Shown one piece after another: positions 1 to 64,000 of a stretch of 64,000 nt of DNA. The DNA lies in IMG/VR virus record IMGVR_UViG_3300023063_000001, positions 1 to 64,000 of that record. One strand, written 5' to 3'. A program made the position numbers and the translations under genes. This DNA is from a virus. The notes beneath the pieces are model-generated. The model was not told the origin of the DNA. It saw only the letters and a list, made by a program, of their open reading frames with translations, and searched no databases. How positions within the stretch are numbered: the stretch's first letter is position 1; the number at the start of each line of letters is the position of its first letter.

Positions 1-122
1 TACTAAACGGCTTCCGTATGCCTGGAACATCGTCTCAATCCACCATGCAAGGTCTTCCTGAGACTTACTATTGTACTCTTTAGAGTTGTCTGTAGAGTCA
101 ATGCAGTAGTTGATAAGGTACA

Positions 123-344
123 TTAGTTTACCATCCAATTCTTGAAGTAGGCTTTAGCTTTAGGAAGAGAACGCCCCTTGATACGCAATTCAACTTCACC
201 ATCAAGGATCACTTCATAATAGTCTTGAGAGATGTTGTAATGAAAATCATAAACTTTACCTTCAAATTTCAGAGTGCCATCTTTAGCGCTAGCTTGCTGC
301 TTGGCTACCATCTTTATCAGTTTGGATTCGTTGTAGATGTTCAT
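123..344 (-). CDS. small early hypothetical protein
   Basis: 73-aa ORF with AAGGA RBS, downstream of the promoter at 383-411. Confidence 0.7.
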   Translation of the reverse strand: MNIYNESKLIKMVAKQQASAKDGTLKFEGKVYDFHYNISQDYYEVILDGEVELRIKGRSLPKAKAYFKNWMVN

Positions 345-382
345 TGTCTGTATTCCTTTGGTTCATTGTCTCGATATGAAGA

Positions 383-411
383 ATTCTACAGACATAGAAA
401 ACAGGTGTCAA
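383..411 (-). promoter_or_regulatory. sigma70-type early promoter
   Basis: TTGACA-17bp-TAGAAT on minus strand. Confidence 0.8.
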
Positions 412-787
412 CAACTATTTTTCATTAGATGCAAGATATTCAGCTTCGTATACATCTGAACATTCCTCTTGTAAATCTTTCAGATACCCCCAAAACTCCG
501 ACTCCGTAATAAAGTTTCTTTTAGTTCATTTTTAAGATTTCTGTCTGCCTTTCAAGGTATGTCATATTCAAACAACCTTACTACCCACCACATAACGAAC
601 ACCTTTCAAGCCTACATTCAGCGAAGCTGCCCATTTCTTTGCTGCATTAAGAGTTTTACGATTGGCTACTACTTCTTTGTTGAAAGTGTCGGTGATGATG
701 TAGGTAGTCATGGCGTAGCTCCTGGGTTGTATGTTTTGCTTTCTTGTGTTCAGTATACGTCATCTGTCAGGTTGTGCAAGAATTATT

Positions 788-1063
788 TTAAGATATTTTA
801 GTGGTAGGGACTAAGTCTGGACCAAGAGGGACCAAGTAGTTTTTAGCTGCCTTCAGACTTGAAAAGCTTTTCTCATTGACCCCTTGATAATACAGATCTT
901 CATTTATAAAGCAAGAAAAATAATCTTTCTTTTTAACTCCTAATGTCCAATAGCGAGCAATAATAAAGCCCTCCAAATGCTTCCATTTGTGAGGGCCTGT
1001 CCTAGACCAGCCTGATTTATCTGGTTTGTATTGGTTCCTAACAGTCACGACGATGGCAACCAA
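788..1063 (-). CDS. hypothetical protein
   Basis: 91-aa ORF in the co-oriented early cluster; start uncertain. Confidence 0.5.
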   Translation of the reverse strand: MVAIVVTVRNQYKPDKSGWSRTGPHKWKHLEGFIIARYWTLGVKKKDYFSCFINEDLYYQGVNEKSFSSLKAAKNYLVPLGPDLVPTTKIS

Positions 1064-1223
1064 GCTTTAAAAGCTCTGCAACGATAATGTCTTCTGCATC
1101 CATCAACTCACAGATTAGATCATCAGAGCAACCTGTATTTTCAGCATCACGGGTTTCCGATTTAGCAAGGGTCAGCTTGTTTTGGAGAGAAAGAATAGTG
1201 CTATCATTGGTAAATTTGTTCAT
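1038..1223 (-). CDS. hypothetical protein
   Basis: Likely start MNKFT at 1223, downstream of promoter 1273-1301. Confidence 0.55.
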   Translation of the reverse strand: MNKFTNDSTILSLQNKLTLAKSETRDAENTGCSDDLICELMDAEDIIVAELLKLGCHRRDC

Positions 1224-1272
1224 GGTGTTCACTCTTCGTCTGGTAAGAAGCTTTTGCCTCTTGATGTGATTG

Positions 1273-1301
1273 ATTTTATAGACATTATACAACCACGTCA
1301 A
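1273..1301 (-). promoter_or_regulatory. sigma70-type early promoter
   Basis: TTGACG-17bp-TAAAAT. Confidence 0.7.
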
Positions 1302-1554
1302 CAGCTATTTCAATGATCTTTAGTTTTCTATCATATTACACATCAGCCCAGCTACTAAATAGCTATAACCAATTAAACAAAAACCAAAGATGAAGATTAG
1401 TAAAACTATCATTAAACACCACCAAACTCAATAGGGCTATACACAATCTTACATCCATCTTCATACAAGACAGCCGTAGCAAGCTTTGTGTTAGGGGATA
1501 CATTCCTTGTGTACATCCACAAGACCACTGTAGCTGATTTAAAGAAAGTGGTTA

Positions 1555-1812
1555 TCACAACACTCCTCCGAGCATTGCCGCTGTCAACACTTTAGCTGCT
1601 ATCCTATCTGTATCAAGATCCAATCCCCAGGACTGTTGCATATAGAAAGGTTGAGCCTCAACAATAGCACTAGCATCTGAGAATGAAATAGATAGACGTT
1701 CGCATATTGTCTGTATTACAGCTTGTTCCCAGTTTGTGTATGTCATGATTTTGATTCCTTTAGGTATTTGCTTTTGATAAGCCATTATAAAGAAGCCCCC
1801 ACACGAATGCAA
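1555..1812 (-). CDS. hypothetical protein
   Basis: ORF in early cluster; real start probably the internal MTYTNW. Confidence 0.55.
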   Translation of the reverse strand: MHSCGGFFIMAYQKQIPKGIKIMTYTNWEQAVIQTICERLSISFSDASAIVEAQPFYMQQSWGLDLDTDRIAAKVLTAAMLGGVL

Positions 1813-1826
1813 GGGCTTTTATGAGG

Positions 1827-2045
1827 TTATTTATATTTGGCTTTTACAAGATCTTTGAGGCAGGATTCACAACCAAAAGCTTGCGTGGCACTGGTAAAGC
1901 TTGCTTGCTGCTTGATCGTGTTAAAGTAAAGCTTTTGTACACGAAGGCTAAAAATACTAGAACAATACTTCTTGCACAATTCGCAGTTACCAAGACGATC
2001 AGAACTTGAGTGGGCATCCTGAATCACGGCTTTAAAGTTCGACAT
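1827..2045 (-). CDS. small Cys-pair (CxxC...CxxC) hypothetical protein
   Basis: CELC and CESC motifs; 72 aa. Confidence 0.6.
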   Translation of the reverse strand: MSNFKAVIQDAHSSSDRLGNCELCKKYCSSIFSLRVQKLYFNTIKQQASFTSATQAFGCESCLKDLVKAKYK

Positions 2046-2272
2046 GATCTTAAGCCTTCTCTGCTGTTAGTTCTTTGATATTGTGGGTGTGATGAACACA
2101 AGCTTCAACATGGTGTTTAGAAAACTTCTTGTTAAATGTAACTTGTGCGTAGCGTTCACCATTCAGCATAATGTTCCAAGTGGTATAAGTAGCTGCGAAT
2201 TCTTTAGAATCTTGAGTTTTCATAGTGCTTACTCGTTATGTTTAGAAGCTGTTTTGCTCCCTTCTGTTATCT

Positions 2273-2301
2273 ATTCTAGTGTGATTCACTTCATACGTCA
2301 A
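2273..2301 (-). promoter_or_regulatory. sigma70-type early promoter
   Basis: TTGACG-17bp-TAGAAT. Confidence 0.75.
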
Positions 2302-2373
2302 CAAGTGATTGAAGAATTTATAGAATTTCTTTTCATGTGTGGTCGATTCGGCTCACATTGGTAAATTTGTTCA

Positions 2374-2586
2374 CTATTCGTTCTCAATAGAAGCTTTACA
2401 AACAGTAACCTTAATTTCTGGATTAGCTTTTTGAATCTCTAGCAACAACTTCTCAAGATTATTCGGGGCAGTGAAATCCCAATAATTCCCATAGAATACA
2501 GTTTTCTGATTGACTTCAATGCCTATCATCTCTGTAACAGAATCTTTAAAGATTACGATGTTCATGCTCTCACCTCCACTATCCAA
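2374..2586 (-). CDS. hypothetical protein
   Basis: GGAGGTGA RBS precedes internal MNIVIF, the likely start. Confidence 0.55.
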   Translation of the reverse strand: MDSGGESMNIVIFKDSVTEMIGIEVNQKTVFYGNYWDFTAPNNLEKLLLEIQKANPEIKVTVCKASIENE

Positions 2587-2809
2587 ACCCCATCCAAACG
2601 ATATAGCTTACACTGTACACCTTCTTTAAGCATTTCATAAGCTTTGTTGAATGCTTGTGTTGATGATTGAAATGTCATCTGGTTATTCCTTTGTTCAAAT
2701 CGGTAGAATGCATTTGCCGCTATGTTACCGGCTTTATAGAACCCTTCCCAAGCTGCTTTTGCGTCTCTGTGTGGTAATTGTAGCTCTAGGCTGTGTGACT
2801 GTCAACAGG

Positions 2810-3082
2810 TTATTTATCTAATCCACGTATTACATTTTGTAGCATATCATTGATAACTTGCTGTGCAAGGTCGTGAGGCTCAGATATAGTCGAAAGGATG
2901 AGGAATTCTGGAACAATAGTGCTCCCCCATTGTTGAAATAAATCAGCCTCAGCCTCCTCTTTGGAATAATAAATAGGATTATTTAAATCCAAAGTTAGTA
3001 TATTGCTAGATTCTTGAGTGTACTCCACCTTGCTCGGATCAAGCATCCAGAAGTATTTCATCAGATCAGTAATCCGTATCAT
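2810..3082 (-). CDS. hypothetical protein
   Basis: 90-aa ORF overlapping the upstream ORF end. Confidence 0.55.
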   Translation of the reverse strand: MIRITDLMKYFWMLDPSKVEYTQESSNILTLDLNNPIYYSKEEAEADLFQQWGSTIVPEFLILSTISEPHDLAQQVINDMLQNVIRGLDK

Positions 3083-3284
3083 CTTCGGAAGGTGCTTTAG
3101 GCTCTTGCATCCAATGTGTATAGTAATTTGAAGGATCCATTACCATATTTTCATCTTTGCGTAGTTGGCTGTAGTGTACAGAAATCCAAGCTGTCCCATT
3201 CCAAGCTAAGACACAAGGACCATCTGAAGGTAATGGCCTAACATCTTTAGTGGCAAAGTAGTACATTTCGTTATGAATTTTCAT
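3066..3284 (-). CDS. hypothetical protein (DUF551-like, THWM motif)
   Basis: P..LP...VLAW...YTHWMQEP pattern; GAGGAG RBS. Confidence 0.55.
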   Translation of the reverse strand: MKIHNEMYYFATKDVRPLPSDGPCVLAWNGTAWISVHYSQLRKDENMVMDPSNYYTHWMQEPKAPSEDDTDY

Positions 3285-3305
3285 AACATTCTCCTCATTA
3301 ATTTA

Positions 3306-3851
3306 TTAATGACTCATAATTAACATCAGAATACATACTAACACACTAGCTCCAAAGAATACACATCCTTCTATATTATTTTTACCCTTCAAAGTGTCTA
3401 TTTGTGCAGGGTTTTGATCGTTTGAAACGACGTTCTCTTTTTGTGTGTGACCTACAGCCTCTTCCCTGTCATCGCTGTTTTGAGCATTGAATTGAGCCTT
3501 AACAGAGCGTGCTTTCTTGAGCAATACAATAGCTCTGTCACGCTTAGCTGAGACAATATTCAAAAGCTCTGAATACTCTTCAATGCTCATGTTACCAGCT
3601 TTGTATTCTTGTACAAGCTCTGTCATCTGTTGTGTAAGGGTCTGCACACGTTTTGCTTGAGGAAGAATCCTATCTTGGATTGAGACAGCAGCTTTCTTGT
3701 TGGGCTCAGGGTCTGCATAAGAAGACACACAAGCGCTACCATCAGGATTAAAATGCACCTTCTGTGACTTGGATTGACGATTACCAATCTGTTCACCAGA
3801 GTACTCGTAGCTATCGGCATTATTCCAAGAAGCAACTATGTAATTTCTCAT
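3306..3851 (-). CDS. hypothetical protein with coiled coil and C-terminal TM anchor
   Basis: 181 aa, AGGAG RBS, hydrophobic C-terminus. Confidence 0.7.
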   Translation of the reverse strand: MRNYIVASWNNADSYEYSGEQIGNRQSKSQKVHFNPDGSACVSSYADPEPNKKAAVSIQDRILPQAKRVQTLTQQMTELVQEYKAGNMSIEEYSELLNIVSAKRDRAIVLLKKARSVKAQFNAQNSDDREEAVGHTQKENVVSNDQNPAQIDTLKGKNNIEGCVFFGASVLVCILMLIMSH

Positions 3852-3956
3852 GACCTATCTCCTAAAGCTTTGTTTGTGTCTGTGTGATGATTGTACACCA
3901 ACAAAAGAAGCGCCACAAGGGCGCTTTAGGAGAAATTTCAGATTATTTTAAGCCAA

Positions 3957-4559
3957 TTACATTGGAGACCAACCGGGGACACTGAGCCTCACCAATGTAC
4001 GAAGAACATCTTCCATAACAGGTGTTGATTCATGCAACATTGTCACATTCCCCACATAAATCTTGTTTGCTTGCAAAGCAATACGTTGCAAATCTGATAA
4101 ATCTAGGTGACTACAATCCCCGCCTTCCCTAATTTCCCCACTCCACTCGCCAATATAGGCTGCTGAAGCTGCCACACTTGATGCTAAAATAATAGCTTCG
4201 TCAGGCCAATCCTCAGACCCTGCATTCCATTTGGGGATGTCGTCTTGCCATTTTCCTGCTGTGTGAATATGTGTTCTATGACCGCCACCATGAGTTTGAA
4301 GCTCAGGCACCCAATAACCATCAATGTGAACACCTTTACGACGGTGTGTTGTGTTAGCTTTGACCAGTCCTTGATCAATCATCAAATAAATAGGACCATC
4401 AGTGTCTACTTCCAGTAGCATTTGATCAATAGTAGGTTGCCACCGTTTAAGTTCAGCCGGAAGACCAACTTCTTTATGAAATGCTTTCATATACACACGC
4501 TCCATAGTGTGCTTTGGAAATGTTACGGCTCCCTTTTCTTTTACAATACTTTTCATCAC
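3957..4559 (-). CDS. 2OG-Fe(II) oxygenase-like protein
   Basis: HxD (GVHIDG), distal His (LHES) and terminal Arg (RTLVR) of the DSBH fold. Confidence 0.6.
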   Translation of the reverse strand: MMKSIVKEKGAVTFPKHTMERVYMKAFHKEVGLPAELKRWQPTIDQMLLEVDTDGPIYLMIDQGLVKANTTHRRKGVHIDGYWVPELQTHGGGHRTHIHTAGKWQDDIPKWNAGSEDWPDEAIILASSVAASAAYIGEWSGEIREGGDCSHLDLSDLQRIALQANKIYVGNVTMLHESTPVMEDVLRTLVRLSVPGWSPM

Positions 4560-5098
4560 TTCTCCCCCTTCAACGCTTTAATCTGCTCGCTCGCCTTAGC
4601 AATAGTGGCTTCAAGCTCACGTAATTGTTTGTCTTTTTCTGTTTCAACTGTCGGGTATTCAACAGAATCAATAGCAGTTTTGAAAGATAATTTGATTTCT
4701 TTGGCGCTTTGGTGTGGATTATCTCCCCACAATACCATTGGGCAAACTTCTCCATCTGTCCAAGTATTAGTAAAGATTTTATCCGACCCCATAAATTTAT
4801 AAACGAGGTCATCACAACGACCAAAGTTTTCAGTAAGCCATTCTTTAGTAGCTTTGAATTCATAATAATCTTTATAACGAATAAACCAAGCTTCTTTATT
4901 CATATCAAAGGAATACTTTTGTTCAGCTAATTCAAACCTACTTTCATGCCACCACCAAATCCCATCAACCCGAACTGTACTAGAGCCGCTTTGGCTCAAT
5001 TCAGTGATAGTATATTCTTTACCAAGCAGAATGATCGCCGCATACTGCACAGAGGCCTCCACACAAACAACCCTATCACCCACTTTAAACTTACTCAT
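4556..5098 (-). CDS. hypothetical phage protein (KFKVGDRV N-terminus, C-terminal coiled coil)
   Basis: 180-aa ORF, AGGAG RBS. Confidence 0.7.
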   Translation of the reverse strand: MSKFKVGDRVVCVEASVQYAAIILLGKEYTITELSQSGSSTVRVDGIWWWHESRFELAEQKYSFDMNKEAWFIRYKDYYEFKATKEWLTENFGRCDDLVYKFMGSDKIFTNTWTDGEVCPMVLWGDNPHQSAKEIKLSFKTAIDSVEYPTVETEKDKQLRELEATIAKASEQIKALKGEK

Positions 5099-5324
5099 AC
5101 CAAAGCTCCTTTCTCAGCGTCTACAATACGTTGTATGCCTTCTTTTGCTTCTCTCATTGTAATCTCTCCTTTCAAACAACGCAAGTGCCACTCTTGTACT
5201 GCTGCTTTAGCTAAGATGCTCATTGTTATTTCCTTGTTTATTTAGCTTTGAATGAATTCTAACCATGTTGGTGGGTTGTTCAATAAACAAGCCGCTGCCC
5301 AGGCTTTCAAGGTCGAGTAGTCGA

Positions 5325-5588
5325 TCATTTTGATACCTCACAGCGGATGCCAGCAGCCGTGATGGCTTGCTTCACCTCATCATCGTAGAGAACCTGAGCC
5401 GACACATAGGTTTCAGACATATGAGGCTCAGGCAACACCACGCAAACCGAGTCCAGCGCCGCATTCCAAGCTTGCTCTGCGATCATCTTGCGCAGCACTT
5501 CCTCTGTGTTCCTTTCTAGGTTGCCATTCGGATGATTTTTAGCGAACCAAGCCTGGAACGTTGGCCTCCGCGCTTCTTGAATGCTCAT
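5325..5588 (-). CDS. hypothetical phage protein
   Basis: 87 aa, locally higher GC, AGGAG RBS. Confidence 0.65.
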   Translation of the reverse strand: MSIQEARRPTFQAWFAKNHPNGNLERNTEEVLRKMIAEQAWNAALDSVCVVLPEPHMSETYVSAQVLYDDEVKQAITAAGIRCEVSK

Positions 5589-5937
5589 AAATCAACTCTC
5601 CTGAAAATTAGTACGAACAACATAACGACAAGCCCCGTATTGCATATCAAGCTTGTTTGCCCTATTGCGAGCACGCTGTCTGTCATTATAGGGTTTGCCT
5701 ACAGACTGCTTGGTGTGGATGTCGATGATGGAAAAGGTCATTTAAATTCTCCTCTTTGGAGGCATCTTCTCAAACAACTGAAGGGTTTAGATACCGAAGC
5801 GATTGGTGAGAATAGTGTTGCGACGGCTAGGGCTCATTCTATTGCCACAGGTACTAGGTTCAGTGATGCGGGCTTTCAAGGCTGTCATGTTCATTTTTGT
5901 TTCTCCTAGATGTTGGGTTTCTTGCTTTGTTGAAGTA

Positions 5938-5966
5938 ACTATAGCAACAGCCCTGGCCCGTGTCAA
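5938..5966 (-). promoter_or_regulatory. sigma70-type promoter
   Basis: TTGACA-17bp-TATAGT. Confidence 0.8.
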
Positions 5967-6045
5967 CAAAAATTTAGAGATATTTTCAGTAAATTTTTTA
6001 AAAGAAAAAGCCCCATTTAGGGGCTTTGAAGCGTTGAAATTTGAC

Positions 6046-6228
6046 TCAGTAACCAGCCCACTCTTTAAGCTCTTTATAGTCGGTGAAAGTCTTAATGCCA
6101 CCGTCCTCTAATACACCGTTAATAGTGTACCAATCATGTGCGCTTACAAATACTCGACTCTCTGAATCAACGCCTTGTCCTGCATACCAATCTTGGTTGC
6201 TTGCCCACTTCAATTGTGAATCATTCAT
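6046..6228 (-). CDS. small hypothetical protein
   Basis: 60 aa, AGGAG RBS, promoter TTGACG-16-TAGAAT at 6272-6299. Confidence 0.65.
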   Translation of the reverse strand: MNDSQLKWASNQDWYAGQGVDSESRVFVSAHDWYTINGVLEDGGIKTFTDYKELKEWAGY

Positions 6229-6380
6229 TTCAATTCTCCTATTTGGAAGCTTTTGCTTCCTTCTGTGGTTAATTCTACACCATCACAAACACACGTCAAC
6301 TATTATTTTAAATTTATTTTCTCTAGGCATAAGAAAAACCCGCTTTCTTAGGGCGGGCTTTCGTGGGGTTGCATGGATCG

Positions 6381-6734
6381 CTATTGTGTATCTATCAGAA
6401 ACCTCTTGCATTGCTCACCTATCAACAACAATTTAGCTTTACATTCGATCAGATGGTCTGTAGGCGTTGATACATCACTAATTGATTCTACAATTGCTCT
6501 GCATTCTGTAATCTGAGATTTTAGATTATCTATTTGTGCCTCTTCAAGCTCAAACAACTCTTCCAATAGCTTCACTGTTCCATCAGCATCCGCGTTTGTA
6601 AGCTCCTCCCCTTTAGCAACAAGCTCTATAACATTGTAATCTATATCTTCATACGCCCATTCAGGGCGCTCACGCATGAACAAAGAGTGATCATCACGCA
6701 AGACAAGATAGCCATAGATTCTAGGCATGATCAA
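6381..6734 (-). CDS. hypothetical protein
   Basis: 117-aa ORF coupled to the upstream ORF. Confidence 0.6.
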   Translation of the reverse strand: MIMPRIYGYLVLRDDHSLFMRERPEWAYEDIDYNVIELVAKGEELTNADADGTVKLLEELFELEEAQIDNLKSQITECRAIVESISDVSTPTDHLIECKAKLLLIGEQCKRFLIDTQ

Positions 6735-6946
6735 TTGGCCCGTGACAATGAACGTTTAGCTTCTTGCAAGGTTTTCTTGATACGCTCTTTGCGATCAGGA
6801 AAGCGTGTCACACGGTACCCCTCACCAGATTCAAGTTTGGTAATCAATCCTACGAACGATCCTTCTTCATCGAAGTAGCGGCGAACGTTAGAGCCAGCCA
6901 CAGTGGAGAATTTACCAGTGATCACTTTAGACATTACATTCACCAT
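6731..6946 (-). CDS. hypothetical protein
   Basis: 71-aa basic ORF. Confidence 0.6.
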   Translation of the reverse strand: MVNVMSKVITGKFSTVAGSNVRRYFDEEGSFVGLITKLESGEGYRVTRFPDRKERIKKTLQEAKRSLSRAN

Positions 6947-7053
6947 TTAATAAGCACCAATCAGGTGCCGAGGATTTAGTGAGAAAGCCCTATTACCTTC
7001 TCTACTTCGGTTGAGGACTCCTCTCGCCCCCTTCTTCTCTCAACCTTGGGTAA

Positions 7054-7082
7054 ACTATAACGCTTGGTAGGATAGGTGTCAA
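7054..7082 (-). promoter_or_regulatory. sigma70-type promoter
   Basis: TTGACA-17bp-TATAGT. Confidence 0.75.
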
Positions 7083-7094
7083 CAAAAGATTCAT

Positions 7095-7355
7095 TTAATT
7101 TTGAATCTTTATCAGGGTTTGTAACTCATTGATTCTCTTAGCTTTACGTCGTTCTTTAGGGGTTTCAAGCACTACTTTAGAGCTTTTTGTAATGCTCAAG
7201 GCGCTGGCGATGGCTCGCAATGTGTCATCACAAACAGGCTTTATGCTATAGGCATCCTCTGTTTTGTCAAAAAACCCTAGAACACCACCAATGACAGGCT
7301 CTCCCTTTTCATTGAAATAGACAGCAATTTGAAAACCTTGATTATTGATTGACAT
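7095..7355 (-). CDS. hypothetical protein
   Basis: 86-aa ORF. Confidence 0.55.
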   Translation of the reverse strand: MSINNQGFQIAVYFNEKGEPVIGGVLGFFDKTEDAYSIKPVCDDTLRAIASALSITKSSKVVLETPKERRKAKRINELQTLIKIQN

Positions 7356-7480
7356 TTTACAATCCTTCTGGCTATGTGTTGCGAAATCCCAGGCGGTGTT
7401 CCGATTGGGGTGCCTATCGGCAATCTCTTCTGCTGTTCTATCGGCAGACTAGAGCAAAGCTTTAATCTTTTCTTAAGCTG

Positions 7481-7723
7481 TCAAGCTGTCAAGAAACTAT
7501 GAATCTGGATTAGAGCGTGCAGATACTTTGTATCAGATTCATTCAGGGTTTCTGCATTGTTAATGCCTTCATCTATCCAATTATGATAGTGCTCATTCAC
7601 CGCTGTTTCTGATAGCGAAAGCCCATACAAAACATCATCAAGGGCATCTTGACCGGGAGGACCATAGAACTGTTTTAAGCCTAAGTTTTCCCACATCAAT
7701 AGCAGTTCTTCAGACGATTTCAT
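7481..7723 (-). CDS. hypothetical protein
   Basis: 80 aa, AGGAG RBS. Confidence 0.6.
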   Translation of the reverse strand: MKSSEELLLMWENLGLKQFYGPPGQDALDDVLYGLSLSETAVNEHYHNWIDEGINNAETLNESDTKYLHALIQIHSFLTA

Positions 7724-7740
7724 GGCTTCTCCTAATGCAT

Positions 7741-7772
7741 AAAAGACTCCCTCATAAAGAAAGAGTCTTTTT
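7741..7772. terminator. intrinsic terminator-like hairpin after YadA-like gene
   Basis: AAAAGACTC...GAGTCTTTT inverted repeat with T tracts on both strands. Confidence 0.5.
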
Positions 7773-7789
7773 AAACTAAAGTTTTTAAC

Positions 7790-8464
7790 TTACCAGCTAT
7801 ATGTACCAGCTACAACAGCGCCTGTCTGGCTTGATGAAGTGGTGAATGCTGCATTCAAGAATACATGATCACTCAAAGCACCACCTGCACCAATTGCCAA
7901 CCCTTGATAACCTCCCATTGTTGACGCTGCAATAGCTGTTTGAAAGCCACCATGAATATCAAATTGTTGACCTGCCACTGCTAATGCTGCTGCGGCTCCA
8001 GCTTTTGCTTCTTTAGCTTCACGTCGAGCTTGCCTTACATCATTACGCAATCCTGCTGTATCTGTGTAAAGACCATTAAGTTTGCTTGACATAGCATCAT
8101 TGATAACATCTTGATTTGCAAACTGTGCATCGTGTGCTGTCAAGCGCACATCTTGTGTGTCATTACGCTGTGTTTGAACAATAGCTGCCAAATCACTGTC
8201 ATCAGCACGAGCGCCTAATGATTGAATATTGGTAGTGTTTACATTGGTTTGTGCTTGTGTAGCTTGTTGACGCCCATCAAGGATTTGAATTGCAACACTG
8301 TTACCATATGTATATTTATTCAAGCGTGTTGTTTCTTGATTCAAAGCATTGTATGTAGGAGCACTATTACCATTGACTTTGCTATAGTCAAAGCCTTCAT
8401 CAGCCATTACAGAGCAGCTAGCGAAGGTGATTGCAGCGGCGAGCGGTAGCATAAAAGTTTTCAT
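7790..8464 (-). CDS. YadA-family trimeric autotransporter adhesin-like outer-membrane protein
   Basis: Sec signal peptide, coiled-coil stalk, AGAAAALA linker helix, four amphipathic beta strands ending in ...GTYSW (terminal aromatic). Confidence 0.8.
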   Translation of the reverse strand: MKTFMLPLAAAITFASCSVMADEGFDYSKVNGNSAPTYNALNQETTRLNKYTYGNSVAIQILDGRQQATQAQTNVNTTNIQSLGARADDSDLAAIVQTQRNDTQDVRLTAHDAQFANQDVINDAMSSKLNGLYTDTAGLRNDVRQARREAKEAKAGAAAALAVAGQQFDIHGGFQTAIAASTMGGYQGLAIGAGGALSDHVFLNAAFTTSSSQTGAVVAGTYSW

Positions 8465-8534
8465 TTGTGTTTCTCCTGTGTTTGAGACTGTATATTGTCA
8501 TGGTTTTGTGATGCAGTCAACAATATTTTATAAA

Positions 8535-8891
8535 TTAAATTGTATGTTCTATACAAATAATACCGCCATGCTCTTTACACATCAATGAACAAATAGGACA
8601 TGGCTTTGCATTGACAGGTTGATTTTTTGAATTAACACGAGCTACAACAAGCTTACAGCCTTTGCCTCTTGAGCGAATCAAAGCTAAGCTCTCCGCATGA
8701 CAGAATATTTTTAATTCCAACCCTACCTTTTTAGCGGCATAAAAATGCTTTACGTGGCTGCGGGTATACGAGTTTTTTCCCTCAGAGACAACGCGGTTTT
8801 TACGGTCTAAAACTACGCAATAAAGACGCATTTTACCTCGTTCATAAGGCATAGCTGATGCCATCTTTATGCAGTAGTCTAGTGGGTTCAT
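8535..8891 (-). CDS. Zn-dependent cytidine/deoxycytidylate deaminase-fold protein
   Basis: HAE and PCxxC (KPCPIC) motifs. Confidence 0.8.
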   Translation of the reverse strand: MNPLDYCIKMASAMPYERGKMRLYCVVLDRKNRVVSEGKNSYTRSHVKHFYAAKKVGLELKIFCHAESLALIRSRGKGCKLVVARVNSKNQPVNAKPCPICSLMCKEHGGIICIEHTI

Positions 8892-9138
8892 TATTATTCC
8901 TGATTATTTATAAAAAGTTAATAAGCCTTCATGAAGCTTGACCTTTTAACTCCGCTAACTTCATGTGACACACCGACAACCATAGTATCAGTGAACATTG
9001 GTTTATCAACAATTAAAATCTCATATGTCCCGTCTGCATTAACGTCTGTGATTTCACCAGACATACCATACACACGACCGCCACACATCAGCTTTTAATT
9101 GATTTTTATTTTATCGCCAATATTAATCATTGCAGACC

Positions 9139-9360
9139 TCAAGACCAACCCAAATCTAGCCACTCTTTTACTTCCTTGTCAAAAGCAATCTGCTCCTCAT
9201 GAGCATCGCATAAAGCTTCATAATATTCAAATCTTGCATTCTTTAGCAGTTGTTTCTTTACAATCAAATCAACACTAGAGCCATCCAAGCTTGCTTGTGC
9301 TGTACGATATTCTTGTTCGGCTGATCTTAGCATATTGCGAAGTTCTAGTAGAGTGGTCAT
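9139..9360 (-). CDS. hypothetical protein
   Basis: 73 aa, GGAGG RBS, coupled ORF chain. Confidence 0.6.
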   Translation of the reverse strand: MTTLLELRNMLRSAEQEYRTAQASLDGSSVDLIVKKQLLKNARFEYYEALCDAHEEQIAFDKEVKEWLDLGWS

Positions 9361-9563
9361 TGAGTGTCCTCCAGAAGCTCTTTAAGAACCTCAATTTTAG
9401 CTTCTTGTTTAATTTCTTCTTTAAACAGTTCAAGCAAAGCTTCAAGCTTGTCTAGTTCAATAGAGGAGAAAGTGCGATAGCCATCAGAGAGTGTCCTAGA
9501 AGATTCCATGACTTTTACAATAGATTTAATTGTGCTCATCTCATTTCTCCCTTGCTGCATCAA
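9357..9563 (-). CDS. hypothetical protein
   Basis: coupled ORF; start uncertain. Confidence 0.5.
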   Translation of the reverse strand: MMQQGRNEMSTIKSIVKVMESSRTLSDGYRTFSSIELDKLEALLELFKEEIKQEAKIEVLKELLEDTQ

Positions 9564-9744
9564 TAGCTTCGTTTAATTCTTCTGCTGTAGAGCTAGTATG
9601 GCCCATTTTGACAAAGAATGTATTCCATTCGTCAGACAATTCTTCAAAAGGAAGCTGACAGGCGTATAGGAATGATTCCCAGCGTTTACTACTTTCCAAG
9701 GTTTCTGATTTTAGTTTCACTGTTGTTTTAGGTTTTGCTTTCAT
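9541..9744 (-). CDS. hypothetical protein
   Basis: 67 aa, GGAGG RBS. Confidence 0.55.
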   Translation of the reverse strand: MKAKPKTTVKLKSETLESSKRWESFLYACQLPFEELSDEWNTFFVKMGHTSSTAEELNEAIDAAREK

Positions 9745-9907
9745 ACAGCCTCCACTTCCTTAAGCTCAAACACAAAGACACCCCCATTCTCTATATTGAC
9801 ATAGACAGGAAACATCGCCCCTAGATTAAAATAATCTACTGTCAGAATATCTCCTGCACGAATAGAGAAATAAGGGCTAGATAGGATACGTATTTGATCA
9901 CCTTGTT

Positions 9908-10141
9908 TCATTTCATCCGTGCCTTTAGCATTGCATCAGCTTGTTTATAAGCTTGCTCTGCATCAAGATCCATATCAACAAATCCCATAATAGATGCCCT
10001 CCCTTGCATATGTGCTGCTGCAAAATAGTCACGAAGAGTCATGCCTTCATAAGCACCTTGCTGTGACATATCCCCATGTCTGTCGCGAAGAACTACACCG
10101 GGACTAGGAAAAGCTGCACCACCATCCACTGAGTTAGTCAT
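9908..10141 (-). CDS. conserved phage hypothetical protein (GGxAFP...GMTLRDYFAA family)
   Basis: Motif familiar from many phage and prophage small proteins. Confidence 0.75.
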   Translation of the reverse strand: MTNSVDGGAAFPSPGVVLRDRHGDMSQQGAYEGMTLRDYFAAAHMQGRASIMGFVDMDLDAEQAYKQADAMLKARMK

Positions 10142-10391
10142 AGCTCAACTCCTTCAGCAATAAACAGAATGTCAATAGCTCCTTCAAATTCCATAACTTC
10201 TTCCATTGTACACATCATTGGATATTCTACAGTTTGTGTGGACCCATCAGCATATGTTACTAGAAATCTGTTCATCTCAATTCTCCTAAGCTGTTTGCTT
10301 TCTGTATCTGTATTATTGCTTAAGCGTAAGGGGTTGTATAATTGAATGTTTCTATTGGGGTGTGGTTAGTGATATATTATCTATATCTTTA

Positions 10392-11711
10392 TTAAACGCT
10401 CATCTTCCGCTGAATAATAGTACCATCTACTTCTTTCCAAGCTGCACCTACTGGAACAGGCAATGTAGAGTTAAACCGTTTTCTATAGCAATCCCCCATA
10501 GTGTCGCACAAAAGATTCATGTGCTCAACTTTTGTAATGAACGAATCATGCACAATGAGAATTGGATAACCTTTCTTAATAAACACCTCTACCACATCAG
10601 ATGCCAGATTACTGTCATGATTCTGCAATACCAAACCATAACTCTCAGATTTACAAAGAATATCTGAGAACTGAGGGTAAGCGTTAAAGATCAAATCAAG
10701 AACATCAGAGCCATTACCGAGCGTGTACTGTTCTTTATCTTCGTTACTTAGTTTATTAATGTGACGTTGTACAGCCCCACGAGCGCCTTTATAGTCTTTA
10801 GAGTTTAGCATGACATTCACAGCAAGCTTCACTACAGCACGATCAACACCATTATTTTCATCTGGAATCATGCCAGAATAAACATCAGTTGGAAGGTTGT
10901 CGCGATCAATGTCGTTCAGTTCACTCGCAATAAGAAAATGTAAATTGCCATAATCGATTTCACATACGTTACTGTCATCAATAGTGATATGCCAGCGACC
11001 GTATTTATCTCCAACTTTATGTTGCAAACCAAGAACATCAGCACGATAGAAACGCCCACCATGATCAAATGTTTCATTGAAGATACGGCAGTAGATGTTA
11101 GTCATAATGTCACCATTACGGTCACGAATAATATGACTTTCATTCAGCACATTAAGGTCACGCACAACCTTAGACATACGACGAAGGCCGGAATTACTTC
11201 GAAATACAGTTACAACTTTCTCCCCATCTCTTAGCTCAAGCGTGCCCAACTGGTCTACGTATTGCATTTGAGATTCCATCTTAACCTCTTCATTCCACAA
11301 TGCTTTGAATTTGTCTGTTGCTGTCATGTAGCTGCTCACACGTCTTTCTATGTTTTCACTGGCCTGACCAACAGAGTTGATAATATACCCGTTATCCTCA
11401 AGCCAGTCAACAGCTTTCTTGATATGATGGGAGGTAAGCCCTTTCTTGCTCTCCAAATTCTTATTCTTTCTTGGGTATACAAGTTTACTTTCTTTCTTTA
11501 AGCAACAAATAAGATTAGCAACAATAACATTAAGTGTAGTCTTATCTTCATAAGTCCACATACGAGTACAATTCATAACCTCTTGAGATACTTTAATATC
11601 ATACATCAATACCTTGGCATTAGAGATATGATTATTGTTATACAAGAGCAAGGGCTGGTATCTGATATTATCTTCATCTTGTTCTAGTACACTCCATACT
11701 TCTTCTTCCAT
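10392..11711 (-). CDS. PolA/T7-RNAP superfamily mini-polymerase (TV-Pol-like) with N-terminal wHTH-like region
   Basis: DHGGRFY, EIDYGNLH (motif A), RAVVKLAV (motif B), LQNHDS, LIVHDSF (motif C); AGGAGG RBS. Confidence 0.7.
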   Translation of the reverse strand: MEEEVWSVLEQDEDNIRYQPLLLYNNNHISNAKVLMYDIKVSQEVMNCTRMWTYEDKTTLNVIVANLICCLKKESKLVYPRKNKNLESKKGLTSHHIKKAVDWLEDNGYIINSVGQASENIERRVSSYMTATDKFKALWNEEVKMESQMQYVDQLGTLELRDGEKVVTVFRSNSGLRRMSKVVRDLNVLNESHIIRDRNGDIMTNIYCRIFNETFDHGGRFYRADVLGLQHKVGDKYGRWHITIDDSNVCEIDYGNLHFLIASELNDIDRDNLPTDVYSGMIPDENNGVDRAVVKLAVNVMLNSKDYKGARGAVQRHINKLSNEDKEQYTLGNGSDVLDLIFNAYPQFSDILCKSESYGLVLQNHDSNLASDVVEVFIKKGYPILIVHDSFITKVEHMNLLCDTMGDCYRKRFNSTLPVPVGAAWKEVDGTIIQRKMSV

Positions 11712-11968
11712 CTTTAGTCCTCCTATCCTCTCTTATTGGGTATGGGAAATTTTATAAAAAAAATAAGGCTACAGCCCACGTAGCATATAGCCTGTAGCTG
11801 ATTGACTACCAATTAAATTCATCTATTCCTCCTCACCACGCTTCTTCTCAAACAATTCTAAGTCTTTAATAAAACGTTCAACAGATTCTTTGTCAGCTTG
11901 AATCTCAAAGAATCTTGTGTCGTCTAGTTGATGATAGGTGGTGTCTAGTGTGAAGCTGTAAGAGTTAA

Positions 11969-12178
11969 TCATTTGTTAAGCTTGTCCATAAATTTATTCA
12001 CCAAAGCTTTGTTTTCAGATTTAAAGATTACCTTTTGATAATTCCTATCATCACCGTAGTTATCAGGCCAGTCCATTACAAACTGTGACCAGTGTTTAAC
12101 AAGCTGATATTGAATGTAGGGTTTACCAAACCAAGGTGTTTTAAATTCTGTTTGTATGGTGTATTTTACATTATTCAT
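11969..12178 (-). CDS. hypothetical protein
   Basis: 69-aa ORF. Confidence 0.55.
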   Translation of the reverse strand: MNNVKYTIQTEFKTPWFGKPYIQYQLVKHWSQFVMDWPDNYGDDRNYQKVIFKSENKALVNKFMDKLNK

Positions 12179-12181
12179 TTC

Positions 12182-12406
12182 TCAATCTCCTAAACGAATA
12201 GGTGGGTTATTATCAATCATGTATTGTACATCTTCCAAAGCTTTCTTGTGCCATGAATCATAAGCATTAGGTTGTTGGTAGACAGGCGTAATCAAGACCA
12301 ATTGATTCTTCAACTCATCCACACGTTCATGAGCACGATCAAGGAGTTTCTTTAGTGCAAGGTTTTCTCTTAAGGTCACTTCGTAAAGCTCTTTATAGTC
12401 AATCAT
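12182..12406 (-). CDS. hypothetical coiled-coil protein
   Basis: likely start MIDYKEL after GGAGG. Confidence 0.5.
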   Translation of the reverse strand: MIDYKELYEVTLRENLALKKLLDRAHERVDELKNQLVLITPVYQQPNAYDSWHKKALEDVQYMIDNNPPIRLGD

Positions 12407-12799
12407 TTTTAGCCTCCCTGAGAAATAAATCTGCATGTTCTTCATCATATTTCCATTTACTTCTTTCTGGATAAAACCATTGAACATGAATAAACATTTG
12501 ACTTTGTTTGACGACTCTACCAACTTTCTCAGGCCACCATGAATCTGTTACCTTGGCTCCCACCACTGCATCACCTATTTTCATCTCTACAGTCCCTTCC
12601 AACAGATAAGAAGATCTGTCTTCTGATACTCAGTCATTAAAATTTCCTTTTAGAGCGTGCTCAATAAAGAGGTTCACTAATCTACACGCCTCTTCAAACT
12701 TTTCTTCGTTATTGTCACACACCTTATAAAGAAGTGTTGTCAGTGCAGGCATCTTATATTTTGGATCTTTGGTATTCATTGCAATAATATCTATGTGGT

Positions 12800-13015
12800 T
12801 CATTCGTCTTCCCCTTCAATCTCATAAGCCCTGCCTGAAATTTCATCCTCCAACCAAATAATCAATTTTTCAGCATCTTGCCGTGCAAGGCATGTCCCCG
12901 CAGCTTTTTTATCACTTTGAAAGCCGATACCACTGAGCCAATTTTCATCATTAGGCAAGTCAACCAAATACATCTTTTTACCTGAATCCTTGCTGGCATA
13001 ATAAATTGTATACAT
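12800..13015 (-). CDS. hypothetical protein
   Basis: start MYTIYY after AGGAG; first gene of the leftward unit. Confidence 0.6.
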   Translation of the reverse strand: MYTIYYASKDSGKKMYLVDLPNDENWLSGIGFQSDKKAAGTCLARQDAEKLIIWLEDEISGRAYEIEGEDE

Positions 13016-13041
13016 TTCGTATCTCCTATTAATGTCAGCCA

Positions 13042-13167
13042 ATCATAGGCCACCCCACAATCTCTGTCAACAATTATTTTCAAACCCTTGTGCCAACACG
13101 TCTCCAGACAACCCTCGGAAAATATTTTCAGCACACCCCTTGACTCACCCTACAATTCTGGTAAGCT
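13042..13167. promoter_or_regulatory. divergent sigma70 promoter pair at the strand switch
   Basis: minus: TTGACA-17-TATGAT (13070-13042); plus: TTGACT-16-TAAGCT with TGn extension (13140-13167). Confidence 0.7.
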
Positions 13168-13198
13168 AAGAAAAACCAACAGACAAAGGGTGTACAAA

Positions 13199-14035
13199 AT
13201 GAGAACTGACTTTCAACTCCCAGCTATCTTTTCGGATACCACGCCGATTGATTGGACCTATACAAAACCTATATCCACCAAATCTATTCAAGAGGCATGG
13301 GCTACTGCCAATCCTGTCACCGTTCGTATGGAGGAATTTGGTTTACCTCAACAAGCTAATAAAAGCAGAGAATTGATGCAAAAGCCTAAATGCAAACGTC
13401 CATCACGTACAGATTTTATGATAAGGGGAAAGACGTTCTCACAATACCTTGAAAAGCGCTTTGTTGTGGACAATTTGGGGTTCAAACCGCTTGATACACT
13501 CTTGGCTGCATCAACAGACGGGGGAAGCATTATCGCCTCTGTAGTACCTCAAAACCCCGTAGAATTCTTGACATACTCCCATGAGCTTGGCCACGTCAAG
13601 AGCAAACAATATCAGCGCGGAATGGAATATGGATTCTCCCTATATAGCTCAGTTTGTGATAACACATTGGAGAATGAATTGAATGCTTGGGTGTGGGGAT
13701 TGAAATACTTCCGCCGTCTTGGTTTTACCTTGTGCAGTGCAGGGAAAGCCTTGGTTACAGAGACATTTTCCACATACACAGAGAAATGTACAAACAAAGA
13801 TTTCGTTGAATATTGCTGGAGCACTTTGTACAATAAGTTTGATATACAAAAACCGCAGCGCAAGAATGATAGTTGGAAATCATTTGAAAGTAACAGAATT
13901 CATGAGGCTTATTTCTACTATGATGAAGTTTCTCCTATCACAGAGCGAACAGAAATTGAGAAGCCTAAAGGCTGGAAGCCTTGGCATGATATGAAGCAAA
14001 AGCAGATTAAAAGGCAATGGAAACAGCAAAGATAG
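13199..14035 (+). CDS. putative Zn metallopeptidase (HExxH, IrrE/ImmA-like arrangement)
   Basis: HELGH plus downstream ENELNAW; ATG at 13199. Confidence 0.6.
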   Translation: MRTDFQLPAIFSDTTPIDWTYTKPISTKSIQEAWATANPVTVRMEEFGLPQQANKSRELMQKPKCKRPSRTDFMIRGKTFSQYLEKRFVVDNLGFKPLDTLLAASTDGGSIIASVVPQNPVEFLTYSHELGHVKSKQYQRGMEYGFSLYSSVCDNTLENELNAWVWGLKYFRRLGFTLCSAGKALVTETFSTYTEKCTNKDFVEYCWSTLYNKFDIQKPQRKNDSWKSFESNRIHEAYFYYDEVSPITERTEIEKPKGWKPWHDMKQKQIKRQWKQQR

Positions 14036-14311
14036 GGCTTGACTCATGGCGGATAGTGGTGGATACTTGGCTCCAACGAAACATAAGCGTGGGTTTAGAG
14101 AGAGGAAGGATTGAGATGGTTAATTTAAACGTTCTGGAAAAGCTGGTTGACACCGAAGACGCTCGATTGACTGTTGAGCAGAAAGTAATGGCTGAATATA
14201 ATGTCAATAAAGGTTTTGAAGCTTTCATTGAAGATTACTCAGGCTACACCTACCTTGTATTGTTTCAGGAAGGTGTTCGTAATGGTATTAAACGTCTCAA
14301 CCGTACAGGAC

Positions 14312-15247
14312 ATGACATCTATGTTGCGTAAAGATAAACCACTTGTAGTGCTGTCCTTGTTTGATGGGATTAGCTGTGGATTACAAGCACTAAAGAATCA
14401 AGGTTTTACTGTTGCACAATACTTTGCATCAGAGATTGATAAGAATGCAATTAAAGTTAGCCACGATAATCATCCAGAAATTATCCGCTTGGGTGATGTA
14501 ACCACTATGGGTTTTAAAAATGGTACACTTTATTCTGAGAACGGTGAGTGGGATATTGGACAAGTTGATCTAGTATTAGCTGGTAGTCCATGTCAAGGAT
14601 TCTCTATGGCTGGCAAGCAACTAAACTTTGATGACCCTCGGTCTAAGTTGTATTTTGAATTTAAGCGTATTCTTAATGAATGCCAAGGCAGCACAAGTGT
14701 TATCAAACTTCACGTTGATTTTCTTCTTGAGAACGTAAACATGAAGAAAGAGCACATTCATTATATTGAGAACGATCTTACTTGTTGGTCGTTAAAGATT
14801 AATTCTTGTCACTTTAGCGCTCAGAACCGTCCTCGATTCTACTGGACTAATCTCATCGATGAGTTAGAGAAACTTAGGATGAATTTTAAAGTGGATAGTG
14901 GCGATGGTCTCCATATTACAGATATACTTGAGGATCAAGACTATAATGGTGTTTGGACATGGCCTAGAGGATATAACAAAGGTGGAACTCGGTTAGTTGA
15001 TAAGATGCCTTGCATCACTACATCAAGCTGGCAGCATAATTTTCTTATAGAAAAACAAGATGGCACCCGTAGGAAATTCACTCCGCAGGAGTGTGAGCGC
15101 GCTCAAGGACTACCAGATTTTTATACAAAAGTATTGACTGAAAATCAAAGGTATGTTGTGCTCGGTAACTGCTGGACTATTCCAGTTATTGAAAAGTTGC
15201 TGACTGATTCTGTTTGGAATGTAGATGTGTTGAAAGAACGTGCTTGA
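14312..15247 (+). CDS. DNA (cytosine-5) methyltransferase
   Basis: LSLFDGISCG (motif I), GSPCQGFS (IV), ENV (VI), QNRPR (VIII), LGN (X). Confidence 0.92.
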   Translation: MTSMLRKDKPLVVLSLFDGISCGLQALKNQGFTVAQYFASEIDKNAIKVSHDNHPEIIRLGDVTTMGFKNGTLYSENGEWDIGQVDLVLAGSPCQGFSMAGKQLNFDDPRSKLYFEFKRILNECQGSTSVIKLHVDFLLENVNMKKEHIHYIENDLTCWSLKINSCHFSAQNRPRFYWTNLIDELEKLRMNFKVDSGDGLHITDILEDQDYNGVWTWPRGYNKGGTRLVDKMPCITTSSWQHNFLIEKQDGTRRKFTPQECERAQGLPDFYTKVLTENQRYVVLGNCWTIPVIEKLLTDSVWNVDVLKERA

Positions 15248-15272
15248 CAACCCATACACAACCCTCTATCCT
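15244..15272 (+). promoter_or_regulatory. sigma70-type promoter
   Basis: TTGACA-17bp-TATCCT. Confidence 0.6.
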
Positions 15273-15302
15273 ACGCTTTCACACAAGCAAACACGTAGAG
15301 AA

Positions 15303-15332
15303 TTTTACATTTAAATTTTTTACATTTAAATT
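15303..15332. repeat. tandem 15-bp direct repeat TTTTACATTTAAATT x2
   Basis: exact duplication, intergenic. Confidence 0.8.
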
Positions 15333-15379
15333 AATTGAGGCCGAATAGCCAATGGGGCTATGAGGCTGGGAGAGAAGAG

Positions 15380-15649
15380 ATGAAAATTAACAAGTACAAA
15401 TTTGACAGCGGTAAATATGAAGTACATGCTGCTGACGATGGAAGCTTGCTAGTAGCTTATCGTCATGGCGAATTATGGCAGAATATGATTGGGGATAACC
15501 TTACAGCGGCTATGTTGCACAGAGTTGAGGAACTTGAAGCTGTCCTAAATAAGTTCGTAAACTGGACTACTAATGAAGCTGGTACAAAGGCACTGGGGGA
15601 TGATGTGGATCTTTGGGAATTGGCAGAGAAAGTGTTGGAGAATAAATAA
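15380..15649 (+). CDS. hypothetical protein
   Basis: likely start MKINKY. Confidence 0.6.
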   Translation: MKINKYKFDSGKYEVHAADDGSLLVAYRHGELWQNMIGDNLTAAMLHRVEELEAVLNKFVNWTTNEAGTKALGDDVDLWELAEKVLENK

Positions 15650-15766
15650 AATGATCACAGTGTTATGCTATATAGCTCTAAATTATTATTGTGGAGCATC
15701 TTGGTCGGGCTGGCTGTTGGTATTGCCAGTATTTTTGGATTTGAATATTATTGATAAGGTGGTAAA

Positions 15767-16003
15767 ATGAGTGATCTACTTAGAATGGACTTCATTAATT
15801 CACTCCCACAACCCCTGTGGATTCGTCAGTGGGGTGACAAAGAATTTATGTGGCCTGTACAAGACCTTTGTGTTGAATCTGGTATTGTAAGAATTGACGT
15901 CTGCGGGCTTTTGCAAGCAATGCATATTAGCGATATTGCAGAATTTAAAGATGACAGCGGTGCCATTCATGATGCAGAAACATTCTATTCAGATTATGAA
16001 TAA
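15767..16003 (+). CDS. hypothetical protein
   Basis: 78 aa, AAGGTGG RBS. Confidence 0.6.
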   Translation: MSDLLRMDFINSLPQPLWIRQWGDKEFMWPVQDLCVESGIVRIDVCGLLQAMHISDIAEFKDDSGAIHDAETFYSDYE

Positions 16004-16195
16004 TCCAGTCTATAGTAAATGCACAGGTAAAGATTGCAATCAGAAGGATTTGTGTGTACGCTATACGTCCTTGGCGTTAGTCAAGCATCAACCATGGCTT
16101 TGTGAGGAAGTGGTGTTTGGGGATGGGAAAGGGAGAGATGGGTGTAAGTGGTATTTGGGTGAAGAGGTAGAATTGGTGGAAGAGAAATTGGAGGG

Positions 16196-17950
16196 GTGAT
16201 GAGTAAAAAACCAGATGGAGAACTTTTGTATCACGCTGCCTGTATTGGAGACGACTGCACGTCTTCAGACGGGATGGCAGTATATATAAAAGAAATCGAT
16301 GGTAAGCAGATTCATGACGCTTATTGTTTCGTATGTACAAATTATTTCAATCACTCCCAGCTTGAAGAATTGGGCGTAAAGATCAAAGAGGGGAAAAACA
16401 AAGTGTCAGAAGTCGTAGACTTTACAAATATTCAAGTGATTCCATTTCGCGGCTGGAAAGAACGCGGTATTGGTCAACCGGTATCAACGAAATACGGAGT
16501 TCACACAGAGATTGAAAATAGTTTTGATGTAGTTGCTCGCTACTATCCTTCTACATCTGACGGCAAGCTTGTTGGATTCAAAAAACGAACTTCACCAATT
16601 AAAGACTTTGTTGGTATTGGTAGCACTAAAGCAACCAATGAGATGTTCGGGCAATCTGTCTTTGAAGCTGGTCAAAAATATTTAGTAATCTGTACAGGAG
16701 AGGAGGACGCGCTTGCGTTCGCTCAAGCATTATATTCAAAGAAAGACGGTACAGAATATTGGACACCTGCTGTGAGTGTAACGTGCGGTGACGGCAGTAT
16801 CATCAAACAATTCAAAGCTAATTTTGAATATATCAATAGCTTCTCTAAAGTTATCTTGGCATTTGATCAAGATGAATCAGCACAAAAGTATGTTGAGGAA
16901 GCTGCACGTCTATTAACTCCGGGTAAAGCATTTATTGCGAAGTTCCCACAAGGGGTAAAAGATGCCTCAGACATGGTTAAAGCTGGCCGCTCTGCTGAAC
17001 TGAAACAGTTGTTTTGGAAAGCCACTCCGTTTAGTCGAGTGGATGTATTGCACCTTAGTCAGATGTGGGACGACTTTGAAAGTGAAGATAATAATGTAAA
17101 GATTCCATTCCCTGCCTCATGGTCACATCTTAACGAGATGATGAACGGCGGTATGGAAAAAGGTGAAATTACAATCATAGGTGCATTAACAAGTATTGGG
17201 AAATCCTCAATTGTCAACAATGTAGTCTACTCTCTAATTGAGAACACGCATTTCAAAGTAGGTGCAATGTATCTTGAAGGCACTAAGCGAGAAGTTGTAC
17301 GCGACTTGTTGTCTCTTGATGCTGGGATGAACCTCCGCACAGTAAATCGTGAAAACGTAGATATTGAAGCTCTCAAGAGTCGTTTCTTTGAGAACCTTGC
17401 AAAGAAAGATCAATTCGTTTATGTTGATCACCAAGGCAGTATCTCAACAACAGAGATTTTTGATAAGCTTAATTATCTGGCTAAGGCTGAAAACTGTGAT
17501 GTAATTGTCATCGATCCAGTGCAGGCTGGTGTGAACAGTAGCGACAATGGTGCAATTATTGAGTTCATGGATACACTCTTGAAGTTTGCAAAGGAAACAG
17601 ACACTTGTGTGGTGGCGATCTCACACATGCGCAAGCCTTCTGAAGAAAATCCGCACGCTGTTACCGAATACCAATTAATGGGTTCGTCCAGCCTGAACCA
17701 AATTGCTTTCAATACAATTTTGATCAGCCGCGACAAGATGAACCCTGATCCAATCAAAAAGTCAGCCACTAAGTTGCAATTGGTTAAGTGTCGTCGTACA
17801 GGTAACACAGGAGACGCCGGATGGTTGCGATACGATGGTGCTACAACACATATGTTTGCAACATCTGATCCTTATGTGGAAGATATGCTACTAGATGAAC
17901 CACCATCAGCAGAAAGCTTAGAAGTTCCTGCATATATGGTTGACTTTTAG
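16196..17950 (+). CDS. T7 gp4-like primase-helicase
   Basis: N-terminal Cys4 Zn finger, TOPRIM (TGEED, FDQD, KDASD), SF4 helicase Walker A GALTSIGKS, IDP, SH.RK, KCR.TG. Confidence 0.92.
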   Translation: MMSKKPDGELLYHAACIGDDCTSSDGMAVYIKEIDGKQIHDAYCFVCTNYFNHSQLEELGVKIKEGKNKVSEVVDFTNIQVIPFRGWKERGIGQPVSTKYGVHTEIENSFDVVARYYPSTSDGKLVGFKKRTSPIKDFVGIGSTKATNEMFGQSVFEAGQKYLVICTGEEDALAFAQALYSKKDGTEYWTPAVSVTCGDGSIIKQFKANFEYINSFSKVILAFDQDESAQKYVEEAARLLTPGKAFIAKFPQGVKDASDMVKAGRSAELKQLFWKATPFSRVDVLHLSQMWDDFESEDNNVKIPFPASWSHLNEMMNGGMEKGEITIIGALTSIGKSSIVNNVVYSLIENTHFKVGAMYLEGTKREVVRDLLSLDAGMNLRTVNRENVDIEALKSRFFENLAKKDQFVYVDHQGSISTTEIFDKLNYLAKAENCDVIVIDPVQAGVNSSDNGAIIEFMDTLLKFAKETDTCVVAISHMRKPSEENPHAVTEYQLMGSSSLNQIAFNTILISRDKMNPDPIKKSATKLQLVKCRRTGNTGDAGWLRYDGATTHMFATSDPYVEDMLLDEPPSAESLEVPAYMVDF

Positions 17951-17994
17951 TAAAAGGAGGGCTAGAATCCTCCGTTCAATCTAGGAGATTTAGC

Positions 17995-20181
17995 TTGGAA
18001 AAGAAATTCTTTAAGACCGATTTCATTTGGGATTTGGAAACCTACCCAAATTGCTTTACTTTCGCGGCTGTCTACGCTAATGGTCAAGGTATGCGAGCAT
18101 TTGAAATTAGTGACCGTAAGAATGAAGTTGATGAGATGCTTGAATTCCTACGCAAAGTTAAAGGCGGAGGATACCGCCTAGTAGGTTTCAACTCTGTTGG
18201 ATTTGATTACCCTATTCTTCACCACATCTTGCAGAAAGCTCGTAAGATTCATGGTACTGACAAGAAACTGAAAGTAACGGCTAAGGAGTTGTTTGATCTA
18301 GCACAGAAAACTATTAACTCAAACAAGGAGAATAAGTTTGGCTCTGCTGTCAAAGAAAAGGATGTGATTATCCCACAGGTGGACTTGTTTAAAATTCACC
18401 ACTTTGATAACAACGCTCGCTCAACATCTTTGAAAATGCTTGAATACAATATGCGTTCGACTAATATTGAAGACCTGCCTTATCCAGTGGGCGCTACCTT
18501 GTCAGATGCAGAAAAAGATAACCTAATCAAATACAACAAACACGATGTCATGGAAACACTCAAGTTCTATTGGTATTCTTATGAGAACCTAAAACTTCGT
18601 GCTGATCTGACTGATCAGTTTGGCTTTGACTGTACCAACTTTAATGATACAAAGATTGGTAAAGAGTTGTTTATTCGCACTCTTGAGAAAGAAGCTCCAG
18701 GTAGTTGCTACGTGAAAACAGAATATGGTCGTGAGGTAAGGCAGACCAAGCGAGATAAGATTGTAATTAAGGATTGTTTATTTCCTTATATCAAGTTTGA
18801 TCGCCCCGAGTTTCAAGCCGTACATAAATGGTTTCAGACTCAAATCATCACCGAAACTAAGGGGGTATTCAGTGATTTGATGGAACATCAGTTGGGTGAT
18901 GTTGCTAAATATGCTGAGATGGTTGTAAAGAAAAAGAAATTGTCCGATCCTGCTGGCAAAAAGAATAAGCGTTATATTCCCTCAGAGGATGTGATTACAG
19001 CCTGTAAGAAAGAACAACCTTTGGGTTGGCTTGAGGAAAAGGAGCTAAAGAGTCCTAAGGGTGCTAAGAGTTATTATTGGTGCTGGAATGTAGCTGAAAC
19101 ATTGAACGTAATAATCAATGGTTTTCGCTATGACTACGGCGTGGGTGGTATTCATGGAGCTACACAAGGAACTATTCGTAGCACTGAGAGTCGAAAGATA
19201 CGCACACTTGACGTTGCCAGCTACTACCCTAACATGGCAATCGCTAACCAAATTTACCCTAAACACTTGGGTAAAACGTTCTGCAAGGTGTACTCTGACC
19301 TATATGAACAACGTAAGGCAACACCCAAAGGGTCAGCAGCTAACGCAGCATTAAAGCTTGCTTTAAATGGTGTATACGGGGATAGCAACAATGAGTTCAG
19401 TCCCTTGCTTGATCCAGCGTATACAATGGCGATTACAATCGGCGGTCAGCTTTCCCTGTGTATGCTTATGGAAAAGCTAATTGATAATTGTGATGCGCGA
19501 ATTATCATGTGTAACACTGACGGCTTTGAGTACATCATTGACGTTGATAAATTTGATGAGGCTGATAAGTGGGTGACGTGGTGGGAAGATCTGACCAAAC
19601 TCCAGATGGAAGGCGATTCATATAGTCAAATGTTTATTCGTGACGTGAATAATTACACCAGCATTACAGAGTCCGGAAAAATCAAGCTTAAAGGAGCTTA
19701 TGAATATATGGACTTTGATAAGCTTGGTTGGCACAAGAACCATTCAGCAATGGTAGTTCCTATGGCTGTGAAAGCTCAACTGATTGATGGTGTAGATCAC
19801 GAAGAGTTTATTCGTTTGCATGAGAACAAGTTTGACTTTATGCTGAGGACGAAAGTACCAAGGAGTAGTAGTCTTGCGCTGGTAGTTGATGGTGAGGATA
19901 TTCAACAACAGAATATCTGCCGTTATTATCCAGCAAAAGAAGGTGGTGGTAAGTTGATTAAGCTTATGCCTCCTTTGGTAGAAGGAGGAGAAGTGCGTAG
20001 GTTGGGTATTGATACGGATTGGAATGTTAAGACGTGTAACAACATTCATGACTTCTCTTGGGGAGTTGACTATAAATATTACATTGATCAGGCAGCTAAA
20101 CTTATTGAAGCAGTGTCCGAGGATGTAACTGATAAGCAAGGTAAAAATTGTGAAAGAAGTGTGGAAACCAGTATTGATTAA
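17995..20181 (+). CDS. family B DNA polymerase with 3'-5' exonuclease
   Basis: Exo motifs DLETY, GFN..FDY, YNKHD; Pol motifs DVASYYP, KLALNGVYG, NTDG; TTG start. Confidence 0.9.
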   Translation: MEKKFFKTDFIWDLETYPNCFTFAAVYANGQGMRAFEISDRKNEVDEMLEFLRKVKGGGYRLVGFNSVGFDYPILHHILQKARKIHGTDKKLKVTAKELFDLAQKTINSNKENKFGSAVKEKDVIIPQVDLFKIHHFDNNARSTSLKMLEYNMRSTNIEDLPYPVGATLSDAEKDNLIKYNKHDVMETLKFYWYSYENLKLRADLTDQFGFDCTNFNDTKIGKELFIRTLEKEAPGSCYVKTEYGREVRQTKRDKIVIKDCLFPYIKFDRPEFQAVHKWFQTQIITETKGVFSDLMEHQLGDVAKYAEMVVKKKKLSDPAGKKNKRYIPSEDVITACKKEQPLGWLEEKELKSPKGAKSYYWCWNVAETLNVIINGFRYDYGVGGIHGATQGTIRSTESRKIRTLDVASYYPNMAIANQIYPKHLGKTFCKVYSDLYEQRKATPKGSAANAALKLALNGVYGDSNNEFSPLLDPAYTMAITIGGQLSLCMLMEKLIDNCDARIIMCNTDGFEYIIDVDKFDEADKWVTWWEDLTKLQMEGDSYSQMFIRDVNNYTSITESGKIKLKGAYEYMDFDKLGWHKNHSAMVVPMAVKAQLIDGVDHEEFIRLHENKFDFMLRTKVPRSSSLALVVDGEDIQQQNICRYYPAKEGGGKLIKLMPPLVEGGEVRRLGIDTDWNVKTCNNIHDFSWGVDYKYYIDQAAKLIEAVSEDVTDKQGKNCERSVETSID

Positions 20182-20716
20182 AGATGTACATGCACATTAT
20201 GCTGTAAGTAATCACGGACGTGTGTATGATTTGAAGCTAAATAAATACTCAAATTGGGGTGATAATGGAGCGGGATACAAAACCGTCTCATTGAAAACAG
20301 ATAATTACTCACAACCAAGAAAAGTATTTTATGTTCATCGACTTGTCGGATTGATTTTCATTGAGAACCCGAGTAAACTTCCTCAAGTCGGACACAGGGA
20401 CCACAACAGAGAGAATAATCGACAAGATAATTTGTACTGGACAACACCTAAACAGAATACTGCGGATGGTATTCGTGATGGTAAAATCAATGCAAAGAAA
20501 CGTCCTAATACAAAAAAACTGAACAAGGCACAGATCTGTGAAATTGCTTTACTTTCTAGCCAAGGGAAAGGTATAAACGAGATTGCAATTATGTTAGGCT
20601 TTCCCCGTACAACAATTTCTAGTGTATTTAACGGTCGTAGCAATTTTGAATTGTTTGATTTTGCTAGGAAAGAAATTCAAAATAATCCCTTGACCCACCC
20701 ACACAACCATGTATAA
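20150..20716 (+). CDS. free-standing NUMOD4-HNH homing endonuclease with C-terminal HTH
   Basis: EVWKP...YAVSNHGRV; VHRLV...HRDHNRENN..NL.W. Confidence 0.85.
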   Translation: MKEVWKPVLIKDVHAHYAVSNHGRVYDLKLNKYSNWGDNGAGYKTVSLKTDNYSQPRKVFYVHRLVGLIFIENPSKLPQVGHRDHNRENNRQDNLYWTTPKQNTADGIRDGKINAKKRPNTKKLNKAQICEIALLSSQGKGINEIAIMLGFPRTTISSVFNGRSNFELFDFARKEIQNNPLTHPHNHV

Positions 20717-20717
20717 T
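20690..20717 (+). promoter_or_regulatory. sigma70-type promoter
   Basis: TTGACC-16bp-TATAAT. Confidence 0.65.
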
Positions 20718-20930
20718 AGATCTACGTTGAATTTCTCAGCGAAAAAGGAGAAGAAATTAAATGAGCAAATTAGAAGCACTGCAAGCTATCAAAGCAGTTC
20801 TTGAAGACAGCTTGGATTACTTTGAGTATTTCGATACAAGCGGTGATGAGGATGAGCATGCCGATTTATATTGGGGTATTAAAGATATAATTTCTACTGT
20901 TGAAAAACGTATTTAAACTTGGAGAATAAA

Positions 20931-21110
20931 ATGAGCAATAACGTAAAACTCGAATACACCCTGATCGACCGTGAAAATGGTAAAGTGTTGAATGTACATT
21001 CTTCTCGTGAAGACGCAAGAGATGAGAAACGTGATTGGAAAGCTGAGGGGTTTCAAGTGGATATTATTCAATCTCGTTTCCAGCATGTTATCTCTAAAAT
21101 TATTCGGTGA
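20931..21110 (+). CDS. hypothetical protein
   Basis: GGAG RBS before MSNNVK. Confidence 0.55.
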   Translation: MSNNVKLEYTLIDRENGKVLNVHSSREDARDEKRDWKAEGFQVDIIQSRFQHVISKIIR

Positions 21111-21116
21111 AATATC

Positions 21117-21362
21117 ATGGGTAAAGTAGTCTACAAAGATTCCCACACAAATGCTAATGGTTGCTCAATCGTTGAATATCAATTTGATAGTGTTGAGGAT
21201 TTAATTAAATTTGAAAATCATAAGCAACAAAGCTTGATTGATAGTTTCAAAGGCGTAGGATTGTTTGCATTGGATACAGAGGATTTTGATGAGGAAGATC
21301 ATGAAATGAAACAAGCAAATGTAGTTGACATTGAAGTGAATAAGAAAACTACGAAACATTGA
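21117..21362 (+). CDS. hypothetical protein
   Basis: 81-aa ORF. Confidence 0.55.
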   Translation: MGKVVYKDSHTNANGCSIVEYQFDSVEDLIKFENHKQQSLIDSFKGVGLFALDTEDFDEEDHEMKQANVVDIEVNKKTTKH

Positions 21363-21440
21363 AAGAATTTATTGTAAGACAAATAGCTGTAAATGCTCAA
21401 AAATAAGTGACTAAATAATACACACAAATAGAGAAATAAT

Positions 21441-22118
21441 ATGACTAGTGTTATCGTAAAGCAACTCCCTAAGTCTGGTACGTTGGAAACCTTCAACGTG
21501 TACATCTTGAACACACCGGTGTTCTATCCTGTCGTGCATGAAGTAAAGACCAAGTATCAATCACAGGACCGTGAATTCAGTATTCAGCCTTTTGTTGATG
21601 AAGCTACTAAAGACAAACTTCTAGACGAAGTGATGCTGAACAAAACGTTTGCTGAAGTAGGCGTAACTAAAACTAGCAAAGCACCCAGGCGCATCAAGTT
21701 TCCCCTATCTTCACAAGTAGAAGAGGGCAAGACCAATTACGATGTTGTTAAAGGTATGCATGGTTTTACTGTAGCCAAGCCTGAGTTTTCAAAGAAAGGC
21801 AATAAGATGACAGTGAATGTCATTGATAAAGAAGGTAATGCGTTTACAGACAACATTGGTAATGGCAGTATCTGCACTCTTAAATTGTTTGGATATAAGA
21901 ACGTAGAAGGCCAACTAACTGTTACACTTGATACTGTTCAAGTGCTGGAGCACGTTCCTTATGAGGGTAAGGGCTCATCTGATGAAGTTGTGGATGATGT
22001 ACTGGGCAGCTACAAAGTTAAGAAGGTTGAGCCTAAAGCTACTGAAGTTGAAACACCTAAAGCTAAACCAGATCCGCTTGAGCTAGACGAAGACGAAGAG
22101 AGTTTGCTCCCCTTCTGA
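21441..22118 (+). CDS. single-stranded DNA-binding protein (T7 gp2.5-like)
   Basis: IGNGS motif, acidic tail ending in ...EDEESLLPF, replication context. Confidence 0.75.
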   Translation: MTSVIVKQLPKSGTLETFNVYILNTPVFYPVVHEVKTKYQSQDREFSIQPFVDEATKDKLLDEVMLNKTFAEVGVTKTSKAPRRIKFPLSSQVEEGKTNYDVVKGMHGFTVAKPEFSKKGNKMTVNVIDKEGNAFTDNIGNGSICTLKLFGYKNVEGQLTVTLDTVQVLEHVPYEGKGSSDEVVDDVLGSYKVKKVEPKATEVETPKAKPDPLELDEDEESLLPF

Positions 22119-22165
22119 TACACTCCATAAGCGCAAGGATGCGCTATTCATTCAAGGACAAACCA

Positions 22166-22417
22166 ATGAACTACAACATGTTAAACCTTTCCCTTACATA
22201 CACTGAAGTGGTGGCAATACAAGCCCTTCTAGGCTATGTACAGCTACATACAAGCGAAGATCTTAGTAGTGTATCCATGAAACTTGAAGAGTTTTGCGAT
22301 CCTGATGAAGTAGATTGTAGTCAAGTGAAGTTTATTAAGCTTAGTAAAAATCATATGGATGAAGTGAAGACGTACAAGAATTCTAATTTTGCTATTAAAT
22401 TTGTGGAGAGTAAGTAA
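22166..22417 (+). CDS. hypothetical protein
   Basis: AAGGA RBS before MNYNML. Confidence 0.5.
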   Translation: MNYNMLNLSLTYTEVVAIQALLGYVQLHTSEDLSSVSMKLEEFCDPDEVDCSQVKFIKLSKNHMDEVKTYKNSNFAIKFVESK

Positions 22418-22663
22418 GTGTTATTCTCTGAGTTACAAAACTCTATTATTTTAAAAGTACAAGATCACATGAAGTATGCGAGTATCTCAGACGGCTTTAT
22501 TGCAGAGGTTACACCAAACTATTATTATGATCTGCTTAGGACATATCCTGATTTCAAGCCTTCACAGATGCTATACATAAACGTTGTTTTAAATGTAGAC
22601 ATCTCAACGGCTTATGCTTATCGTGATAATATTAAAATAGTAAGTTCCGTAGTTAAAATTTAA
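22418..22663 (+). CDS. hypothetical protein
   Basis: 81-aa ORF, GTG start. Confidence 0.5.
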   Translation: MLFSELQNSIILKVQDHMKYASISDGFIAEVTPNYYYDLLRTYPDFKPSQMLYINVVLNVDISTAYAYRDNIKIVSSVVKI

Positions 22664-22673
22664 GGAGAACAAA

Positions 22674-22946
22674 ATGACTGAACAAACGATCTACACCGAA
22701 GAAGCTCTATTCCAACGTCTGACTAAACTAAAGACTGACCTTCAAATCACTAAAGATGACATCAAAGCCATCAAAGCAGACTTCACTTACGATGTTGACG
22801 TAAACAGTAAAGGCCTACACAAAGATGTGATTAAACTTGTTGATAAAGCAGCCTCTCTTTATGTGGCTGCTAAGTTTGAGGAAGTGGAGCAAGAAGCTCT
22901 TGAAGTGTTTGAGAAGTATAAAACTTTAACTTCATATGAAGGTTAA
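22674..22946 (+). CDS. possible GapR/T4-DsbA-like dsDNA-binding protein
   Basis: 90 aa helical; R...L......DDIK.I......KGL.KDVIK pattern; strong RBS. Confidence 0.45.
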   Translation: MTEQTIYTEEALFQRLTKLKTDLQITKDDIKAIKADFTYDVDVNSKGLHKDVIKLVDKAASLYVAAKFEEVEQEALEVFEKYKTLTSYEG

Positions 22947-22952
22947 CTATTA

Positions 22953-23147
22953 ATGTCCAGTTTAATGGTGAGTATTAAAGAAAAAGTTGGGGAATGCTCT
23001 ATTAACTTTGAACTAGATGTAGAGTTTGACGTCGTGTATATCACTGAGAAAGTGGGAAAGCTTGTACAGACAGAAGTAACCACTTTAAATAGTGGTAAAA
23101 TTCCAGCAGGTATCCTACAATATTTTCAGAAGTACATTAAAGAATAA
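22953..23147 (+). CDS. hypothetical protein
   Basis: 64-aa ORF. Confidence 0.5.
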   Translation: MSSLMVSIKEKVGECSINFELDVEFDVVYITEKVGKLVQTEVTTLNSGKIPAGILQYFQKYIKE

Positions 23148-23154
23148 TTAAGAG

Positions 23155-23475
23155 GTGAACGTGACTGATAATCCTGATGCACAGGAACCAAAGAAAAAGA
23201 AATGGCATAAGGCCGTTGGGCGTGTTGCTTGGTCTTTAGCAAAAGGCCTATCCATTCCAATCCTTGCAGGTGCTTTGGCTTGGTGTGTGTCCTATCCCCT
23301 AGGTATGTATCAATGCCGTAATTACACGCTAGGACTGCACCTAGACGGCTGGAATTATACATGGTTCACTTGCTTTCTTAATGAAGATGGTAAGTGGTAT
23401 ACAAAAGAACAGTATGAAGCTAGTGCTGTAGGTGTACGACTTATTATTAGCCCTGATGTGAAGTTTCCAAAATGA
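23155..23475 (+). CDS. hypothetical membrane protein
   Basis: one hydrophobic segment. Confidence 0.55.
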   Translation: MNVTDNPDAQEPKKKKWHKAVGRVAWSLAKGLSIPILAGALAWCVSYPLGMYQCRNYTLGLHLDGWNYTWFTCFLNEDGKWYTKEQYEASAVGVRLIISPDVKFPK

Positions 23476-23649
23476 CAATAATATTTCTTACAGTTTTCTT
23501 CTTCTGCTGCTGGGAAGCAATCATTACAGATGAGAATATGTTGGCAGCTAGATATGAAGCTATTTGGTTGAAGTTTTTAGAAGATACAGGGTTGGAGATT
23601 GATTAATGGGGCCGTAAGGCCCTCCTTTTTGAATAGGAGTTGGATATGG

Positions 23650-24645
23650 ATGAGTAAGCTTACTGCGGTCATAGACCTAGACTACGTTAAGTACAGTGCT
23701 GCATCTGTTGGAGAAACACGTTCTATCACTGTTGTACATAAAGCATCGGGAAGGGAAAAAGAGTTTCCTACACGTACAGACTTTTATGGCCGAGACAAAC
23801 TTAAATCAGGTGGATGGCTTGGAGAACTGAACGCTAAACGAGAAAGTCCTTTTCTTCTTGATGAATTTAGTATAATCGATGTACAAACTCCCGAGCCTAT
23901 TGATCACGTATTACAGATTGCAAAGACACAAGTAGAGAATGATCTTAAGAAACTTGGGACAAATAAATACAAAGCTTTCTTAGGGAAAGGTGAAAGCTTT
24001 CGTGTTGAACTGTCTACACTTCAAAAGTACAAGGCAAATCGAAAAGATATGCTTCGCCCTCTTCATATGGATGCTGTGACAGAATACCTTGAACGTAAAT
24101 TCAAAGCTGAGGTTGTTACATCAATTGAAGCCGATGATGCTTGTGTAATTGAGTGCTATGAAAACCCTAACAATGTTATCCAAGGGTTAGATAAAGATTA
24201 CTACTCCAGCCCTAATAAATTCTTTAATGTGAATAGGCCAGATGAAGGCATTATTGATGCTGATTGTTTTGGTAAGCTATGGCTAGATGATAAGGGAGAT
24301 GTTCGTGGTGTTGGCAGAATGCATCTGTATTGGCAGATGTGTAGCAATGACACCAGTGACAACTATGCTGCCAACTGTTTCTCTGACCTTCGTTGGGCGG
24401 GAAAGTCAGCCTATAAATCCCTTGTAGAGTGTGGGTCTGACAAGGAGGCGTGGGACAAGATGAAAGAGGTTTTCACCCTACTTTATCCCGAGGAAAAGAC
24501 TGTTTTAGGGTGGAGAAATGATCCTATCAGCGTAACATGGGATTACGTACTGAATGAGATGTTCATGATGGCTAGGATGTTAACTAAACGTGATGAACAT
24601 CTAAACGCTTATGATATGATGGATGAAATGGGGGTGAGTTATTAG
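23650..24645 (+). CDS. 5'-3' exonuclease (T7 gp6/FEN-like)
   Basis: IDLD, FR......YKANR, EADD, DKD, D.SDNY motifs. Confidence 0.88.
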   Translation: MSKLTAVIDLDYVKYSAASVGETRSITVVHKASGREKEFPTRTDFYGRDKLKSGGWLGELNAKRESPFLLDEFSIIDVQTPEPIDHVLQIAKTQVENDLKKLGTNKYKAFLGKGESFRVELSTLQKYKANRKDMLRPLHMDAVTEYLERKFKAEVVTSIEADDACVIECYENPNNVIQGLDKDYYSSPNKFFNVNRPDEGIIDADCFGKLWLDDKGDVRGVGRMHLYWQMCSNDTSDNYAANCFSDLRWAGKSAYKSLVECGSDKEAWDKMKEVFTLLYPEEKTVLGWRNDPISVTWDYVLNEMFMMARMLTKRDEHLNAYDMMDEMGVSY

Positions 24646-25180
24646 TAGTAAGGAGCCTTGGCTATCCCACCCTGAGATCTGGAAGAATTCAGTTTCTTGG
24701 TTTACATACCTGAGGGGGTGTCTGAGAAAGGCTTGGTCGTCATCCCCGGTAAAGCATAATTTAATTAAAAAGAAACGTAAACAAATACCAAACCCGAATC
24801 CTAAAGGGAAAAAAGAAACAGTGTTTGGTTTTACTTGTGAAATGTGTAACACTGACCATGTTATTGCTAGTGGTCAAGTGGACCATATAATTCCAGCAGG
24901 GAGTTTAAGGAAGACAGAAGATATTCAAGGGTTTGTTGAAAGGTTGCTTTATGTGGCTGAGGAAGACCTTAGATTGATCTGCAAAGGGTGCAACTCAGCT
25001 TTAGCGTATGCGGACAAACAAGGAGTTACATATGAACAGGCGATTAAGGAGAAAATGCTTATTGAAATTTGTAAGTCAAAGAAAGATATACAGTTTCTTA
25101 AAGACAGAGGAATTATTCCAGCCTCAAATGCAGTTAAACGTAAAGAACAAATTAGAGAGTTTTTAAACAATGAAAATTGA
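24641..25180 (+). CDS. HNH/Zn-finger endonuclease, probable ATT start
   Basis: CxxC...QVDH...CxxC; frame open 60 codons upstream of the tracked GTG to an ATT following a GGGGTG RBS. Confidence 0.7.
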   Translation: MSSKEPWLSHPEIWKNSVSWFTYLRGCLRKAWSSSPVKHNLIKKKRKQIPNPNPKGKKETVFGFTCEMCNTDHVIASGQVDHIIPAGSLRKTEDIQGFVERLLYVAEEDLRLICKGCNSALAYADKQGVTYEQAIKEKMLIEICKSKKDIQFLKDRGIIPASNAVKRKEQIREFLNNEN

Positions 25181-25263
25181 TTACTGGCAATCCGTACAGG
25201 CAACACAACTAATTCAATACGCAACATTCTTCTACACATTCCTAAATCAAATAGGTCTTTGAT

Positions 25264-25560
25264 ATGTCAGTAGTGGAGCTATTTCCTAAGAAGCTTTCAG
25301 CTATTCCAGAAGGTGAGACTATGGAACAAACAGTTGTACGTTTCCATGAAAAGCTTGATATTGCTTTATCTGAATTTGGAACAATGTCTGTCATGGAGAA
25401 ATGGGAGTTGTTTGAAACTGTTGTAGGGATGAACAAGAATATTTTTAAGCTCTATATGGATGTTAAGAAACAAAGGGACTTTGATATTAAATGGTATGCT
25501 GATTTGAGTGATAAGTTGGCTAGGGCTATTGAGAAGAATGAGGAGATGGGAATTGAGTGA
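25264..25560 (+). CDS. hypothetical protein
   Basis: 98-aa ORF. Confidence 0.6.
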   Translation: MSVVELFPKKLSAIPEGETMEQTVVRFHEKLDIALSEFGTMSVMEKWELFETVVGMNKNIFKLYMDVKKQRDFDIKWYADLSDKLARAIEKNEEMGIE

Positions 25561-26446
25561 TTTGGATTGGAAAGACAAGGCAATTGAACTTGCTAAAACG
25601 GGTAAAAGCTGGCGTAAGATTTCAGAGTTACTTGGGGTTGCTAGGTCTACTGTAAGTGATTATTTACGTAAAGAATTCAGTCAAGTGGTTCTAGATAATC
25701 GTAAATCATCTGAAACGTACTCTGTTCGTAAGAAAGATGGACCAGAGCATGATAATAGTAGGATTCTTTTGATTAGCGATCTTCATATACCATTTCACCA
25801 TCAAGATGCAATTGCTTTCTTACTGCATCTTAAAGAGAAATACAAACCTACACGAGTTATTTGTTTAGGTGATGAAGTTGACGGAGCAGCGCTTAGTTTT
25901 CATGACCATGACCCGGATCTGCCAAGTGCTGGCGATGAAATTCGCCAAGCTTTGCCTGTAATTGCCGAACTATTTAAAATATTTCCCAAGATGGATATTC
26001 TTGAAAGTAATCATGGAAGTCTAATTTGGCGGAAGGCTAAAGTATTTGGTATCCCTAAGCACTACATAAAATCTTACAATGAGGTTCTTGGTGTTGACGA
26101 TGGTTGGAAATGGAGCTTTGACTTAACAGTAGACCTGCCTAATGGTCAGAAGTGTTATATGCATCACGGTAAGACAAGTAATATTATTCAGCTTAGTCAG
26201 CAAATGGGCTCAGCGGCGGCTCAGGGCCACTACCATGAATCTTTTAAAATTGATTACTGGGGCAATAGTACGGGTTTGTACTGGGGAATGCAGTGCGGCT
26301 GTTTGATTGATGATAACAAACTGGCATTTAACTATAATAATGTAAATATTAAACGTCCAATTATCGGTACGGGTTTGATTATTAATTCACTACCTATCTT
26401 AGAACCAATGGTTCTTTTGAAGAATGGGCGGTGGGAAGGTGTTTGA
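25553..26446 (+). CDS. calcineurin-like metallophosphoesterase with N-terminal HTH
   Basis: SDLHIP, GDEVD, SNH, HG, GHYH; N-terminal GKSWRKISELLGVARSTV; TTG start after GAGGAG. Confidence 0.85.
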   Translation: MSDLDWKDKAIELAKTGKSWRKISELLGVARSTVSDYLRKEFSQVVLDNRKSSETYSVRKKDGPEHDNSRILLISDLHIPFHHQDAIAFLLHLKEKYKPTRVICLGDEVDGAALSFHDHDPDLPSAGDEIRQALPVIAELFKIFPKMDILESNHGSLIWRKAKVFGIPKHYIKSYNEVLGVDDGWKWSFDLTVDLPNGQKCYMHHGKTSNIIQLSQQMGSAAAQGHYHESFKIDYWGNSTGLYWGMQCGCLIDDNKLAFNYNNVNIKRPIIGTGLIINSLPILEPMVLLKNGRWEGV

Positions 26447-27005
26447 ACTAACACAAGTGATTCTTCATGAAGCTTTAGACTACAATAAAGACACCGGAGT
26501 TTTCACATGGAAAAGTAACAGACCTCTAAGCCACTTTAAAAATGCCCATGCACTCTGTGCATACCAAGGTAAATTTTCTGGTAAGGTTGCTGGGTATGCT
26601 TCAAAATATGGAGAGAAAGATTTATACTATCTTCAGATTAGAATTAAAGGCACTCTGTTTTTGGGGCATCGTCTAGCGTGGTTTTATGTAGAAGGGGTTT
26701 GGCCAGAAAAGCTTATTGATCACGAAGATGGAAATGGGTTAAACAATAAATGGGAGAATCTCAGAGAAGCAACCCCTATAAGTAATGGTCGTAATTGTGG
26801 TTTGTCTTCCAATAATAAATCCGGTGTCAACGGTGTTTATTGGAATAAAGCAAACAGTAAATGGATTGCCGAGGGTCACTATACGGAAGATGGAGTGCAT
26901 AAAAAGATTAACCTTGGTTCTCACTTAAGTCTTGAAGACGCTGAAAAAGCTAGATTAAAATGGCAATCTGAGCAAGGTGGGTTCACAGAACGACACGGAA
27001 AATAA
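26424..27005 (+). CDS. free-standing HNH-AP2 homing endonuclease
   Basis: HRLAWFY...IDHEDGNGLNNKWENLREAT; AP2-like SGVNGVYW...KW.A...LG. Confidence 0.85.
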   Translation: MGGGKVFELTQVILHEALDYNKDTGVFTWKSNRPLSHFKNAHALCAYQGKFSGKVAGYASKYGEKDLYYLQIRIKGTLFLGHRLAWFYVEGVWPEKLIDHEDGNGLNNKWENLREATPISNGRNCGLSSNNKSGVNGVYWNKANSKWIAEGHYTEDGVHKKINLGSHLSLEDAEKARLKWQSEQGGFTERHGK

Positions 27006-27009
27006 GCCC

Positions 27010-27038
27010 TTTACACCACATAGCAAGGATGCTATTAT
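27010..27038 (+). promoter_or_regulatory. sigma70-type promoter containing a GGA hairpin
   Basis: TTTACA-17bp-TATTAT; spacer carries ATAGC-AAGGAT-GCTAT. Confidence 0.55.
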
Positions 27039-27066
27039 TGTTCTACGAAATTAATTTAGGAGAGGA

Positions 27067-27495
27067 ATGATGAATAAGTTTAAAGTTTCAGTAGGGAAAG
27101 AAAAGAACTTAGAATACATCTATGATGTTGTGTTTAATGGACTGACTTATAGTCTTCGGTGGTATGATGAAGACGGCCTGAATGAGTGCGTGTATACTAA
27201 GGAAAAGGGAGAGGAGTTTATTAAAAACAAAGCTTGGGTTGTTTTAGAGGGAAAACAAGAGCCTACAGGTGCTATTAAATCAGCAAGTGCCCTAGACAAA
27301 CAAATTAGTGGCAACCATTACAAAGATTGCAAGATTCAACCCATTGAGTATATTCAAGCTAATGGCTTATCCTACTTAGAAGGGAATGTTATTAAATACA
27401 CCACCCGTCACAGTAAGAAAAATGGAAAGGCAGACATTGAAAAAGCTATTCATTACCTTGAATTGATTTTGGAAATGGAGTACAAAGACAAGTGA
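27067..27495 (+). CDS. DUF3310 (SaV-like) domain protein
   Basis: Q..GNHY...IQPIEYI......EGNVIKY..R...KNG..DIEKA.HYL. Confidence 0.85.
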   Translation: MMNKFKVSVGKEKNLEYIYDVVFNGLTYSLRWYDEDGLNECVYTKEKGEEFIKNKAWVVLEGKQEPTGAIKSASALDKQISGNHYKDCKIQPIEYIQANGLSYLEGNVIKYTTRHSKKNGKADIEKAIHYLELILEMEYKDK

Positions 27496-27818
27496 TATAC
27501 CTAGCCAGTCCCTACAGCTACAAAGCAGACAAAGAACTGATGCACACACGCTACCTTCAAGCTCTAGCTAAGGCAGCTGAGCTTACAAAAGAAGGATTGG
27601 CTGTGTTCTCGCCGATAGTTTCATCGCATCAGCTTTCCTTGTTTCACGATATGCCAACCACTTGGGATTTCTGGAGCAATATTGATTATAAATTTCTAGA
27701 TGCCTCTAGTGAACTGTTTATACTTATGTTAGAATCCTGGGACAAGTCAGTAGGCGTAGCGGCTGAAATTAAGTATGCTGAACAGATTGGTATCCCTGTA
27801 ACATTTATTTATCCTTAA
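27492..27818 (+). CDS. DUF1937 / nucleoside 2-deoxyribosyltransferase-like protein
   Basis: IYLASPYS, FSPI..SH, S.GV..EI..A...GIPV. Confidence 0.8.
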   Translation: MIYLASPYSYKADKELMHTRYLQALAKAAELTKEGLAVFSPIVSSHQLSLFHDMPTTWDFWSNIDYKFLDASSELFILMLESWDKSVGVAAEIKYAEQIGIPVTFIYP

Positions 27819-27827
27819 GGAAAGAAC

Positions 27828-28313
27828 GTGAAAAACTTGCAAGACTACTACAACCAAATTATTGATTGGAACAAGAAAGCCGGGGTTAAGGATTTCACCT
27901 ACGGCACCTTGGATTGGGAACGTGCTGTAGAACTCCAATCAAAGTTGTTGGTAGAGGAGAGCAGCGAAACGATTGAGTCTATTACTCACGGTAATATGGT
28001 AGAGTTGCTAGGCGGGGCTGTTGACACGTTTGTAATTCTAGCAAAGCTTATGGATATGCTAGAGAAAGCTGGTTTTGATGTTGAAGGCGGTATTCAACAA
28101 ATTATTGATAATAATCAAAACAAGATTTTCAATTCTTTTTACGAAGCTTGTGAAGCTAAAGAAAAGCTTGAAGTTCGTGACAAGAAAGAATACTATATTG
28201 AAACATCAGTATTGAATGGCTTATCTTTTTACACTTGTCGACGTGAAGATGGGAAGATTGCTAAACCTGTAGGGTTTGTTGCTGTAGAACTAAAGGAGTT
28301 CGTACCTAAATGA
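27828..28313 (+). CDS. MazG-like/all-alpha NTP pyrophosphohydrolase
   Basis: LVEESSE...ELL.G.VD and C-terminal DGKIAKP..F pattern. Confidence 0.7.
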   Translation: MKNLQDYYNQIIDWNKKAGVKDFTYGTLDWERAVELQSKLLVEESSETIESITHGNMVELLGGAVDTFVILAKLMDMLEKAGFDVEGGIQQIIDNNQNKIFNSFYEACEAKEKLEVRDKKEYYIETSVLNGLSFYTCRREDGKIAKPVGFVAVELKEFVPK

Positions 28314-29080
28314 CGCAGATTACTGTAGAGTATATTGATCATTGTGGCTCTGATTTAAGTGTAGCCAATGCCGCAAGAGTTTCTTTTGATAAGAAAAGTG
28401 AGTGGGAGCTTCCGATTGACGTCAAAGAGTTTATGGATCTTCCGCAAGCATTGGTGAGTGGGTGGCCGGAAAAGAATGGGTTTAAATTGGTAAATGGTTT
28501 ATTCCAACGACTTAAAGCATCCGACACAAAACTCATTAACTACCTAGCTAAACACAAGCATTTTTCACCATTCAATCACAGCTTCATTAGTGTTCGTGTA
28601 AAGGCTCCTATATTTGTGTGCAGGCAACTTGTGAAGCATAAATTCATGCCTTACAATGAAGTGAGTAGGCGTTATGTGACAGACAAACCTGAATTCTACA
28701 CACCTGATTCATGGCGACAAGCTGCTGAGAATGTAAAGCAAGGCAGTAGTGATGTAGAAGTAGACATCAGTCCTTTGCTTGAGATGGAGACATTAGATGG
28801 TAATGCTGTGATGCTACCTGATGAGGTTAACACTATTGCTCTACAAACCTATGAAGCTCTATTAAAGCAAGGGGTGTGTGCTGAAGAGGCCAGGATGGTG
28901 CTGCCACAGTCAATGATGTCTACATTCATTTGGTCTGGTACGCTGGGGGCTTTCTGTGATATGCTTGTCTTACGGCTTGATCCTCATACACAATATGAGA
29001 GTCGTTTGGTAGCGCAGCAAGTAGCAGAAATTGTTAAAGGGTTGTTTCCAGTTTCTTATAAAGCTTTGGTGGAGAAGTAA
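28310..29080 (+). CDS. thyX: flavin-dependent thymidylate synthase
   Basis: NAARVSF, H.SPF.H, RQLVKH...NEVSRRY, EEARMVLPQS, HTQYE.R. Confidence 0.95.
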   Translation: MTQITVEYIDHCGSDLSVANAARVSFDKKSEWELPIDVKEFMDLPQALVSGWPEKNGFKLVNGLFQRLKASDTKLINYLAKHKHFSPFNHSFISVRVKAPIFVCRQLVKHKFMPYNEVSRRYVTDKPEFYTPDSWRQAAENVKQGSSDVEVDISPLLEMETLDGNAVMLPDEVNTIALQTYEALLKQGVCAEEARMVLPQSMMSTFIWSGTLGAFCDMLVLRLDPHTQYESRLVAQQVAEIVKGLFPVSYKALVEK

Positions 29081-29081
29081 A

Positions 29082-29273
29082 ATGATTATTGAACGGCAAG
29101 ATTATAGCGCTTCAGCTTGGCTTGCAGATCTTACGAATATTATCAAAAAACGTGGATTTCTTGATAAGAAAGAAAATGCTTGGCTTGTAATTGAGGAGAA
29201 TATTGTAGAGTTGATTGAATTGTACGAGGGTGGTAGTTCACCAAATGAAGCATTTTTGGAGTTTTCAGAATGA
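29082..29273 (+). CDS. hypothetical protein
   Basis: start MIIERQ after GGAG. Confidence 0.55.
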   Translation: MIIERQDYSASAWLADLTNIIKKRGFLDKKENAWLVIEENIVELIELYEGGSSPNEAFLEFSE

Positions 29274-29635
29274 CAATCGGCCACACACTTTCAGTTTCAG
29301 ACCTACTCCTAATCGATGATTTCAAAACTGCTTTTGGTAGTGATGATAAGAAAGCAATTGAAAAGATCCTGTTTGAAAATGGTATGGATATTAACGAACC
29401 AGTAAGCCTAGAGTTCTCCAAACATCGTAATCTACGAGGTAATATCGTAAGTTGTGAGCGTTATGTAGGGGAGGAGAGGCAGGACCTTAGTTGGAGGCAA
29501 TCAGGTGCTGCATCATGGGATTGTATCGTTGCATCCTGTGATCTTGATTTGCGTATCCAATTAAAGGTTATGGGGAAGAATTACAGTAATGCTGAACATA
29601 TTTGTTCTGAACTAGAACGACACGCTACTAAATAA
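29270..29635 (+). CDS. hypothetical protein
   Basis: 121-aa ORF coupled to the upstream ORF. Confidence 0.65.
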   Translation: MTIGHTLSVSDLLLIDDFKTAFGSDDKKAIEKILFENGMDINEPVSLEFSKHRNLRGNIVSCERYVGEERQDLSWRQSGAASWDCIVASCDLDLRIQLKVMGKNYSNAEHICSELERHATK

Positions 29636-29655
29636 ATTATAACTAAGGAGCAACA

Positions 29656-30637
29656 ATGAGTAACGCTGGTAAAGAAATGATGAGTCAATCAAAGTTTTAT
29701 ATGGGTTATTCCCGCTGGGATGAAATCAAGGGCGGTTATGAAACATGGGAACAATCAGTTTCCCGTGTAATGGATATGCACCGACAAAAGTATTCTTCTG
29801 TAATGACACCACAGCTTGAAGAGTATATTGCTTTTGCAGAACAAGCTTACAAAGATAAAGTTGTACTCGGCGCCCAACGAGCATTGCAATTTGGTGGTGA
29901 ACAATTATTCAAACACGAAACTCGTATGTACAACTGCTCAGTATCCCATTGTGATCGAGCCACTTTCTTTCAAGAGTGTATGTATCTTCTGCTGTGTGGT
30001 TGTGGTGTAGGCTTCTCAGTACAGTCACACCACATTGCAAAGCTACCCAAAGTTCATAAGCGATATGAAAAGAAAGTAAAAGTATTTCAGGTGCCTGATA
30101 CAATTGAAGGATGGGCTGATGCTTTTGGTGTTCTGTTCAGTAGCTACTTTGTAGATGGTGGTAGCTTTCCTGAATATAAGGGTTGCCAAGTTCACTTTGA
30201 TTTCAATAAGATTCGCCCTAAAGGTGCTTTGATTTCAGGGGGTTTTAAGGCACCCGGACCAGATGGCTTGCGTAGTGCATTAGTTAAGTGTGAAGCTTTG
30301 CTAGAAGCACTAGTTGAGGGTAAGACAGAGGCTGTAAGTGTACCTACCATCACAGCTTACGACTTTGTAATGCATATGTCTGATGCTGTATTAAGCGGCG
30401 GTGTTCGTCGCTCAGCTACAATTTGTATGTTTGATAAAGATGATGATTTGATGTTGAAGGCCAAGACTGGGGATTGGTTTGTTGATAACCCTCAACGCGG
30501 TCGTAGTAACAACAGCGTTATGCTAGTTCGTGATGAACTAAGCCGTGAAGAGTGGGCTAACATCATGAAGTCTGTTAAGGACTTTGGTGAACCCGGTTTC
30601 ATCTTCACAGAGAATAAAGAGTTCTGCTTCAATCCGT
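29656..30637 (+). CDS. nrdJ: class II (B12-dependent, monomeric-type) ribonucleotide reductase, exon 1
   Basis: YNCS, GCGVGFS, PDTIEGW, IRPKG, GGVRRSA, SNNS, GEPG; ends FNP plus the first base of the Cys codon. Confidence 0.88.
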
Positions 30638-30807
30638 AAAATTACATGCGGATTTAAAACCTTCTCTGATTGACTTGGAAGCCAAATATAAGGCGACAGG
30701 GCGCAAGGGTAATGCCAGCGTGAGAGACTAAGTGAGAGGGGCACTAAATAGTGTATGCGATAGTCCAGCGCACAGTCAGAACTATATTTGATTACTGACA
30801 GTGTGAG
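30638..30807 (+). mobile_element. ORF-less group I intron (170 nt)
   Basis: P1 with U.G at 5' splice site, P10, P3, P4-P6, P7 GAGACUA/UAGUCC, P8, P9, terminal G; removal restores NPCVEI. Confidence 0.92.
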
Positions 30808-32045
30808 GTGTAGAAATTGGTATGCTTCCAATTGCAGAAAATGGAGACTCTGGTTTTCAATTCTGTAATTTGACAGAACTTAATGGTAGCAAATGTGTGG
30901 ATAAAGAATCTTTCTTTAGGGCTTGTAAAGCCGGAGCTATTCTTGGGACCCTTCAGGCAGGTTACTCAAACTTTAAATACTTGTCAGATGCAACACGTCG
31001 CATTACAGAGAAAGAGGCATTGCTTGGGGTTAGTATTACCGGTTGGATGAACAACCCCGATGTGCTATTTGACCCACAGAATATGATTGATGGGGCCACA
31101 GTTGTAAAAGATATTAACTCTGTTGTTGCTATTTTATTGGGTATCAATCAAGCTGCACGGACAACAGCAGTAAAACCCTCTGGTAATGCTTCTGTAGTAC
31201 TAGGCACAGCTTCAGGTATCCATGGAGAACATAGCCCTAAGTATCTTCGTAATGTACAGATGAACGTAGGAGATGAGGTTACACGCATTATTACAAAGAC
31301 CAACCCTAAAATGGTTGAATCAAGTGTTTGGAGTAGTAATGGAACAGATGTTGTAGTTAGCTTCCCTGTTGAAAGTAAAGAGGGATCTATCTATAAATCT
31401 GATTTGATGGGCGTGAAGCAGCTTGAGTATGTAAAGACAGCACAGCAATATTGGATTGAACACGGTACAAACTATGAGCTTTGTGTTGACCCTGATCTTC
31501 GTCATAACGTAAGTAATACCATCACAGTTGATGATTGGGATGAGGTTGAGGAGTATATCTACAACAACCGTAAATGGTTTGCTGGTATATCCCTTCTCAG
31601 CTCTATGGGGGATCGCGCATATGCTCAAGCTCCATTCACAGAAGTATTCACTGCACAACAGATTGTTGATATGTATGGTGATAGTTCAATGTTTGCATCT
31701 GGTTTGATTGTAGGTGCATTACAAGCTTTTGGTAACAATTTGTGGATGGCTTGCGATACTGCATTGGGATATGGACTTAAACTTGACCCTGAAGATTCAT
31801 CAGACCTTTTAAAGCGTGATTGGGTACGACGTATCAAGAAGTTTGCTGAACGAAACTTTGAAGGTGATACTATGAAGCTTACGTTTATGCTTAAAGATTG
31901 TCATAATCTTCATAAGTGGGTGGGAATCAATAATAACTTTATTAATGTGGATTTCTCACAAGATTTGTCTCAGCAAAGCTATACAGAAGTTGATACAATG
32001 GGTAGCCAAGCCTGCGCAGGGGGTGTCTGCGAGATAAGCTTTTAA
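30808..32045 (+). CDS. nrdJ: class II ribonucleotide reductase, exon 2
   Basis: (C)VEIG, QFCNLTE, VKPSGN, HNVSNT, C-terminal CAGGVC; spliced product 739 aa; no nrdB nearby. Confidence 0.88.
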
Positions 32046-32054
32046 GAGAAAATA

Positions 32055-32246
32055 ATGGACTACAAAGAGCTAATGAAATCTGTGGGTGTACAATCATGTG
32101 TCACCCACTCGTGTCCTCAGTGTCAACAGCCGGTTAAATGCGAGGTTTCTCAAGGTAAAACCTTTTGTTGGTGCTTCAACGTACAGAGTAAAGGGTTGGA
32201 TATGAATGACGTTTGCATGTGTAAAAAGTGCCTTAAAGAGGCTTGA
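32055..32246 (+). CDS. cysteine-rich CWC family protein
   Basis: CPQC...C......CWC...CMCKKC. Confidence 0.8.
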   Translation: MDYKELMKSVGVQSCVTHSCPQCQQPVKCEVSQGKTFCWCFNVQSKGLDMNDVCMCKKCLKEA

Positions 32247-32271
32247 CACCACCCACAATTTCCACCATACT
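32243..32271 (+). promoter_or_regulatory. sigma70-type promoter
   Basis: TTGACA-17bp-CATACT. Confidence 0.6.
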
Positions 32272-32327
32272 AGCCTCAAGAGCAGAAATGCTTTTAGAGG
32301 CTTTTCTTTTATCTAGGATAAACAAAC

Positions 32328-32549
32328 ATGACTACACTAGAAATCCTGTCCCTCATCCGCCTGGGACTTTGTCACATTTCCTCAAGCGTGACAAAAGAGA
32401 CAATGGCTAGGAATGCTGGACATTCTCAAGGGCAAGCATCCATGGCCATCAAGATGGGGGTTATCACTATGGATGATTTCAATTCTATTTTTAAAGATGT
32501 GGAAAAAGAAATACTTACTTGGTATGCTAAAAACACCAATATCTTTTAA
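32328..32549 (+). CDS. hypothetical protein
   Basis: 73 aa, AGGA RBS. Confidence 0.55.
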   Translation: MTTLEILSLIRLGLCHISSSVTKETMARNAGHSQGQASMAIKMGVITMDDFNSIFKDVEKEILTWYAKNTNIF

Positions 32550-32703
32550 ATAGGAGAAATTAATTATGAAAGTAATTGAAATTTATTCTTTTCAAACATT
32601 GATGAACATGCTAACATCTGATGCTTGGGAAGTGGAGAGTGAAGATGATGGGAATTTTATCTTCACACAAAATATTTATCTTAATGGGAGAAAGAAATAA
32701 TGA

Positions 32704-32952
32704 GTGAATTTAAAGCCTTCCTTTCAGGTGAAGACGATGCACCTAAAAAGTCTTGAGCCCGAAGCAATGCCGGTTGATGAACGCCCAACGCACGAGCCGT
32801 ATCAACGTGAATACCGGTGTCCTACTTGCCAGCAATGGCGGCCGATGATTCGACGTGGCGAGAAGCCGCCTTGTGGGCAGACAGCACAATGCAATGAACA
32901 AGAAAAATCCCAGCCCGCTGAGCCACTAAAAGAATGGTCCGGCAAATACTGA
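32704..32952 (+). CDS. hypothetical Zn-ribbon-like protein
   Basis: CPTC...C....C; start uncertain. Confidence 0.45.
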   Translation: MNLKPSFQVKTMHLKSLEPEAMPVDERPTHEPYQREYRCPTCQQWRPMIRRGEKPPCGQTAQCNEQEKSQPAEPLKEWSGKY

Positions 32953-33149
32953 GGTACTGCGATGAAATGGGTTGATGGATTGGTTATTCTTATCACTCTC
33001 CTAATTTTCTTAATTGGGGGTGGAATATGGATAAATATGAAAGCTGAAGAAGTATCTGTAAACGGAGTTTATGATTTAAGGAATCATAACACAAGTACTC
33101 CAAGGACATTTGAATATATGGTAAAACACACAGACTAAATTATGGACAT

Positions 33150-33191
33150 AAAAATGCCCCGGCATCCTTCACAGGACCGGGGCTTAGTTTT
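33150..33191. terminator. bidirectional intrinsic terminator at convergence of replication and late units
   Basis: GCCCCGG...CCGGGGC stem flanked by A-tract and T-tract. Confidence 0.75.
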
Positions 33192-33246
33192 GAGATAGGC
33201 TATGGCGGGCCTATGTCCGTAGAACGGTTCTTATTGTTATCTTTTA

Positions 33247-33795
33247 TTATTTACGGGTTGTCACTGTTTGCGTGTTTAGATTGTTTTGTATTACCCGAAC
33301 ACCACTCTTGTTAGAGGATTGAATGTTATAAAGCTTTTGTTCAATAACCTCTAGACGAGATGTTGTTTTACTGTTTGTGGTGTCCACTTTCTCATCAATA
33401 CGATTGATTTTATTTTCTATATATTCCATGTTACTTTCAACAGGAGGGGTTACTTCAGGGATCGTCTTATTGTCAGTGGGAGTATTTTCAATAATAGGAG
33501 AAGGGTCTTTTTGGTAAAGTTCATACAAATCATCAATTCGTTTAGAATAGAGCTTGGATCTATCTTCACGAAGTTGAATGTATCTGTTAACGTTGTCTTG
33601 CTGTGTCAAGATCTTTTGGTTAAGATCTGATACATCATTATTAATTCTAGTAGTAAGTTCTTTCTCTACACTGTCAATACGGCTTTCGTAGGCATGGCGA
33701 GAGCTAAATTGATAAACGAGGAAGAGGGCTAATATGATTATAAGAAGGTTGGCTGAAGGGCCTATTATTTTTGTTATCCACATATCTAGCCTCAA
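33247..33795 (-). CDS. membrane-anchored coiled-coil protein (lysis cassette distal)
   Basis: N-terminal TM, long heptad regions. Confidence 0.65.
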   Translation of the reverse strand: MRLDMWITKIIGPSANLLIIILALFLVYQFSSRHAYESRIDSVEKELTTRINNDVSDLNQKILTQQDNVNRYIQLREDRSKLYSKRIDDLYELYQKDPSPIIENTPTDNKTIPEVTPPVESNMEYIENKINRIDEKVDTTNSKTTSRLEVIEQKLYNIQSSNKSGVRVIQNNLNTQTVTTRK

Positions 33796-33807
33796 CTGCT
33801 GAAACGG

Positions 33808-34089
33808 CTATCTTGAGCTTTTATCTGATTGTTGCAAAAGGCGAACAACCATATCAAGCCTTGAATTCATTTCTGAAAACTTAGTCTCCATACTACGATT
33901 CAATCTATCCTCCATCAACTGACCTGCACTCTGTGTCATGGTGGTTGTAGAGATATTGAACACCCGGTCTTCCAAGTGTTGAAAGGAATTGAATTGCCAT
34001 CCAATCAATACAAACAGCAACCCAATCAATGCGCTTTTTACAGTTTCAAAGTTTCTATCTTTTTGCGCATTTAATTCTGAGTTAGGCAT
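33808..34089 (-). CDS. single-TM protein (holin/antiholin-like?)
   Basis: TM ALIGLLFVLIGW plus coiled coil. Confidence 0.5.
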   Translation of the reverse strand: MPNSELNAQKDRNFETVKSALIGLLFVLIGWQFNSFQHLEDRVFNISTTTMTQSAGQLMEDRLNRSMETKFSEMNSRLDMVVRLLQQSDKSSR

Positions 34090-34350
34090 TTAATTCTCCA
34101 TCCTCTTTAAAGTGTTGATTTTCCATACTTGAAGCGTTTTAACCTTCTGGCTACACTTTCCAAGATTATTTGTTTGTAAGCTCCAAGCACTAGCAAGAAG
34201 AAGCTTATCTTTCTCAGTGTTACCTGACAATGTAGGGGGAGGGGAGATGATGCAATCTGATAAGAGCGCATCCGATGGAAGTGGTGGGGTGGGGTTATTA
34301 GAAGAGCAGGCAGCAATGCTAAAACATATGCAAAGAATAATAATCCTCAC
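34090..34350 (-). CDS. o-spanin (Rz1-like lipoprotein), second copy
   Basis: lipobox IAAC, Pro-rich linker, LLSDC...PPP, C-terminal C.....L..W helix. Confidence 0.75.
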   Translation of the reverse strand: MRIIILCICFSIAACSSNNPTPPLPSDALLSDCIISPPPTLSGNTEKDKLLLASAWSLQTNNLGKCSQKVKTLQVWKINTLKRMEN

Positions 34351-34835
34351 TCTTTACACTCCTTAGCTGAAGGAACCGTGGCACAATAAGAATCTTTCAT
34401 CATTGTGTTAAGCTCTTTATTAACAACAGTTTTTACCTCTACGGTTGTAGTGACTGTTTCAGTTTTAACTTTAGTAGGTTGATTAAGGGCTTTATCAATA
34501 ATAATGTCTTGTACTTTAGAAATCTTATCATTAACTTTAGTGGCTGTCTTATCTACACCTTCATGCGCTGGTGTTATTACAGGAAGCATAAATTGATTTC
34601 TTTGTTTTTCGTTTTCAGCCCTAAGATCCATAATCTGTGTATGACTATTGACCAAGTCTATTTGTAGAAGTGCTATTTGGTCTTTCATTCTTAGGGACAT
34701 ATTAGCTTCCCGTTCGATTATAAATACCATCACAAATAAGGCTATGAAAGAAACAACACCATACCATATATGTAGGTCATTCTCTACATACCACCCTTCT
34801 AAACGTCTAAACAAAGACTCTTCATCATCTTCCAT
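34347..34835 (-). CDS. putative i-spanin (Rz-like), second copy
   Basis: N-terminal TM, periplasmic coiled coil, C-terminal Cys pair; immediately upstream of a lipoprotein. Confidence 0.6.
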   Translation of the reverse strand: MEDDEESLFRRLEGWYVENDLHIWYGVVSFIALFVMVFIIEREANMSLRMKDQIALLQIDLVNSHTQIMDLRAENEKQRNQFMLPVITPAHEGVDKTATKVNDKISKVQDIIIDKALNQPTKVKTETVTTTVEVKTVVNKELNTMMKDSYCATVPSAKECKE

Positions 34836-34846
34836 ACTAAATAACC

Positions 34847-35128
34847 TTACTTAGTTTTATAAATGAGTAACTGAGAGGCTGTCCACTTACGTTGACTGTC
34901 AATCAACAACTGATATTGTTGTATACAACTATTGTTCTGTACATATGCCTTGGCAAGCAATCGAACAGTGTCTCCAGCATCAACAGACGTACAAGGAGTG
35001 ACCATCAAACTACTTGGCATCACCACCAACACTTCCTTGGACTGCACTACTTGATTGCTGCAAGATTGTAAGCAAAGAAGAGGGAAGCTTGCCATCAATA
35101 TCAACAACATCTGTTTCATCTTGTACAT
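34847..35128 (-). CDS. o-spanin (Rz1-like lipoprotein)
   Basis: lipobox LQSC; overlaps the 3' end of the i-spanin in another frame. Confidence 0.75.
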   Translation of the reverse strand: MYKMKQMLLILMASFPLLCLQSCSNQVVQSKEVLVVMPSSLMVTPCTSVDAGDTVRLLAKAYVQNNSCIQQYQLLIDSQRKWTASQLLIYKTK

Positions 35129-35462
35129 TCGTATTAGCCTGTTGTGTTGTAGCCTTTACAGGCTTCTTGGGAAGGGCATCAATAGCATTAAGCTTCTTGT
35201 CTTTCACATCAACAATCGTGGCTGTAGCTGTTTGGTATGCAGCTAATGCTTTATCTGTTACATCACAAGAAGCTGTCTTATCTATCAAGGATTTATCAAG
35301 AGTTTTGTTAGCATCTTGTGCCACCTGTACCTGAGCTTCAAACTTGTCAGCTTGAGTCTTGGAGTACCAGAAAAGCCCGCCGAATAGGAGAGTTGATGCC
35401 ACTAATGCAGCTATGATGTAGAGCAGAATAGAACTTGAGATTGATGTAAACCAACTAAGCAT
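35010..35462 (-). CDS. i-spanin (Rz-like)
   Basis: N-terminal TM, coiled coil, follows holin and endolysin. Confidence 0.75.
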   Translation of the reverse strand: MLSWFTSISSSILLYIIAALVASTLLFGGLFWYSKTQADKFEAQVQVAQDANKTLDKSLIDKTASCDVTDKALAAYQTATATIVDVKDKKLNAIDALPKKPVKATTQQANTNVQDETDVVDIDGKLPSSLLTILQQSSSAVQGSVGGDAK

Positions 35463-35764
35463 TATTTAGTCTCCGTTGAAGCAACAGGATCAGTGACAGT
35501 CTCAACATGGGCATTAACAGCAATGTTCACTTGAGTGTCGGGAGGAGACTCATCTGTCTTCAAAGATTCTTGTGGGATGTACCGAAGAATACCAATAAGA
35601 GTGCCTAGTGTGAATGTAACCCACGCAAACACTTGAGGAGTGACTACAGCAGCTAACATAGGGACATTGAGTTGAACAATAGACAAGACAGCAAGAAGAA
35701 AAGACAACTTAACAGTATGTGATTTCCACAGTTTGCGATAGTTTGGCACGAGGTTAATCTTCAT
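35462..35764 (-). CDS. holin
   Basis: 100 aa, 2 TMs, adjacent to endolysin. Confidence 0.7.
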   Translation of the reverse strand: MKINLVPNYRKLWKSHTVKLSFLLAVLSIVQLNVPMLAAVVTPQVFAWVTFTLGTLIGILRYIPQESLKTDESPPDTQVNIAVNAHVETVTDPVASTETK

Positions 35765-35779
35765 CTTGCATCATCTTCT

Positions 35780-36208
35780 TTATGAAAGGAATAAAGCTTT
35801 TTCTGCTGCCCTACGTTTTACTAACCCCGGTAAGATAACTCCTCCGGCATGTGTCCACTTAGGAAACTCAAGACTCGCCCCAGCATAATCACCAAGATTA
35901 AGTTTTTTGAGTAGTGTTGATCCACCAAGACTTCCTAGCCCTAAGTTGAAGCTAAAGCAAACAAGAGCATCAAATTGATTTTGGTTAAGAAATACTTTTA
36001 CAAGCTTACTAACACCAATCTCAAACCTAGACAAATCTACAGTAAGTAGAAGTTCAGCTTCAGCAGCAGTTATTTTCTGCCCCATTTGTACGTGTGACCC
36101 AGTCGAACCATATCCTATAGTTGTAACACCAACAGAATCTTTGTATGCTTCAAGTCTAAGCCCTTCTGAGGCTTTAATCAGGTCAATACCTTTCTGACTT
36201 GTTTTCAT
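35780..36208 (-). CDS. endolysin, GH24 phage lysozyme
   Basis: E-x8-D-x5-T triad (EGLRLEAYKDSVGVTTIGYG), NQFDAL..F.FN.G, GL..RR..E. Confidence 0.95.
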   Translation of the reverse strand: MKTSQKGIDLIKASEGLRLEAYKDSVGVTTIGYGSTGSHVQMGQKITAAEAELLLTVDLSRFEIGVSKLVKVFLNQNQFDALVCFSFNLGLGSLGGSTLLKKLNLGDYAGASLEFPKWTHAGGVILPGLVKRRAAEKALFLS

Positions 36209-36250
36209 ATCTACCTCTTACAAAATAGACACATCCTTGTGTCACTAAAT

Positions 36251-38170
36251 TTAAATACCCGTCGATACAATCTTACACGTCACTAAGTTTGCTGTACCTG
36301 ACCCTGTTTTACTCATCTGCCATACATGCCCCGGACTGATAATAAAGCTAAGACTTTGAGTTACAGTGTGTGGGGTTGTCTGTGCAGATACAGCAATGCC
36401 TGTACGGGCAGAGAGTACGCTAGCATTCTTGCCTGTATAGATAGTGATGGTTGAATCACTTGAGGTAGTAGGGGTTAGGCTATAAGCTAACGAGATTTCT
36501 ACAGGCACCCCATAAGTGTTGGTGTAGTTTGTACCGGATACAGGAGTAGGAGATGCCGGAAGTGTTCCTGGATTTGGGTGGCCAATACGCCATTGGTTCA
36601 AACAACCAGCAGCACTAAGATCTGATACAGTGACGCCCGGATTACCAACAACAAGTTTATTAGCGTCAGCATTACCACCAAAGATAAAGAAACAATCAGG
36701 GGTCGATGCATATGTCACTTTAAAGTCATTGTACAAACCATAGATTTCAACACCAATCTTATCAGGAGAAGTACAACGCTCCATGGCGATAATATCAAAT
36801 ACTAAGTCATTACTATTGTTATCCGTACCGTCTGGATTACCAATAATCATGTGCTTGAAGTTGGTGACAAAGTTTTTTATCTTGAATCGGTTAACTTGTG
36901 TAGCGCCTACAGAAGCACTTATAGATTTAACAAAAATACCAATACCATTGTAGCCAAGGATTCCAAAGTTGAAATCGTTGTCTTGCATGTGTTGGCCAGA
37001 ATAGATATTGTTTGTGGAGTTGAAATAATATCCAGCAAAAGTGAAAGCTAAAGCTGCTTTACATTTAAAGTCACTAAACTGTACATTGCGATATTCAATA
37101 CCAATACTACCAGATGTGTTGTATCCGGTTGGGTCAGCCGAGTTACCATTAATAGCCCGCAACCCTTCAAGCTCTACATCAAAGTCTGTACGACTAATAG
37201 TTGGGGCTACACTCCCTGCAATGATTGCTGCACCCGTTGTAGGGGTGTATTGAATAAAGCTTTTAAATCTTGCATAAATAGGTGTGTCAAACACCAAACT
37301 ACTTGCAATAACCAAAGGCATTCCGGGAGGTGATGTCAAACCACCACGCACACCTTCGGATGTTCCTGTGATACTGCCAGCCCAATTGATTGCAGCTTGA
37401 ATCTTTGCTGCTTGGTCAGTACCGTTATTTACAACACCCCATTGACGTAAATCAGTTATGTTGTTGTGTATAAGCTTAATGCGTACACCATTAGCAACCC
37501 ACACCGTACCATTATTAGCAACACTTGTGGTATCCGAAGCATCAATATAGTAGTCTCCCTGACCACCATCACCGATAGTATTATAGCCCATGGTTGAGAA
37601 GCGTTTCACACGCCCTGTATCCAAAGCTGCGATCTGTTGTGCTGTGTCTAATACAACACGCCCCAACTGACCAAATGCTTGGTTTAGTGTGTCTACGTTT
37701 ACAGCAATGGTGCTAGGAGTTTTAAAGGTTGATGTGGTTGGTACAGCCACTGTCCCTGAAAAAGTAGGTGATGCAATATTAGCTTTAGTGGCTAAAGATG
37801 TGGTTACATCAGAGCTATTAGCCTTTGTAGCAATGGCTGAGGATAGATCTGAAAGAGCAGGTTGAAGCTGTGGAAGAGTACCATCAAAGACGTACAATGC
37901 ACCCGAGGATTTAATCTTAAATTCAAACCACTGAGGAAGTGGAGTAGAATAATAAGCACCCTCTACGACATAATAAATACGCTTATCAGTTTTAAGGTAG
38001 TAGGCATTTCCGTTAACGGCTGTAGGAAGTGTATCTACTAAACCAATAACTGTTGAGTCAAAGAGGTAGGAGAATTTTAGAAGGTCTTCATCAACCCCAG
38101 TATTCCATTGACTCTCTCCATAACTCCAACCATACTTGGCTTCAATAAAAGGGCTTGTTTTTTGTGGCAT
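36251..38170 (-). CDS. tailspike / tail fibre with putative beta-helix depolymerase domain
   Basis: GY...GDGG.G.Y motif, then WG....TD.A.KIQAAIN helix cap and Asn/Gly-rich beta region. Confidence 0.7.
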   Translation of the reverse strand: MPQKTSPFIEAKYGWSYGESQWNTGVDEDLLKFSYLFDSTVIGLVDTLPTAVNGNAYYLKTDKRIYYVVEGAYYSTPLPQWFEFKIKSSGALYVFDGTLPQLQPALSDLSSAIATKANSSDVTTSLATKANIASPTFSGTVAVPTTSTFKTPSTIAVNVDTLNQAFGQLGRVVLDTAQQIAALDTGRVKRFSTMGYNTIGDGGQGDYYIDASDTTSVANNGTVWVANGVRIKLIHNNITDLRQWGVVNNGTDQAAKIQAAINWAGSITGTSEGVRGGLTSPPGMPLVIASSLVFDTPIYARFKSFIQYTPTTGAAIIAGSVAPTISRTDFDVELEGLRAINGNSADPTGYNTSGSIGIEYRNVQFSDFKCKAALAFTFAGYYFNSTNNIYSGQHMQDNDFNFGILGYNGIGIFVKSISASVGATQVNRFKIKNFVTNFKHMIIGNPDGTDNNSNDLVFDIIAMERCTSPDKIGVEIYGLYNDFKVTYASTPDCFFIFGGNADANKLVVGNPGVTVSDLSAAGCLNQWRIGHPNPGTLPASPTPVSGTNYTNTYGVPVEISLAYSLTPTTSSDSTITIYTGKNASVLSARTGIAVSAQTTPHTVTQSLSFIISPGHVWQMSKTGSGTANLVTCKIVSTGI

Positions 38171-38171
38171 A

Positions 38172-38885
38172 TTAAACCCCAATAGCTAAGTAGTTTACGG
38201 TTATGACCACTGGATTAGGATTCCAAACAGTGAAACCTGTAGTGGTGCGAGTGGCCTGACCTACTGCATACTGATTACCTGCTGTAAGTTGAGGCGTCAA
38301 TAGCAGTTGAAATACAGCACTAGTGAAGGCAACATCAAAGTTTAGTGCAGTAGTGGTGCTACCAACAGCGCTCACTTGACCCCACTTCAATTGTATACCG
38401 CCGGGTAGGATTTGCTTACCGTTAGAATTAGATACTTGCTGACTGCCTGTAAAAGCGTTAGCAAGCTGCAAAGGACTGATGAAAACAGTGTTATCAGTCA
38501 TTGCCCTTGATTGAGCGGCAGTTGCAACATTAGGACCTAGAGCACTTGTACTATCAACAAAAGCTACCCGCCAGCTTGATGTTGTGTCTCCGACAGGATT
38601 GATGTTTGTGTTAGTGATCAAGCATTTGTAGACAACACCATCGCTACCCTGTGTGTAACTGGAGTTTGCTTGATAGCTTGTAATAGAATCCCAAAGAGCA
38701 ACACCGTATTGGTTAATGTGTGCAATAGCTTGATCTTGTCGTCCATCAATATAATTGAAGTACTGCCTTGGTGGAATGGTGTTAGCTGACCAACCATTTG
38801 CTATATAGGAGTCAGGCGGGGCAAGTACATCGCCTGAAGCTGCCCATATTTTGTTAATATCTGCTGGTTTTGTGATCGCAGCCAA
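38172..38885 (-). CDS. short tail fibre / baseplate-anchored fibre protein
   Basis: N-terminal IWA..G....P.....GW...PP...FN anchor; C-terminal LPGG..LKWG domain. Confidence 0.75.
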   Translation of the reverse strand: MAAITKPADINKIWAASGDVLAPPDSYIANGWSANTIPPRQYFNYIDGRQDQAIAHINQYGVALWDSITSYQANSSYTQGSDGVVYKCLITNTNINPVGDTTSSWRVAFVDSTSALGPNVATAAQSRAMTDNTVFISPLQLANAFTGSQQVSNSNGKQILPGGIQLKWGQVSAVGSTTTALNFDVAFTSAVFQLLLTPQLTAGNQYAVGQATRTTTGFTVWNPNPVVITVNYLAIGV

Positions 38886-38906
38886 TTGAATATTCCTTCT
38901 TAAAAT

Positions 38907-39707
38907 TTAATATAGCGTTGCGAACACACCGCCGTTCTTATTACTATAATCTGAATCGCCGTAGTTAAGACCCCAACCAAGCCCGTACCCATAAGTCCCG
39001 TTAATATCACCGAAACCAAGGGCACCCGGACTGCCATCAAATCCAAAATACTCCCCGGCTTGGTATTCCCCATACTTAACCCCTACACCAACTGTCTTAG
39101 GAATTAACCTAGAAGGGTAGCCATCTGTGGAGTTAATATAAGCTAACAAGCCTTTTTCATAGTCGCTAAGCTGTCTACCAAAGAGGACAGTGACGTTAGC
39201 ATTACCATCTTCTGTAAGGGATGTACCTGTTGTACCAAAGATTAGATTGACTACTTCAAGAAATTCTTCTGGTGTAGAGGCTGTGGTGTTCTTATAAATC
39301 TTAGCTCTGATAAAAAGACGATAGGTGTCATCATCTAAGGCAATATTACCGCCTGTAGGAGCACCGTAGTCTAGAAACTTACCACCATATAAATTACTAC
39401 CGTACTCTCCAAAACTTGCTGCTTTAGGTGCTCCGACAAAGCCAAAGAAGGTGTAGAGGTCAGCATTCAGTAGAACACGGTCTTGACCTACAATACGTCC
39501 TATGACATCAAGCTGAGCACCTGTAGCGTTATCAATATCACGAAGCTGAAGAAGATCTTTAAACACTTCCTGGATATTGGTTTGAGCATCTACTAGAAGT
39601 TGCAAATACTTGTCAAACACCGGAGCATATTCTTGTTTAAATTGTTCAGTTGTTCGACTTCTTGCCGTTGCTAAAAAATCCTCTTCATTAAACACAGGAG
39701 TTGTCAT
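38907..39707 (-). CDS. baseplate wedge protein (DUF2612-like)
   Basis: DIDNATGAQLDVIGRIVG, FFGF, DDTYR. Confidence 0.8.
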   Translation of the reverse strand: MTTPVFNEEDFLATARSRTTEQFKQEYAPVFDKYLQLLVDAQTNIQEVFKDLLQLRDIDNATGAQLDVIGRIVGQDRVLLNADLYTFFGFVGAPKAASFGEYGSNLYGGKFLDYGAPTGGNIALDDDTYRLFIRAKIYKNTTASTPEEFLEVVNLIFGTTGTSLTEDGNANVTVLFGRQLSDYEKGLLAYINSTDGYPSRLIPKTVGVGVKYGEYQAGEYFGFDGSPGALGFGDINGTYGYGLGWGLNYGDSDYSNKNGGVFATLY

Positions 39708-39719
39708 ATTTAAACTCCC

Positions 39720-41189
39720 TTATGTGTTAATGACTATATTGACTGAGGAAATTGAAGCTATCTGATTAAAAGCAATTGGGATAGTTGGTCCTGTGCCTGT
39801 TGGGCTTGGTGATGTGCCAACAAACAAACTGTCTACTTGAAAACCCGCAACAGAATTTATTGGAGTGTAGAGACGGCTGTAAATAACATCATCACCAATA
39901 CCAAGAGTTCCAATGTAAGCAACCAAGGCCGAAGCAATATCATCTTTACCCGTTGCTGGAAAGTTGCTATCTGTTTCAAGGGTCATTGTAATGTATAGGG
40001 GTACAGGATCTGGTCTTTCAAAACCAATATTGTGTGCAAACCCTTGACCACCATCAACACCTTGATTATCATAAATAACTACAACCGTGTCACCATAGCT
40101 TCGTATACCCATTGGTTTGTTTTCCCAAATGGATTCTGCAATATCGCTAGACAATCCACCTAGAACAATAGGCATGAAGCTGTGGGCAGGAACACCTAAA
40201 GAATCTGTCGTATCTGTATCATTCTCATAGATTCTAACCTCTTGCACGCCATCAAGGCTAATCAAAGAGGAATAAAGAGCTTCAAGAATATTACTCGCAC
40301 GTTCAAACTTTGTTTCTCGAAAGCGAAGACGAAGTTCATCATCTGTTTCAAGGTTTCTTCCGGGAGACGCAGCCGTTGGATTATAAACACTATCCCAACC
40401 AAGTTGTGGAGTTAGAATCTTGCTTAAACTATTAACTTCAGCATCCACAGGACCGCTGACAGTTGACTGCACTTCACCAATCTTTTGTACTTTAGTGATA
40501 CCAAGATTACTTGTGGTAGTAAAGCTAACTACTGCAAATTCATCTACACGAACTAATGTAACAACACTGCCAACAACTGTAGCTGTAAGAGTGGGGTGGC
40601 TTGTACCAACCAATGCTGCAATACCCGCAACAATAGTAGCTGCTGTAGCACCTGTTCCGCTTGTGTAATTAATGCTATTGCTTGTAGAGATAGAAGAATA
40701 AGTGATGGTATATAAGGTGTTGTCAGCTACAACCAAAGGAGAGAATGTAGCACCTGTTGCAGATGTAGGAGATAAGGCAACAGGGGAGAGGAGTGTCCAT
40801 TGTGAGCTATCAACAGTACTACCAATAGTTAAGCCTGAAGCTACAAGAGTACCGTTATCACCAGCCAGAATCACTTGTGCTGTGGAGAAAGAGGAGCCTA
40901 AACGTGTGATACCGCCCAAGGCTACTAGGTTATCAAGGGAGATTCCTGTGGCTGTATTAGGGTCAAATGCCCCGTATAAATCCTGCATTTGTTCCCATAG
41001 AAGAGATTCACCAGCAGCATCTAGAGCAATCAATCTACCAAGAATACTGGAGTCACTTGTGTCCACCACATCGCCAACAGCTGTCTGATCTTGAAACAGT
41101 TGTACAGCTTTAGCTCTCTTTTCTGTTAAGATGTCAGAGAGTCTTTTATTTATAAATCCTAGTGACGTAAGACCGTATGCAGTTGCCAT
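39720..41189 (-). CDS. baseplate J-like wedge protein
   Basis: ATG.SLD.L....GITR, GR..ETDDELR.R, ENDT. Confidence 0.88.
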   Translation of the reverse strand: MATAYGLTSLGFINKRLSDILTEKRAKAVQLFQDQTAVGDVVDTSDSSILGRLIALDAAGESLLWEQMQDLYGAFDPNTATGISLDNLVALGGITRLGSSFSTAQVILAGDNGTLVASGLTIGSTVDSSQWTLLSPVALSPTSATGATFSPLVVADNTLYTITYSSISTSNSINYTSGTGATAATIVAGIAALVGTSHPTLTATVVGSVVTLVRVDEFAVVSFTTTSNLGITKVQKIGEVQSTVSGPVDAEVNSLSKILTPQLGWDSVYNPTAASPGRNLETDDELRLRFRETKFERASNILEALYSSLISLDGVQEVRIYENDTDTTDSLGVPAHSFMPIVLGGLSSDIAESIWENKPMGIRSYGDTVVVIYDNQGVDGGQGFAHNIGFERPDPVPLYITMTLETDSNFPATGKDDIASALVAYIGTLGIGDDVIYSRLYTPINSVAGFQVDSLFVGTSPSPTGTGPTIPIAFNQIASISSVNIVINT

Positions 41190-41208
41190 ATATTTTTCTC
41201 TTTTTAAA

Positions 41209-41568
41209 TTAAACTGATACGGTCACAGAGGCACTGCCTTCTTTAGTCAGAACGGTAAATGAGCAACTGTAAAGTCTTGTGTAAGCATCAAAAGTAGATG
41301 TGAAAGATTGGATTTCTAATACACCAGATTCAGCAAGGATTTGTTCACGAAAAATGTTATCTACTGTTGTCTTGGAAACATTCTTCTTCAATATTTGCTC
41401 AAAGTAGGGCATACCATAAGTTGTGTTAATGAACCAATCACCTAAAAAACTACGAAGCCTAATAGTTAATCGTTGAGCAACAACATCTTGAGCAGATTGG
41501 GTAATACCAGCTAAAGTAAGTGGACCATTGATAAACACGGCATCACCATCAGTAAGTCTAATATCCAT
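41209..41568 (-). CDS. baseplate wedge / sheath initiator (gp25-like)
   Basis: Q....RL..F.G.WF.....G.PY pattern. Confidence 0.75.
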   Translation of the reverse strand: MDIRLTDGDAVFINGPLTLAGITQSAQDVVAQRLTIRLRSFLGDWFINTTYGMPYFEQILKKNVSKTTVDNIFREQILAESGVLEIQSFTSTFDAYTRLYSCSFTVLTKEGSASVTVSV

Positions 41569-41577
41569 ACTTCCCTC

Positions 41578-42315
41578 TTAGTTACTTGGTGGTGGTGAAG
41601 AACCGTGTTTATGGGTGCTGAAAATTACTCCGTTGAAGGTTTGAACACCGACAGATGTAAAGTTTCCAGTGTGTTGTATGTTACCCACCCAAGTGGTATT
41701 AACACTATCTACAACCAAGTTCTGAGCATTCAAATTAATAGAGTTGTTAGCATTGACTGTAACATCTGAAGCATTGATGGTTACAGGACAATTGCTCGTA
41801 TTAATCTCAATTGATCCGTCTTGTTTAAGGCGTATTTCAGCCTCTACAGAGCCTAGCCCTGCAAACAACACTGTATCCTTGGGGTCATGCGTTAAGACGT
41901 GTTTGGTAGGGTTATTTACCGATACTCCGGGGGGTTGAATCCCTGCAATAGCGATAGCATCCTTATAATCCAACATCCTGAAATCAGTAGGGGTGACAGG
42001 GTAACCATTGCCAGCTTTCCAAGAATCTAAACCTCTCTCTGAGAAGATAAGAAGAACTGTATCGCCCTTATCGACTGGGAATGTCATACCTGCTGTTTTA
42101 GAGACAGGAAATTGAAGAGGGACATTTAGAATAGTAGGACGTTCTACAGCACCACTCCCATCGAACATTTTAAGGTTGAGAGAAGGTTGAACGTCCACTT
42201 GCATATTAGCAAGGTCTGCCCTTACAACTATAGCTGGAATGCTGAAATGAAAGTTTTCAAAATGATGTTCAATAGCGGAGTTTAGTGTTTCTTGAAGCGA
42301 AGATTCTCTTGCCAT
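41578..42315 (-). CDS. baseplate central spike
   Basis: N-terminal OB-type VDVQP...GD.VLL.F.ER..D.W; C-terminal HxH (THKH) apex. Confidence 0.85.
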   Translation of the reverse strand: MARESSLQETLNSAIEHHFENFHFSIPAIVVRADLANMQVDVQPSLNLKMFDGSGAVERPTILNVPLQFPVSKTAGMTFPVDKGDTVLLIFSERGLDSWKAGNGYPVTPTDFRMLDYKDAIAIAGIQPPGVSVNNPTKHVLTHDPKDTVLFAGLGSVEAEIRLKQDGSIEINTSNCPVTINASDVTVNANNSINLNAQNLVVDSVNTTWVGNIQHTGNFTSVGVQTFNGVIFSTHKHGSSPPPSN

Positions 42316-42318
42316 AAT

Positions 42319-43212
42319 TTAACTCGCTAATCTTTGACTGCAACGACATTCACTTACCCACTGCCCACCACGCCAGCTACCTGTGTGCCTGACAGATTCA
42401 ATTTTGTAAAACCCATCGAGACTGTTACCCTGATCAAGCTTTATGATTGACCCTGCATAAAAATCAGCATTTAAGTTTGCTTGAAATTGAATGCCTGCCA
42501 CTTTTGCAGGGTCAGGTTTCTTAACAATACCTTGACCACTAACTTTATAAGCTAAGTCAATCAAACCCGTCTCAGGAGACACAACGATAGCTTGGTCGGT
42601 GGTTGATTGATAACTTTGTCCCCTATCCATAAGGTATAGAGTATTGTTATCAATTGTGTATTCCATTTCACCATCATGACACAGCTTATCTAAAGCAGCT
42701 TTAGGGGTGCCAGTCAACGGATACCCTGAGATAACAGGGTTATTACAATTAACCCCCGAGTACAAGCCTTTGTTAATACCTGTGATCTTCTTTCTAATAG
42801 CTTCAACCACTTCTTTCTTCTTAGCTCCAGGGGGTAGAATACCTGAAAGCTGAGTAAAGTTTAAAGCAGAATACCCCGCTCCCATTAGAATTTGAGTGAT
42901 CAAATCTTGACCTGATTGCCTTGTTGTTACTTGGGCAATTTCACCAGCAAACAACCTCTTTATATGTGTGTTGTAATACCCTGCATTAAATTCAGCAGCT
43001 ACGAACTCTTTATCAAGCAAAGCGAGCGTATTGTCATCCACATTATAGATTTCAATAGTGCAAGAATTTGTCTTGTCTTTATTACTACTACTTTTACTCA
43101 CTTCGAAAGTAATCTGAAGATTATCAATCAATATGGCATTGTTAGGGTCATTTTTATAATCCCCTATTGTGAGTGAATACCCCCTATTAACATAGGTATT
43201 TTCCAACGCCAT
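42319..43212 (-). CDS. baseplate hub protein
   Basis: F.V.KS......N...IEIYN, AGY, TGLI, G.YKI....H.G..RG..W. Confidence 0.75.
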   Translation of the reverse strand: MALENTYVNRGYSLTIGDYKNDPNNAILIDNLQITFEVSKSSSNKDKTNSCTIEIYNVDDNTLALLDKEFVAAEFNAGYYNTHIKRLFAGEIAQVTTRQSGQDLITQILMGAGYSALNFTQLSGILPPGAKKKEVVEAIRKKITGINKGLYSGVNCNNPVISGYPLTGTPKAALDKLCHDGEMEYTIDNNTLYLMDRGQSYQSTTDQAIVVSPETGLIDLAYKVSGQGIVKKPDPAKVAGIQFQANLNADFYAGSIIKLDQGNSLDGFYKIESVRHTGSWRGGQWVSECRCSQRLAS

Positions 43213-43225
43213 GTTTTATTTCCTT

Positions 43226-43567
43226 TTAAGTGAGAGAGGGTATGTATTCAAATGTGTAATATTGACTCAACGCTTCAGGGACTTCTTTATACTTTTCAGA
43301 AGTTATCGAGGGTATAGGATATAGCCAAAAGAAGCCTGTAAGATTGGGAAGGATATAATCAATAGCAATAGGATATTTAGGCAGTAAAGCCAATCCGGCT
43401 ATAATTAAAGACCTATCTTCTGTATACAATGACATAAACCATTTTTTAGAGTAGTCATTGTATTGTATTTCAATAATGTATACATCATTATCATCTTGCA
43501 AACTTATAGAATATTCATAAAAGTAATCAGAAAAGAGGGGTAGATTAACTGAAGTGTATGTTGTCAT
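43226..43567 (-). CDS. baseplate structural protein
   Basis: position between Dit-like protein and hub; YN....W...L pattern. Confidence 0.6.
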   Translation of the reverse strand: MTTYTSVNLPLFSDYFYEYSISLQDDNDVYIIEIQYNDYSKKWFMSLYTEDRSLIIAGLALLPKYPIAIDYILPNLTGFFWLYPIPSITSEKYKEVPEALSQYYTFEYIPSLT

Positions 43568-44328
43568 TGTGGCAACCCTTCTAAGTCATCTGATTGATCT
43601 TTTTCTTCATCAACTTTAGGTATATTACCTTTCTTAGATTTTGGGGACGCCCTACTTTTTAAAGCCTTGACAACATCGGGTGTTAAAGCTGTAGTCTGAA
43701 GCGTTACAAAACTAACTTGTTCAAATTGAAGATCACAGAATAATGCATCACCACTGTCCACTGTTTCTTTTATGTCAAGAGTTACTAAACACAAATCATC
43801 ATAAGTCTTAGTTAAGGCTGAGCCTTCAAACTCAAATAATTTGATTGGTCTAATTCTTGTTTCTGTCTTTCCGGTTGTTGTGTTGTAGAAGCTGCCAGAC
43901 ATAAGTTTGGTGAGACAAGTTTCTACATACGTCTTGTAATTTGTTCGTATAGGAGAGACAGTGATGGTATTGGAAGAAGGTTTTAAGAATTGACCAATAG
44001 ACTCAGGTAAAAAATTTAGTAATGAGTTTGAACTACTTTGGATAGTAGCAGCATCTGGCTGGTCAATAGCATTATTAGCTAAATTATCCTCATCATCTCT
44101 AATCAAAGCATATACAGAGGATATATCAGCAAAGCTAACGACTCCTGTGAATCCAAAAGTAGGATTTTCAGCAGTATAGTTATCTGTTGATGATCTTCCA
44201 CGGGCTGTAGGGTTCTTTGTAACCTGCCCTCGTTGGTTACGAGAGTAGAGAGTTACACTATCAAAGTACAACCAAAACCCGGAATCCGACTTATCTGTTG
44301 AAGGTGGAAGCTTTATACCTAAACTCAT
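43564..44328 (-). CDS. baseplate/tube initiator (Dit-like) protein
   Basis: FD.......VT.NP...G....D motif; directly after tape measure. Confidence 0.6.
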   Translation of the reverse strand: MSLGIKLPPSTDKSDSGFWLYFDSVTLYSRNQRGQVTKNPTARGRSSTDNYTAENPTFGFTGVVSFADISSVYALIRDDEDNLANNAIDQPDAATIQSSSNSLLNFLPESIGQFLKPSSNTITVSPIRTNYKTYVETCLTKLMSGSFYNTTTGKTETRIRPIKLFEFEGSALTKTYDDLCLVTLDIKETVDSGDALFCDLQFEQVSFVTLQTTALTPDVVKALKSRASPKSKKGNIPKVDEEKDQSDDLEGLPQ

Positions 44329-44337
44329 AAAGCCTCC

Positions 44338-46038
44338 TTATCGGGCACTTTTTGCATAATTCAATTGGGCATTAGCCCATACAGTTTCCATTGCAGGGGC
44401 TAGCTGAGCTTTGAAATCATCCATCATACCAGAGGCATTAGTAGCGGATGTATTCACTATGATGTCCCCAACAGTCACTGTGGTAGTTTGCGTAGTGGCT
44501 TTAGGTGTGGACATACTGTTAGATAAAATAGGGATGTCTTCATTACGACCAAGAGGATTGACGTTAACATCGGGCAGTGTATGTGTACCTGTAGCATCAA
44601 CCTTTTTCTTCCAATCGTCTTTGGTCATATACCCAGCTTTCTCAGAAAAACTATCAACCATCATGCTGAACTTTTCTGAAGGGCTCATATTCGGAGAATC
44701 CCAAATCATCCCTAAAACACTACCACTACCAATATTATTATTACCAATGTTACCAAGCTTTGTTGCTGCGGCAGGAATGTCTTTTCCACCAAACTGTACA
44801 GCCCAACGAATAGCTGAAGCTGAATAGTTCATAGTAGCAACTTCAGCAGCATTCATGGCTTCTTTTAGGGGTTTTAATGCTGCCTCTAGTTCACGTTCTG
44901 CTGCAATACGATTCTTTGTAGCATCTTCGATTTGCTTGCCGTCACGTTCAAACTGATTCCAAAACTTATCGTTTGCAAGCCGTTGAGCGTTTGCACGCAC
45001 CGAGTTTACAGCCTCATCAAGCTCTTTTGTATATTTTGTTGAACTTATCTGATATGCTGAAATCAAATCCCCGGATGTAACCTGCCCTTTCTTCTGTGCA
45101 GTTTGGTAATCACCCGATAGGTTTTCCCCAGCGTAGTTGGTTCGTTTAGCCCAAGCTTTTTGAACAAGAGTTTTAATCTCCGGGTCACCACCACCCTCCA
45201 CCAAGGCGTTCATATCTTGTTGGCCAACTTTCTGCTTACCTAGAATCTGTGTGATTTGACGCATAGCAGCTTTTTGTTGATCTGAGCTAAGGTGTCTTAC
45301 AGCAAAACGTTGGGAAAACAAATCGTAGTTACTGAGTGCTTGGCGAGTACTAATACCATTACCACGTTGAAGAGCAATAGCGGTGTTAAAGTCTGTCACG
45401 CCCTCTTCAGCGCTATTACCATACTTATTGCTATTCCTTTTGTACCAAGCAATGGCATTTGCCTTTCGGGTATCACTACCACCTACAGATTGACCAAGAA
45501 GGATACGTTTAGTATCGTTACCAATCACACGTTCTTGTACTTCATCTAGTCGCCGGTTTACAGCATAGCCGGCTGCAACAGTAGCCCCTATTCCTAGACC
45601 AGCTAAACCAAGACGACCACCCACAAGATTGGCCAAACCAAAGCCTGTGTGCTCAGCAAATCTAGGACTAAATAATCTTTCGGATCGAAACTGGTGGGAG
45701 TCTGCAACAGAGCTTGATATTTGCTGTACTCTTGCCCTTCGTCCACCTTGTGCATTAAGATTTACCGGAAGGTTAACACCCCTGGATGCTCTGAGTAAAC
45801 TAGCTTGAAGGTTACGTTCATTTACAACAAACTTAGATATTTGAAATGTAACTTTTCCAGTTGCAAGATCTAGGGCATCGCCCAAAACTTTTGTGAGATT
45901 TTTCTGATTAACAGAGAAGCTTTTAAGTCTATTTTCAATTTGAGTGAATAGACTATCTACTTTATGAATACTTGTTGCGTCTACTTTAACACCGAGAGAG
46001 GCCCAAAACTTGGCTACTTCTTGACTATTATTTTCCAT
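44338..46038 (-). CDS. tape measure protein
   Basis: 566 aa, Ala/Gly-rich helical, Q.L.K.KV..QDM tape-measure motif; follows chaperones. Confidence 0.85.
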   Translation of the reverse strand: MENNSQEVAKFWASLGVKVDATSIHKVDSLFTQIENRLKSFSVNQKNLTKVLGDALDLATGKVTFQISKFVVNERNLQASLLRASRGVNLPVNLNAQGGRRARVQQISSSVADSHQFRSERLFSPRFAEHTGFGLANLVGGRLGLAGLGIGATVAAGYAVNRRLDEVQERVIGNDTKRILLGQSVGGSDTRKANAIAWYKRNSNKYGNSAEEGVTDFNTAIALQRGNGISTRQALSNYDLFSQRFAVRHLSSDQQKAAMRQITQILGKQKVGQQDMNALVEGGGDPEIKTLVQKAWAKRTNYAGENLSGDYQTAQKKGQVTSGDLISAYQISSTKYTKELDEAVNSVRANAQRLANDKFWNQFERDGKQIEDATKNRIAAERELEAALKPLKEAMNAAEVATMNYSASAIRWAVQFGGKDIPAAATKLGNIGNNNIGSGSVLGMIWDSPNMSPSEKFSMMVDSFSEKAGYMTKDDWKKKVDATGTHTLPDVNVNPLGRNEDIPILSNSMSTPKATTQTTTVTVGDIIVNTSATNASGMMDDFKAQLAPAMETVWANAQLNYAKSAR

Positions 46039-46327
46039 TTAATTTAAAAGCCTCTTCTTTTCTTCGGTGGTTATCTATCTCAGCTTTTGTTTTAATTTCT
46101 TTTGATTCCTCAAAAGCTTCAAGCACTTCAATATCTTCTGCAAAATCTAGAAGATCTGAAAGTGTGTAGACGCTAGCTAACTCAGCCTTGGTACATTTTA
46201 TTCTTGGATGGGTGGTGACTTTCAGAATAAGCCAGTTTTGAGAGTATCCGTCTGTAATCTCTTTATCAAGACTGGATGGTGCAGAGGAGGCTTTTACTCT
46301 CCTACTGAACCTTGATCGGGAAAATTT
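46028..46327 (-). CDS. tail assembly chaperone -1 frameshift extension (G-T type)
   Basis: slippery A-AAT-TTT at 46327-46321; -1 frame open about 97 codons to TAA at 46030-46028, with no plausible own start near its 5' end. Confidence 0.75.
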   Translation of the reverse strand, partial: KFSRSRFSRRVKASSAPSSLDKEITDGYSQNWLILKVTTHPRIKCTKAELASVYTLSDLLDFAEDIEVLEAFEESKEIKTKAEIDNHRRKEEAFKLNGK

Positions 46328-46617
46328 TCATCAAAGTTAAACTCAAGGACAGAGTTGTAAACATCCATCAAGTGTGTATACCGACCAGAAAAGTATTCAT
46401 CAAACTTATCACTTGAAATTCGAACGCTACCAATTGCAACAGATGAACATACTACATCTTTAATAAAAGCTGGAGTCACCATATCATCACGAAGCTTGAA
46501 CTGTACATCCAAACCTTTGATAGCTGAAAGCTTAGTGAATACATACTCCACGGGGGCTACATTGCCATCTTTACTTTTGTAACCTTCAATGGTAAAAAAT
46601 TTAGTTTCGAGTGCCAT
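46294..46617 (-). CDS. tail assembly chaperone
   Basis: start MALETK; between tube genes and tape measure. Confidence 0.75.
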   Translation of the reverse strand: MALETKFFTIEGYKSKDGNVAPVEYVFTKLSAIKGLDVQFKLRDDMVTPAFIKDVVCSSVAIGSVRISSDKFDEYFSGRYTHLMDVYNSVLEFNFDENFPDQGSVGE

Positions 46618-46630
46618 GTTATTTCTCAAT

Positions 46631-47104
46631 TTAAAACAAGGATGAAACTCCGGAGGAGATTGCATCTAAAAGTGAACCAGAAGGTGTGGTAGTGTTACCA
46701 ACATTGTAAACGTCTGTACTTAGGCATTGTATTGTCCAAGCCCTTTCAGATAAGGAAGCGTCAAATACAACGTCAGCAAAGTTAACCACAAAAGCTTCTG
46801 AGGATTTAAATAAGCTTGTCCCACCTGTGTCTTTTAATAACAACTCAAGACGTGATGTCCCAGAGGTTAAGTCAGCAGTTAGTAAACTAGAGAATATACT
46901 ATTCCATTCGCTACCGGCTGGTAACGTAAGTCTAACCGTCGCACTTGTGTCATAGCTTAATACTCGCGTGTGCTTACCACGAATACCCTTAATCGTCAGG
47001 ATAGGGTAGCTGTCTCTTGTAATAGAAATTACATTCCAACCTACTAAGATTTGTTCGCCAATAACTAGATATATTGCTTCAGGATCATAAGTTGTTATTG
47101 TCAT
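46631..47104 (-). CDS. tail tube-like protein (paralog 3)
   Basis: TYDP..I.L, KDTGG.SLF, W.I shared with neighbours. Confidence 0.7.
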   Translation of the reverse strand: MTITTYDPEAIYLVIGEQILVGWNVISITRDSYPILTIKGIRGKHTRVLSYDTSATVRLTLPAGSEWNSIFSSLLTADLTSGTSRLELLLKDTGGTSLFKSSEAFVVNFADVVFDASLSERAWTIQCLSTDVYNVGNTTTPSGSLLDAISSGVSSLF

Positions 47105-47601
47105 GAAATCAAACCTGCAAGACTTGGAATCTCAGCCACCAAAGTATTAATAATATCTTCAGCTATAGAGGATGCACCATAGCTATCACCAAAGCTAACA
47201 ACACCTTCACTCGCCCTGATAATCCAAGTGCGAGGTACTACACTATCACCAAAGATTAAATCAGGTTGTGCTTCAATCCAGCATGTAGTAGAGAAAAACA
47301 AACTTGATCCCGATGTATCTTTAATAAATAAAGGAAATTTAGCAACGGTTGTAGTTTGATCTGCAATCAGAAAGTATTGAAGTATTTTACTTGTCTTGCT
47401 GACAGATGATAGAGTTAATTCTATAGTGTAAGACTTACTGGAATTCCTGCGCCTGTATTGAACACCATCTGTTGAAACACTGCTTGAAAAAGTTTGTGCG
47501 TCTTTACTAACCCTAACAAATGTTCCTGATTCAACATCTTCTACAATAATACCAAGGATGTTAATAGTTACACTGGTTGGATCATACATTGAAAAAGGCA
47601 T
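47101..47601 (-). CDS. tail tube-like protein (paralog 2)
   Basis: YDP.SV.I, KDTSG.SLF, RTW.I. Confidence 0.7.
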   Translation of the reverse strand: MPFSMYDPTSVTINILGIIVEDVESGTFVRVSKDAQTFSSSVSTDGVQYRRRNSSKSYTIELTLSSVSKTSKILQYFLIADQTTTVAKFPLFIKDTSGSSLFFSTTCWIEAQPDLIFGDSVVPRTWIIRASEGVVSFGDSYGASSIAEDIINTLVAEIPSLAGLIS

Positions 47602-47652
47602 ATTCTCTCCTTATCTGGAGAGGGGCAATAAAGCCCCATCCCTCTTCTTTAT

Positions 47653-48186
47653 TTAGCTAATCCATTTGGCTGGAATAGTTACACCTAAGCTAGCAGCTTC
47701 GTCAACCAAAGCACCATCAACTTTACTGTTACCACCAAGAATATCTTCAAGCTTGTTAACACGTACCACCCACTCACGGGTTTCCATTGTGTTACCATAC
47801 ATTGCATTTGGTTTAACAGCTACATAAGCTTGATAACCATAGTGTAGCGAACGGCCAGATGTGTCTTTAACAGTAATAGAGAACAAGTTATCGCTTGACT
47901 TACCACGAATGTCACGAGCAAACAAAGCATCAAGAATATCATTGGTATCTGAAGTCATCTGTAGTGGGATGGTAATGTTAGCTTTATCCCAAACAGCATT
48001 ATAGATACGAGTTGTATTGCCGTAAGCCCCAACTGATTCAGACCAAGCGTCTGAACGCTCGATTCTCACGATCTCTGATTCGCTCACACCGTCAACAATA
48101 TGTGAACGAGGGGCACCATTATTATCTTCCCAATCAAGAATTATATAAACTTGCGTGGGATCATAACTACTAAGCATACCACTCAT
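47653..48186 (-). CDS. tail tube protein (DUF3277-like)
   Basis: SYDPTQV, L.QTS.TN..L, KDTSGRSL, REW; follows sheath. Confidence 0.8.
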   Translation of the reverse strand: MSGMLSSYDPTQVYIILDWEDNNGAPRSHIVDGVSESEIVRIERSDAWSESVGAYGNTTRIYNAVWDKANITIPLQMTSDTNDILDALFARDIRGKSSDNLFSITVKDTSGRSLHYGYQAYVAVKPNAMYGNTMETREWVVRVNKLEDILGGNSKVDGALVDEAASLGVTIPAKWIS

Positions 48187-48213
48187 AGTAAATTCTCCTT
48201 ATCAATCAGTTGG

Positions 48214-49236
48214 TTACACATGCACGGTTCCTTTTATAATTACTTTTTCGACGGCCCCTTGTAGGGTTGCATCAAATAAGAAGTCACCGGCAATACGTTG
48301 CAGACGTTGGTTCTCCGGGATGTCACTCACTCTTGGGACCGTGATTGTGTAGGTACTATAAGCACCATTGGTCACACCAAGAGCTAGTACAGAACGCATC
48401 TGAGCTTCAACCAAAGCAAATCCTGCATCGGTGTACGGAACTTTAGGCTTGCGAACCAACATACCAAATACTGACTCTTGCATACGGGCAATCGTCCAAA
48501 ACACAATGATCTGTTGATCAATTTTTGTGCCATCTGCCATCATATTATGCCGAGTGATGTTTACCCCTGCAATAGTGATATAGTAGGACATGTTCTTACT
48601 TTCTAGGTTAGTGCGAGCAGTCTTCGAAAGATTGTCTGCTGGGACACCTTCAAGAGTCTTAAATTCCCAAGTGTTAGCACCCGGAGTATAAGTCAACTGG
48701 CTGCCTACCCATGCAGCTTCTGGATAATATGTATCTGCTGCTGTGTGGAAAGTGGTGCTTGTTTGGTCATAACCCAAGGCTTTAAGCTGGGCACCAATAT
48801 CTGTTGTAGTCACTGCAAGGGCTGTAGCATCTTGGGTAGATGTGAAATATACTTTGTTAACCGTTGCAATATAACCAGCCATGGCCAGAACATCAGCAGG
48901 AACGTGTGTACCAGCAACCAAAGCAAACCAAGTACTGTTTTCAGCATCTACGGCTGTCAAGGCTTGTAGCCAAGTTTCTGTAGTTGGTACTTTACGCCCA
49001 ATCACTACAGTATTAGGAGATTGATCCTGACCAAAAATTGCTTCTGCCATTGTTAGAACAAGAGGAGCATTGAAGTCTTCAACAACCTCAGCGTAAGAGG
49101 AATAGGTACGAGTACGTGAATCAGTCCAATCCGTAAATTCGGCTAGAATTAGGGGGATCGTAAATGAAGCCGTGGTGATAGTTTCTGTCTGAGCACTGAT
49201 GCTGACAGAAACTACATCATCTAGCATATTAGCCAT
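48214..49236 (-). CDS. contractile tail sheath (DUF3383-like)
   Basis: F.Q...P....IGR, TW.FKTL.GV, KVPYTD.G, GAV..V.I.G.V. Confidence 0.85.
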   Translation of the reverse strand: MANMLDDVVSVSISAQTETITTASFTIPLILAEFTDWTDSRTRTYSSYAEVVEDFNAPLVLTMAEAIFGQDQSPNTVVIGRKVPTTETWLQALTAVDAENSTWFALVAGTHVPADVLAMAGYIATVNKVYFTSTQDATALAVTTTDIGAQLKALGYDQTSTTFHTAADTYYPEAAWVGSQLTYTPGANTWEFKTLEGVPADNLSKTARTNLESKNMSYYITIAGVNITRHNMMADGTKIDQQIIVFWTIARMQESVFGMLVRKPKVPYTDAGFALVEAQMRSVLALGVTNGAYSTYTITVPRVSDIPENQRLQRIAGDFLFDATLQGAVEKVIIKGTVHV

Positions 49237-49244
49237 TTATTATT

Positions 49245-49778
49245 TTATCCTATGCTTTCTGGGATTTCATAACGATCACCCGTGTTTTGATTTACGATTT
49301 TTACTTGTTTAATGTAATCCACAGATTGCTGCGTTATATACGCATAACTGAAAGTTACATCTTGAATAAAAGTTTGTATATATTTTGTATCACGAACTTG
49401 AGGAGCATTCCTGATAGATGATGTTCTCATCTTACCTAGATTATTCTCATTCATTCGTTCCCTATATATAGGGCTATTAAATCTTTGGGCAAAGTCATGA
49501 GCAAGATCACCTGCTGTACTTCCCTTGAAAGTAAACTGTACTTGAGCTTCATAGTTAGCAATAATATTTAAAAAGAAACTGTCACTATCTAGAGCAGTTT
49601 CAGAAGCTAGACTACTAACTTGCTCTCTCCCTATCTGATCAATACTAAGAATATGCATTCCTACATAAGGATCTGTAGGCTCTGTTCCACCACCATACAT
49701 CCAAATAACTTGTGATGTTGGGAACATAAAAGAAATAGTGTTATAAAGAGCACTTCTTAACTCTGTGTATGCAGCCAT
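49245..49778 (-). CDS. tail terminator / neck protein
   Basis: position before sheath; P..PY motif. Confidence 0.65.
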   Translation of the reverse strand: MAAYTELRSALYNTISFMFPTSQVIWMYGGGTEPTDPYVGMHILSIDQIGREQVSSLASETALDSDSFFLNIIANYEAQVQFTFKGSTAGDLAHDFAQRFNSPIYRERMNENNLGKMRTSSIRNAPQVRDTKYIQTFIQDVTFSYAYITQQSVDYIKQVKIVNQNTGDRYEIPESIG

Positions 49779-49801
49779 TGGTGCTCCTTACTGGTTATTC
49801 A

Positions 49802-50287
49802 TCAAGACTTTCCTACCTCAAAAGACACGTTGTCTATGAGTTCGTGTGTTTTTACTAGGGGATTATTAAAACCTTTTAACTGTATAGTTATACGGGAGTT
49901 GGGCGGTGTATCCCAAGCATCCATAGTACTCTGTAAGGCTTTTACAAAGGCAGGACCAAGCATGTTGTATGCTTTTAAAGCTGTGTCACCACTCACAACA
50001 GCATTGATAAGAGCTTTAAAGTTGGTAGCCGCTTTATCAGTCTTCATGTAGTCTCTAAACCCTACACGCATGAAAGGTCTAGGTGGTGTATAAGTTCCGG
50101 GGAAAGCAGCACCTGCACCGTTAACATGCCCATCTTCATTGAGGCTGGCCACAAATGCATGTGGGAGGTTATCGTTGTCTGGCCCATAATGGGTATTGAA
50201 CCAACCTATACGAAGCTCTGTACTCTCTAAAGTGAGTAGCTGTTTCTTTAGTTTATCCCAACCACTTTTATCAACTGTATAGTCCAT
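49802..50287 (-). CDS. tail completion / neck protein
   Basis: PPRPFMR, PPNS..TI..KG.N.PLV.T. Confidence 0.75.
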   Translation of the reverse strand: MDYTVDKSGWDKLKKQLLTLESTELRIGWFNTHYGPDNDNLPHAFVASLNEDGHVNGAGAAFPGTYTPPRPFMRVGFRDYMKTDKAATNFKALINAVVSGDTALKAYNMLGPAFVKALQSTMDAWDTPPNSRITIQLKGFNNPLVKTHELIDNVSFEVGKS

Positions 50288-50295
50288 AAAACACC

Positions 50296-50670
50296 TCAGT
50301 TGGGAGAAAGTTCTACTCTTGCAGCACGGCCTTCATAGTGATCACGGATTTGCATAGTCCAAACACTAGTTGCCATAATCTCGTAAAGATCACCATTCCA
50401 TGAGAATCTATCGGCCCCGTATTGCCCTTCTTTCTTTGATCTAATCAGATCAGATGTAAACACCCACATCCAACTTTTAGTTCTATCAGCTTCAGGAAGG
50501 AGCATCACTTGATAATCAGAGAAGGGGTGGATATTGGCATTGATAGTTACATCTTGCTCTACTCCTTCCACCCAATTACCATTTACATAACTACCTAAAG
50601 CATGACGTTGAATAGTGACAGGGACGTTATTAACCAAAGAAAAACTTGCAGTAGTCATCGTATGTACCAC
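50296..50670 (-). CDS. head closure protein
   Basis: G.YVNG.WV, LPEADR, AD...W.G..YE. Confidence 0.7.
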   Translation of the reverse strand: MVHTMTTASFSLVNNVPVTIQRHALGSYVNGNWVEGVEQDVTINANIHPFSDYQVMLLPEADRTKSWMWVFTSDLIRSKKEGQYGADRFSWNGDLYEIMATSVWTMQIRDHYEGRAARVELSPN

Positions 50671-51128
50671 AACGGCAAGTCAGGAACACCATAACGAAAG
50701 CGATCTAGCCAACCATAAGGAGAGCAACCATCCATCTCTACTTGTTGAGTTGTGTTGACGAGATTACCTTGATAACCACTGCGATCATATTGATTAGAAC
50801 GAACATCTTCTCTATCAATACCAGCAGCATAAGGCATTAAACTACCAAGCCCCAATGTAGGGTTTGATGTAATATTAGAAAGAAGAAGTTTATACCACTC
50901 AATGGCATTGCTCCAAACTTCATAATGTCCTGCTGTTTCACGGATGATAGACTTATTCTTAGCAAGGTCAGCAAGCAAAGCATACAAGGCAAATATAGTT
51001 GCTTGCCTTACACTCTGACCACCCATATCCAAGAAGTATTGGATTTCATCATCAATGAATGTGAAAGGGGCTGTGCTATCACCTATAAAAATTCTAACAC
51101 CCTGTATTGGAGTCAACATGGATGCCAT
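50655..51128 (-). CDS. head-tail adaptor
   Basis: VR..IGD......F.DDEI.YFL, PYA.GI. Confidence 0.7.
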   Translation of the reverse strand: MASMLTPIQGVRIFIGDSTAPFTFIDDEIQYFLDMGGQSVRQATIFALYALLADLAKNKSIIRETAGHYEVWSNAIEWYKLLLSNITSNPTLGLGSLMPYAAGIDREDVRSNQYDRSGYQGNLVNTTQQVEMDGCSPYGWLDRFRYGVPDLPLWYIR

Positions 51129-51137
51129 TTCAAATCC

Positions 51138-51434
51138 TTACGCTTTAATAGCGCGAATAATTTCATTGAGCTTATCAGCGATTGCAACGCTTGATGTTGA
51201 GCTTGTATCTTCAAACTCTTCAATACTAATCAAAGCTGCATACTTAACCCAAACAGCTTTCTTAACTTCTTCTTGCACTTTAGCTTTAACCCAGTCATAG
51301 TCAACTGAATCATCTGGAACATCTACAGTGTTGTTAATAGTTGTATCATTGATCACGATTTCAAGTTGGTCAATAAGGTCATTAACAGCAGAAGTAGGGC
51401 CAGCAAAACGACTTGGTTTAGTAAACCGTGGCAT
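51138..51434 (-). CDS. hypothetical head-associated protein
   Basis: 98 aa after capsid gene; C-terminal DKLNEII.A.K helix. Confidence 0.55.
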   Translation of the reverse strand: MPRFTKPSRFAGPTSAVNDLIDQLEIVINDTTINNTVDVPDDSVDYDWVKAKVQEEVKKAVWVKYAALISIEEFEDTSSTSSVAIADKLNEIIRAIKA

Positions 51435-51459
51435 ATCTATTCCTCACATTTAGAGAATA

Positions 51460-51479
51460 AGGGGTCAGTTAAGACCCCT
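51460..51479 (-). terminator. hairpin after major capsid gene
   Basis: AGGGGTC/GACCCCT stem followed by T-rich tract. Confidence 0.5.
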
Positions 51480-51495
51480 ATAAAACTCACTTATA

Positions 51496-52569
51496 TTAAG
51501 CGAGGTACAGACGTACTATGGCTTGTGGTCTAAGTACTGCGTTCAGCATGTTGGACTCAGACATGATTTCGATCTTGTCCATCTTGTCGCCCATGTACTC
51601 AGCGTAGTACTGAGACTGACCAACAGTGTTAACTGAAGGGAAAGTCAGAGCAGGAGCGTAGTAGGTCTGGAACATATCAGTCACACCCAATGGGAATGCA
51701 TAAGCATCGCCAGCAGGAATGAAAGGCTGTACAGCACCGTTTTGGTCGGTGTAAGTACCACGATATTCAACGAAGGTGATACCACCAAAGGTGAACACTT
51801 GATAACGAGCGTCAAGACCCATTGCACCAGTAGCCAGACGGTTAACCAAAGGATCTTGGTCACGGCGGAAGTACTTGTATACTTCGGTGATGTAAGGGTT
51901 GGTGATTAGAGCTTGGAACCAAGTTGGGGAACACAGAACAACAAAGTTTTCAACTACTTGACCATTCAACAGACCATCTTGTACAGCGGAGATGATTTGG
52001 TTGGTATAGGTCAGGGGATCGGTGTTAACGTTGGTGAGAGTGGTTGGAATCTCAGTACGGGTAACGCCAAACTCGGTGTAGTAGTTGATGGTGTTGCCGT
52101 AGGTGGTGGCCATAGTACCACTTGGAGCATATACGCTACCTGAAGTGATAATCTGCATACGCGCTACTTCTGCAAGGTTGGCATAGCGCTGACGCAGGTT
52201 AGCCATCTTACGAAGACGTACAGTAGCTTGGGTTTCCAGTTCCAGACCTTGGGCAAAGTTAGTCCAAGAGATGATACCTTGAAGGTCACGCGGGGTGATT
52301 TCAGTATCAAGTGGGAAGTGAGGAATCTTGAAAGGCATAACACCACGCTTTGAAGGCTTCAGAGCGGAGTTACGTTCATCCCAGTTGCGGTCAACAGGCA
52401 AGCCATCAACTTCAGTGAGGGCACTAACCAAAACGGTGTCTTGGGTAACGCCTTGCTCATTGAACAGGCCCATGGTGTTGAGAAGACCCCAGTGGTTTGG
52501 GATGTTCAGAAGTTGTTGTGTTAGTTCGGCAACCCGACCAGTGTTGTTGGGTAGAAAAGCAATAGCCAT
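51496..52569 (-). CDS. major capsid protein (lambda gpE-like family)
   Basis: 357 aa; IP..WGLL..MGLF, F.FGG..F.EYRG, SESN.L....RPQA; strongly biased codon use. Confidence 0.9.
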   Translation of the reverse strand: MAIAFLPNNTGRVAELTQQLLNIPNHWGLLNTMGLFNEQGVTQDTVLVSALTEVDGLPVDRNWDERNSALKPSKRGVMPFKIPHFPLDTEITPRDLQGIISWTNFAQGLELETQATVRLRKMANLRQRYANLAEVARMQIITSGSVYAPSGTMATTYGNTINYYTEFGVTRTEIPTTLTNVNTDPLTYTNQIISAVQDGLLNGQVVENFVVLCSPTWFQALITNPYITEVYKYFRRDQDPLVNRLATGAMGLDARYQVFTFGGITFVEYRGTYTDQNGAVQPFIPAGDAYAFPLGVTDMFQTYYAPALTFPSVNTVGQSQYYAEYMGDKMDKIEIMSESNMLNAVLRPQAIVRLYLA

Positions 52570-52597
52570 AGTATTTAGACTCTCTGATTAATTGTTA

Positions 52598-53017
52598 TTA
52601 GTAAGCAGTTTCAACAAGCACACCCTGAAGTTCCAGCAGACCACGAAGGGTCACAATCTGAGGGGCAGTGAGTTGAGTGTTGTTAGCTTTAATCAGGAAG
52701 TCAGAAAGAATGACTCCGCCACGAACGAAAGCAACAGCAGGGGTAGCGGTGGCAGCAACAATGTTCCAAGTGGAACGGAAGCTATAACGATCACCAAACA
52801 CTACAGCGAAACGAGCACCGGTAGCAGTGAGGTCAGCAGCAACTACCAAGTGGTAGGAAACACCAGCATCGGTGGAAGCAACAACAGTACCCAGCGGGAT
52901 AGCTTGTGCAGCAACAAAGTTAAGGCTGATAACTTTGCGAGCATAGCCAATGCTTGGTTCGTGTTCGTGTTGTACTAGGTCGCCAAGGACATAGAAGGTT
53001 TGATCTAGAAATGCCAT
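52598..53017 (-). CDS. head decoration protein
   Basis: 139 aa between protease and MCP; GY.R......LGTV, RG.V.L. Confidence 0.75.
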   Translation of the reverse strand: MAFLDQTFYVLGDLVQHEHEPSIGYARKVISLNFVAAQAIPLGTVVASTDAGVSYHLVVAADLTATGARFAVVFGDRYSFRSTWNIVAATATPAVAFVRGGVILSDFLIKANNTQLTAPQIVTLRGLLELQGVLVETAY

Positions 53018-53034
53018 TAGGAAGATTCCTCGTC

Positions 53035-54426
53035 TTATTTAGTTTTTGTTTTAAATTGTTCAGCGATCAACTTTGCGAGATGATCTTCCATTGCTGGTGT
53101 AACAGCAGTGTCTACAACAGTGTCAGCACCCATTTCTTTAAACAGAGATGAATCACCAATCACTTTATTGCTCATTTCATGGCTAGCTACAACAGCGTCC
53201 ATCTGAGCATCTGACAAACCATCAAGAGAGGCGAGCAGGGTTTTAGCTGCTTCATCACCAAGGACGGCTGAAAGTTTAGCGGTGCGAGCTTCTACAATAA
53301 CAACTTTAGCAGCTAGTTCAGCAGTTTCTTTTTCTGCTTTGAACTGAGCTACAAATTCATTTGCTTCAGCAAGTTTAGCTTGAAGATCTACAACACCAGA
53401 AAGGGCTAGTTGCATTTCTTGTTCTTTAGTTTGAAAAGCTAGCTGAAGTGCGGACAATTCCGACTTAGCGAGTTCTAGTTCGTTCATGTCGAAACTCTCC
53501 AGAGACACTGATGTGTCTACGTTCTTGGTCATTTTAAATAGTTTGTCTTTTAGCATTGAAGAATCATTTCCTTTATTGCTTTGGGCTGTATCTGCTAAGT
53601 ATTCGTAAAAATCCTCGATGGACATTACCTTATCTGCTAGACCAAGCTTCAAAGCGTCTCCGGAGAGAAACGTCTTTGCTTCTGTGGCTCTAACTGCTTC
53701 TACAGAAATGCTGCGATTCTCAGCAACAAACTCTGTAAAACTGTCGTAGAGAATATCTACTTTTGATTGAATATCTTCTAAGAATGCAGGTTTGAAAGAT
53801 CCGTCATTTGCAAATGGGGTCTTGGATGCACCTGCCGTAATAAAGGTACGTTCATAACCTTCTTTCTCAAGAGCTTTACTATCATTAATTAACTGAACAA
53901 CTACACCAATACTGCCTATATCACTTTGAACATTAGTAATAATTTGATCAGAAATAGCTGTAAGAGCATAGGCGGCGCTGGCACTTAAACCATCTACATA
54001 GCTTAATATCGTGACATCGTTGGCTTGTGCATAAGCTTTGATATAGTTAGCTGCATCAAACAAACCGTAAGCTGAGCCTCCACCACTATCAACCATGAAT
54101 GCAATAGTCTTTGCACCATTATCAACTAGATAAGTAAAGTCAGCTTTAAGGTTCTGATAGCTAGTACCACCACAATCCATTCCCATCATTGTAACGGGTT
54201 TATCTGTAAGTGGGCCTTGGATGTCCATAACGGCTACACCAAGATCAGAGTTAAATGAATAGCGGTTTGTAACTTTGTTTGAAGGGCTGTCTTCATCGTC
54301 ATCTAGTTTAAAATCACTAGCTTCACGACTGTCTAGATAATCCAAGACTGTTTCAAAGGATTGAAGATGCATCAAATGAGGAGTGTTAGACAGCTTCTCT
54401 TTAATACGTAAAAGTTGATGAGCCAT
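53035..54426 (-). CDS. S49 prohead protease with C-terminal scaffold
   Basis: DSGGG, ASAAY, GSIGVV, GLADKV; coiled-coil C-terminus. Confidence 0.9.
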   Translation of the reverse strand: MAHQLLRIKEKLSNTPHLMHLQSFETVLDYLDSREASDFKLDDDEDSPSNKVTNRYSFNSDLGVAVMDIQGPLTDKPVTMMGMDCGGTSYQNLKADFTYLVDNGAKTIAFMVDSGGGSAYGLFDAANYIKAYAQANDVTILSYVDGLSASAAYALTAISDQIITNVQSDIGSIGVVVQLINDSKALEKEGYERTFITAGASKTPFANDGSFKPAFLEDIQSKVDILYDSFTEFVAENRSISVEAVRATEAKTFLSGDALKLGLADKVMSIEDFYEYLADTAQSNKGNDSSMLKDKLFKMTKNVDTSVSLESFDMNELELAKSELSALQLAFQTKEQEMQLALSGVVDLQAKLAEANEFVAQFKAEKETAELAAKVVIVEARTAKLSAVLGDEAAKTLLASLDGLSDAQMDAVVASHEMSNKVIGDSSLFKEMGADTVVDTAVTPAMEDHLAKLIAEQFKTKTK

Positions 54427-55947
54427 TTAATTTTCCTTATTTGAAGTAGATGAGTCTCCAGAGCTACCCGTTGCACTACCCGTACCTGAGGGAAGACCAG
54501 CCGCCAACCCTTCACCACTGGAACTGTCTGCTGGACCTAGAAGCTCATTAAGATCATCCTGACTCATATCCTCATCCACACGATCTGGAAGACCAATAAT
54601 CTCAGCAATGTAGTTAATGTTCTTAGGGGTAGGGGCTACAAGACCGACAGCTTTAGTTCGTTGCAAAGCGCTAGAGAGTGCGTCAATATCCGTGGCGTCC
54701 ACTTCACCATAGCAAAGCTTAGGCATATCTACAGGATTCCAACCATTAAGCTGTGCAAGCTGTTTAATCACATCATTATTGAATACATCTTGAATTTCCA
54801 TCAAGGCTGTTTCAACTCGTGTGGCTACAATGCTTGTCTTGTTATCAGCAAGGCTAAAAGAACCTGTATTGTTCTGACCCATCTTCAACACATCAGCAAA
54901 GAATGACATTAGAATTTCTGTTGAATACCTGTCAATGACAGCACCAACATCAAAGCTTTTAGCTCCCGTAACACCAGCCAACTCAAAGTTGAACATCTTG
55001 TTACCAGACTCATCATAGATGGTTGGAAGAATCAAACCCTCTTGTTCTTCACGATGTAAATTACGCATCACTTTCTTTAGGTATTCGTAGGTGGCTTTAT
55101 CAGAGTCAGAAGCACCTTCCACCATATATTGAACAGGGATAGAAAGAACTGGAAGCCCTCTCATATCCTTGCTTATACCAACAGCTTCAGCTTCTTCTAA
55201 CGCCTTCTTGAACTTCCACGATTCCCAACAATAGATAAGAGGACTTTCACCTGTTGGGCTATTCTTACGAGCGTTGGTTCTAAACAACATAAACTTTTCA
55301 CGGGGGATAAGAACTCCAGGTGAAATCTGTGTTGATTGAACAAACTGTGTAGTTGTTGGGTTATCTATGCCTGTGTTATTTACTTGCCACTGGCGAACAC
55401 CTGTTACATTACGATTGTTAGCATCCATTTCCCAACGAGCAATAGTTTCTTGACCACGACAATAAATACCTTTAAGACCAATCAACCCATCGTTGTAATA
55501 AGAGCCATTAATCTTTAATCTTTTTCTAAAAACCTTTTCACAGAGCGAAAATCCGTAAGTGTTAAAAGAAATAATCTCTTTAATTGTTTGAAAGAAACTT
55601 GTATCTAAGTCTTCAAAAAATACTTCTTCTAGAAACTTCTTTTTAGCTTTCTGATCTGGTGTGGCATTGTGAGGAACATCAAAGCTCCACTTAGTCTTGC
55701 TAATCATTGTTTCAACAAGCTGAATAGCAGAACTTACTGTTGCATCTTTACGCATCTGTTTAAATGTGTAAATGCATTGTGGCCATTGCAATTCTTGTCT
55801 GTAGCCATCTAGGATATTGTTTCCTAGTTCTACACCCGGTTGACCAGATTCAGTGAACTTGAGACGTGGGATTGTAGAATCCGTTCCCGTTGTTAATGTC
55901 GGCAACTCTGTAGTTGCCCCCACAGGAGCCTTTTTTGTTGCTGCCAT
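54427..55947 (-). CDS. portal protein
   Basis: 506 aa after TerL; YGFS..EKV, P.G.SPL, GS.SL. Confidence 0.85.
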   Translation of the reverse strand: MAATKKAPVGATTELPTLTTGTDSTIPRLKFTESGQPGVELGNNILDGYRQELQWPQCIYTFKQMRKDATVSSAIQLVETMISKTKWSFDVPHNATPDQKAKKKFLEEVFFEDLDTSFFQTIKEIISFNTYGFSLCEKVFRKRLKINGSYYNDGLIGLKGIYCRGQETIARWEMDANNRNVTGVRQWQVNNTGIDNPTTTQFVQSTQISPGVLIPREKFMLFRTNARKNSPTGESPLIYCWESWKFKKALEEAEAVGISKDMRGLPVLSIPVQYMVEGASDSDKATYEYLKKVMRNLHREEQEGLILPTIYDESGNKMFNFELAGVTGAKSFDVGAVIDRYSTEILMSFFADVLKMGQNNTGSFSLADNKTSIVATRVETALMEIQDVFNNDVIKQLAQLNGWNPVDMPKLCYGEVDATDIDALSSALQRTKAVGLVAPTPKNINYIAEIIGLPDRVDEDMSQDDLNELLGPADSSSGEGLAAGLPSGTGSATGSSGDSSTSNKEN

Positions 55948-55959
55948 TTTGGCTCCTAA

Positions 55960-57546
55960 TTAACGGATGTTGTTGAGAGGGTTACTGGTTCTTTCGAAAC
56001 CAAAAGATTGCATGCCGGAGAGGAAGTTTGGTACAGTGCGTTTGGATGCTACAGCTTCGAAGGCATCCGAGCACGCATCACATAAATCATCGTGACCTGC
56101 CTCGCCACTACGACGGGTTCCATCAAACACCTCCACTTGATTGTAAAAAAAGGATAAATCATTGGTTACCCCGTTTTCAAAATCAGTAGCACAATTCTTT
56201 AGAATCTTCATACCACCGTTCATTACAATAGATGCAAAAGGCTTAAACCTATCAGCTTTTTTACCTTGTGCCCTTAACTGTCTGCACATAAAACCGGCTG
56301 ATGAAATATCCCTAGATAAGACACTGTTTGTAAACTTAGCCCCAGGGCCTGGGTCCAAAGGGATAATTATATCTGTCCTTTTCCCATCTTGATAAGCAGC
56401 TTCAAGGATAAAAGGTAGCCACTCTCCCGGAAGAATACGAGTCTGCTTGATGTCATGAATAAAATAAGTACCATCTTTGAGGCGACTCATTTTCACTGAA
56501 ACTGTATAGTCCGGAGAACTGTTCTTTTCACTTTTCTTGGAAAAGGCAAAATCATAAGCGCGGACTGTGCAATCAATGTCTGTCCAAGCGGGTTCTTGAC
56601 TTTCTTCAATGAACCACTCGCGGCGCACCATGCCTGAACCTTCTTCGCGGGCCTCCCACGAGCCATAAAGAAGAATTTCTTTTTGTACGCGTGGCAATCC
56701 TTCAAGGAATGCTATATAATTATCTTCAATGTATGGGTTGTCATAAACAGATGCTGAAATCCAAGCAAACGAAAGAGGTTTAATTTGCTTCTTATCCGTA
56801 TCCGGCAACAAGTCGCCAAAGGAATCTCTTCGTCCATGTTTCTCAAACATCTGATCCCGAGATTCAGCCCAAATCATGTTGTTGCCGTCACGGATAAACC
56901 AGCGCACAACACCTTGTTTAGCTGGGTCAGGCCTGCCAAAGAACTCACTTCCCTCTGGATATAAGTACCACCCAACCCACTTCTTCACCCAGCTATCAGG
57001 CGAGGGGTTCATGGTAGCCCTCATCACCGGTTTCATTTCTGCTTTTGTACGAAGGCGGGACAAAATATAAAGAAATTGACTTTCTTCAAACTGACAAAGT
57101 TCGTCTAGGACCGCTGAACTAATTTGTGCCCCTTGAAAATTGCCCGTATCATCAACACTTTCAAAGTGCGTAAAGGACACTTCAGCTTTCTTTTCTAAAC
57201 CCTGCACCGGTCCAAAGTTAATCTTCATGTCCTTGATTCGAACACGAGCATTTTCATCAAAATCTTTATATAGGCTTTTAGCTTCGTCCCAAATTGCTCC
57301 GGGTTTAGTAAGCATGGGGGTTGTTCGGCGAATCACAATACCCTTATAATTAGGTAAGTGAATATATTTCATGTGATGAATAAGCGCGGCAAAAGTCTTC
57401 CCTCCGCCAGCTTGCCCCCCATAGAAGATTATATCAACTTCTTCACCTTCTTCTGTCGCATACTTACTACGTTTTCCTGTACCATCTCTTAGATTTAAGA
57501 AGAGGGCTTGAGGTCGGCTTGCGGGGGCAATAATTTGTCCTGACAT
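55960..57546 (-). CDS. terL: terminase large subunit
   Basis: Walker A GGQAGGGKT, Walker B LDE, ATMNP, RNase-H nuclease D..., HDD..DA. Confidence 0.92.
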   Translation of the reverse strand: MSGQIIAPASRPQALFLNLRDGTGKRSKYATEEGEEVDIIFYGGQAGGGKTFAALIHHMKYIHLPNYKGIVIRRTTPMLTKPGAIWDEAKSLYKDFDENARVRIKDMKINFGPVQGLEKKAEVSFTHFESVDDTGNFQGAQISSAVLDELCQFEESQFLYILSRLRTKAEMKPVMRATMNPSPDSWVKKWVGWYLYPEGSEFFGRPDPAKQGVVRWFIRDGNNMIWAESRDQMFEKHGRRDSFGDLLPDTDKKQIKPLSFAWISASVYDNPYIEDNYIAFLEGLPRVQKEILLYGSWEAREEGSGMVRREWFIEESQEPAWTDIDCTVRAYDFAFSKKSEKNSSPDYTVSVKMSRLKDGTYFIHDIKQTRILPGEWLPFILEAAYQDGKRTDIIIPLDPGPGAKFTNSVLSRDISSAGFMCRQLRAQGKKADRFKPFASIVMNGGMKILKNCATDFENGVTNDLSFFYNQVEVFDGTRRSGEAGHDDLCDACSDAFEAVASKRTVPNFLSGMQSFGFERTSNPLNNIR

Positions 57547-58100
57547 TCAAACTCCTCAAGACTAAACCTTTTAAAAACAGACTCTATACAAGTTGAAGAA
57601 ACATTATATTTAGCTGCAAAATCTTTTTGTAAAACACCTTCAACCCTTTTCTTGCAATTCGTAAGAATATCTATAACAGCTTCCTTGTCTAATTTAGCTA
57701 ACTTACTTTCTAATTTAGAGGCTGTTACTTTAGTCAAACCCGTTGCAAGAGCATGTGATTTATTTTCAGCGTAGGTATTCCACTCAAGATTCTCTACTTG
57801 GTTGTTAGTCTTATTTCCATCAATATGGTTTATTGTAATCTTAGTTTCAGGATTAGGTATAAAAGATTTAGCAACTAGCCGATGGATCATACAAGTTTCC
57901 CTAACACCCTCTAAAGAATAAAAGTGTAGGGTTGGGTAGCCTGATGTACCAACTGAAAATTTAAGAATCTTTTCTTTATATGGGTAAACACGCCCATCTT
58001 TATAAATTATAGTTTTAGCTAAAGCTTTAACCCTACCTAAAGAACTAACTTGATATAAACCTTCATACCCTTGTATATCTTTCCAAACTTCTTCATTCAT
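57495..58100 (-). CDS. free-standing NUMOD4-HNH homing endonuclease
   Basis: EVWKDIQGYEGLYQVSSLGRV; HRLVA..FIPNP...NHIDGNKTNN..NLEW. Confidence 0.9.
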   Translation of the reverse strand: MNEEVWKDIQGYEGLYQVSSLGRVKALAKTIIYKDGRVYPYKEKILKFSVGTSGYPTLHFYSLEGVRETCMIHRLVAKSFIPNPETKITINHIDGNKTNNQVENLEWNTYAENKSHALATGLTKVTASKLESKLAKLDKEAVIDILTNCKKRVEGVLQKDFAAKYNVSSTCIESVFKRFSLEEFECQDKLLPPQADLKPSS

Positions 58101-58234
58101 GTAATTTAGTCTCTTAATAAAAAGAAAACTGTGTGCCTCCCGGCAAGACATGAGTATAGGAGCGTTTCACAACGAGTCCTGAATAGGTGAGGGCGTCATC
58201 CCGACGAGCCTCGGTGTTGCTTTTATACAACTCT

Positions 58235-58603
58235 TTACTCTTCACCACTCACATCATCAACACCGTCTTCAACGGCCTTCAGATATTTCACCTGCATAAC
58301 CGAGCGCTGGCGCCCCTTGACGCCTCGACTCTGAACTGCATCTTTGAAATCTTCCCACTCCATAGCCTCTAGATCTTCTGCTGTAAACACAGAGTCCTTC
58401 AAAGGAACAGGAATAGTATGAATCCCCGGTTCCATCCGTAGAGTCTTATCTGTCTCAATCACAAGACTTGCTGTCAACGGGAAACCTTTAAGACGTGGGA
58501 ATGTATTGTCTTTCAATACAAACCCTTGCTTACCAAGCTCAAGAATCTTCTTTACAAAATCAACAGGGCTACCCATTGATAAATTAACTGTTTGTTCTGC
58601 CAC
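58235..58603 (-). CDS. hypothetical protein
   Basis: GTG start after AAGGAG. Confidence 0.6.
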   Translation of the reverse strand: MAEQTVNLSMGSPVDFVKKILELGKQGFVLKDNTFPRLKGFPLTASLVIETDKTLRMEPGIHTIPVPLKDSVFTAEDLEAMEWEDFKDAVQSRGVKGRQRSVMQVKYLKAVEDGVDDVSGEE

Positions 58604-58751
58604 GTTTATTCTCCTTTGTTCTAGCTTGTGGGGAGAGTTTAACATTGATTTTACATCCCTGTCAATAGTCTGAGTGTTTATTTTCAACTATTTTAATAGA
58701 TTTATTAAATAACACCCATCCTTAGATGTTATCTATAAAGCTACTTTACTG

Positions 58752-60788
58752 TTATAACAAGACTTCTTGTGCTGACATAAATGTAAATGTAGGTGTTTGT
58801 GTTACGTTCACTGTCCTAAGACGCACAAATTTACCTAGTGGAATAACACCAGATAGATTTGCTGTACCAAGACTTGTGATACTAAGTACACCACCTGTAC
58901 TGTTCCCTGATGATGTGACAGTAGTTACGCCTGTCGTAAATCCAACCTCGTTTGCATACTCTAAATAAACTCTACCACTTGCTCCTGCAATCAATACAGC
59001 AGACACTGTAATATCTACAGCATAACTTACTATAGCATCTTGTGTTGTGCTGATTTGAAATGCAGTGTTTAAAGTACGTGTGGGGTTGGCAAACGTCCTT
59101 GTAGGAATGGGAAGAGTTGCTAATGATCCATCACCACGGACATATTGAGATACTGTACCTGTTGGAGTATTAAACTTAGTTGACAATCCGCTTGTCAATG
59201 CACTTGTTGTAGCATAAGTGGATAGTGTGGTTGTAAGGCTAGTTGTTGTTACACCATCTGTAATTCCATAACCACTTAATGTTGTAGGCTTACCTGTGAT
59301 CGTGCTGTATGGAATATTAGCACCTACACTAATCTTCCCATCAAGACTTGTCTGTAAGCCTGTCACATCACTAATAACATGTGTATGGTTTGTAGCTGCT
59401 GCTCCAACATCCAAATTGGTTAAGACTACAGCCCCTGTCTTTGTGTTAACAGACGTGACAGGGTAGGTAACAGTAGTAAGATAGCCACTGTCGTTTGTAA
59501 GCTGTGATGTCTTTGTTACAACTGTTGGAACACCTGTTAATGTACTATAAGGAATACTAGCCCCTGTAGCAATAGCTCCTACATCCGAAGCTGAAAGAAC
59601 AACAGTTCCTGTTTTACTATTGACACTTATGACAGGATAGTTTACAACAGGGATAGTTGGCTTATTAAGAATAAAAGCCACACCAGATGTTGCATTCCAA
59701 TCTGAATTCACTTGTGCAGCAGGAATTACAGGCGTTCCTGTAAGCTGTAAATAGGGGATTGCTGTACTTGTCCCAATCTTGCTATCCAGCGCGTTTTGTA
59801 GCCCTGTAACGTCTGCTATAACGTGAGTGTGTGGGGTAGGAACGAATGCAGCAGGAACGTTGCTTAGGCTCGTATATTTCCCGTCAAATAGGGCAGGTTT
59901 GTTCAATATCTGGCTAACACCAGCAACACTATTCCAATCACTGTTAACTTGTGTAGGAGATGCTGGTATTGTCACTGCACCAGTTTGTCCATTTACAGAT
60001 GTTACACTTGTTGCGGGGATCATTGCTTTTACAGCATTAAGATCATTGGTATCAACAAGACCAATATAATAGCCTTCTTGAATGATTGCTGAAATCTTTG
60101 GAATTCCTGTAGAGCTATTTCCTAGGAGTGCATAGTTGTCAGCAACAATATCAAATATTAAAGTTGTACCTGAAGTCAAGATAAGAGAGGTATCTTGATA
60201 ATCAATAATATTATCACCTGTTGAAAGGTTGGTGCCATTACTACCAGACACCCAAGCTGACTTACTAGGGAAATACTTTACTGCAATATTGCTTGTCTTG
60301 TCTCTAATTCTAAGCCTTACATTTGTCATTGCCGATGATGCTGTGAATATCAAAGCATTTGATCTAGCTGTAAGGGTTGTTGTGTATTCAAAAGAAATAG
60401 GAGATGTTAAAACATCGCTTCCTGATGTAGCTGAGAACGTCCGTTCGGCTTCTTTCAAATAAAAATAGTAGGGTTTTGATGAAGCTGCATTTCTTGGAAC
60501 TGAGTAGTCTACTAATTGGTACCTATTAAGGGACACCATATCTTGAATGGCAAGAAAACTTGCTGATTCAGATAGCCTTAAGACATCACCAAAATCCACT
60601 GATCCTGATTCTACAGCAAACCCTATTGGAGCTAGTAGGGCTCCTGAGGAAAGCATCATAAGGCCTGAGCCTTGCAGAGTTCCATCTTCTGCTTTATAAG
60701 GAACTTCGTTAACACCTAAATTATCTAGGTTAACTCCGCTATCCCCTTCAATGATTGTTGTATTGTTTCTATTAGGAATAATACTCAT
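58752..60788 (-). CDS. repeat-rich fibre protein (head/tail fibre-like)
   Basis: repeats VxSVNxKTGxV (x3), QVNSDWN..SG..ILNKP (x2), HTHVIxDVTGLQ (x2). Confidence 0.7.
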   Translation of the reverse strand: MSIIPNRNNTTIIEGDSGVNLDNLGVNEVPYKAEDGTLQGSGLMMLSSGALLAPIGFAVESGSVDFGDVLRLSESASFLAIQDMVSLNRYQLVDYSVPRNAASSKPYYFYLKEAERTFSATSGSDVLTSPISFEYTTTLTARSNALIFTASSAMTNVRLRIRDKTSNIAVKYFPSKSAWVSGSNGTNLSTGDNIIDYQDTSLILTSGTTLIFDIVADNYALLGNSSTGIPKISAIIQEGYYIGLVDTNDLNAVKAMIPATSVTSVNGQTGAVTIPASPTQVNSDWNSVAGVSQILNKPALFDGKYTSLSNVPAAFVPTPHTHVIADVTGLQNALDSKIGTSTAIPYLQLTGTPVIPAAQVNSDWNATSGVAFILNKPTIPVVNYPVISVNSKTGTVVLSASDVGAIATGASIPYSTLTGVPTVVTKTSQLTNDSGYLTTVTYPVTSVNTKTGAVVLTNLDVGAAATNHTHVISDVTGLQTSLDGKISVGANIPYSTITGKPTTLSGYGITDGVTTTSLTTTLSTYATTSALTSGLSTKFNTPTGTVSQYVRGDGSLATLPIPTRTFANPTRTLNTAFQISTTQDAIVSYAVDITVSAVLIAGASGRVYLEYANEVGFTTGVTTVTSSGNSTGGVLSITSLGTANLSGVIPLGKFVRLRTVNVTQTPTFTFMSAQEVLL

Positions 60789-60798
60789 TGTCTACTCC

Positions 60799-61095
60799 TC
60801 AATCAAGCGTCTGAATAGAAACTTTACCAGCATTAGTTCCCTTCAGCCAAACTCTACTTCCTGTAGGTACATCTGTAACTGTCGTCCATCGTTCCCCTGT
60901 CGTAGATCCTAAATCCCACCCATCAGTTGAAGCTACAGGAGGGGCTACAGCATTGATGTTAATATAAATAACGGCTGAAGCTTTGTTTCTAATGATCAGG
61001 GATGTACCGGGGCTTATGCCTGTAAGATCGTAAGCATCAATCCATGTGTTAGTGACTAGCTGTACATCATTAAGTGTATTACTCATATTAAACAC
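60799..61095 (-). CDS. hypothetical beta-rich structural protein
   Basis: 98 aa, late cluster. Confidence 0.6.
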   Translation of the reverse strand: MFNMSNTLNDVQLVTNTWIDAYDLTGISPGTSLIIRNKASAVIYININAVAPPVASTDGWDLGSTTGERWTTVTDVPTGSRVWLKGTNAGKVSIQTLD

Positions 61096-61193
61096 CTCTT
61101 ATTGTTATTCTAGGTGCCTTTCCAAGAGGTCTTTATAGCCACTGACAGACAAACAACGGCTTTTGTATGACACAGCCTCTTTCTGCTTAAACT

Positions 61194-61211
61194 AGGGGCC
61201 TTACGGCCCCT
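61194..61211 (-). terminator. GC hairpin with GUAA loop after SGNH gene
   Basis: AGGGGCC-GTAA-GGCCCCT; near-identical hairpin at about 23607-23622. Confidence 0.5.
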
Positions 61212-61219
61212 CACACATT

Positions 61220-62548
61220 TTAAAGTGCAGCTACGGTTGGTTGTACAACTGCTTGTAGCGCAACATAACCAGCGTTGCTGAAGTGTACGTTGTCACTTGA
61301 AGCCATACCTGATGCAATCTGAATTTGACCTGAACCATCATCAGCACCAGCAACAGCAGCTTGATAACCTGGCACTACTGCAACTCCACCGTAGTTATTG
61401 GTAAGAAGTGCAGCCTCACTATTCATAAACCGACGAACAGTTGTGTCATATGCACCAAGAGCACGGTATGCTGTGTTGGTTGGAGCACCTTCCAAGAAAT
61501 ACAGAGCAGGTGGAGCAGTCTTTAAGCTCACTGTTGAGAGTACACGGCTAAGGGCTGTGTAATCTTCTTGCAGAATAGCTGTTACGGTGCTGCTTGTATA
61601 AGTGTTGTTAATTGAATAGGGAGCATAGAACAATGCAGTAGGATTCACTTTATCCAAGTGGTTACTTACCATCTGTGAATAAGTGGCGGGGGTCTGTGCA
61701 TGTAAAGCCGCATTAAACCACTCAACAGGCGCTGTCGGCGAGGAAAGAGCAGCACAAGCACGTTGTACAGCACCAAACGCACGAATATCACCACCAATCC
61801 CTTCTACAGTACTGTCGCCATTCACCATAACTAGTTTACCAGCACGAGGGCTGAAATAACGGATAGCTGGGTGAAATACACTGTCATAACTAACAGTGGT
61901 GGTGGTGTAGTTGGCAGGAGTTGTAATACCGGCTACAGCTTGGTATGAACCTTTAAGGATAGGCTGAGCCTGACCTGAAGTAGCCCAGTAGTAGGTGTTA
62001 TTCGCCGGAATCATTGGAGAAATGGTGGTTGGGAATTGAATGCGTACACAAACAATAGCCTTGGTTCCGCTATCGGTGCGTGCCAAACTGCGAAGTGGAC
62101 TTACATCAAGAATGGTGTAAGAAGGAACTTCGTTTGCAATTTGGGCTGCAATGTTAATAGTGGTGGAACCGTTCAAAGTGGCGTTAGTCCACGTACCACC
62201 TGTAGGGGTGATAGGTACAACGTTATCAGCACCAATCGCACTGGCTACACAAACCTGAACAGTACAGCCGGCAATTGCTGGACCGTTGTTAGGAAGTATA
62301 ACTTGAAAACCATAAAAACTATCAGCCATGACTTCTTGGATTGAAGTGTGGGTTTCAATAGTTGTTGAGGCAGTTCGTGGAATGTAACGCCCAAACCTAG
62401 ACACAGTAAAGGTGTTGGTTAGTGGGCGTGTACGAACCTTAGCGGTGGTCAAGGCTGCTGGTAGGGTTGATGGTAAAGATGAAGGAAGAGCAGTTGTGAT
62501 AGCAGCAGGAAGCAATGCCGCCAGCGGTACTGAAATATCTGTGGTCAT
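61220..62548 (-). CDS. SGNH/GDSL esterase with N-terminal beta domain
   Basis: GDS (NGDSTVEG), block III-like YSINN, DxxH (DNVH). Confidence 0.8.
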   Translation of the reverse strand: MTTDISVPLAALLPAAITTALPSSLPSTLPAALTTAKVRTRPLTNTFTVSRFGRYIPRTASTTIETHTSIQEVMADSFYGFQVILPNNGPAIAGCTVQVCVASAIGADNVVPITPTGGTWTNATLNGSTTINIAAQIANEVPSYTILDVSPLRSLARTDSGTKAIVCVRIQFPTTISPMIPANNTYYWATSGQAQPILKGSYQAVAGITTPANYTTTTVSYDSVFHPAIRYFSPRAGKLVMVNGDSTVEGIGGDIRAFGAVQRACAALSSPTAPVEWFNAALHAQTPATYSQMVSNHLDKVNPTALFYAPYSINNTYTSSTVTAILQEDYTALSRVLSTVSLKTAPPALYFLEGAPTNTAYRALGAYDTTVRRFMNSEAALLTNNYGGVAVVPGYQAAVAGADDGSGQIQIASGMASSDNVHFSNAGYVALQAVVQPTVAAL

Positions 62549-62551
62549 GTA

Positions 62552-64000
62552 TTAACTTCCGTAAGTGACGTAATCGCCATTATAAGTAACTGGACTACCA
62601 TTATAAGTAACAGCATTCGAAGGTGTTGTTGAGGCAGTTTGTGGAGGGTGAGCAACAATAATTGGCAATACAACTGTATTATCAGCGCCACTAACCGGAC
62701 CAACTGCTGTGATAGAGCTAAAGCCATCACCAGCCGCCCAATACGTACCACTCCATTTGTAAGTGTCATAGAGGGTTAGGGATGCTGCAAAGTCTGTACG
62801 GTAGTTTGCAGAACTGGTGCTTGAATCACTTGGTACACCATATTCACCCATAAACACTTTGACAGTTTTCGCATCTGTCCACCTACCCACTGCGTTAACA
62901 TACAGAGGCATACGGTCACGAACATCTTGAGTCCATGCAGTTGTATATGCACCGCTGTAGTCAAGGTAGTGGTGAAGGGATAGTTGTGTCTTGTTGAGTG
63001 GGTCAATCCAAGGGACATCAGGCCACCAACCATAACAAGAACCGAATGCCATCAAACCTGAAGCTTGATCACCCTCCCACAAGCAATAACCCGTATAACC
63101 TGCGTTACGAACAGCAGCAATTGCAGTGTTTGTGGCGGTTGTTATACTTGCTGTAGGAGAACCATCATAAGACCAAGTAACATATGGCTGTAGAGTCGAC
63201 CCTTCAGTAATGTTAAAGTCTTCTACATAACCCATACCTACAAAGCCTTGCATGTTGAAGTTGTAGTACAGTAGGGTTTGACCAGAAGGCATTGTGAAAG
63301 TCAAGCTAACACGGCTACGACTTGTGGTAGCAACTAATGGTATGTTACCGAGTGCAACACCGCTAGCTGAAGCATACCCACCTGCTGCAAAGTACAGGAT
63401 GTGAGTACCACCAGTGGCAGTTGACTCGTAGGAGAAGCTAATTGTGTAAGTACTTCCCGCTACTAGCGTATCACCACCATCACTGCCATTAATCCTATGG
63501 CGAATAGCGTCTTTATACTGGGCTGTTGTAGCTGCCCATGAAAGACGACCTTGACCAGTTGTACCACCAAATGAAACGTTAGTGTAAGGTGCAGTTGTAA
63601 ACCAGTTACTTGTTGTCACTGGATTACGGTTGGTAGGATCGGTCATCAACTGCTTGTAAGGTCTAGCCGTTGGGTAGTAGTTGAACGCTGTAGAGGCAAT
63701 TGGTAGACCGGCTGGCTCGTTTACAAAGTCAATACCGTAAAACGCTGTCTTACCTTGAATATAGGTAGCTACGTTTGCCCAATCACTTGCCCAAGATGCA
63801 ACGCTATAGCTGCTTGAACCAAGTTGTACTTGTGCTCCACCCACATAACGTTTGGCGTAGTCGTGACCATCTAGGATAATTTGCATACCCGTTTGATCAG
63901 CATACCCTTGAACCAAATCAATCTGAGACTTACCAGTAGCATTTAATGCAGCGCCTGGGGTATCAAACCAGCGAGCCAAAAGAATTGGCAAGCGAATGAT
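62552..64000 (-). CDS. GH5 (cellulase-family) glycoside hydrolase with inserted CBM-like domain; 5' end outside window
   Basis: IRLP, ILDGHDY, VNEP (acid/base), HHYLD, MGEYG (nucleophile), YWAAG. Confidence 0.85.
   Translation of the reverse strand: MIRLPILLARWFDTPGAALNATGKSQIDLVQGYADQTGMQIILDGHDYAKRYVGGAQVQLGSSSYSVASWASDWANVATYIQGKTAFYGIDFVNEPAGLPIASTAFNYYPTARPYKQLMTDPTNRNPVTTSNWFTTAPYTNVSFGGTTGQGRLSWAATTAQYKDAIRHRINGSDGGDTLVAGSTYTISFSYESTATGGTHILYFAAGGYASASGVALGNIPLVATTSRSRVSLTFTMPSGQTLLYYNFNMQGFVGMGYVEDFNITEGSTLQPYVTWSYDGSPTASITTATNTAIAAVRNAGYTGYCLWEGDQASGLMAFGSCYGWWPDVPWIDPLNKTQLSLHHYLDYSGAYTTAWTQDVRDRMPLYVNAVGRWTDAKTVKVFMGEYGVPSDSSTSSANYRTDFAASLTLYDTYKWSGTYWAAGDGFSSITAVGPVSGADNTVVLPIIVAHPPQTASTTPSNAVTYNGSPVTYNGDYVTYGS

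Follow-up and report, generated by a model that had tools for sequence, protein, structure and literature searches.

Compact polymerases related to DNA polymerase I have been described from viruses and mobile elements. The TV-Pols were first described in mobile elements and were predicted to be primases in 2008 (PMC2579912). In the sections of that account cited here, the TV-Pol core combines a thumb coiled-coil, an Arg hairpin, two Asp residues and fingers with an Asp and an RxxxK signature, and carries no nuclease (PMC2579912). The Microcystis phage Ma-LMM01 was named as a TV-Pol carrier by Iyer, Abhiman and Aravind in 2008 (PMC2579912). CCPol-MP was experimentally shown to be a primase (PMC10061031), and the cited part of an eLife 2020 report presents it as the sole biochemically characterised minimal family-A polymerase of mobile elements (PMC7581432). 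CCPol is described there as a dNTP-using primase retaining the equivalents of E710 and F762 (PMC7581432). De novo initiation by a PolA fold thus has a precedent.

The window, meaning the whole analysed stretch of 64,000 nucleotides of viral DNA, carries a compact polymerase gene at 10392..11711 on the minus strand (stop codon included). The open reading frame list places an ATG at its start, and the 439-aa product matches PHROG 4756 (phrog_4756, E 6e-49), which is annotated as 'unknown'. The first-pass annotation had described a half-size enzyme with four polymerase motifs. Both points hold, with 439 aa compared to 883 aa in T7 RNAP and 928 aa in E. coli Pol I, and with DHGGRFY at residue 216, IDYGNLH at 252, RAVVKLAV at 291 and LIVHDSF at 385. 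The T7 counterparts are also found as quoted in T7 RNAP translated from NC_001604 (DWRGRVY at 421, RSVTKRSV at 627, LIHDSF at 809). Key motif residues are unchanged in an alignment of 37 close relatives. Among 125 diverse relatives with identities down to ~21%, G219, R220, E251, D253, Y278, K295 and D389 are invariant and H258, R291, N303, H388 and S390 are at least 90% conserved, with a mean column identity of only 10% across the alignment. The motifs are therefore not chance resemblances.

The family is large, with 2402 cluster representatives at E<=0.001. Cultured carriers are phages of Vibrio, Aeromonas, Pseudoalteromonas, Klebsiella and Shewanella, and the product is annotated as hypothetical every time. 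A literature search of limited coverage retrieved no paper on a winged-helix-fused minimal PolA or single-subunit RNA polymerase family in phages. Longer or fused forms were sought among close relatives and none was found, which is weak evidence. The ten longest relatives include one RVT_1 fusion and are otherwise without an informative Pfam domain. Sequence profiles did not place the protein in a polymerase family. The 439-aa protein had no Pfam match above cutoff, with DNA_pol_A (PF00476) and RNA_pol (PF00940) absent even at E<=10. Among 106 relatives, none matched DNA_pol_A and one matched RNA_pol (E 0.0021). Searches of PDB sequences by phmmer and profiles returned no polymerase for the protein, and NCBIfam gave no useful match. 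Comparisons of alignment A1 with the single T7 RNAP and Pol I sequences by hhalign were not significant (E 0.55 and 0.14, respectively), and neither were local hmmsearch comparisons with the same two proteins (E 0.39 and 0.85). The best local alignments from these comparisons covered motif C in T7 and motif A in Pol I. The ESM Atlas returned look-alike clusters only, one of them auto-named 'family A palm domain-containing protein', which is a lead rather than evidence. Given the failure of the Pfam polymerase profiles, superfamily membership rests on structure.

The AlphaFold model of the protein (pLDDT 87.3, pTM 0.83) supports a right-hand polymerase fold of the Pol I / T7 RNAP superfamily. 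Foldseek against the PDB returned 57 matches at E<=0.001 (E 4e-5 and up), and the best 50 of the 57 are all family-A polymerases. In VIA comparisons, residues ~150-436 matched family-A DNA polymerases at Z 15.1-12.9 and single-subunit RNA polymerases at Z 13.2-7.4. The first group includes the apicoplast polymerase (Z 15.1, 238 residues aligned, rmsd 4.0), Pol nu (14.8) and Klenow (13.8), and the second includes yeast mitochondrial RNAP (13.2), T7 RNAP (11.1) and N4 RNAP II (8.4). These values stand well above the next VIA rows, which are winged helix-turn-helix proteins at Z about 6. The predicted core (residues ~157-439, 10395..11243, minus strand), delimited by VIA and invariant residues, comprises thumb helices, a GR hairpin, a palm with motifs A and C, and fingers carrying D276 and R291xxxK295. 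Thumb helices are modeled at 141-154 and 174-191 and the GR motif in a hairpin at 208-222. Motif A lies on strand 247-254 followed by a helix, and motif C at the turn of hairpin 385-394. These sites are as expected for the Pol I/T7-RNAP fold. The superfamily assignment in the first-pass annotation is thus backed by both fold searches, and the right-hand palm that it implied is present in the model.

The N-terminal part of the model, where a winged helix-turn-helix-like segment had been noticed earlier, is predicted to fold as such a domain (residues ~46-156, 11244..11576, minus strand). VIA matched model residues ~40-156 to GntR, MarR, Fur and other winged-helix proteins at Z 6.4-5.5. The top match was 3u1d (Z 6.4, 96 residues aligned), followed by matches at 6.3 and 6.1, and these modest scores concern a domain folded within a whole protein. 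Weak profile matches of the region point to PadR-type regulators (E 0.016-0.05) and the RPA32 winged helix (E 0.07). N66, Y79, R81, R124 and S127 of the winged helix are invariant in alignment A1, and the domain is as conserved as the catalytic core. Since residues 1-25 are modeled at low confidence and 46-156 are winged-helix-like, there is no room for an exonuclease domain, in agreement with the original description.

The active site is a mosaic. Motif A reads DY(S/G)NLH(F)RIA in the family and resembles the Pol I sequence DYSQIELRIMA, whereas the GR hairpin and motif C (HDSF, compared to HDE in Pol I) resemble T7 RNAP. Motif B is RAVVKLAVNVMLNS; the T7-type motif B RSVTKRSVMTLAYG and the Tyr at Y639 are absent. 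At the sugar-selecting positions, H258 occupies the place of Pol I E710, N299 that of F762, and N303 that of Y766 (T7 Y639). Every sequence of alignment A1 has N303, and its conservation reaches at least 90% in A2 and A3. The Tyr that it replaces is kept in Pol I as well as in T7 RNAP, hence the activity could be unusual or weak. Judged from the aligned residues, the deoxyribose-selecting residues of Pol I have been lost.

The polymerase gene shares the genome with a conventional replication apparatus. Its immediate neighbors are small unknown ORFs, and the nearest replication gene, ~4.5 kb away, is a divergent primase-helicase (16196..17950, plus strand) with DnaB_C (E 1.2e-21) and Toprim_2 (E 6.4e-6) domains in Pfam. 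A 728-aa replicative DNA polymerase follows at 17995..20181 on the plus strand, assigned to family B by its relatives and matching phrog_1252 'DNA polymerase' (E 3.7e-174). It returned no Pfam or NCBIfam match and one weak unrelated match among PDB sequences (neogenin, E 0.4). The stretches DVASYYPN, KLALNGVYG and NTDG are present, which we take to be PolB motifs. The replicase shares 50% identity with the Acinetobacter phage BS46 polymerase, which is tabulated as PolB in the cited part of that source (PMC11348598). Together with the phrog_1252 match, this relative bears out the earlier claim of a co-resident family-B replicase. The leftward early cluster holding the polymerase gene is headed by a putative sigma-70-like promoter, TTGACA-N17-TATGAT, at 13042..13070 (minus strand), identified by consensus match only. 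A scan for sigma-70-like patterns found 19 sites compared to 7.75 in shuffles, and intergenic DNA is enriched in TTGACA-type words. Words of 12-16 nt are present at most three times each in the genome, no long promoter-like repeated words were recovered, and repeats across the whole window are at a chance-like level. Among sequencing runs, a leaf-litter metagenome DNA run, which may be the source sample, was the only one found to contain the stretch, and no RNA run was found to contain it.

A conserved non-coding element of ~80 nt precedes the gene at 11726..11805 on the minus strand, recovered by model R1 (47.9 bits, E 7e-13), by a regular expression and in alignments A4 and A5. Its linkage to the gene is a new result of the present analysis. 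Box 1 (GCTACAGGC, 11790-11798) is followed by a spacer with ACGTGG, by box 2 (GGCTGTAGCC, 11767-11776) and by a T-run, and an invariant ATA lies at 11741-11743, about 30 nt before the ATG at 11711. The dyad consensus GCTACAGSC ... ACGTGG ... GSCTGTAGC is found 30-90 nt upstream of the start codon, and the ATA ~15-30 nt before it, followed by a purine run (TATAGAGAG, TATGATAGAGG). Of the 44 loci from sources containing a homologue with upstream DNA, 38 gave an R1 match at E<=0.01 immediately upstream of the gene, and 15 of these positives lie outside the training set. No other match at this threshold occurred anywhere else in 811,208 bases, and the complete 83.6-kb genome contains a single site by both model scan and regular expression. 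The Vibrio phages HNL01 and 1.121.O retain the element with proteins of only 35% and 31% identity, respectively. In the distant phages qdvp001, 2L372X, KASIA, KP13-16, J2-1, PhAER-3 and 193E37-1, R1 had no significant match upstream of the gene; weak partial matches are seen there in 2L372X (E 0.15) and KP13-16 (E 0.22). KP13-16 also holds one unrelated R1 match (E 0.0058).

Judged from sequence comparison, the element acts as a site in DNA and not as a hairpin in RNA. This reading is based on the absence of covariation, on a central module found in either orientation, and on a box-to-ATA spacer with two length classes 11-13 nt apart, which is about one helical turn. Hairpin folding is possible in several loci (-15.3 kcal/mol in the window, -21.3 kcal/mol in L001). 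We considered and rejected a conserved RNA hairpin, as there was no covariation, box pairing was 68.9% compared to 70.2% in shuffles, and the folds were inconsistent. No iterons or larger origin-like repeats stood out near the element in 9800-14300 or at the other divergent junction.

The polymerase gene is accessory. Among 15 relatives chosen by terminase (TerL) similarity and each at least 90% complete, six carry the gene and nine do not, with 0-3 copies per genome. The gene and the element move together as one unit. On the tree, at least four changes of site label (junction A or B) are seen, and four contigs hold two copies. The two recurrent gene positions are the same divergent junctions, with the gene first or nearly first after the strand switch in most loci and a structural operon behind it in site-B phages. 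A comparison of 39 loci found no shared neighbor cluster at the sequence level (blastp E<1e-4). The gene lies among small early genes in cultured phages, where a helicase adjoins it only in qdvp001.

We tentatively suggest a site-tethered polymerase which initiates at its own upstream element, either priming replication or making a transcript; this is a plausible reading, if short of a probable one. The protein would be an active enzyme that polymerises nucleotides on a template, with only thumb, palm and fingers left and with its own DNA-targeting winged helix. The winged helix might first bind the dyad boxes upstream of its own start codon, as the linkage of gene and element suggests. The catalytic core could then open the adjacent T-rich/ATA stretch and would presumably start a chain de novo at this one site, in the direction of its own gene. 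A short RNA or a primer would be the likeliest product, and it might launch leading-strand synthesis for the replisome of PolB and primase-helicase. Expression of downstream genes could be an alternative output. T7 RNAP primes the leading strand at the T7 origin, and mitochondrial RNAP does likewise on mtDNA. The first-pass annotation had proposed a primase, an origin-specific initiator or a compact RNA polymerase; a site-specific initiator is favored over a general transcriptase because the DNA element is linked to the gene. Given that the gene is accessory, an essential initiator would have to be replaceable. Counted against initiation at the element are the lack of iterons nearby and the lack of a partner gene conserved at the sequence level, while CCPol needs MP. 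The element could also simply be the operator, terminator or 5' leader of the gene, since it ends in a T-run and folds as a hairpin in several loci. A broader proposal is a class of self-addressed polymerases of ~440 aa, in which the winged helix reads a private dyad site and chains start de novo without sigma factor, helper subunits or an SSB partner. We regard such a class as conceivable but doubtful.

Among the alternatives, a primer-dependent accessory DNA polymerase serving gap filling, lesion bypass or recombination and repair synthesis survives best, even if we consider it somewhat unlikely. The winged helix would then autoregulate the gene, with the element as operator and terminator. 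DNA polymerases are indeed the best fold matches, motif A is close to Pol I, the T-run ends the element, and the patchy distribution of an accessory gene is in keeping with a dispensable function. Autorepression through dyad operators is common among winged-helix proteins of the PadR/MarR type. Such an enzyme is harder to reconcile with the replacement of the Pol I deoxyribose selectors E710 and F762 together with Y766, and with a T7 RNAP-like motif C and GR hairpin. The conservation of the element across proteins 31-35% identical also exceeds what is expected of a simple operator, and fusion of a repair polymerase to a sequence-specific winged helix is not known to us.

A compact RNA polymerase appears unlikely. 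The element would be its only promoter, with positive feedback on its own gene and on the co-directional operon behind it, which is the structural operon in site-B phages. DxxGRxY and HDSF match T7 RNAP, and of the 106 relatives one matches RNA_pol, weakly, and none matches DNA_pol_A. The ATA and purine run are too close to the start codon for a sigma-70 -10 box plus a ribosome site. T7/SP6-type promoters initiate right after TATA, and the ATA with its purine run resembles such initiation. The position of the gene directly or almost directly after the strand switch would also suit a transcriptase. However, each gene copy has one site with none elsewhere in the genome, which is otherwise devoid of long repeated promoter-like words, and sigma-70-like (TTGACA) promoters are already scattered along the early arm that lies downstream of the gene. 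The nine relatives that manage without the gene and N303 at the T7 Y639 position further argue against this function.

A selfish cassette that copies itself by DNA synthesis from the site beside its own gene, and spreads by recombination between co-infecting phages, is very unlikely. Gene and element do occur at varied positions, in unrelated phage groups and in up to three copies per genome, with homing-type HNH genes near several copies, and TV-Pols were first described in mobile elements, according to the cited portion of that work (PMC2579912). Yet the surroundings of the gene showed no integrase, transposase, terminal repeats or target duplications, and the same two divergent junctions recur, which recombination between homologous flanks fits equally. 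A catalytically dead polymerase fold acting only as a DNA-binding regulator would fit the lack of Pfam polymerase matches and the unusual residues H258, N299 and N303, but it is highly unlikely, because 125 relatives with a mean column identity of only 10% all keep both metal-binding Asp, the Arg of the hairpin and the Lys of the O-helix, which is not expected of a dead enzyme.

A large family, annotated as hypothetical in all its cultured carriers, now has a concrete candidate DNA target. Initiation at the element, if true, would show the conversion of a Pol I-type core into a sequence-specific initiator. The mosaic motifs and the His/Asn/Asn residues at the sugar positions would make it relevant to the divergence of DNA- and RNA-polymerising branches, and biotechnology might gain a very small programmable polymerase. 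If the self-addressed class exists, no smaller sequence-specific initiating polymerase would be known in the Pol I / T7-RNAP lineage, and the gene with its site would be a portable module, origin or promoter, exchanged and duplicated by phages. For a merely autoregulated repair polymerase, the gain in annotation would be modest.

The likeness to TV-Pols noted in the first-pass annotation stands for the minimal core features of Iyer et al. 2008 and fails for the helicase/recombinase context. The model shares two antiparallel thumb helices, the hairpin Arg (R220), D253/D389, D276, R291xxxK295 and the absence of a nuclease domain. In the portion of the TV-Pol account cited, those proteins are also 400-600 aa long, borne by viruses or mobile elements, and found beside a normal replicase (PMC2579912). 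In contrast, the present gene has no D5-type helicase as fusion or neighbor, and no resolvase, integrase or transposase neighbor. Its predicted N-terminal winged helix includes strands, whereas the domain described there for some TV-Pols is all-helical (PMC2579912). Profile A3 found no candidate in Ma-LMM01, and such a blank carries no weight.

CCPol-MP (SCCmec, Bacillota PolA-SSB), as far as the cited text describes it, resembles the present system in being a truncated family-A polymerase carried by a mobile genome whose bulk replication is performed by another enzyme (PMC7581432). H258 and N299 stand here at the E710 and F762 positions that CCPol keeps. CCPol also depends on MP, a small OB-fold partner, and is encoded in a helicase operon, whereas the present protein has no sequence-conserved neighbor and carries a fused winged helix.

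The T7-like single-subunit RNA polymerases, including the two-subunit N4 RNAP II, share the core fold, DxxGRxY, HDSF and the absence of the Pol I steric-gate Glu. Compared to them, the protein is half the size, has no Pfam RNA_pol match, has Asn for Y639 and has a Pol I-like motif A. There is one candidate promoter per gene instead of many. A phage-specific promoter set of the T7 kind was not found across the genome, where the element occurs once and intergenic words are sigma-70-like. Family-A DNA polymerases (Klenow, Taq, Bst, apicoplast Pol, Pol nu and Pol theta) are the best structural matches and share motif A DYSxxxxR. The present protein differs from them in lacking 3'-5' and 5'-3' exonucleases, in replacing all of E710, F762 and Y766, and in the absence of DNA_pol_A matches among the 106 relatives. 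Its polymerase domain is ~290 aa and carries HDSF instead of HDE.

A conserved minimal polymerase carrying a conserved, putative DNA-binding domain is co-inherited with a single conserved DNA site. The ORF at 10392-11711(-) encodes 439 aa. The four motifs described in the first-pass annotation were all found, at residues 216, 252, 291 and 385, and the T7 RNA polymerase strings quoted beside them proved genuine when checked against the T7 and E. coli sequences. Pfam and NCBIfam gave nothing meaningful for the protein, and PHROGs assigned it to phrog_4756, of 'unknown function' (E 6e-49). A word-indexed search yielded 86 relatives, 241-769 aa long, all of them lacking both Pfam domains and informative names. 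An exhaustive search recovered 2402 cluster representatives at E<=0.001, of which 434 pass 1e-10 and 58 pass 1e-30. Relatives less than 60% identical are encoded by 41 deposited genomes of Vibrio (20), Aeromonas (13), Pseudoalteromonas (4), Klebsiella (2), Shewanella (1) and Pseudaeromonas (1) phages. Their annotation was hypothetical or missing for 40 of 40 among the matches listed. A genome-per-species scan found matches in four MAG contigs only, including a phage-sized contig of 83.9 kb with two copies. Several cultured phages have two matching places per record. Klebsiella phage KP13-16 encodes a second hypothetical gene of ~450 aa (locus L050, 1922-3274), 0.6 kb upstream of the homologue, which may be a paralogue. 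The distant metagenomic relative P0219 (936 aa) matches RVT_1 at 150-284 (32.3 bits, cutoff 29.6), a reverse-transcriptase domain fused N-terminally to the part with winged helix and polymerase (609-927).

The AlphaFold2 model, built from a 37-sequence alignment, had a mean pLDDT of 87.3 and a pTM of 0.83, with values below 50 only at residues 1-25 and 232-234. Foldseek returned 57 PDB matches at E<=0.001, and the best 50 of the 57 were all family-A DNA polymerases (Aquifex, Bst, Taq, Klenow, apicoplast Pol and Pol theta). A second structural aligner, independent of Foldseek, scored polymerases over model residues ~150-436 as follows: apicoplast Pol (Z 15.1; 238 aligned, rmsd 4.0), Pol nu (14.8), Klenow (13.8), T7 DNA polymerase (13.5), yeast mitochondrial RNAP (13.2), T7 RNAP (11.1), human mitochondrial RNAP (10.0), N4 RNAP II (8.4) and N4 virion RNAP (7.4). 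The core thus matches both T7 RNAP and Klenow, the comparison proposed in the first-pass annotation. The fold is silent on DNA versus RNA polymerase, because the two are separated by at most about 2 Z units. Subsequent rows (Z 6.4-5.5) were mostly winged-helix regulators aligned to residues ~40-156, in agreement with the earlier suggestion of a winged-helix N-terminal segment.

The active site combines features of two families. The GR hairpin reads DHGGRFY (DWRGRVY in T7 RNAP, TATGRLS in Pol I), the pre-C segment LQNHDSNLA (HSQDGSHL and MQGTAADI, respectively) and motif C LIVHDSF (LIHDSF and QVHDELV). Motif A is EIDYGNLHFLIA, compared to SADYSQIELRIMA in Pol I and FDGSCSGIQH in T7 RNAP, and motif B is RAVVKLAVNVMLNS, compared to RRSAKAINFGLIYG and RSVTKRSVMTLAYG, respectively. 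Hence, the hairpin, pre-C segment and motif C are T7 RNAP-like, and motif A is Pol I-like. Positions E710, F762 and Y766 of Pol I and M635 and Y639 of T7 RNAP have roles in sugar selection. Based on motif spacing and weak local alignments rather than residue-level superposition, H258 corresponds to E710, N299 to F762 (T7 M635) and N303 to Y766 (T7 Y639). PMC7581432 confirms the sugar-selection role of E710 and F762, both kept by the dNTP-using CCPol. The deoxyribose-selecting residues thus appear to be gone, and motif C is RNAP-like in sequence. Residues invariant in 37 close relatives include G218, G219, R220, Y222, R223, E251, D253, N256, H258, R291, K295, N303, Q363 and H388-D389-S390-F391, as well as the polar winged-helix residues N66, Y79, R81, R124 and S127. 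In a diverse set of 125 relatives, whose mean column identity is 10%, G219, R220, E251, D253, Y278, K295 and D389 are still invariant, and H258, D276, R291, N303, S367, H388 and S390 are at least 90% conserved. The picture was unchanged with 106 sequences. Such conservation across diverse relatives argues for an active enzyme, and the conserved minimal polymerase is probably active.

Sequences upstream of the gene share an element of ~80 nt, present once in the window genome at 11726-11805(-). Box 1 (GCTACAGSC) is followed by a spacer usually containing ACGTGG or CCACGT, by box 2 (GSCTGTAGC or variants of it) and by a T-run. After a spacer of variable length comes YYATAYG, whose ATA is invariant, and a purine-rich stretch then leads to the start codon. 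A model using sequence alone, built from 23 copies, was run over 811,208 bases comprising the window, the rest of its genome and 44 other loci. Plus-strand matches at E<=0.01 lay directly upstream of the gene in 38 of 44 sources holding a homologue and upstream DNA (23 used for training, 15 untrained), counts that are not independent events because many loci are near-copies of each other. No such match preceded the gene at loci L030, L034 (E 0.051) and L035 or in the distant phages qdvp001, 2L372X and KASIA. Elsewhere in the 811,208 bases there was no match at E<=0.01; minus-strand matches coincide with plus-strand spots and reflect the dyad. The element also precedes the homologues of Vibrio phages HNL01 and 1.121.O (112- and 146-kb genomes; proteins 35% and 31% identical), both in the training set after the element had been spotted by eye. 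Weak partial matches at the right place in 2L372X and KP13-16 were non-significant. Boxes 1 and 2 form 68.9% standard pairs versus 70.2% in shuffles, with covariation below shuffles, and predicted RNA folds vary between loci. The central module is reverse-complemented in loci L042, L017 and L043 compared to L041 and L003, with T-run and ATA orientation unchanged, and the spacer from box 2 to ATA falls into two length classes 11-13 nt apart. Together, these features are consistent with a site in double-stranded DNA that a protein would read. A terminator role is possible for strong hairpins at some loci.

The gene occupies either of two divergent junctions in 35 IMG/VR loci. Site A adjoins the primase-helicase and PolB arm, as in the window genome, and site B heads the structural arm. 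Two copies per contig occur in three IMG/VR contigs and in one MAG contig. A maximum-likelihood tree built from 39 copies needs five changes of the A/B label, and well-supported branches force at least four of them. Copies that share a genome can form sister clades; the placement of L034 and a few others, on long branches, is uncertain. The gene is first or nearly first past the strand switch in most loci, and neighbour comparison across loci found no common neighbouring protein family. Among 15 contigs at least 90% complete, selected on terminase similarity (33-85% identity) and not on the gene, six carry it (one with three copies) and nine do not, so the gene is accessory or replaceable in this phage lineage. 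In one of these, an 83.9-kb contig, the homologue lies in two same-strand pieces ~100 nt apart (G010:C1:7328-8035 and 8141-8602) with one TAG counted inside, and the copy may be frameshifted, broken or interrupted by an intervening sequence. Stops were also counted inside the homologue matches of contigs G001, G004 and G011.

The whole phage genome is complete at 83,571 bp with direct terminal repeats, the window being its first 64 kb, and the sole sequencing run containing the stretch is a leaf-litter metagenome. Four arms are present. Small genes running leftward from 13042 to about 120 form one arm, which includes the polymerase-like gene. A rightward arm encodes replication and nucleotide functions (C5 methylase, Toprim-DnaB primase-helicase, a 728-aa polymerase, gp2.5-like SSB, exonuclease, ThyX and split RNR). 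Terminase, portal and tail genes belong to a structural arm that runs leftward from 69.7 to 33.2 kb, and genes for PhoH, dCMP deaminase and a ClpP-like protease lie in another rightward arm. The co-resident PolB noted earlier is the 728-aa polymerase, assigned to family B through its relatives. Sigma-70-like promoters are over-represented in a pattern scan (19 sites versus 7.75 in shuffles), the most enriched intergenic words are TTGACA-type, and a consensus match at 13070 heads the leftward early arm. The ribonucleotide reductase ORFs at 29656-30639(+) and 30822-32045(+) match the N-terminal (42-387) and C-terminal (397-666) parts of the phrog_367 profile; a 182-nt gap separates them, and an intron, loss of an insert or a genuinely split gene could explain the arrangement. 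The replication arm also contains two HNH/NUMOD4/AP2-type homing-endonuclease-like genes, at 20150-20716(+) and 26424-27005(+). In several related contigs, members of this ORF cluster occur close to the polymerase-like gene. The 315-aa ORF with a TTG start at the divergent junction, 13088-14035(+), has no Pfam or PHROG match and matches a single related locus; its translation contains HELGH, an HExxH pattern of the kind seen in zinc metalloproteases. A 224-aa early-arm ORF at 7790-8464(-) shows a weak C-terminal match to the YadA-like membrane anchor domain (E 3.1e-4; 21.2 bits against a cutoff of 22.7), which would be odd in a phage early gene. Three tRNA genes (Thr-TGT, Tyr-GTA and Asn-GTT; genome 69951-70196, -, or 5951-6196 of L045, the remaining part of the genome) occupy the 1.47-kb gap of the second divergent junction, where related phages hold the site-B copy.

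In the simplest mechanistic reading, the winged helix would bind the upstream element and the polymerase would act there. We tentatively prefer a model in which chains start de novo at the ATA/purine stretch and the resulting primer or transcript would head into the gene. The fold has priming precedents supporting this reading, as T7 and mitochondrial RNA polymerases prime at origins. CCPol-MP provides another (PMC10061031). De novo initiation is further favoured by the apparent absence of deoxyribose-selecting residues together with the RNAP-like motif C, by the ATA being too near the ribosome site to serve this gene as a sigma-70 -10 box, and by one site per gene copy, a pattern of origin and initiator unlike that of a general transcriptase. 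An essential initiator role is disfavoured by the patchy distribution, by the placement of the gene among early genes in cultured phages and by the absence of origin-like repeats. The main rival is an accessory DNA polymerase that depends on primers and uses its winged helix only for autoregulation; it has the Pol I-like motif A on its side and the sugar-selection positions against it, and is somewhat unlikely. A dedicated single-promoter RNA polymerase serving the downstream operon has the RNAP-like motif C in its favour and the occurrence of one site per gene copy against it; we regard it as doubtful. A selfish self-copying cassette could account for multiple copies and changes of junction, and seems quite improbable. 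A dead enzyme is the least credible alternative given the conserved residues.

The literature searched contains no description of the phage family or its element, and the gene-linked element is a new observation. The TV-Pol resemblance raised by the first-pass annotation holds in part. The protein has the defining core of that group and would, judging from sequence and model, work like it, but the helicase or recombinase context of the group is missing around the gene. Any kinship by sequence is putative; a profile of the family gave no candidate in the TV-Pol carrier phage Ma-LMM01. CCPol-MP differs from the 439-aa protein in residues, partner and context, and T7-like RNA polymerases are set apart from it by their size, by motif A, by a Tyr where it has Asn and by their number of promoters.

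What the first reader, a model, noticed from the sequence alone, without database searches (positions are those of the whole stretch)
30631..30813. Ultra-compact 170-nt group I intron splitting the thiyl-radical Cys codon of class II RNR
Removing 30638-30807 joins AAT CCG T|GT GTA GAA ATT = NPCVEI and gives a 739-aa NrdJ. Visible pairings: P1 AAUCCGU/GCGGAUU with U.G at the splice site; P10 UUACAU with exon GUGUAG; no P2; P3 CCUUCUC/GAGAGGG; short P4-P5-P6; P7 G(A)GACUA/UAGUCC; P8 GCACU/AGUGU; P9; terminal G. It is about 35 nt shorter than the ~205-nt Azoarcus intron usually cited as a minimal natural self-splicer, so it may be among the smallest group I ribozymes. Unspliced RNA stops at UAA exactly at the catalytic Cys, so splicing gates enzyme activity.
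Basis: partly seen in the sequence, partly recalled or inferred. Interest (0 to 1): 0.82.

Follow-up and report, generated by a model that had tools for sequence, protein, structure and literature searches.

The report
Compact group I intron in phage RNR
A 170-base RNA intron of the group I (self-splicing) type sits inside the codon for the essential cysteine of a phage ribonucleotide reductase gene; it is real and very small, but it is one member of a widespread family of small phage introns.

Summary
Removing 30638-30807 (170 nt) joins AATCCGT|GTGTAG and gives a 739-aa class II RNR with one terminal stop. It is 96.3% identical to uninterrupted 739-aa homologues that read FNP-C-VEIG, where the window lacks only the Cys.

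The insert has a full group I layout: P1 with U.G, P3-P9, a P3/P7 pseudoknot, P10 and a terminal G, but no P2. On 28 distinct relatives at the same N-P-C codon, 94.5% of pair cells pair, against 36.7-45.7% when partners are slid. 29 of 54 pairs change on both sides.

It is not unique. Family members measure 167-223 nt. Siblings carry a GIY-YIG endonuclease gene in the P8 loop. 0 of 80 related RNR loci have the intron.

Rfam RF00028 misses it even at E<=10. The "smallest" claim is weakened: 167-nt siblings exist, and a 2026 paper reports 2513 phage group I introns averaging about 206 nt. Splicing itself is untested.

This scan has found the same family before on other DNA.

The parts
29656..30637 (+). 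Exon 1 of the class II (B12-dependent) ribonucleotide reductase gene; ends with the first base (T) of the Cys codon
   Evidence: ORF 29656..30639. Pfam RNR-II_ins_dom, E 3.9e-06. Matches L. leichmannii RTPR 1L1L, E 5.1e-14. Aligns to residues 1-327 of uninterrupted homologues.
30638..30807 (+). 170-nt group I intron with no ORF and no P2
   Evidence: Model R2 gives 201.3 bits. Covariation on 28 relatives. Removing it restores NPCVEI.
30808..32045 (+). Exon 2 of the RNR gene; starts with GT, the last two bases of the Cys codon; the stop codon is included
   Evidence: In frame with homologues from VEIGMLP to the C terminus. The joined CDS is 2220 nt.
30631..30654 (+). P1 hairpin: exon AAUCCGU (30631-30637) pairs with guide GCGGAUU (30648-30654); U30637.G30648 lies at the 5' splice site; the loop holds the P10 strand UUACAU (30642-30647)
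   Evidence: U.G in 28 of 28 rows. The Pro wobble base G/A/C/U is matched by guide C/U/G/A (pair 8-39: GC 24, AU 2, CG 1, UA 1).
30808..30813 (+). Exon-2 strand of P10 (GUGUAG), pairing with 30642-30647
   Evidence: 4 of 6 P10 pairs change on both sides and 75.2% of cells pair. P10 was not part of the model used for the alignment.
30660..30666 (+). P3 5' strand CCUUCUC; partner GAGAGGG at 30734-30740
   Evidence: 6 of 7 pairs change on both sides; 99.5% paired.
30674..30700 (+). P4 (CUUG 30674-30677 / CAGG 30697-30700) enclosing P5 (GCCA 30681-30684 / AGGC 30691-30694); A-rich J4/5 (GAA) and J5/4 (GA)
   Evidence: P5: 4 of 4 pairs change on both sides. P4 never varies, so covariation neither supports nor contradicts it. 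Both appear in the MFE fold.
30701..30721 (+). P6 (GCGC 30701-30704 / GCGU 30718-30721) with the small P6a hairpin (GG 30707-30708 / CC 30715-30716)
   Evidence: 3 of 5 counted pairs change on both sides; 100% paired.
30724..30730 (+). P7 5' strand G(A)GACUA with bulged A30725; partner UAGUCC at 30761-30766; forms the pseudoknot with P3. The presumed guanosine site is assigned from the textbook position, not tested
   Evidence: 100% paired; 1 of 6 pairs changes on both sides (AU 23, GC 5). P7 was not in the alignment model. In the longer family branch the outer pair reads A-U beside a bulged C instead of G-C beside a bulged A (read by eye).
30741..30754 (+). P8 hairpin GCACU-AAAU-AGUGU. Siblings carry a homing endonuclease gene in this loop
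   Evidence: 5 of 5 pairs change on both sides. In L243 a GIY-YIG ORF lies between the P8 strands.
30769..30807 (+). P9 hairpin (30769-30779 / 30795-30805), then A30806 and terminal G30807
   Evidence: The basal 5 pairs are invariant. The 5 inner pairs change on both sides; 90.7% paired.

Best explanation
30638-30807 is a group I intron inside the mRNA of the phage's B12-dependent ribonucleotide reductase. The guide sequence pairs with the last seven exon bases (P1, with U.G at the cut).

Inferred mechanism, from the textbook chemistry of this class:
1. A free guanosine bound in P7 attacks after U30637.
2. P10 aligns exon 2.
3. The freed exon-1 3'-OH attacks after the terminal G30807. This joins T to GT and recreates the Cys codon of NPCVEI.

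Without splicing, translation ends at the UAA that spans the 5' splice site. The product is then a 327-aa fragment that lacks the cysteine and the C-terminal 411 residues.

The element is the endonuclease-free form of a mobile intron family that targets the NPC codon of many different phage RNRs. Siblings carry a GIY-YIG homing endonuclease gene in the P8 loop, which probably explains how the family spreads.

Shown: the anatomy, the covariation, exact frame restoration, the patchy distribution, and the endonuclease-bearing siblings.
Inferred: that the intron splices, that it does so without protein help, and that homing brought it here.
For: 1. Frame restoration. The window's two ORFs align to uninterrupted 739-aa homologues with exactly one residue (Cys) missing between them. 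The script join gives 739 aa, 96.3% identical to P0001.

2. Structure. 28 distinct introns at the same codon show 94.5% paired cells, against 36.7-45.7% for slid partners. 29 of 54 pairs change on both sides, and 0 of 500 shuffles reach any measure. P7 and P10 were not in the aligning model, yet P7 pairs 100% and P10 has 4 of 6 covarying pairs. The smaller 12-row set agrees.

3. P1 tracks the synonymous Pro wobble base.

4. Same site in divergent hosts. Flanks read GTNP[C]SEIILRPYQ, GYNP[C]AEQSLANFE, ATNP[C]GEQPLPPYG and FNP[C]VEIG.

5. Patchy presence. 0 of 80 related viral RNR loci match the model, and 78 of 80 carry a contiguous AAYCCNTGY.

6. Mobility. L243 has the same 5' and 3' intron parts around a 201-aa GIY-YIG ORF (Pfam E 4.1e-07) in the P8 loop. 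25 loci show such two-part matches.

7. The window copy scores third highest of all matches (201.3 bits). It keeps every invariant core base.
Against: - No RNA evidence: no RNA run holds the stretch.
- Rfam RF00028 gives no match in the window, in the genome or in 14 family loci, even at E<=10. By contrast it scores 41.5 bits on a different intron at the same site in L194.
- P4 never varies, so covariation does not back it.
- The fold energy is only z = -1.74.
- The window copy has A.A mismatches in P5 and P9.
- With no P2 and few peripheral contacts, autonomous folding is not assured.
- The alignments were fitted to the model's helices (all but P7 and P10), which biases the pair counts toward the structure.
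- No endonuclease gene was found next to the gene in the window.
- Of the 25 two-part loci, only two were examined.
Confidence: 0.88

Rival explanations
1. It is a genuine group I intron, but it cannot fold or react on its own. It needs a phage or host protein, or the ribosome acting as a chaperone, so it is not a minimal autonomous ribozyme.
For: It has no P2 and only short P4, P5 and P6. The window's P8 loop is AAAU where several siblings have GAAA (read). The fold energy is only modestly better than shuffles. An in-frame UAA spans the splice site in 23 of 28 distinct family members, which could couple splicing to translation termination.
Against: No cofactor gene was identified beside the gene. 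The family occurs in very different phages, including a cultured roseophage, a Desulfovibrio phage and leaf-litter and other metagenome phages. This argues against dependence on one specific host factor. 5 of 28 members lack the in-frame UAA.
Confidence: 0.25
2. It is a decayed intron that no longer splices, and the RNR gene of this phage is dead.
For: No RNA data. A.A mismatches in P5 and P9 of the window copy.
Against: Both exons are open and 96-97% identical in protein to intact homologues. The copy scores near the top of its family and keeps all invariant bases. Compensatory changes across the family show selection on the RNA.
Confidence: 0.05
3. It is a naturally split RNR made as two polypeptides, as reported for NrdJa/NrdJb-type genes. 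The 170 nt would then be an intergenic spacer.
For: Split nrdJ genes are in print, for example Thermus phage phiYS40 with a 12-nt spacer (passages of PMC3653736). An ATG at 30822 lies 13 nt after a GAGG.
Against: The break falls inside the Cys codon, so neither piece would encode the cysteine that every aligned homologue has at this position. That this cysteine is the essential radical site is established knowledge of class II RNR and was not tested here. The 'spacer' is a conserved, covarying RNA that also occurs in a capsid gene.
Confidence: 0.02
4. Ribosomes bypass the 170 nt by programmed hopping, as in T4 gene 60.
For: A stop codon sits exactly at the take-off position.
Against: The distance is far longer than the about 50-nt hop of T4 gene 60 (recalled, not from a call). 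The hop would have to start and land inside a single codon. The insert has the full group I helix set with covariation.
Confidence: 0.01

Closest known systems
Group I introns in phage ribonucleotide reductase genes (T4 nrdB and nrdD, Twort nrdE, SPbeta bnrdE/bnrdF), as summarised in PMC3653736 (passages read)
   Same: A self-splicing-type intron in a conserved motif of an RNR gene. The distribution among relatives is patchy, and some copies carry homing endonuclease genes.
   Different: The host gene is class II nrdJ, and the site lies inside the Cys codon of NPC. The core is about 170 nt with no P2. No P7.1/P7.2 elements lie between P7 and P3; that these elements mark the phage IA2 type is recalled, not from a call. 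Rfam RF00028 does not detect it.
Azoarcus pre-tRNA-Ile group I intron, 205 nt ('compact', PMC13168695, passages)
   Same: A small bacterial-type group I intron without P5abc or an ORF. It has the same helix order, P3-P9, with short junctions.
   Different: The window's intron is 35 nt shorter, lacks P2, sits in a protein-coding phage gene and is biochemically untested. The details of Azoarcus architecture are recalled, not taken from a call.
Small group I introns of jumbo gut (Jug) phages (PMC12880540, Sci Adv 2026; passages)
   Same: Many ORF-less group I introns of about 200 nt split essential phage genes, including RNR (nrdD). Free-standing and intronic endonucleases occur nearby. Splicing was shown by metatranscriptome reads for 37 of 76.
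   Different: Those were found with subtype covariance models in Bacteroides phages. Whether any belongs to this family, or is as short as 170 nt, is in supplementary tables that I could not open.
A second, unrelated-looking group I intron at the same nucleotide position in a 73%-identical RNR (L194/L195)
   Same: Same T|GT insertion point after AATCCGT.
   Different: It is about 820 nt long and contains a long ORF. RF00028 recognises it below threshold (41.5 bits, E 6.6e-09), but model R2 does not.

Membership tests
Group I intron | P1 helix between the end of exon 1 and an internal guide sequence, with a U.G wobble at the 5' splice site | tested here: met
   AAUCCGU/GCGGAUU in the window. 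U.G in 28 of 28 rows, and one pair covaries with the Pro wobble base.
Group I intron | Conserved core: P4-P5-P6 and P3-P8-P7 domains with a P3/P7 pseudoknot, in the canonical order | tested here: met
   All helices are present. Pairs changing on both sides: P3 6/7, P5 4/4, P6 3/5, P7 1/6, P8 5/5. P4 is invariant and so unsupported by covariation.
Group I intron | Guanosine-binding P7 with a bulged base next to a G-C pair | tested here: inconclusive
   G30724-C30766, bulged A30725 and G30726-C30765 are present and invariant in 28 rows. Guanosine binding itself cannot be tested here.
Group I intron | The intron's last base is G, and P10 pairs the guide region with the start of exon 2 | tested here: met
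   G30807. The 23 introns whose ends were resolved all end in G before exon 2. P10: 75.2% paired, 4 of 6 pairs covary.
Group I intron | Removal restores the host reading frame exactly | tested here: met
   739 aa with NPCVEI, against uninterrupted homologues.
Group I intron | Match to the curated Rfam model RF00028 | tested here: not met
   No match at the gathering score or at E<=10 in the window, the genome or 14 family loci. The model did score a different intron at the same site. This concerns the sensitivity of one model, not a structural feature.
Group I intron | Guanosine-dependent splicing in vitro, or spliced RNA in vivo | not testable with these tools
   No RNA run holds the stretch.
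Mobile (homing) group I intron | Homing endonuclease gene inside the intron | tested here: not met
   No ORF of 40 aa or more lies on the + strand within 30638-30807. Sibling L243 has a GIY-YIG ORF in the P8 loop, so the window copy is an endonuclease-free form.
Mobile (homing) group I intron | Present or absent among close relatives at one fixed site | tested here: met
   0 of 80 related loci carry it and 78 of 80 have the empty site. The same site is occupied in divergent RNRs.
Naturally split NrdJ (two polypeptides) | Each piece is a complete ORF, and together they encode all catalytic residues | tested here: not met
   The Cys codon is divided T|GT by the insert.
Subgroup IC3 or IA2 assignment | Match to subgroup-specific covariance models and the peripheral elements P2 and P7.1/P7.2 | not tested
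   No subgroup models were available. P2 is absent and no helices lie between P7 and P3, so neither subgroup's recalled layout fits fully.

The most novel reading that the evidence does not exclude
The P2-less introns of 167-190 nt at the RNR NPC codon are autonomous self-splicers. If so, they would be the smallest natural group I ribozymes characterised so far: a new minimal scaffold about 35 nt below Azoarcus. A cultured host-phage pair (roseophage CRP-118) is available to prove it.
Probability: 0.3. Interest if true: 0.6.

Novelty: new member of a known kind. Interest (0 to 1): 0.42.

Why it matters
For annotation. Standard tools split this RNR into two 'genes' and miss the intron.
- In GenBank, the cultured roseophage CRP-118 carries the same intron between two CDS that are both called ribonucleotide reductase.
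- Its paper never mentions an intron: 0 occurrences of the word.
- In MW202674 a 'hypothetical protein' is annotated inside a sibling intron.
- A family model such as R2 would repair many phage gene calls.

For RNA biology. A core of about 170 nt that keeps every canonical helix except P2 would be a convenient minimal system for folding and structural work, if it proves to be catalytically active.

For phage evolution. The same codon of the RNR active site is used by this family and by a second, different intron (L194). Unchecked notes of this scan also place split inteins next to it. The site is therefore a hot spot for selfish elements.

Tried and rejected
- Rfam. No match for the whole window at the gathering score. 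No group I match at E<=10 in 30500-30950, in 14 family loci, in a longer-branch intron in L017 or in the whole genome.
- Model R1. I gave it a dot-bracket string that nested the P3/P7 pseudoknot wrongly. Its structure is invalid, so I used it only for copy counts and rebuilt it as R2.
- Fold energy. The right helices appear, but z is only -1.74. I do not use this as evidence of function.
- Expression. No RNA holder is listed. Read laying was not run, because only DNA contigs were on offer.
- Co-conversion. The exons differ from the 11 closest intron-less relatives at 15-18% of bases, with no clear peak at the junction. The window's CCG Pro codon differs from all 11 (CCT or CCC). That fits either a short conversion tract or selection for P1, so the result is inconclusive.
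- Neighbouring genes. ThyX and a Cys-rich CWC protein; no endonuclease was found.
- Literature, all 10 searches. None turned up this family, an nrdJ intron at this codon, or a printed 'smallest group I intron' statement. One search returned mostly irrelevant papers. Of the three hits that I opened, none uses 'smallest' about an intron.
- The intron database paper PMC11835236 gives no minimum length in the section and passages I read.
- Supplementary tables of PMC12880540 and the database behind PMC11835236 could hold introns of 170 nt or less, or this very family. I could not see them.
- Subgroup assignment was not attempted, for lack of models.
- The metagenome-contig scan was not used.

Full report
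What is there. The window is part of a complete 83,571-bp phage record with terminal repeats. On the + strand an ORF at 29656-30639 encodes the N-terminal 327 residues of a B12-dependent (class II) ribonucleotide reductase. Evidence: Pfam RNR-II_ins_dom and the L. leichmannii enzyme 1L1L at E 5.1e-14. A second frame continues from 30808 to 32045. Thousands of longer homologues exist. The closest are 739 aa, uninterrupted and 97% identical over the exon-2 query. Aligned with the two window pieces they read ...FCFNP-C-VEIGMLP..., and the window lacks exactly that one cysteine. Removing 30638-30807 in a script gives a 2220-nt frame: 739 aa, one terminal stop, 96.3% identity to P0001, and FNPCVEIG at the junction.

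The RNA. The minimum-free-energy fold recovers P1, P3, P4, P5, P6, P6a, P8 and P9 on its own, although its energy is only z = -1.74. A blastn search of GenBank phages found the same core in three places: the cultured roseophage CRP-118 at the same RNR codon, a P22-like coat gene of a metagenome podovirus, and a Desulfovibrio phage. Two shared motifs found 115 stretches in IMG/VR. A motif specific to the RNR branch found 70.

These sequences fall into two groups:
- A compact branch ends ...GUGUGAG|G.
- A longer branch has extra 3' hairpins and sits in other genes.

I resolved 28 distinct compact introns, all at the N-P-[C] codon of RNRs whose flanking protein sequences differ widely. For 23 of them the ends were fixed by pattern. 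Their lengths are 167 (three), 170 (the window), 172-190, and one of 223. The window's copy is therefore typical of its family and not the shortest.

Covariation. My first model (R1) nested the P3/P7 pseudoknot wrongly and was discarded. R2 leaves P7 unpaired. On the 28-row alignment made with R2, I counted my structure with P7 and P10 added as pseudoknots:
- 94.5% of cells pair, against 36.7-45.7% when the 3' partners are slid by 1-3 columns.
- 29 of 54 pairs change on both sides.
- 0 of 500 shuffles reach any measure.

Pairs changing on both sides, per helix: P1 1/7, P10 4/6, P3 6/7, P4 0/4 (invariant), P5 4/4, P6/P6a 3/5, P7 1/6, P8 5/5, P9 5/10. The P1 change follows the synonymous third base of the Pro codon. 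The alignment was fitted to the model's helices, which favours them, but P7 and P10 were not in the model. The 12-row set gave the same picture.

Junction lengths, read from the window sequence: J4/5 GAA, J5/4 GA, J6/7 GA, J8/7 AUGCGA, and five bases between P1 and P3 with no P2. From memory they fit the textbook group I core.

Mobility. None of 80 related viral RNR loci has the intron, and 78 carry the uninterrupted AAYCCNTGY. In L243 the same 5' and 3' intron parts flank a 201-aa GIY-YIG ORF that sits in the P8 loop. 25 loci show such two-part matches; I examined only L243 and L108. In L108 the 144-aa ORF has no Pfam match. The window copy has no ORF and no endonuclease gene nearby. I read it as the endonuclease-free form of a homing intron; that reading is inference. 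A test for a co-conversion tract was inconclusive. In genomes of 185,579 prokaryote species the family motif occurs only twice, so this is essentially a phage element.

Detection and the literature. Rfam RF00028 does not see the intron or its relatives, even at E<=10. It does score a different, about 820-nt intron at the very same nucleotide in L194 (41.5 bits), which serves as a positive control. Ten literature searches found no description of this family. The paper on CRP-118 never uses the word intron.

Small phage group I introns as such are in print, however: 2513 in jumbo gut phages, averaging about 206 nt, with 37 of 76 confirmed as spliced by RNA reads (passages of PMC12880540). Earlier follow-ups of this scan had already described this same compact family on other DNA. 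My independent tests agree with them.

Verdict. This is a real group I intron by every structural and comparative test available. It belongs to a widespread family of compact phage introns that I did not find described in print. The claim to exceptional smallness is only partly tenable, and actual splicing has not been shown. No RNA run was available.

Noticed in passing
L194 2467-3282 (also L195): A different intron of about 820 nt, containing a long ORF, sits at exactly the same T|GT position of the NPC codon in a 73%-identical RNR. Rfam RF00028 scores it 41.5 bits, below the cut-off of 50; model R2 does not match it.
   Followed up: partly
L188 about 2900-4400: An RNR relative is interrupted after KPSGNA. 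What follows looks like an intein start (C-T-T-F...), a stop, and then an ORF with a GIY-YIG-like motif. This resembles the 'fractured gene' arrangement of PMC2677866.
   Followed up: no
L062 4996-6425; also L032, L039, L041, L072: Several viral contigs hold three or four copies of the longer branch of this intron family within 1-3 kb. Some phage genes are therefore cut into many short exons.
   Followed up: no
L001 (OR420741, roseophage CRP-118) 3008-3179: This cultured phage carries a 172-nt sibling intron at the same codon. GenBank shows two separate 'ribonucleotide reductase' CDS (gp44, gp45) and no intron, and its paper does not mention one.
   Followed up: yes
L002 (MW202674) 3008-3127: A 'hypothetical protein' (UOF80274.1) is annotated inside a family intron that splits a P22-like coat protein gene.
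   Followed up: partly
L252 (Methanobacterium MAG contig) 2266-2872; L253 (Bacillus pseudomycoides) 2663-2834: These are the only two hits of the family motif among 185,579 prokaryote species genomes. L252 has two copies 250 nt apart. Whether they lie in prophage or contaminating phage DNA was not examined.
   Followed up: no
window 30637-30639: The in-frame stop UAA is built from the last exon base plus the first two intron bases. 23 of 28 distinct family members share this; the other 5 begin UAGCC and read on. This may link translation termination and P1 formation.
   Followed up: partly
window 30538-30831, minus strand: A 97-aa antisense ORF overlaps the whole intron and both exon ends. It is probably spurious.
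   Followed up: no
window 28310-29077 and 32055-32243: The RNR gene lies in a nucleotide-metabolism cluster. ThyX (PF02511) is upstream and a small Cys-rich CWC protein (PF14375) is directly downstream.
   Followed up: partly
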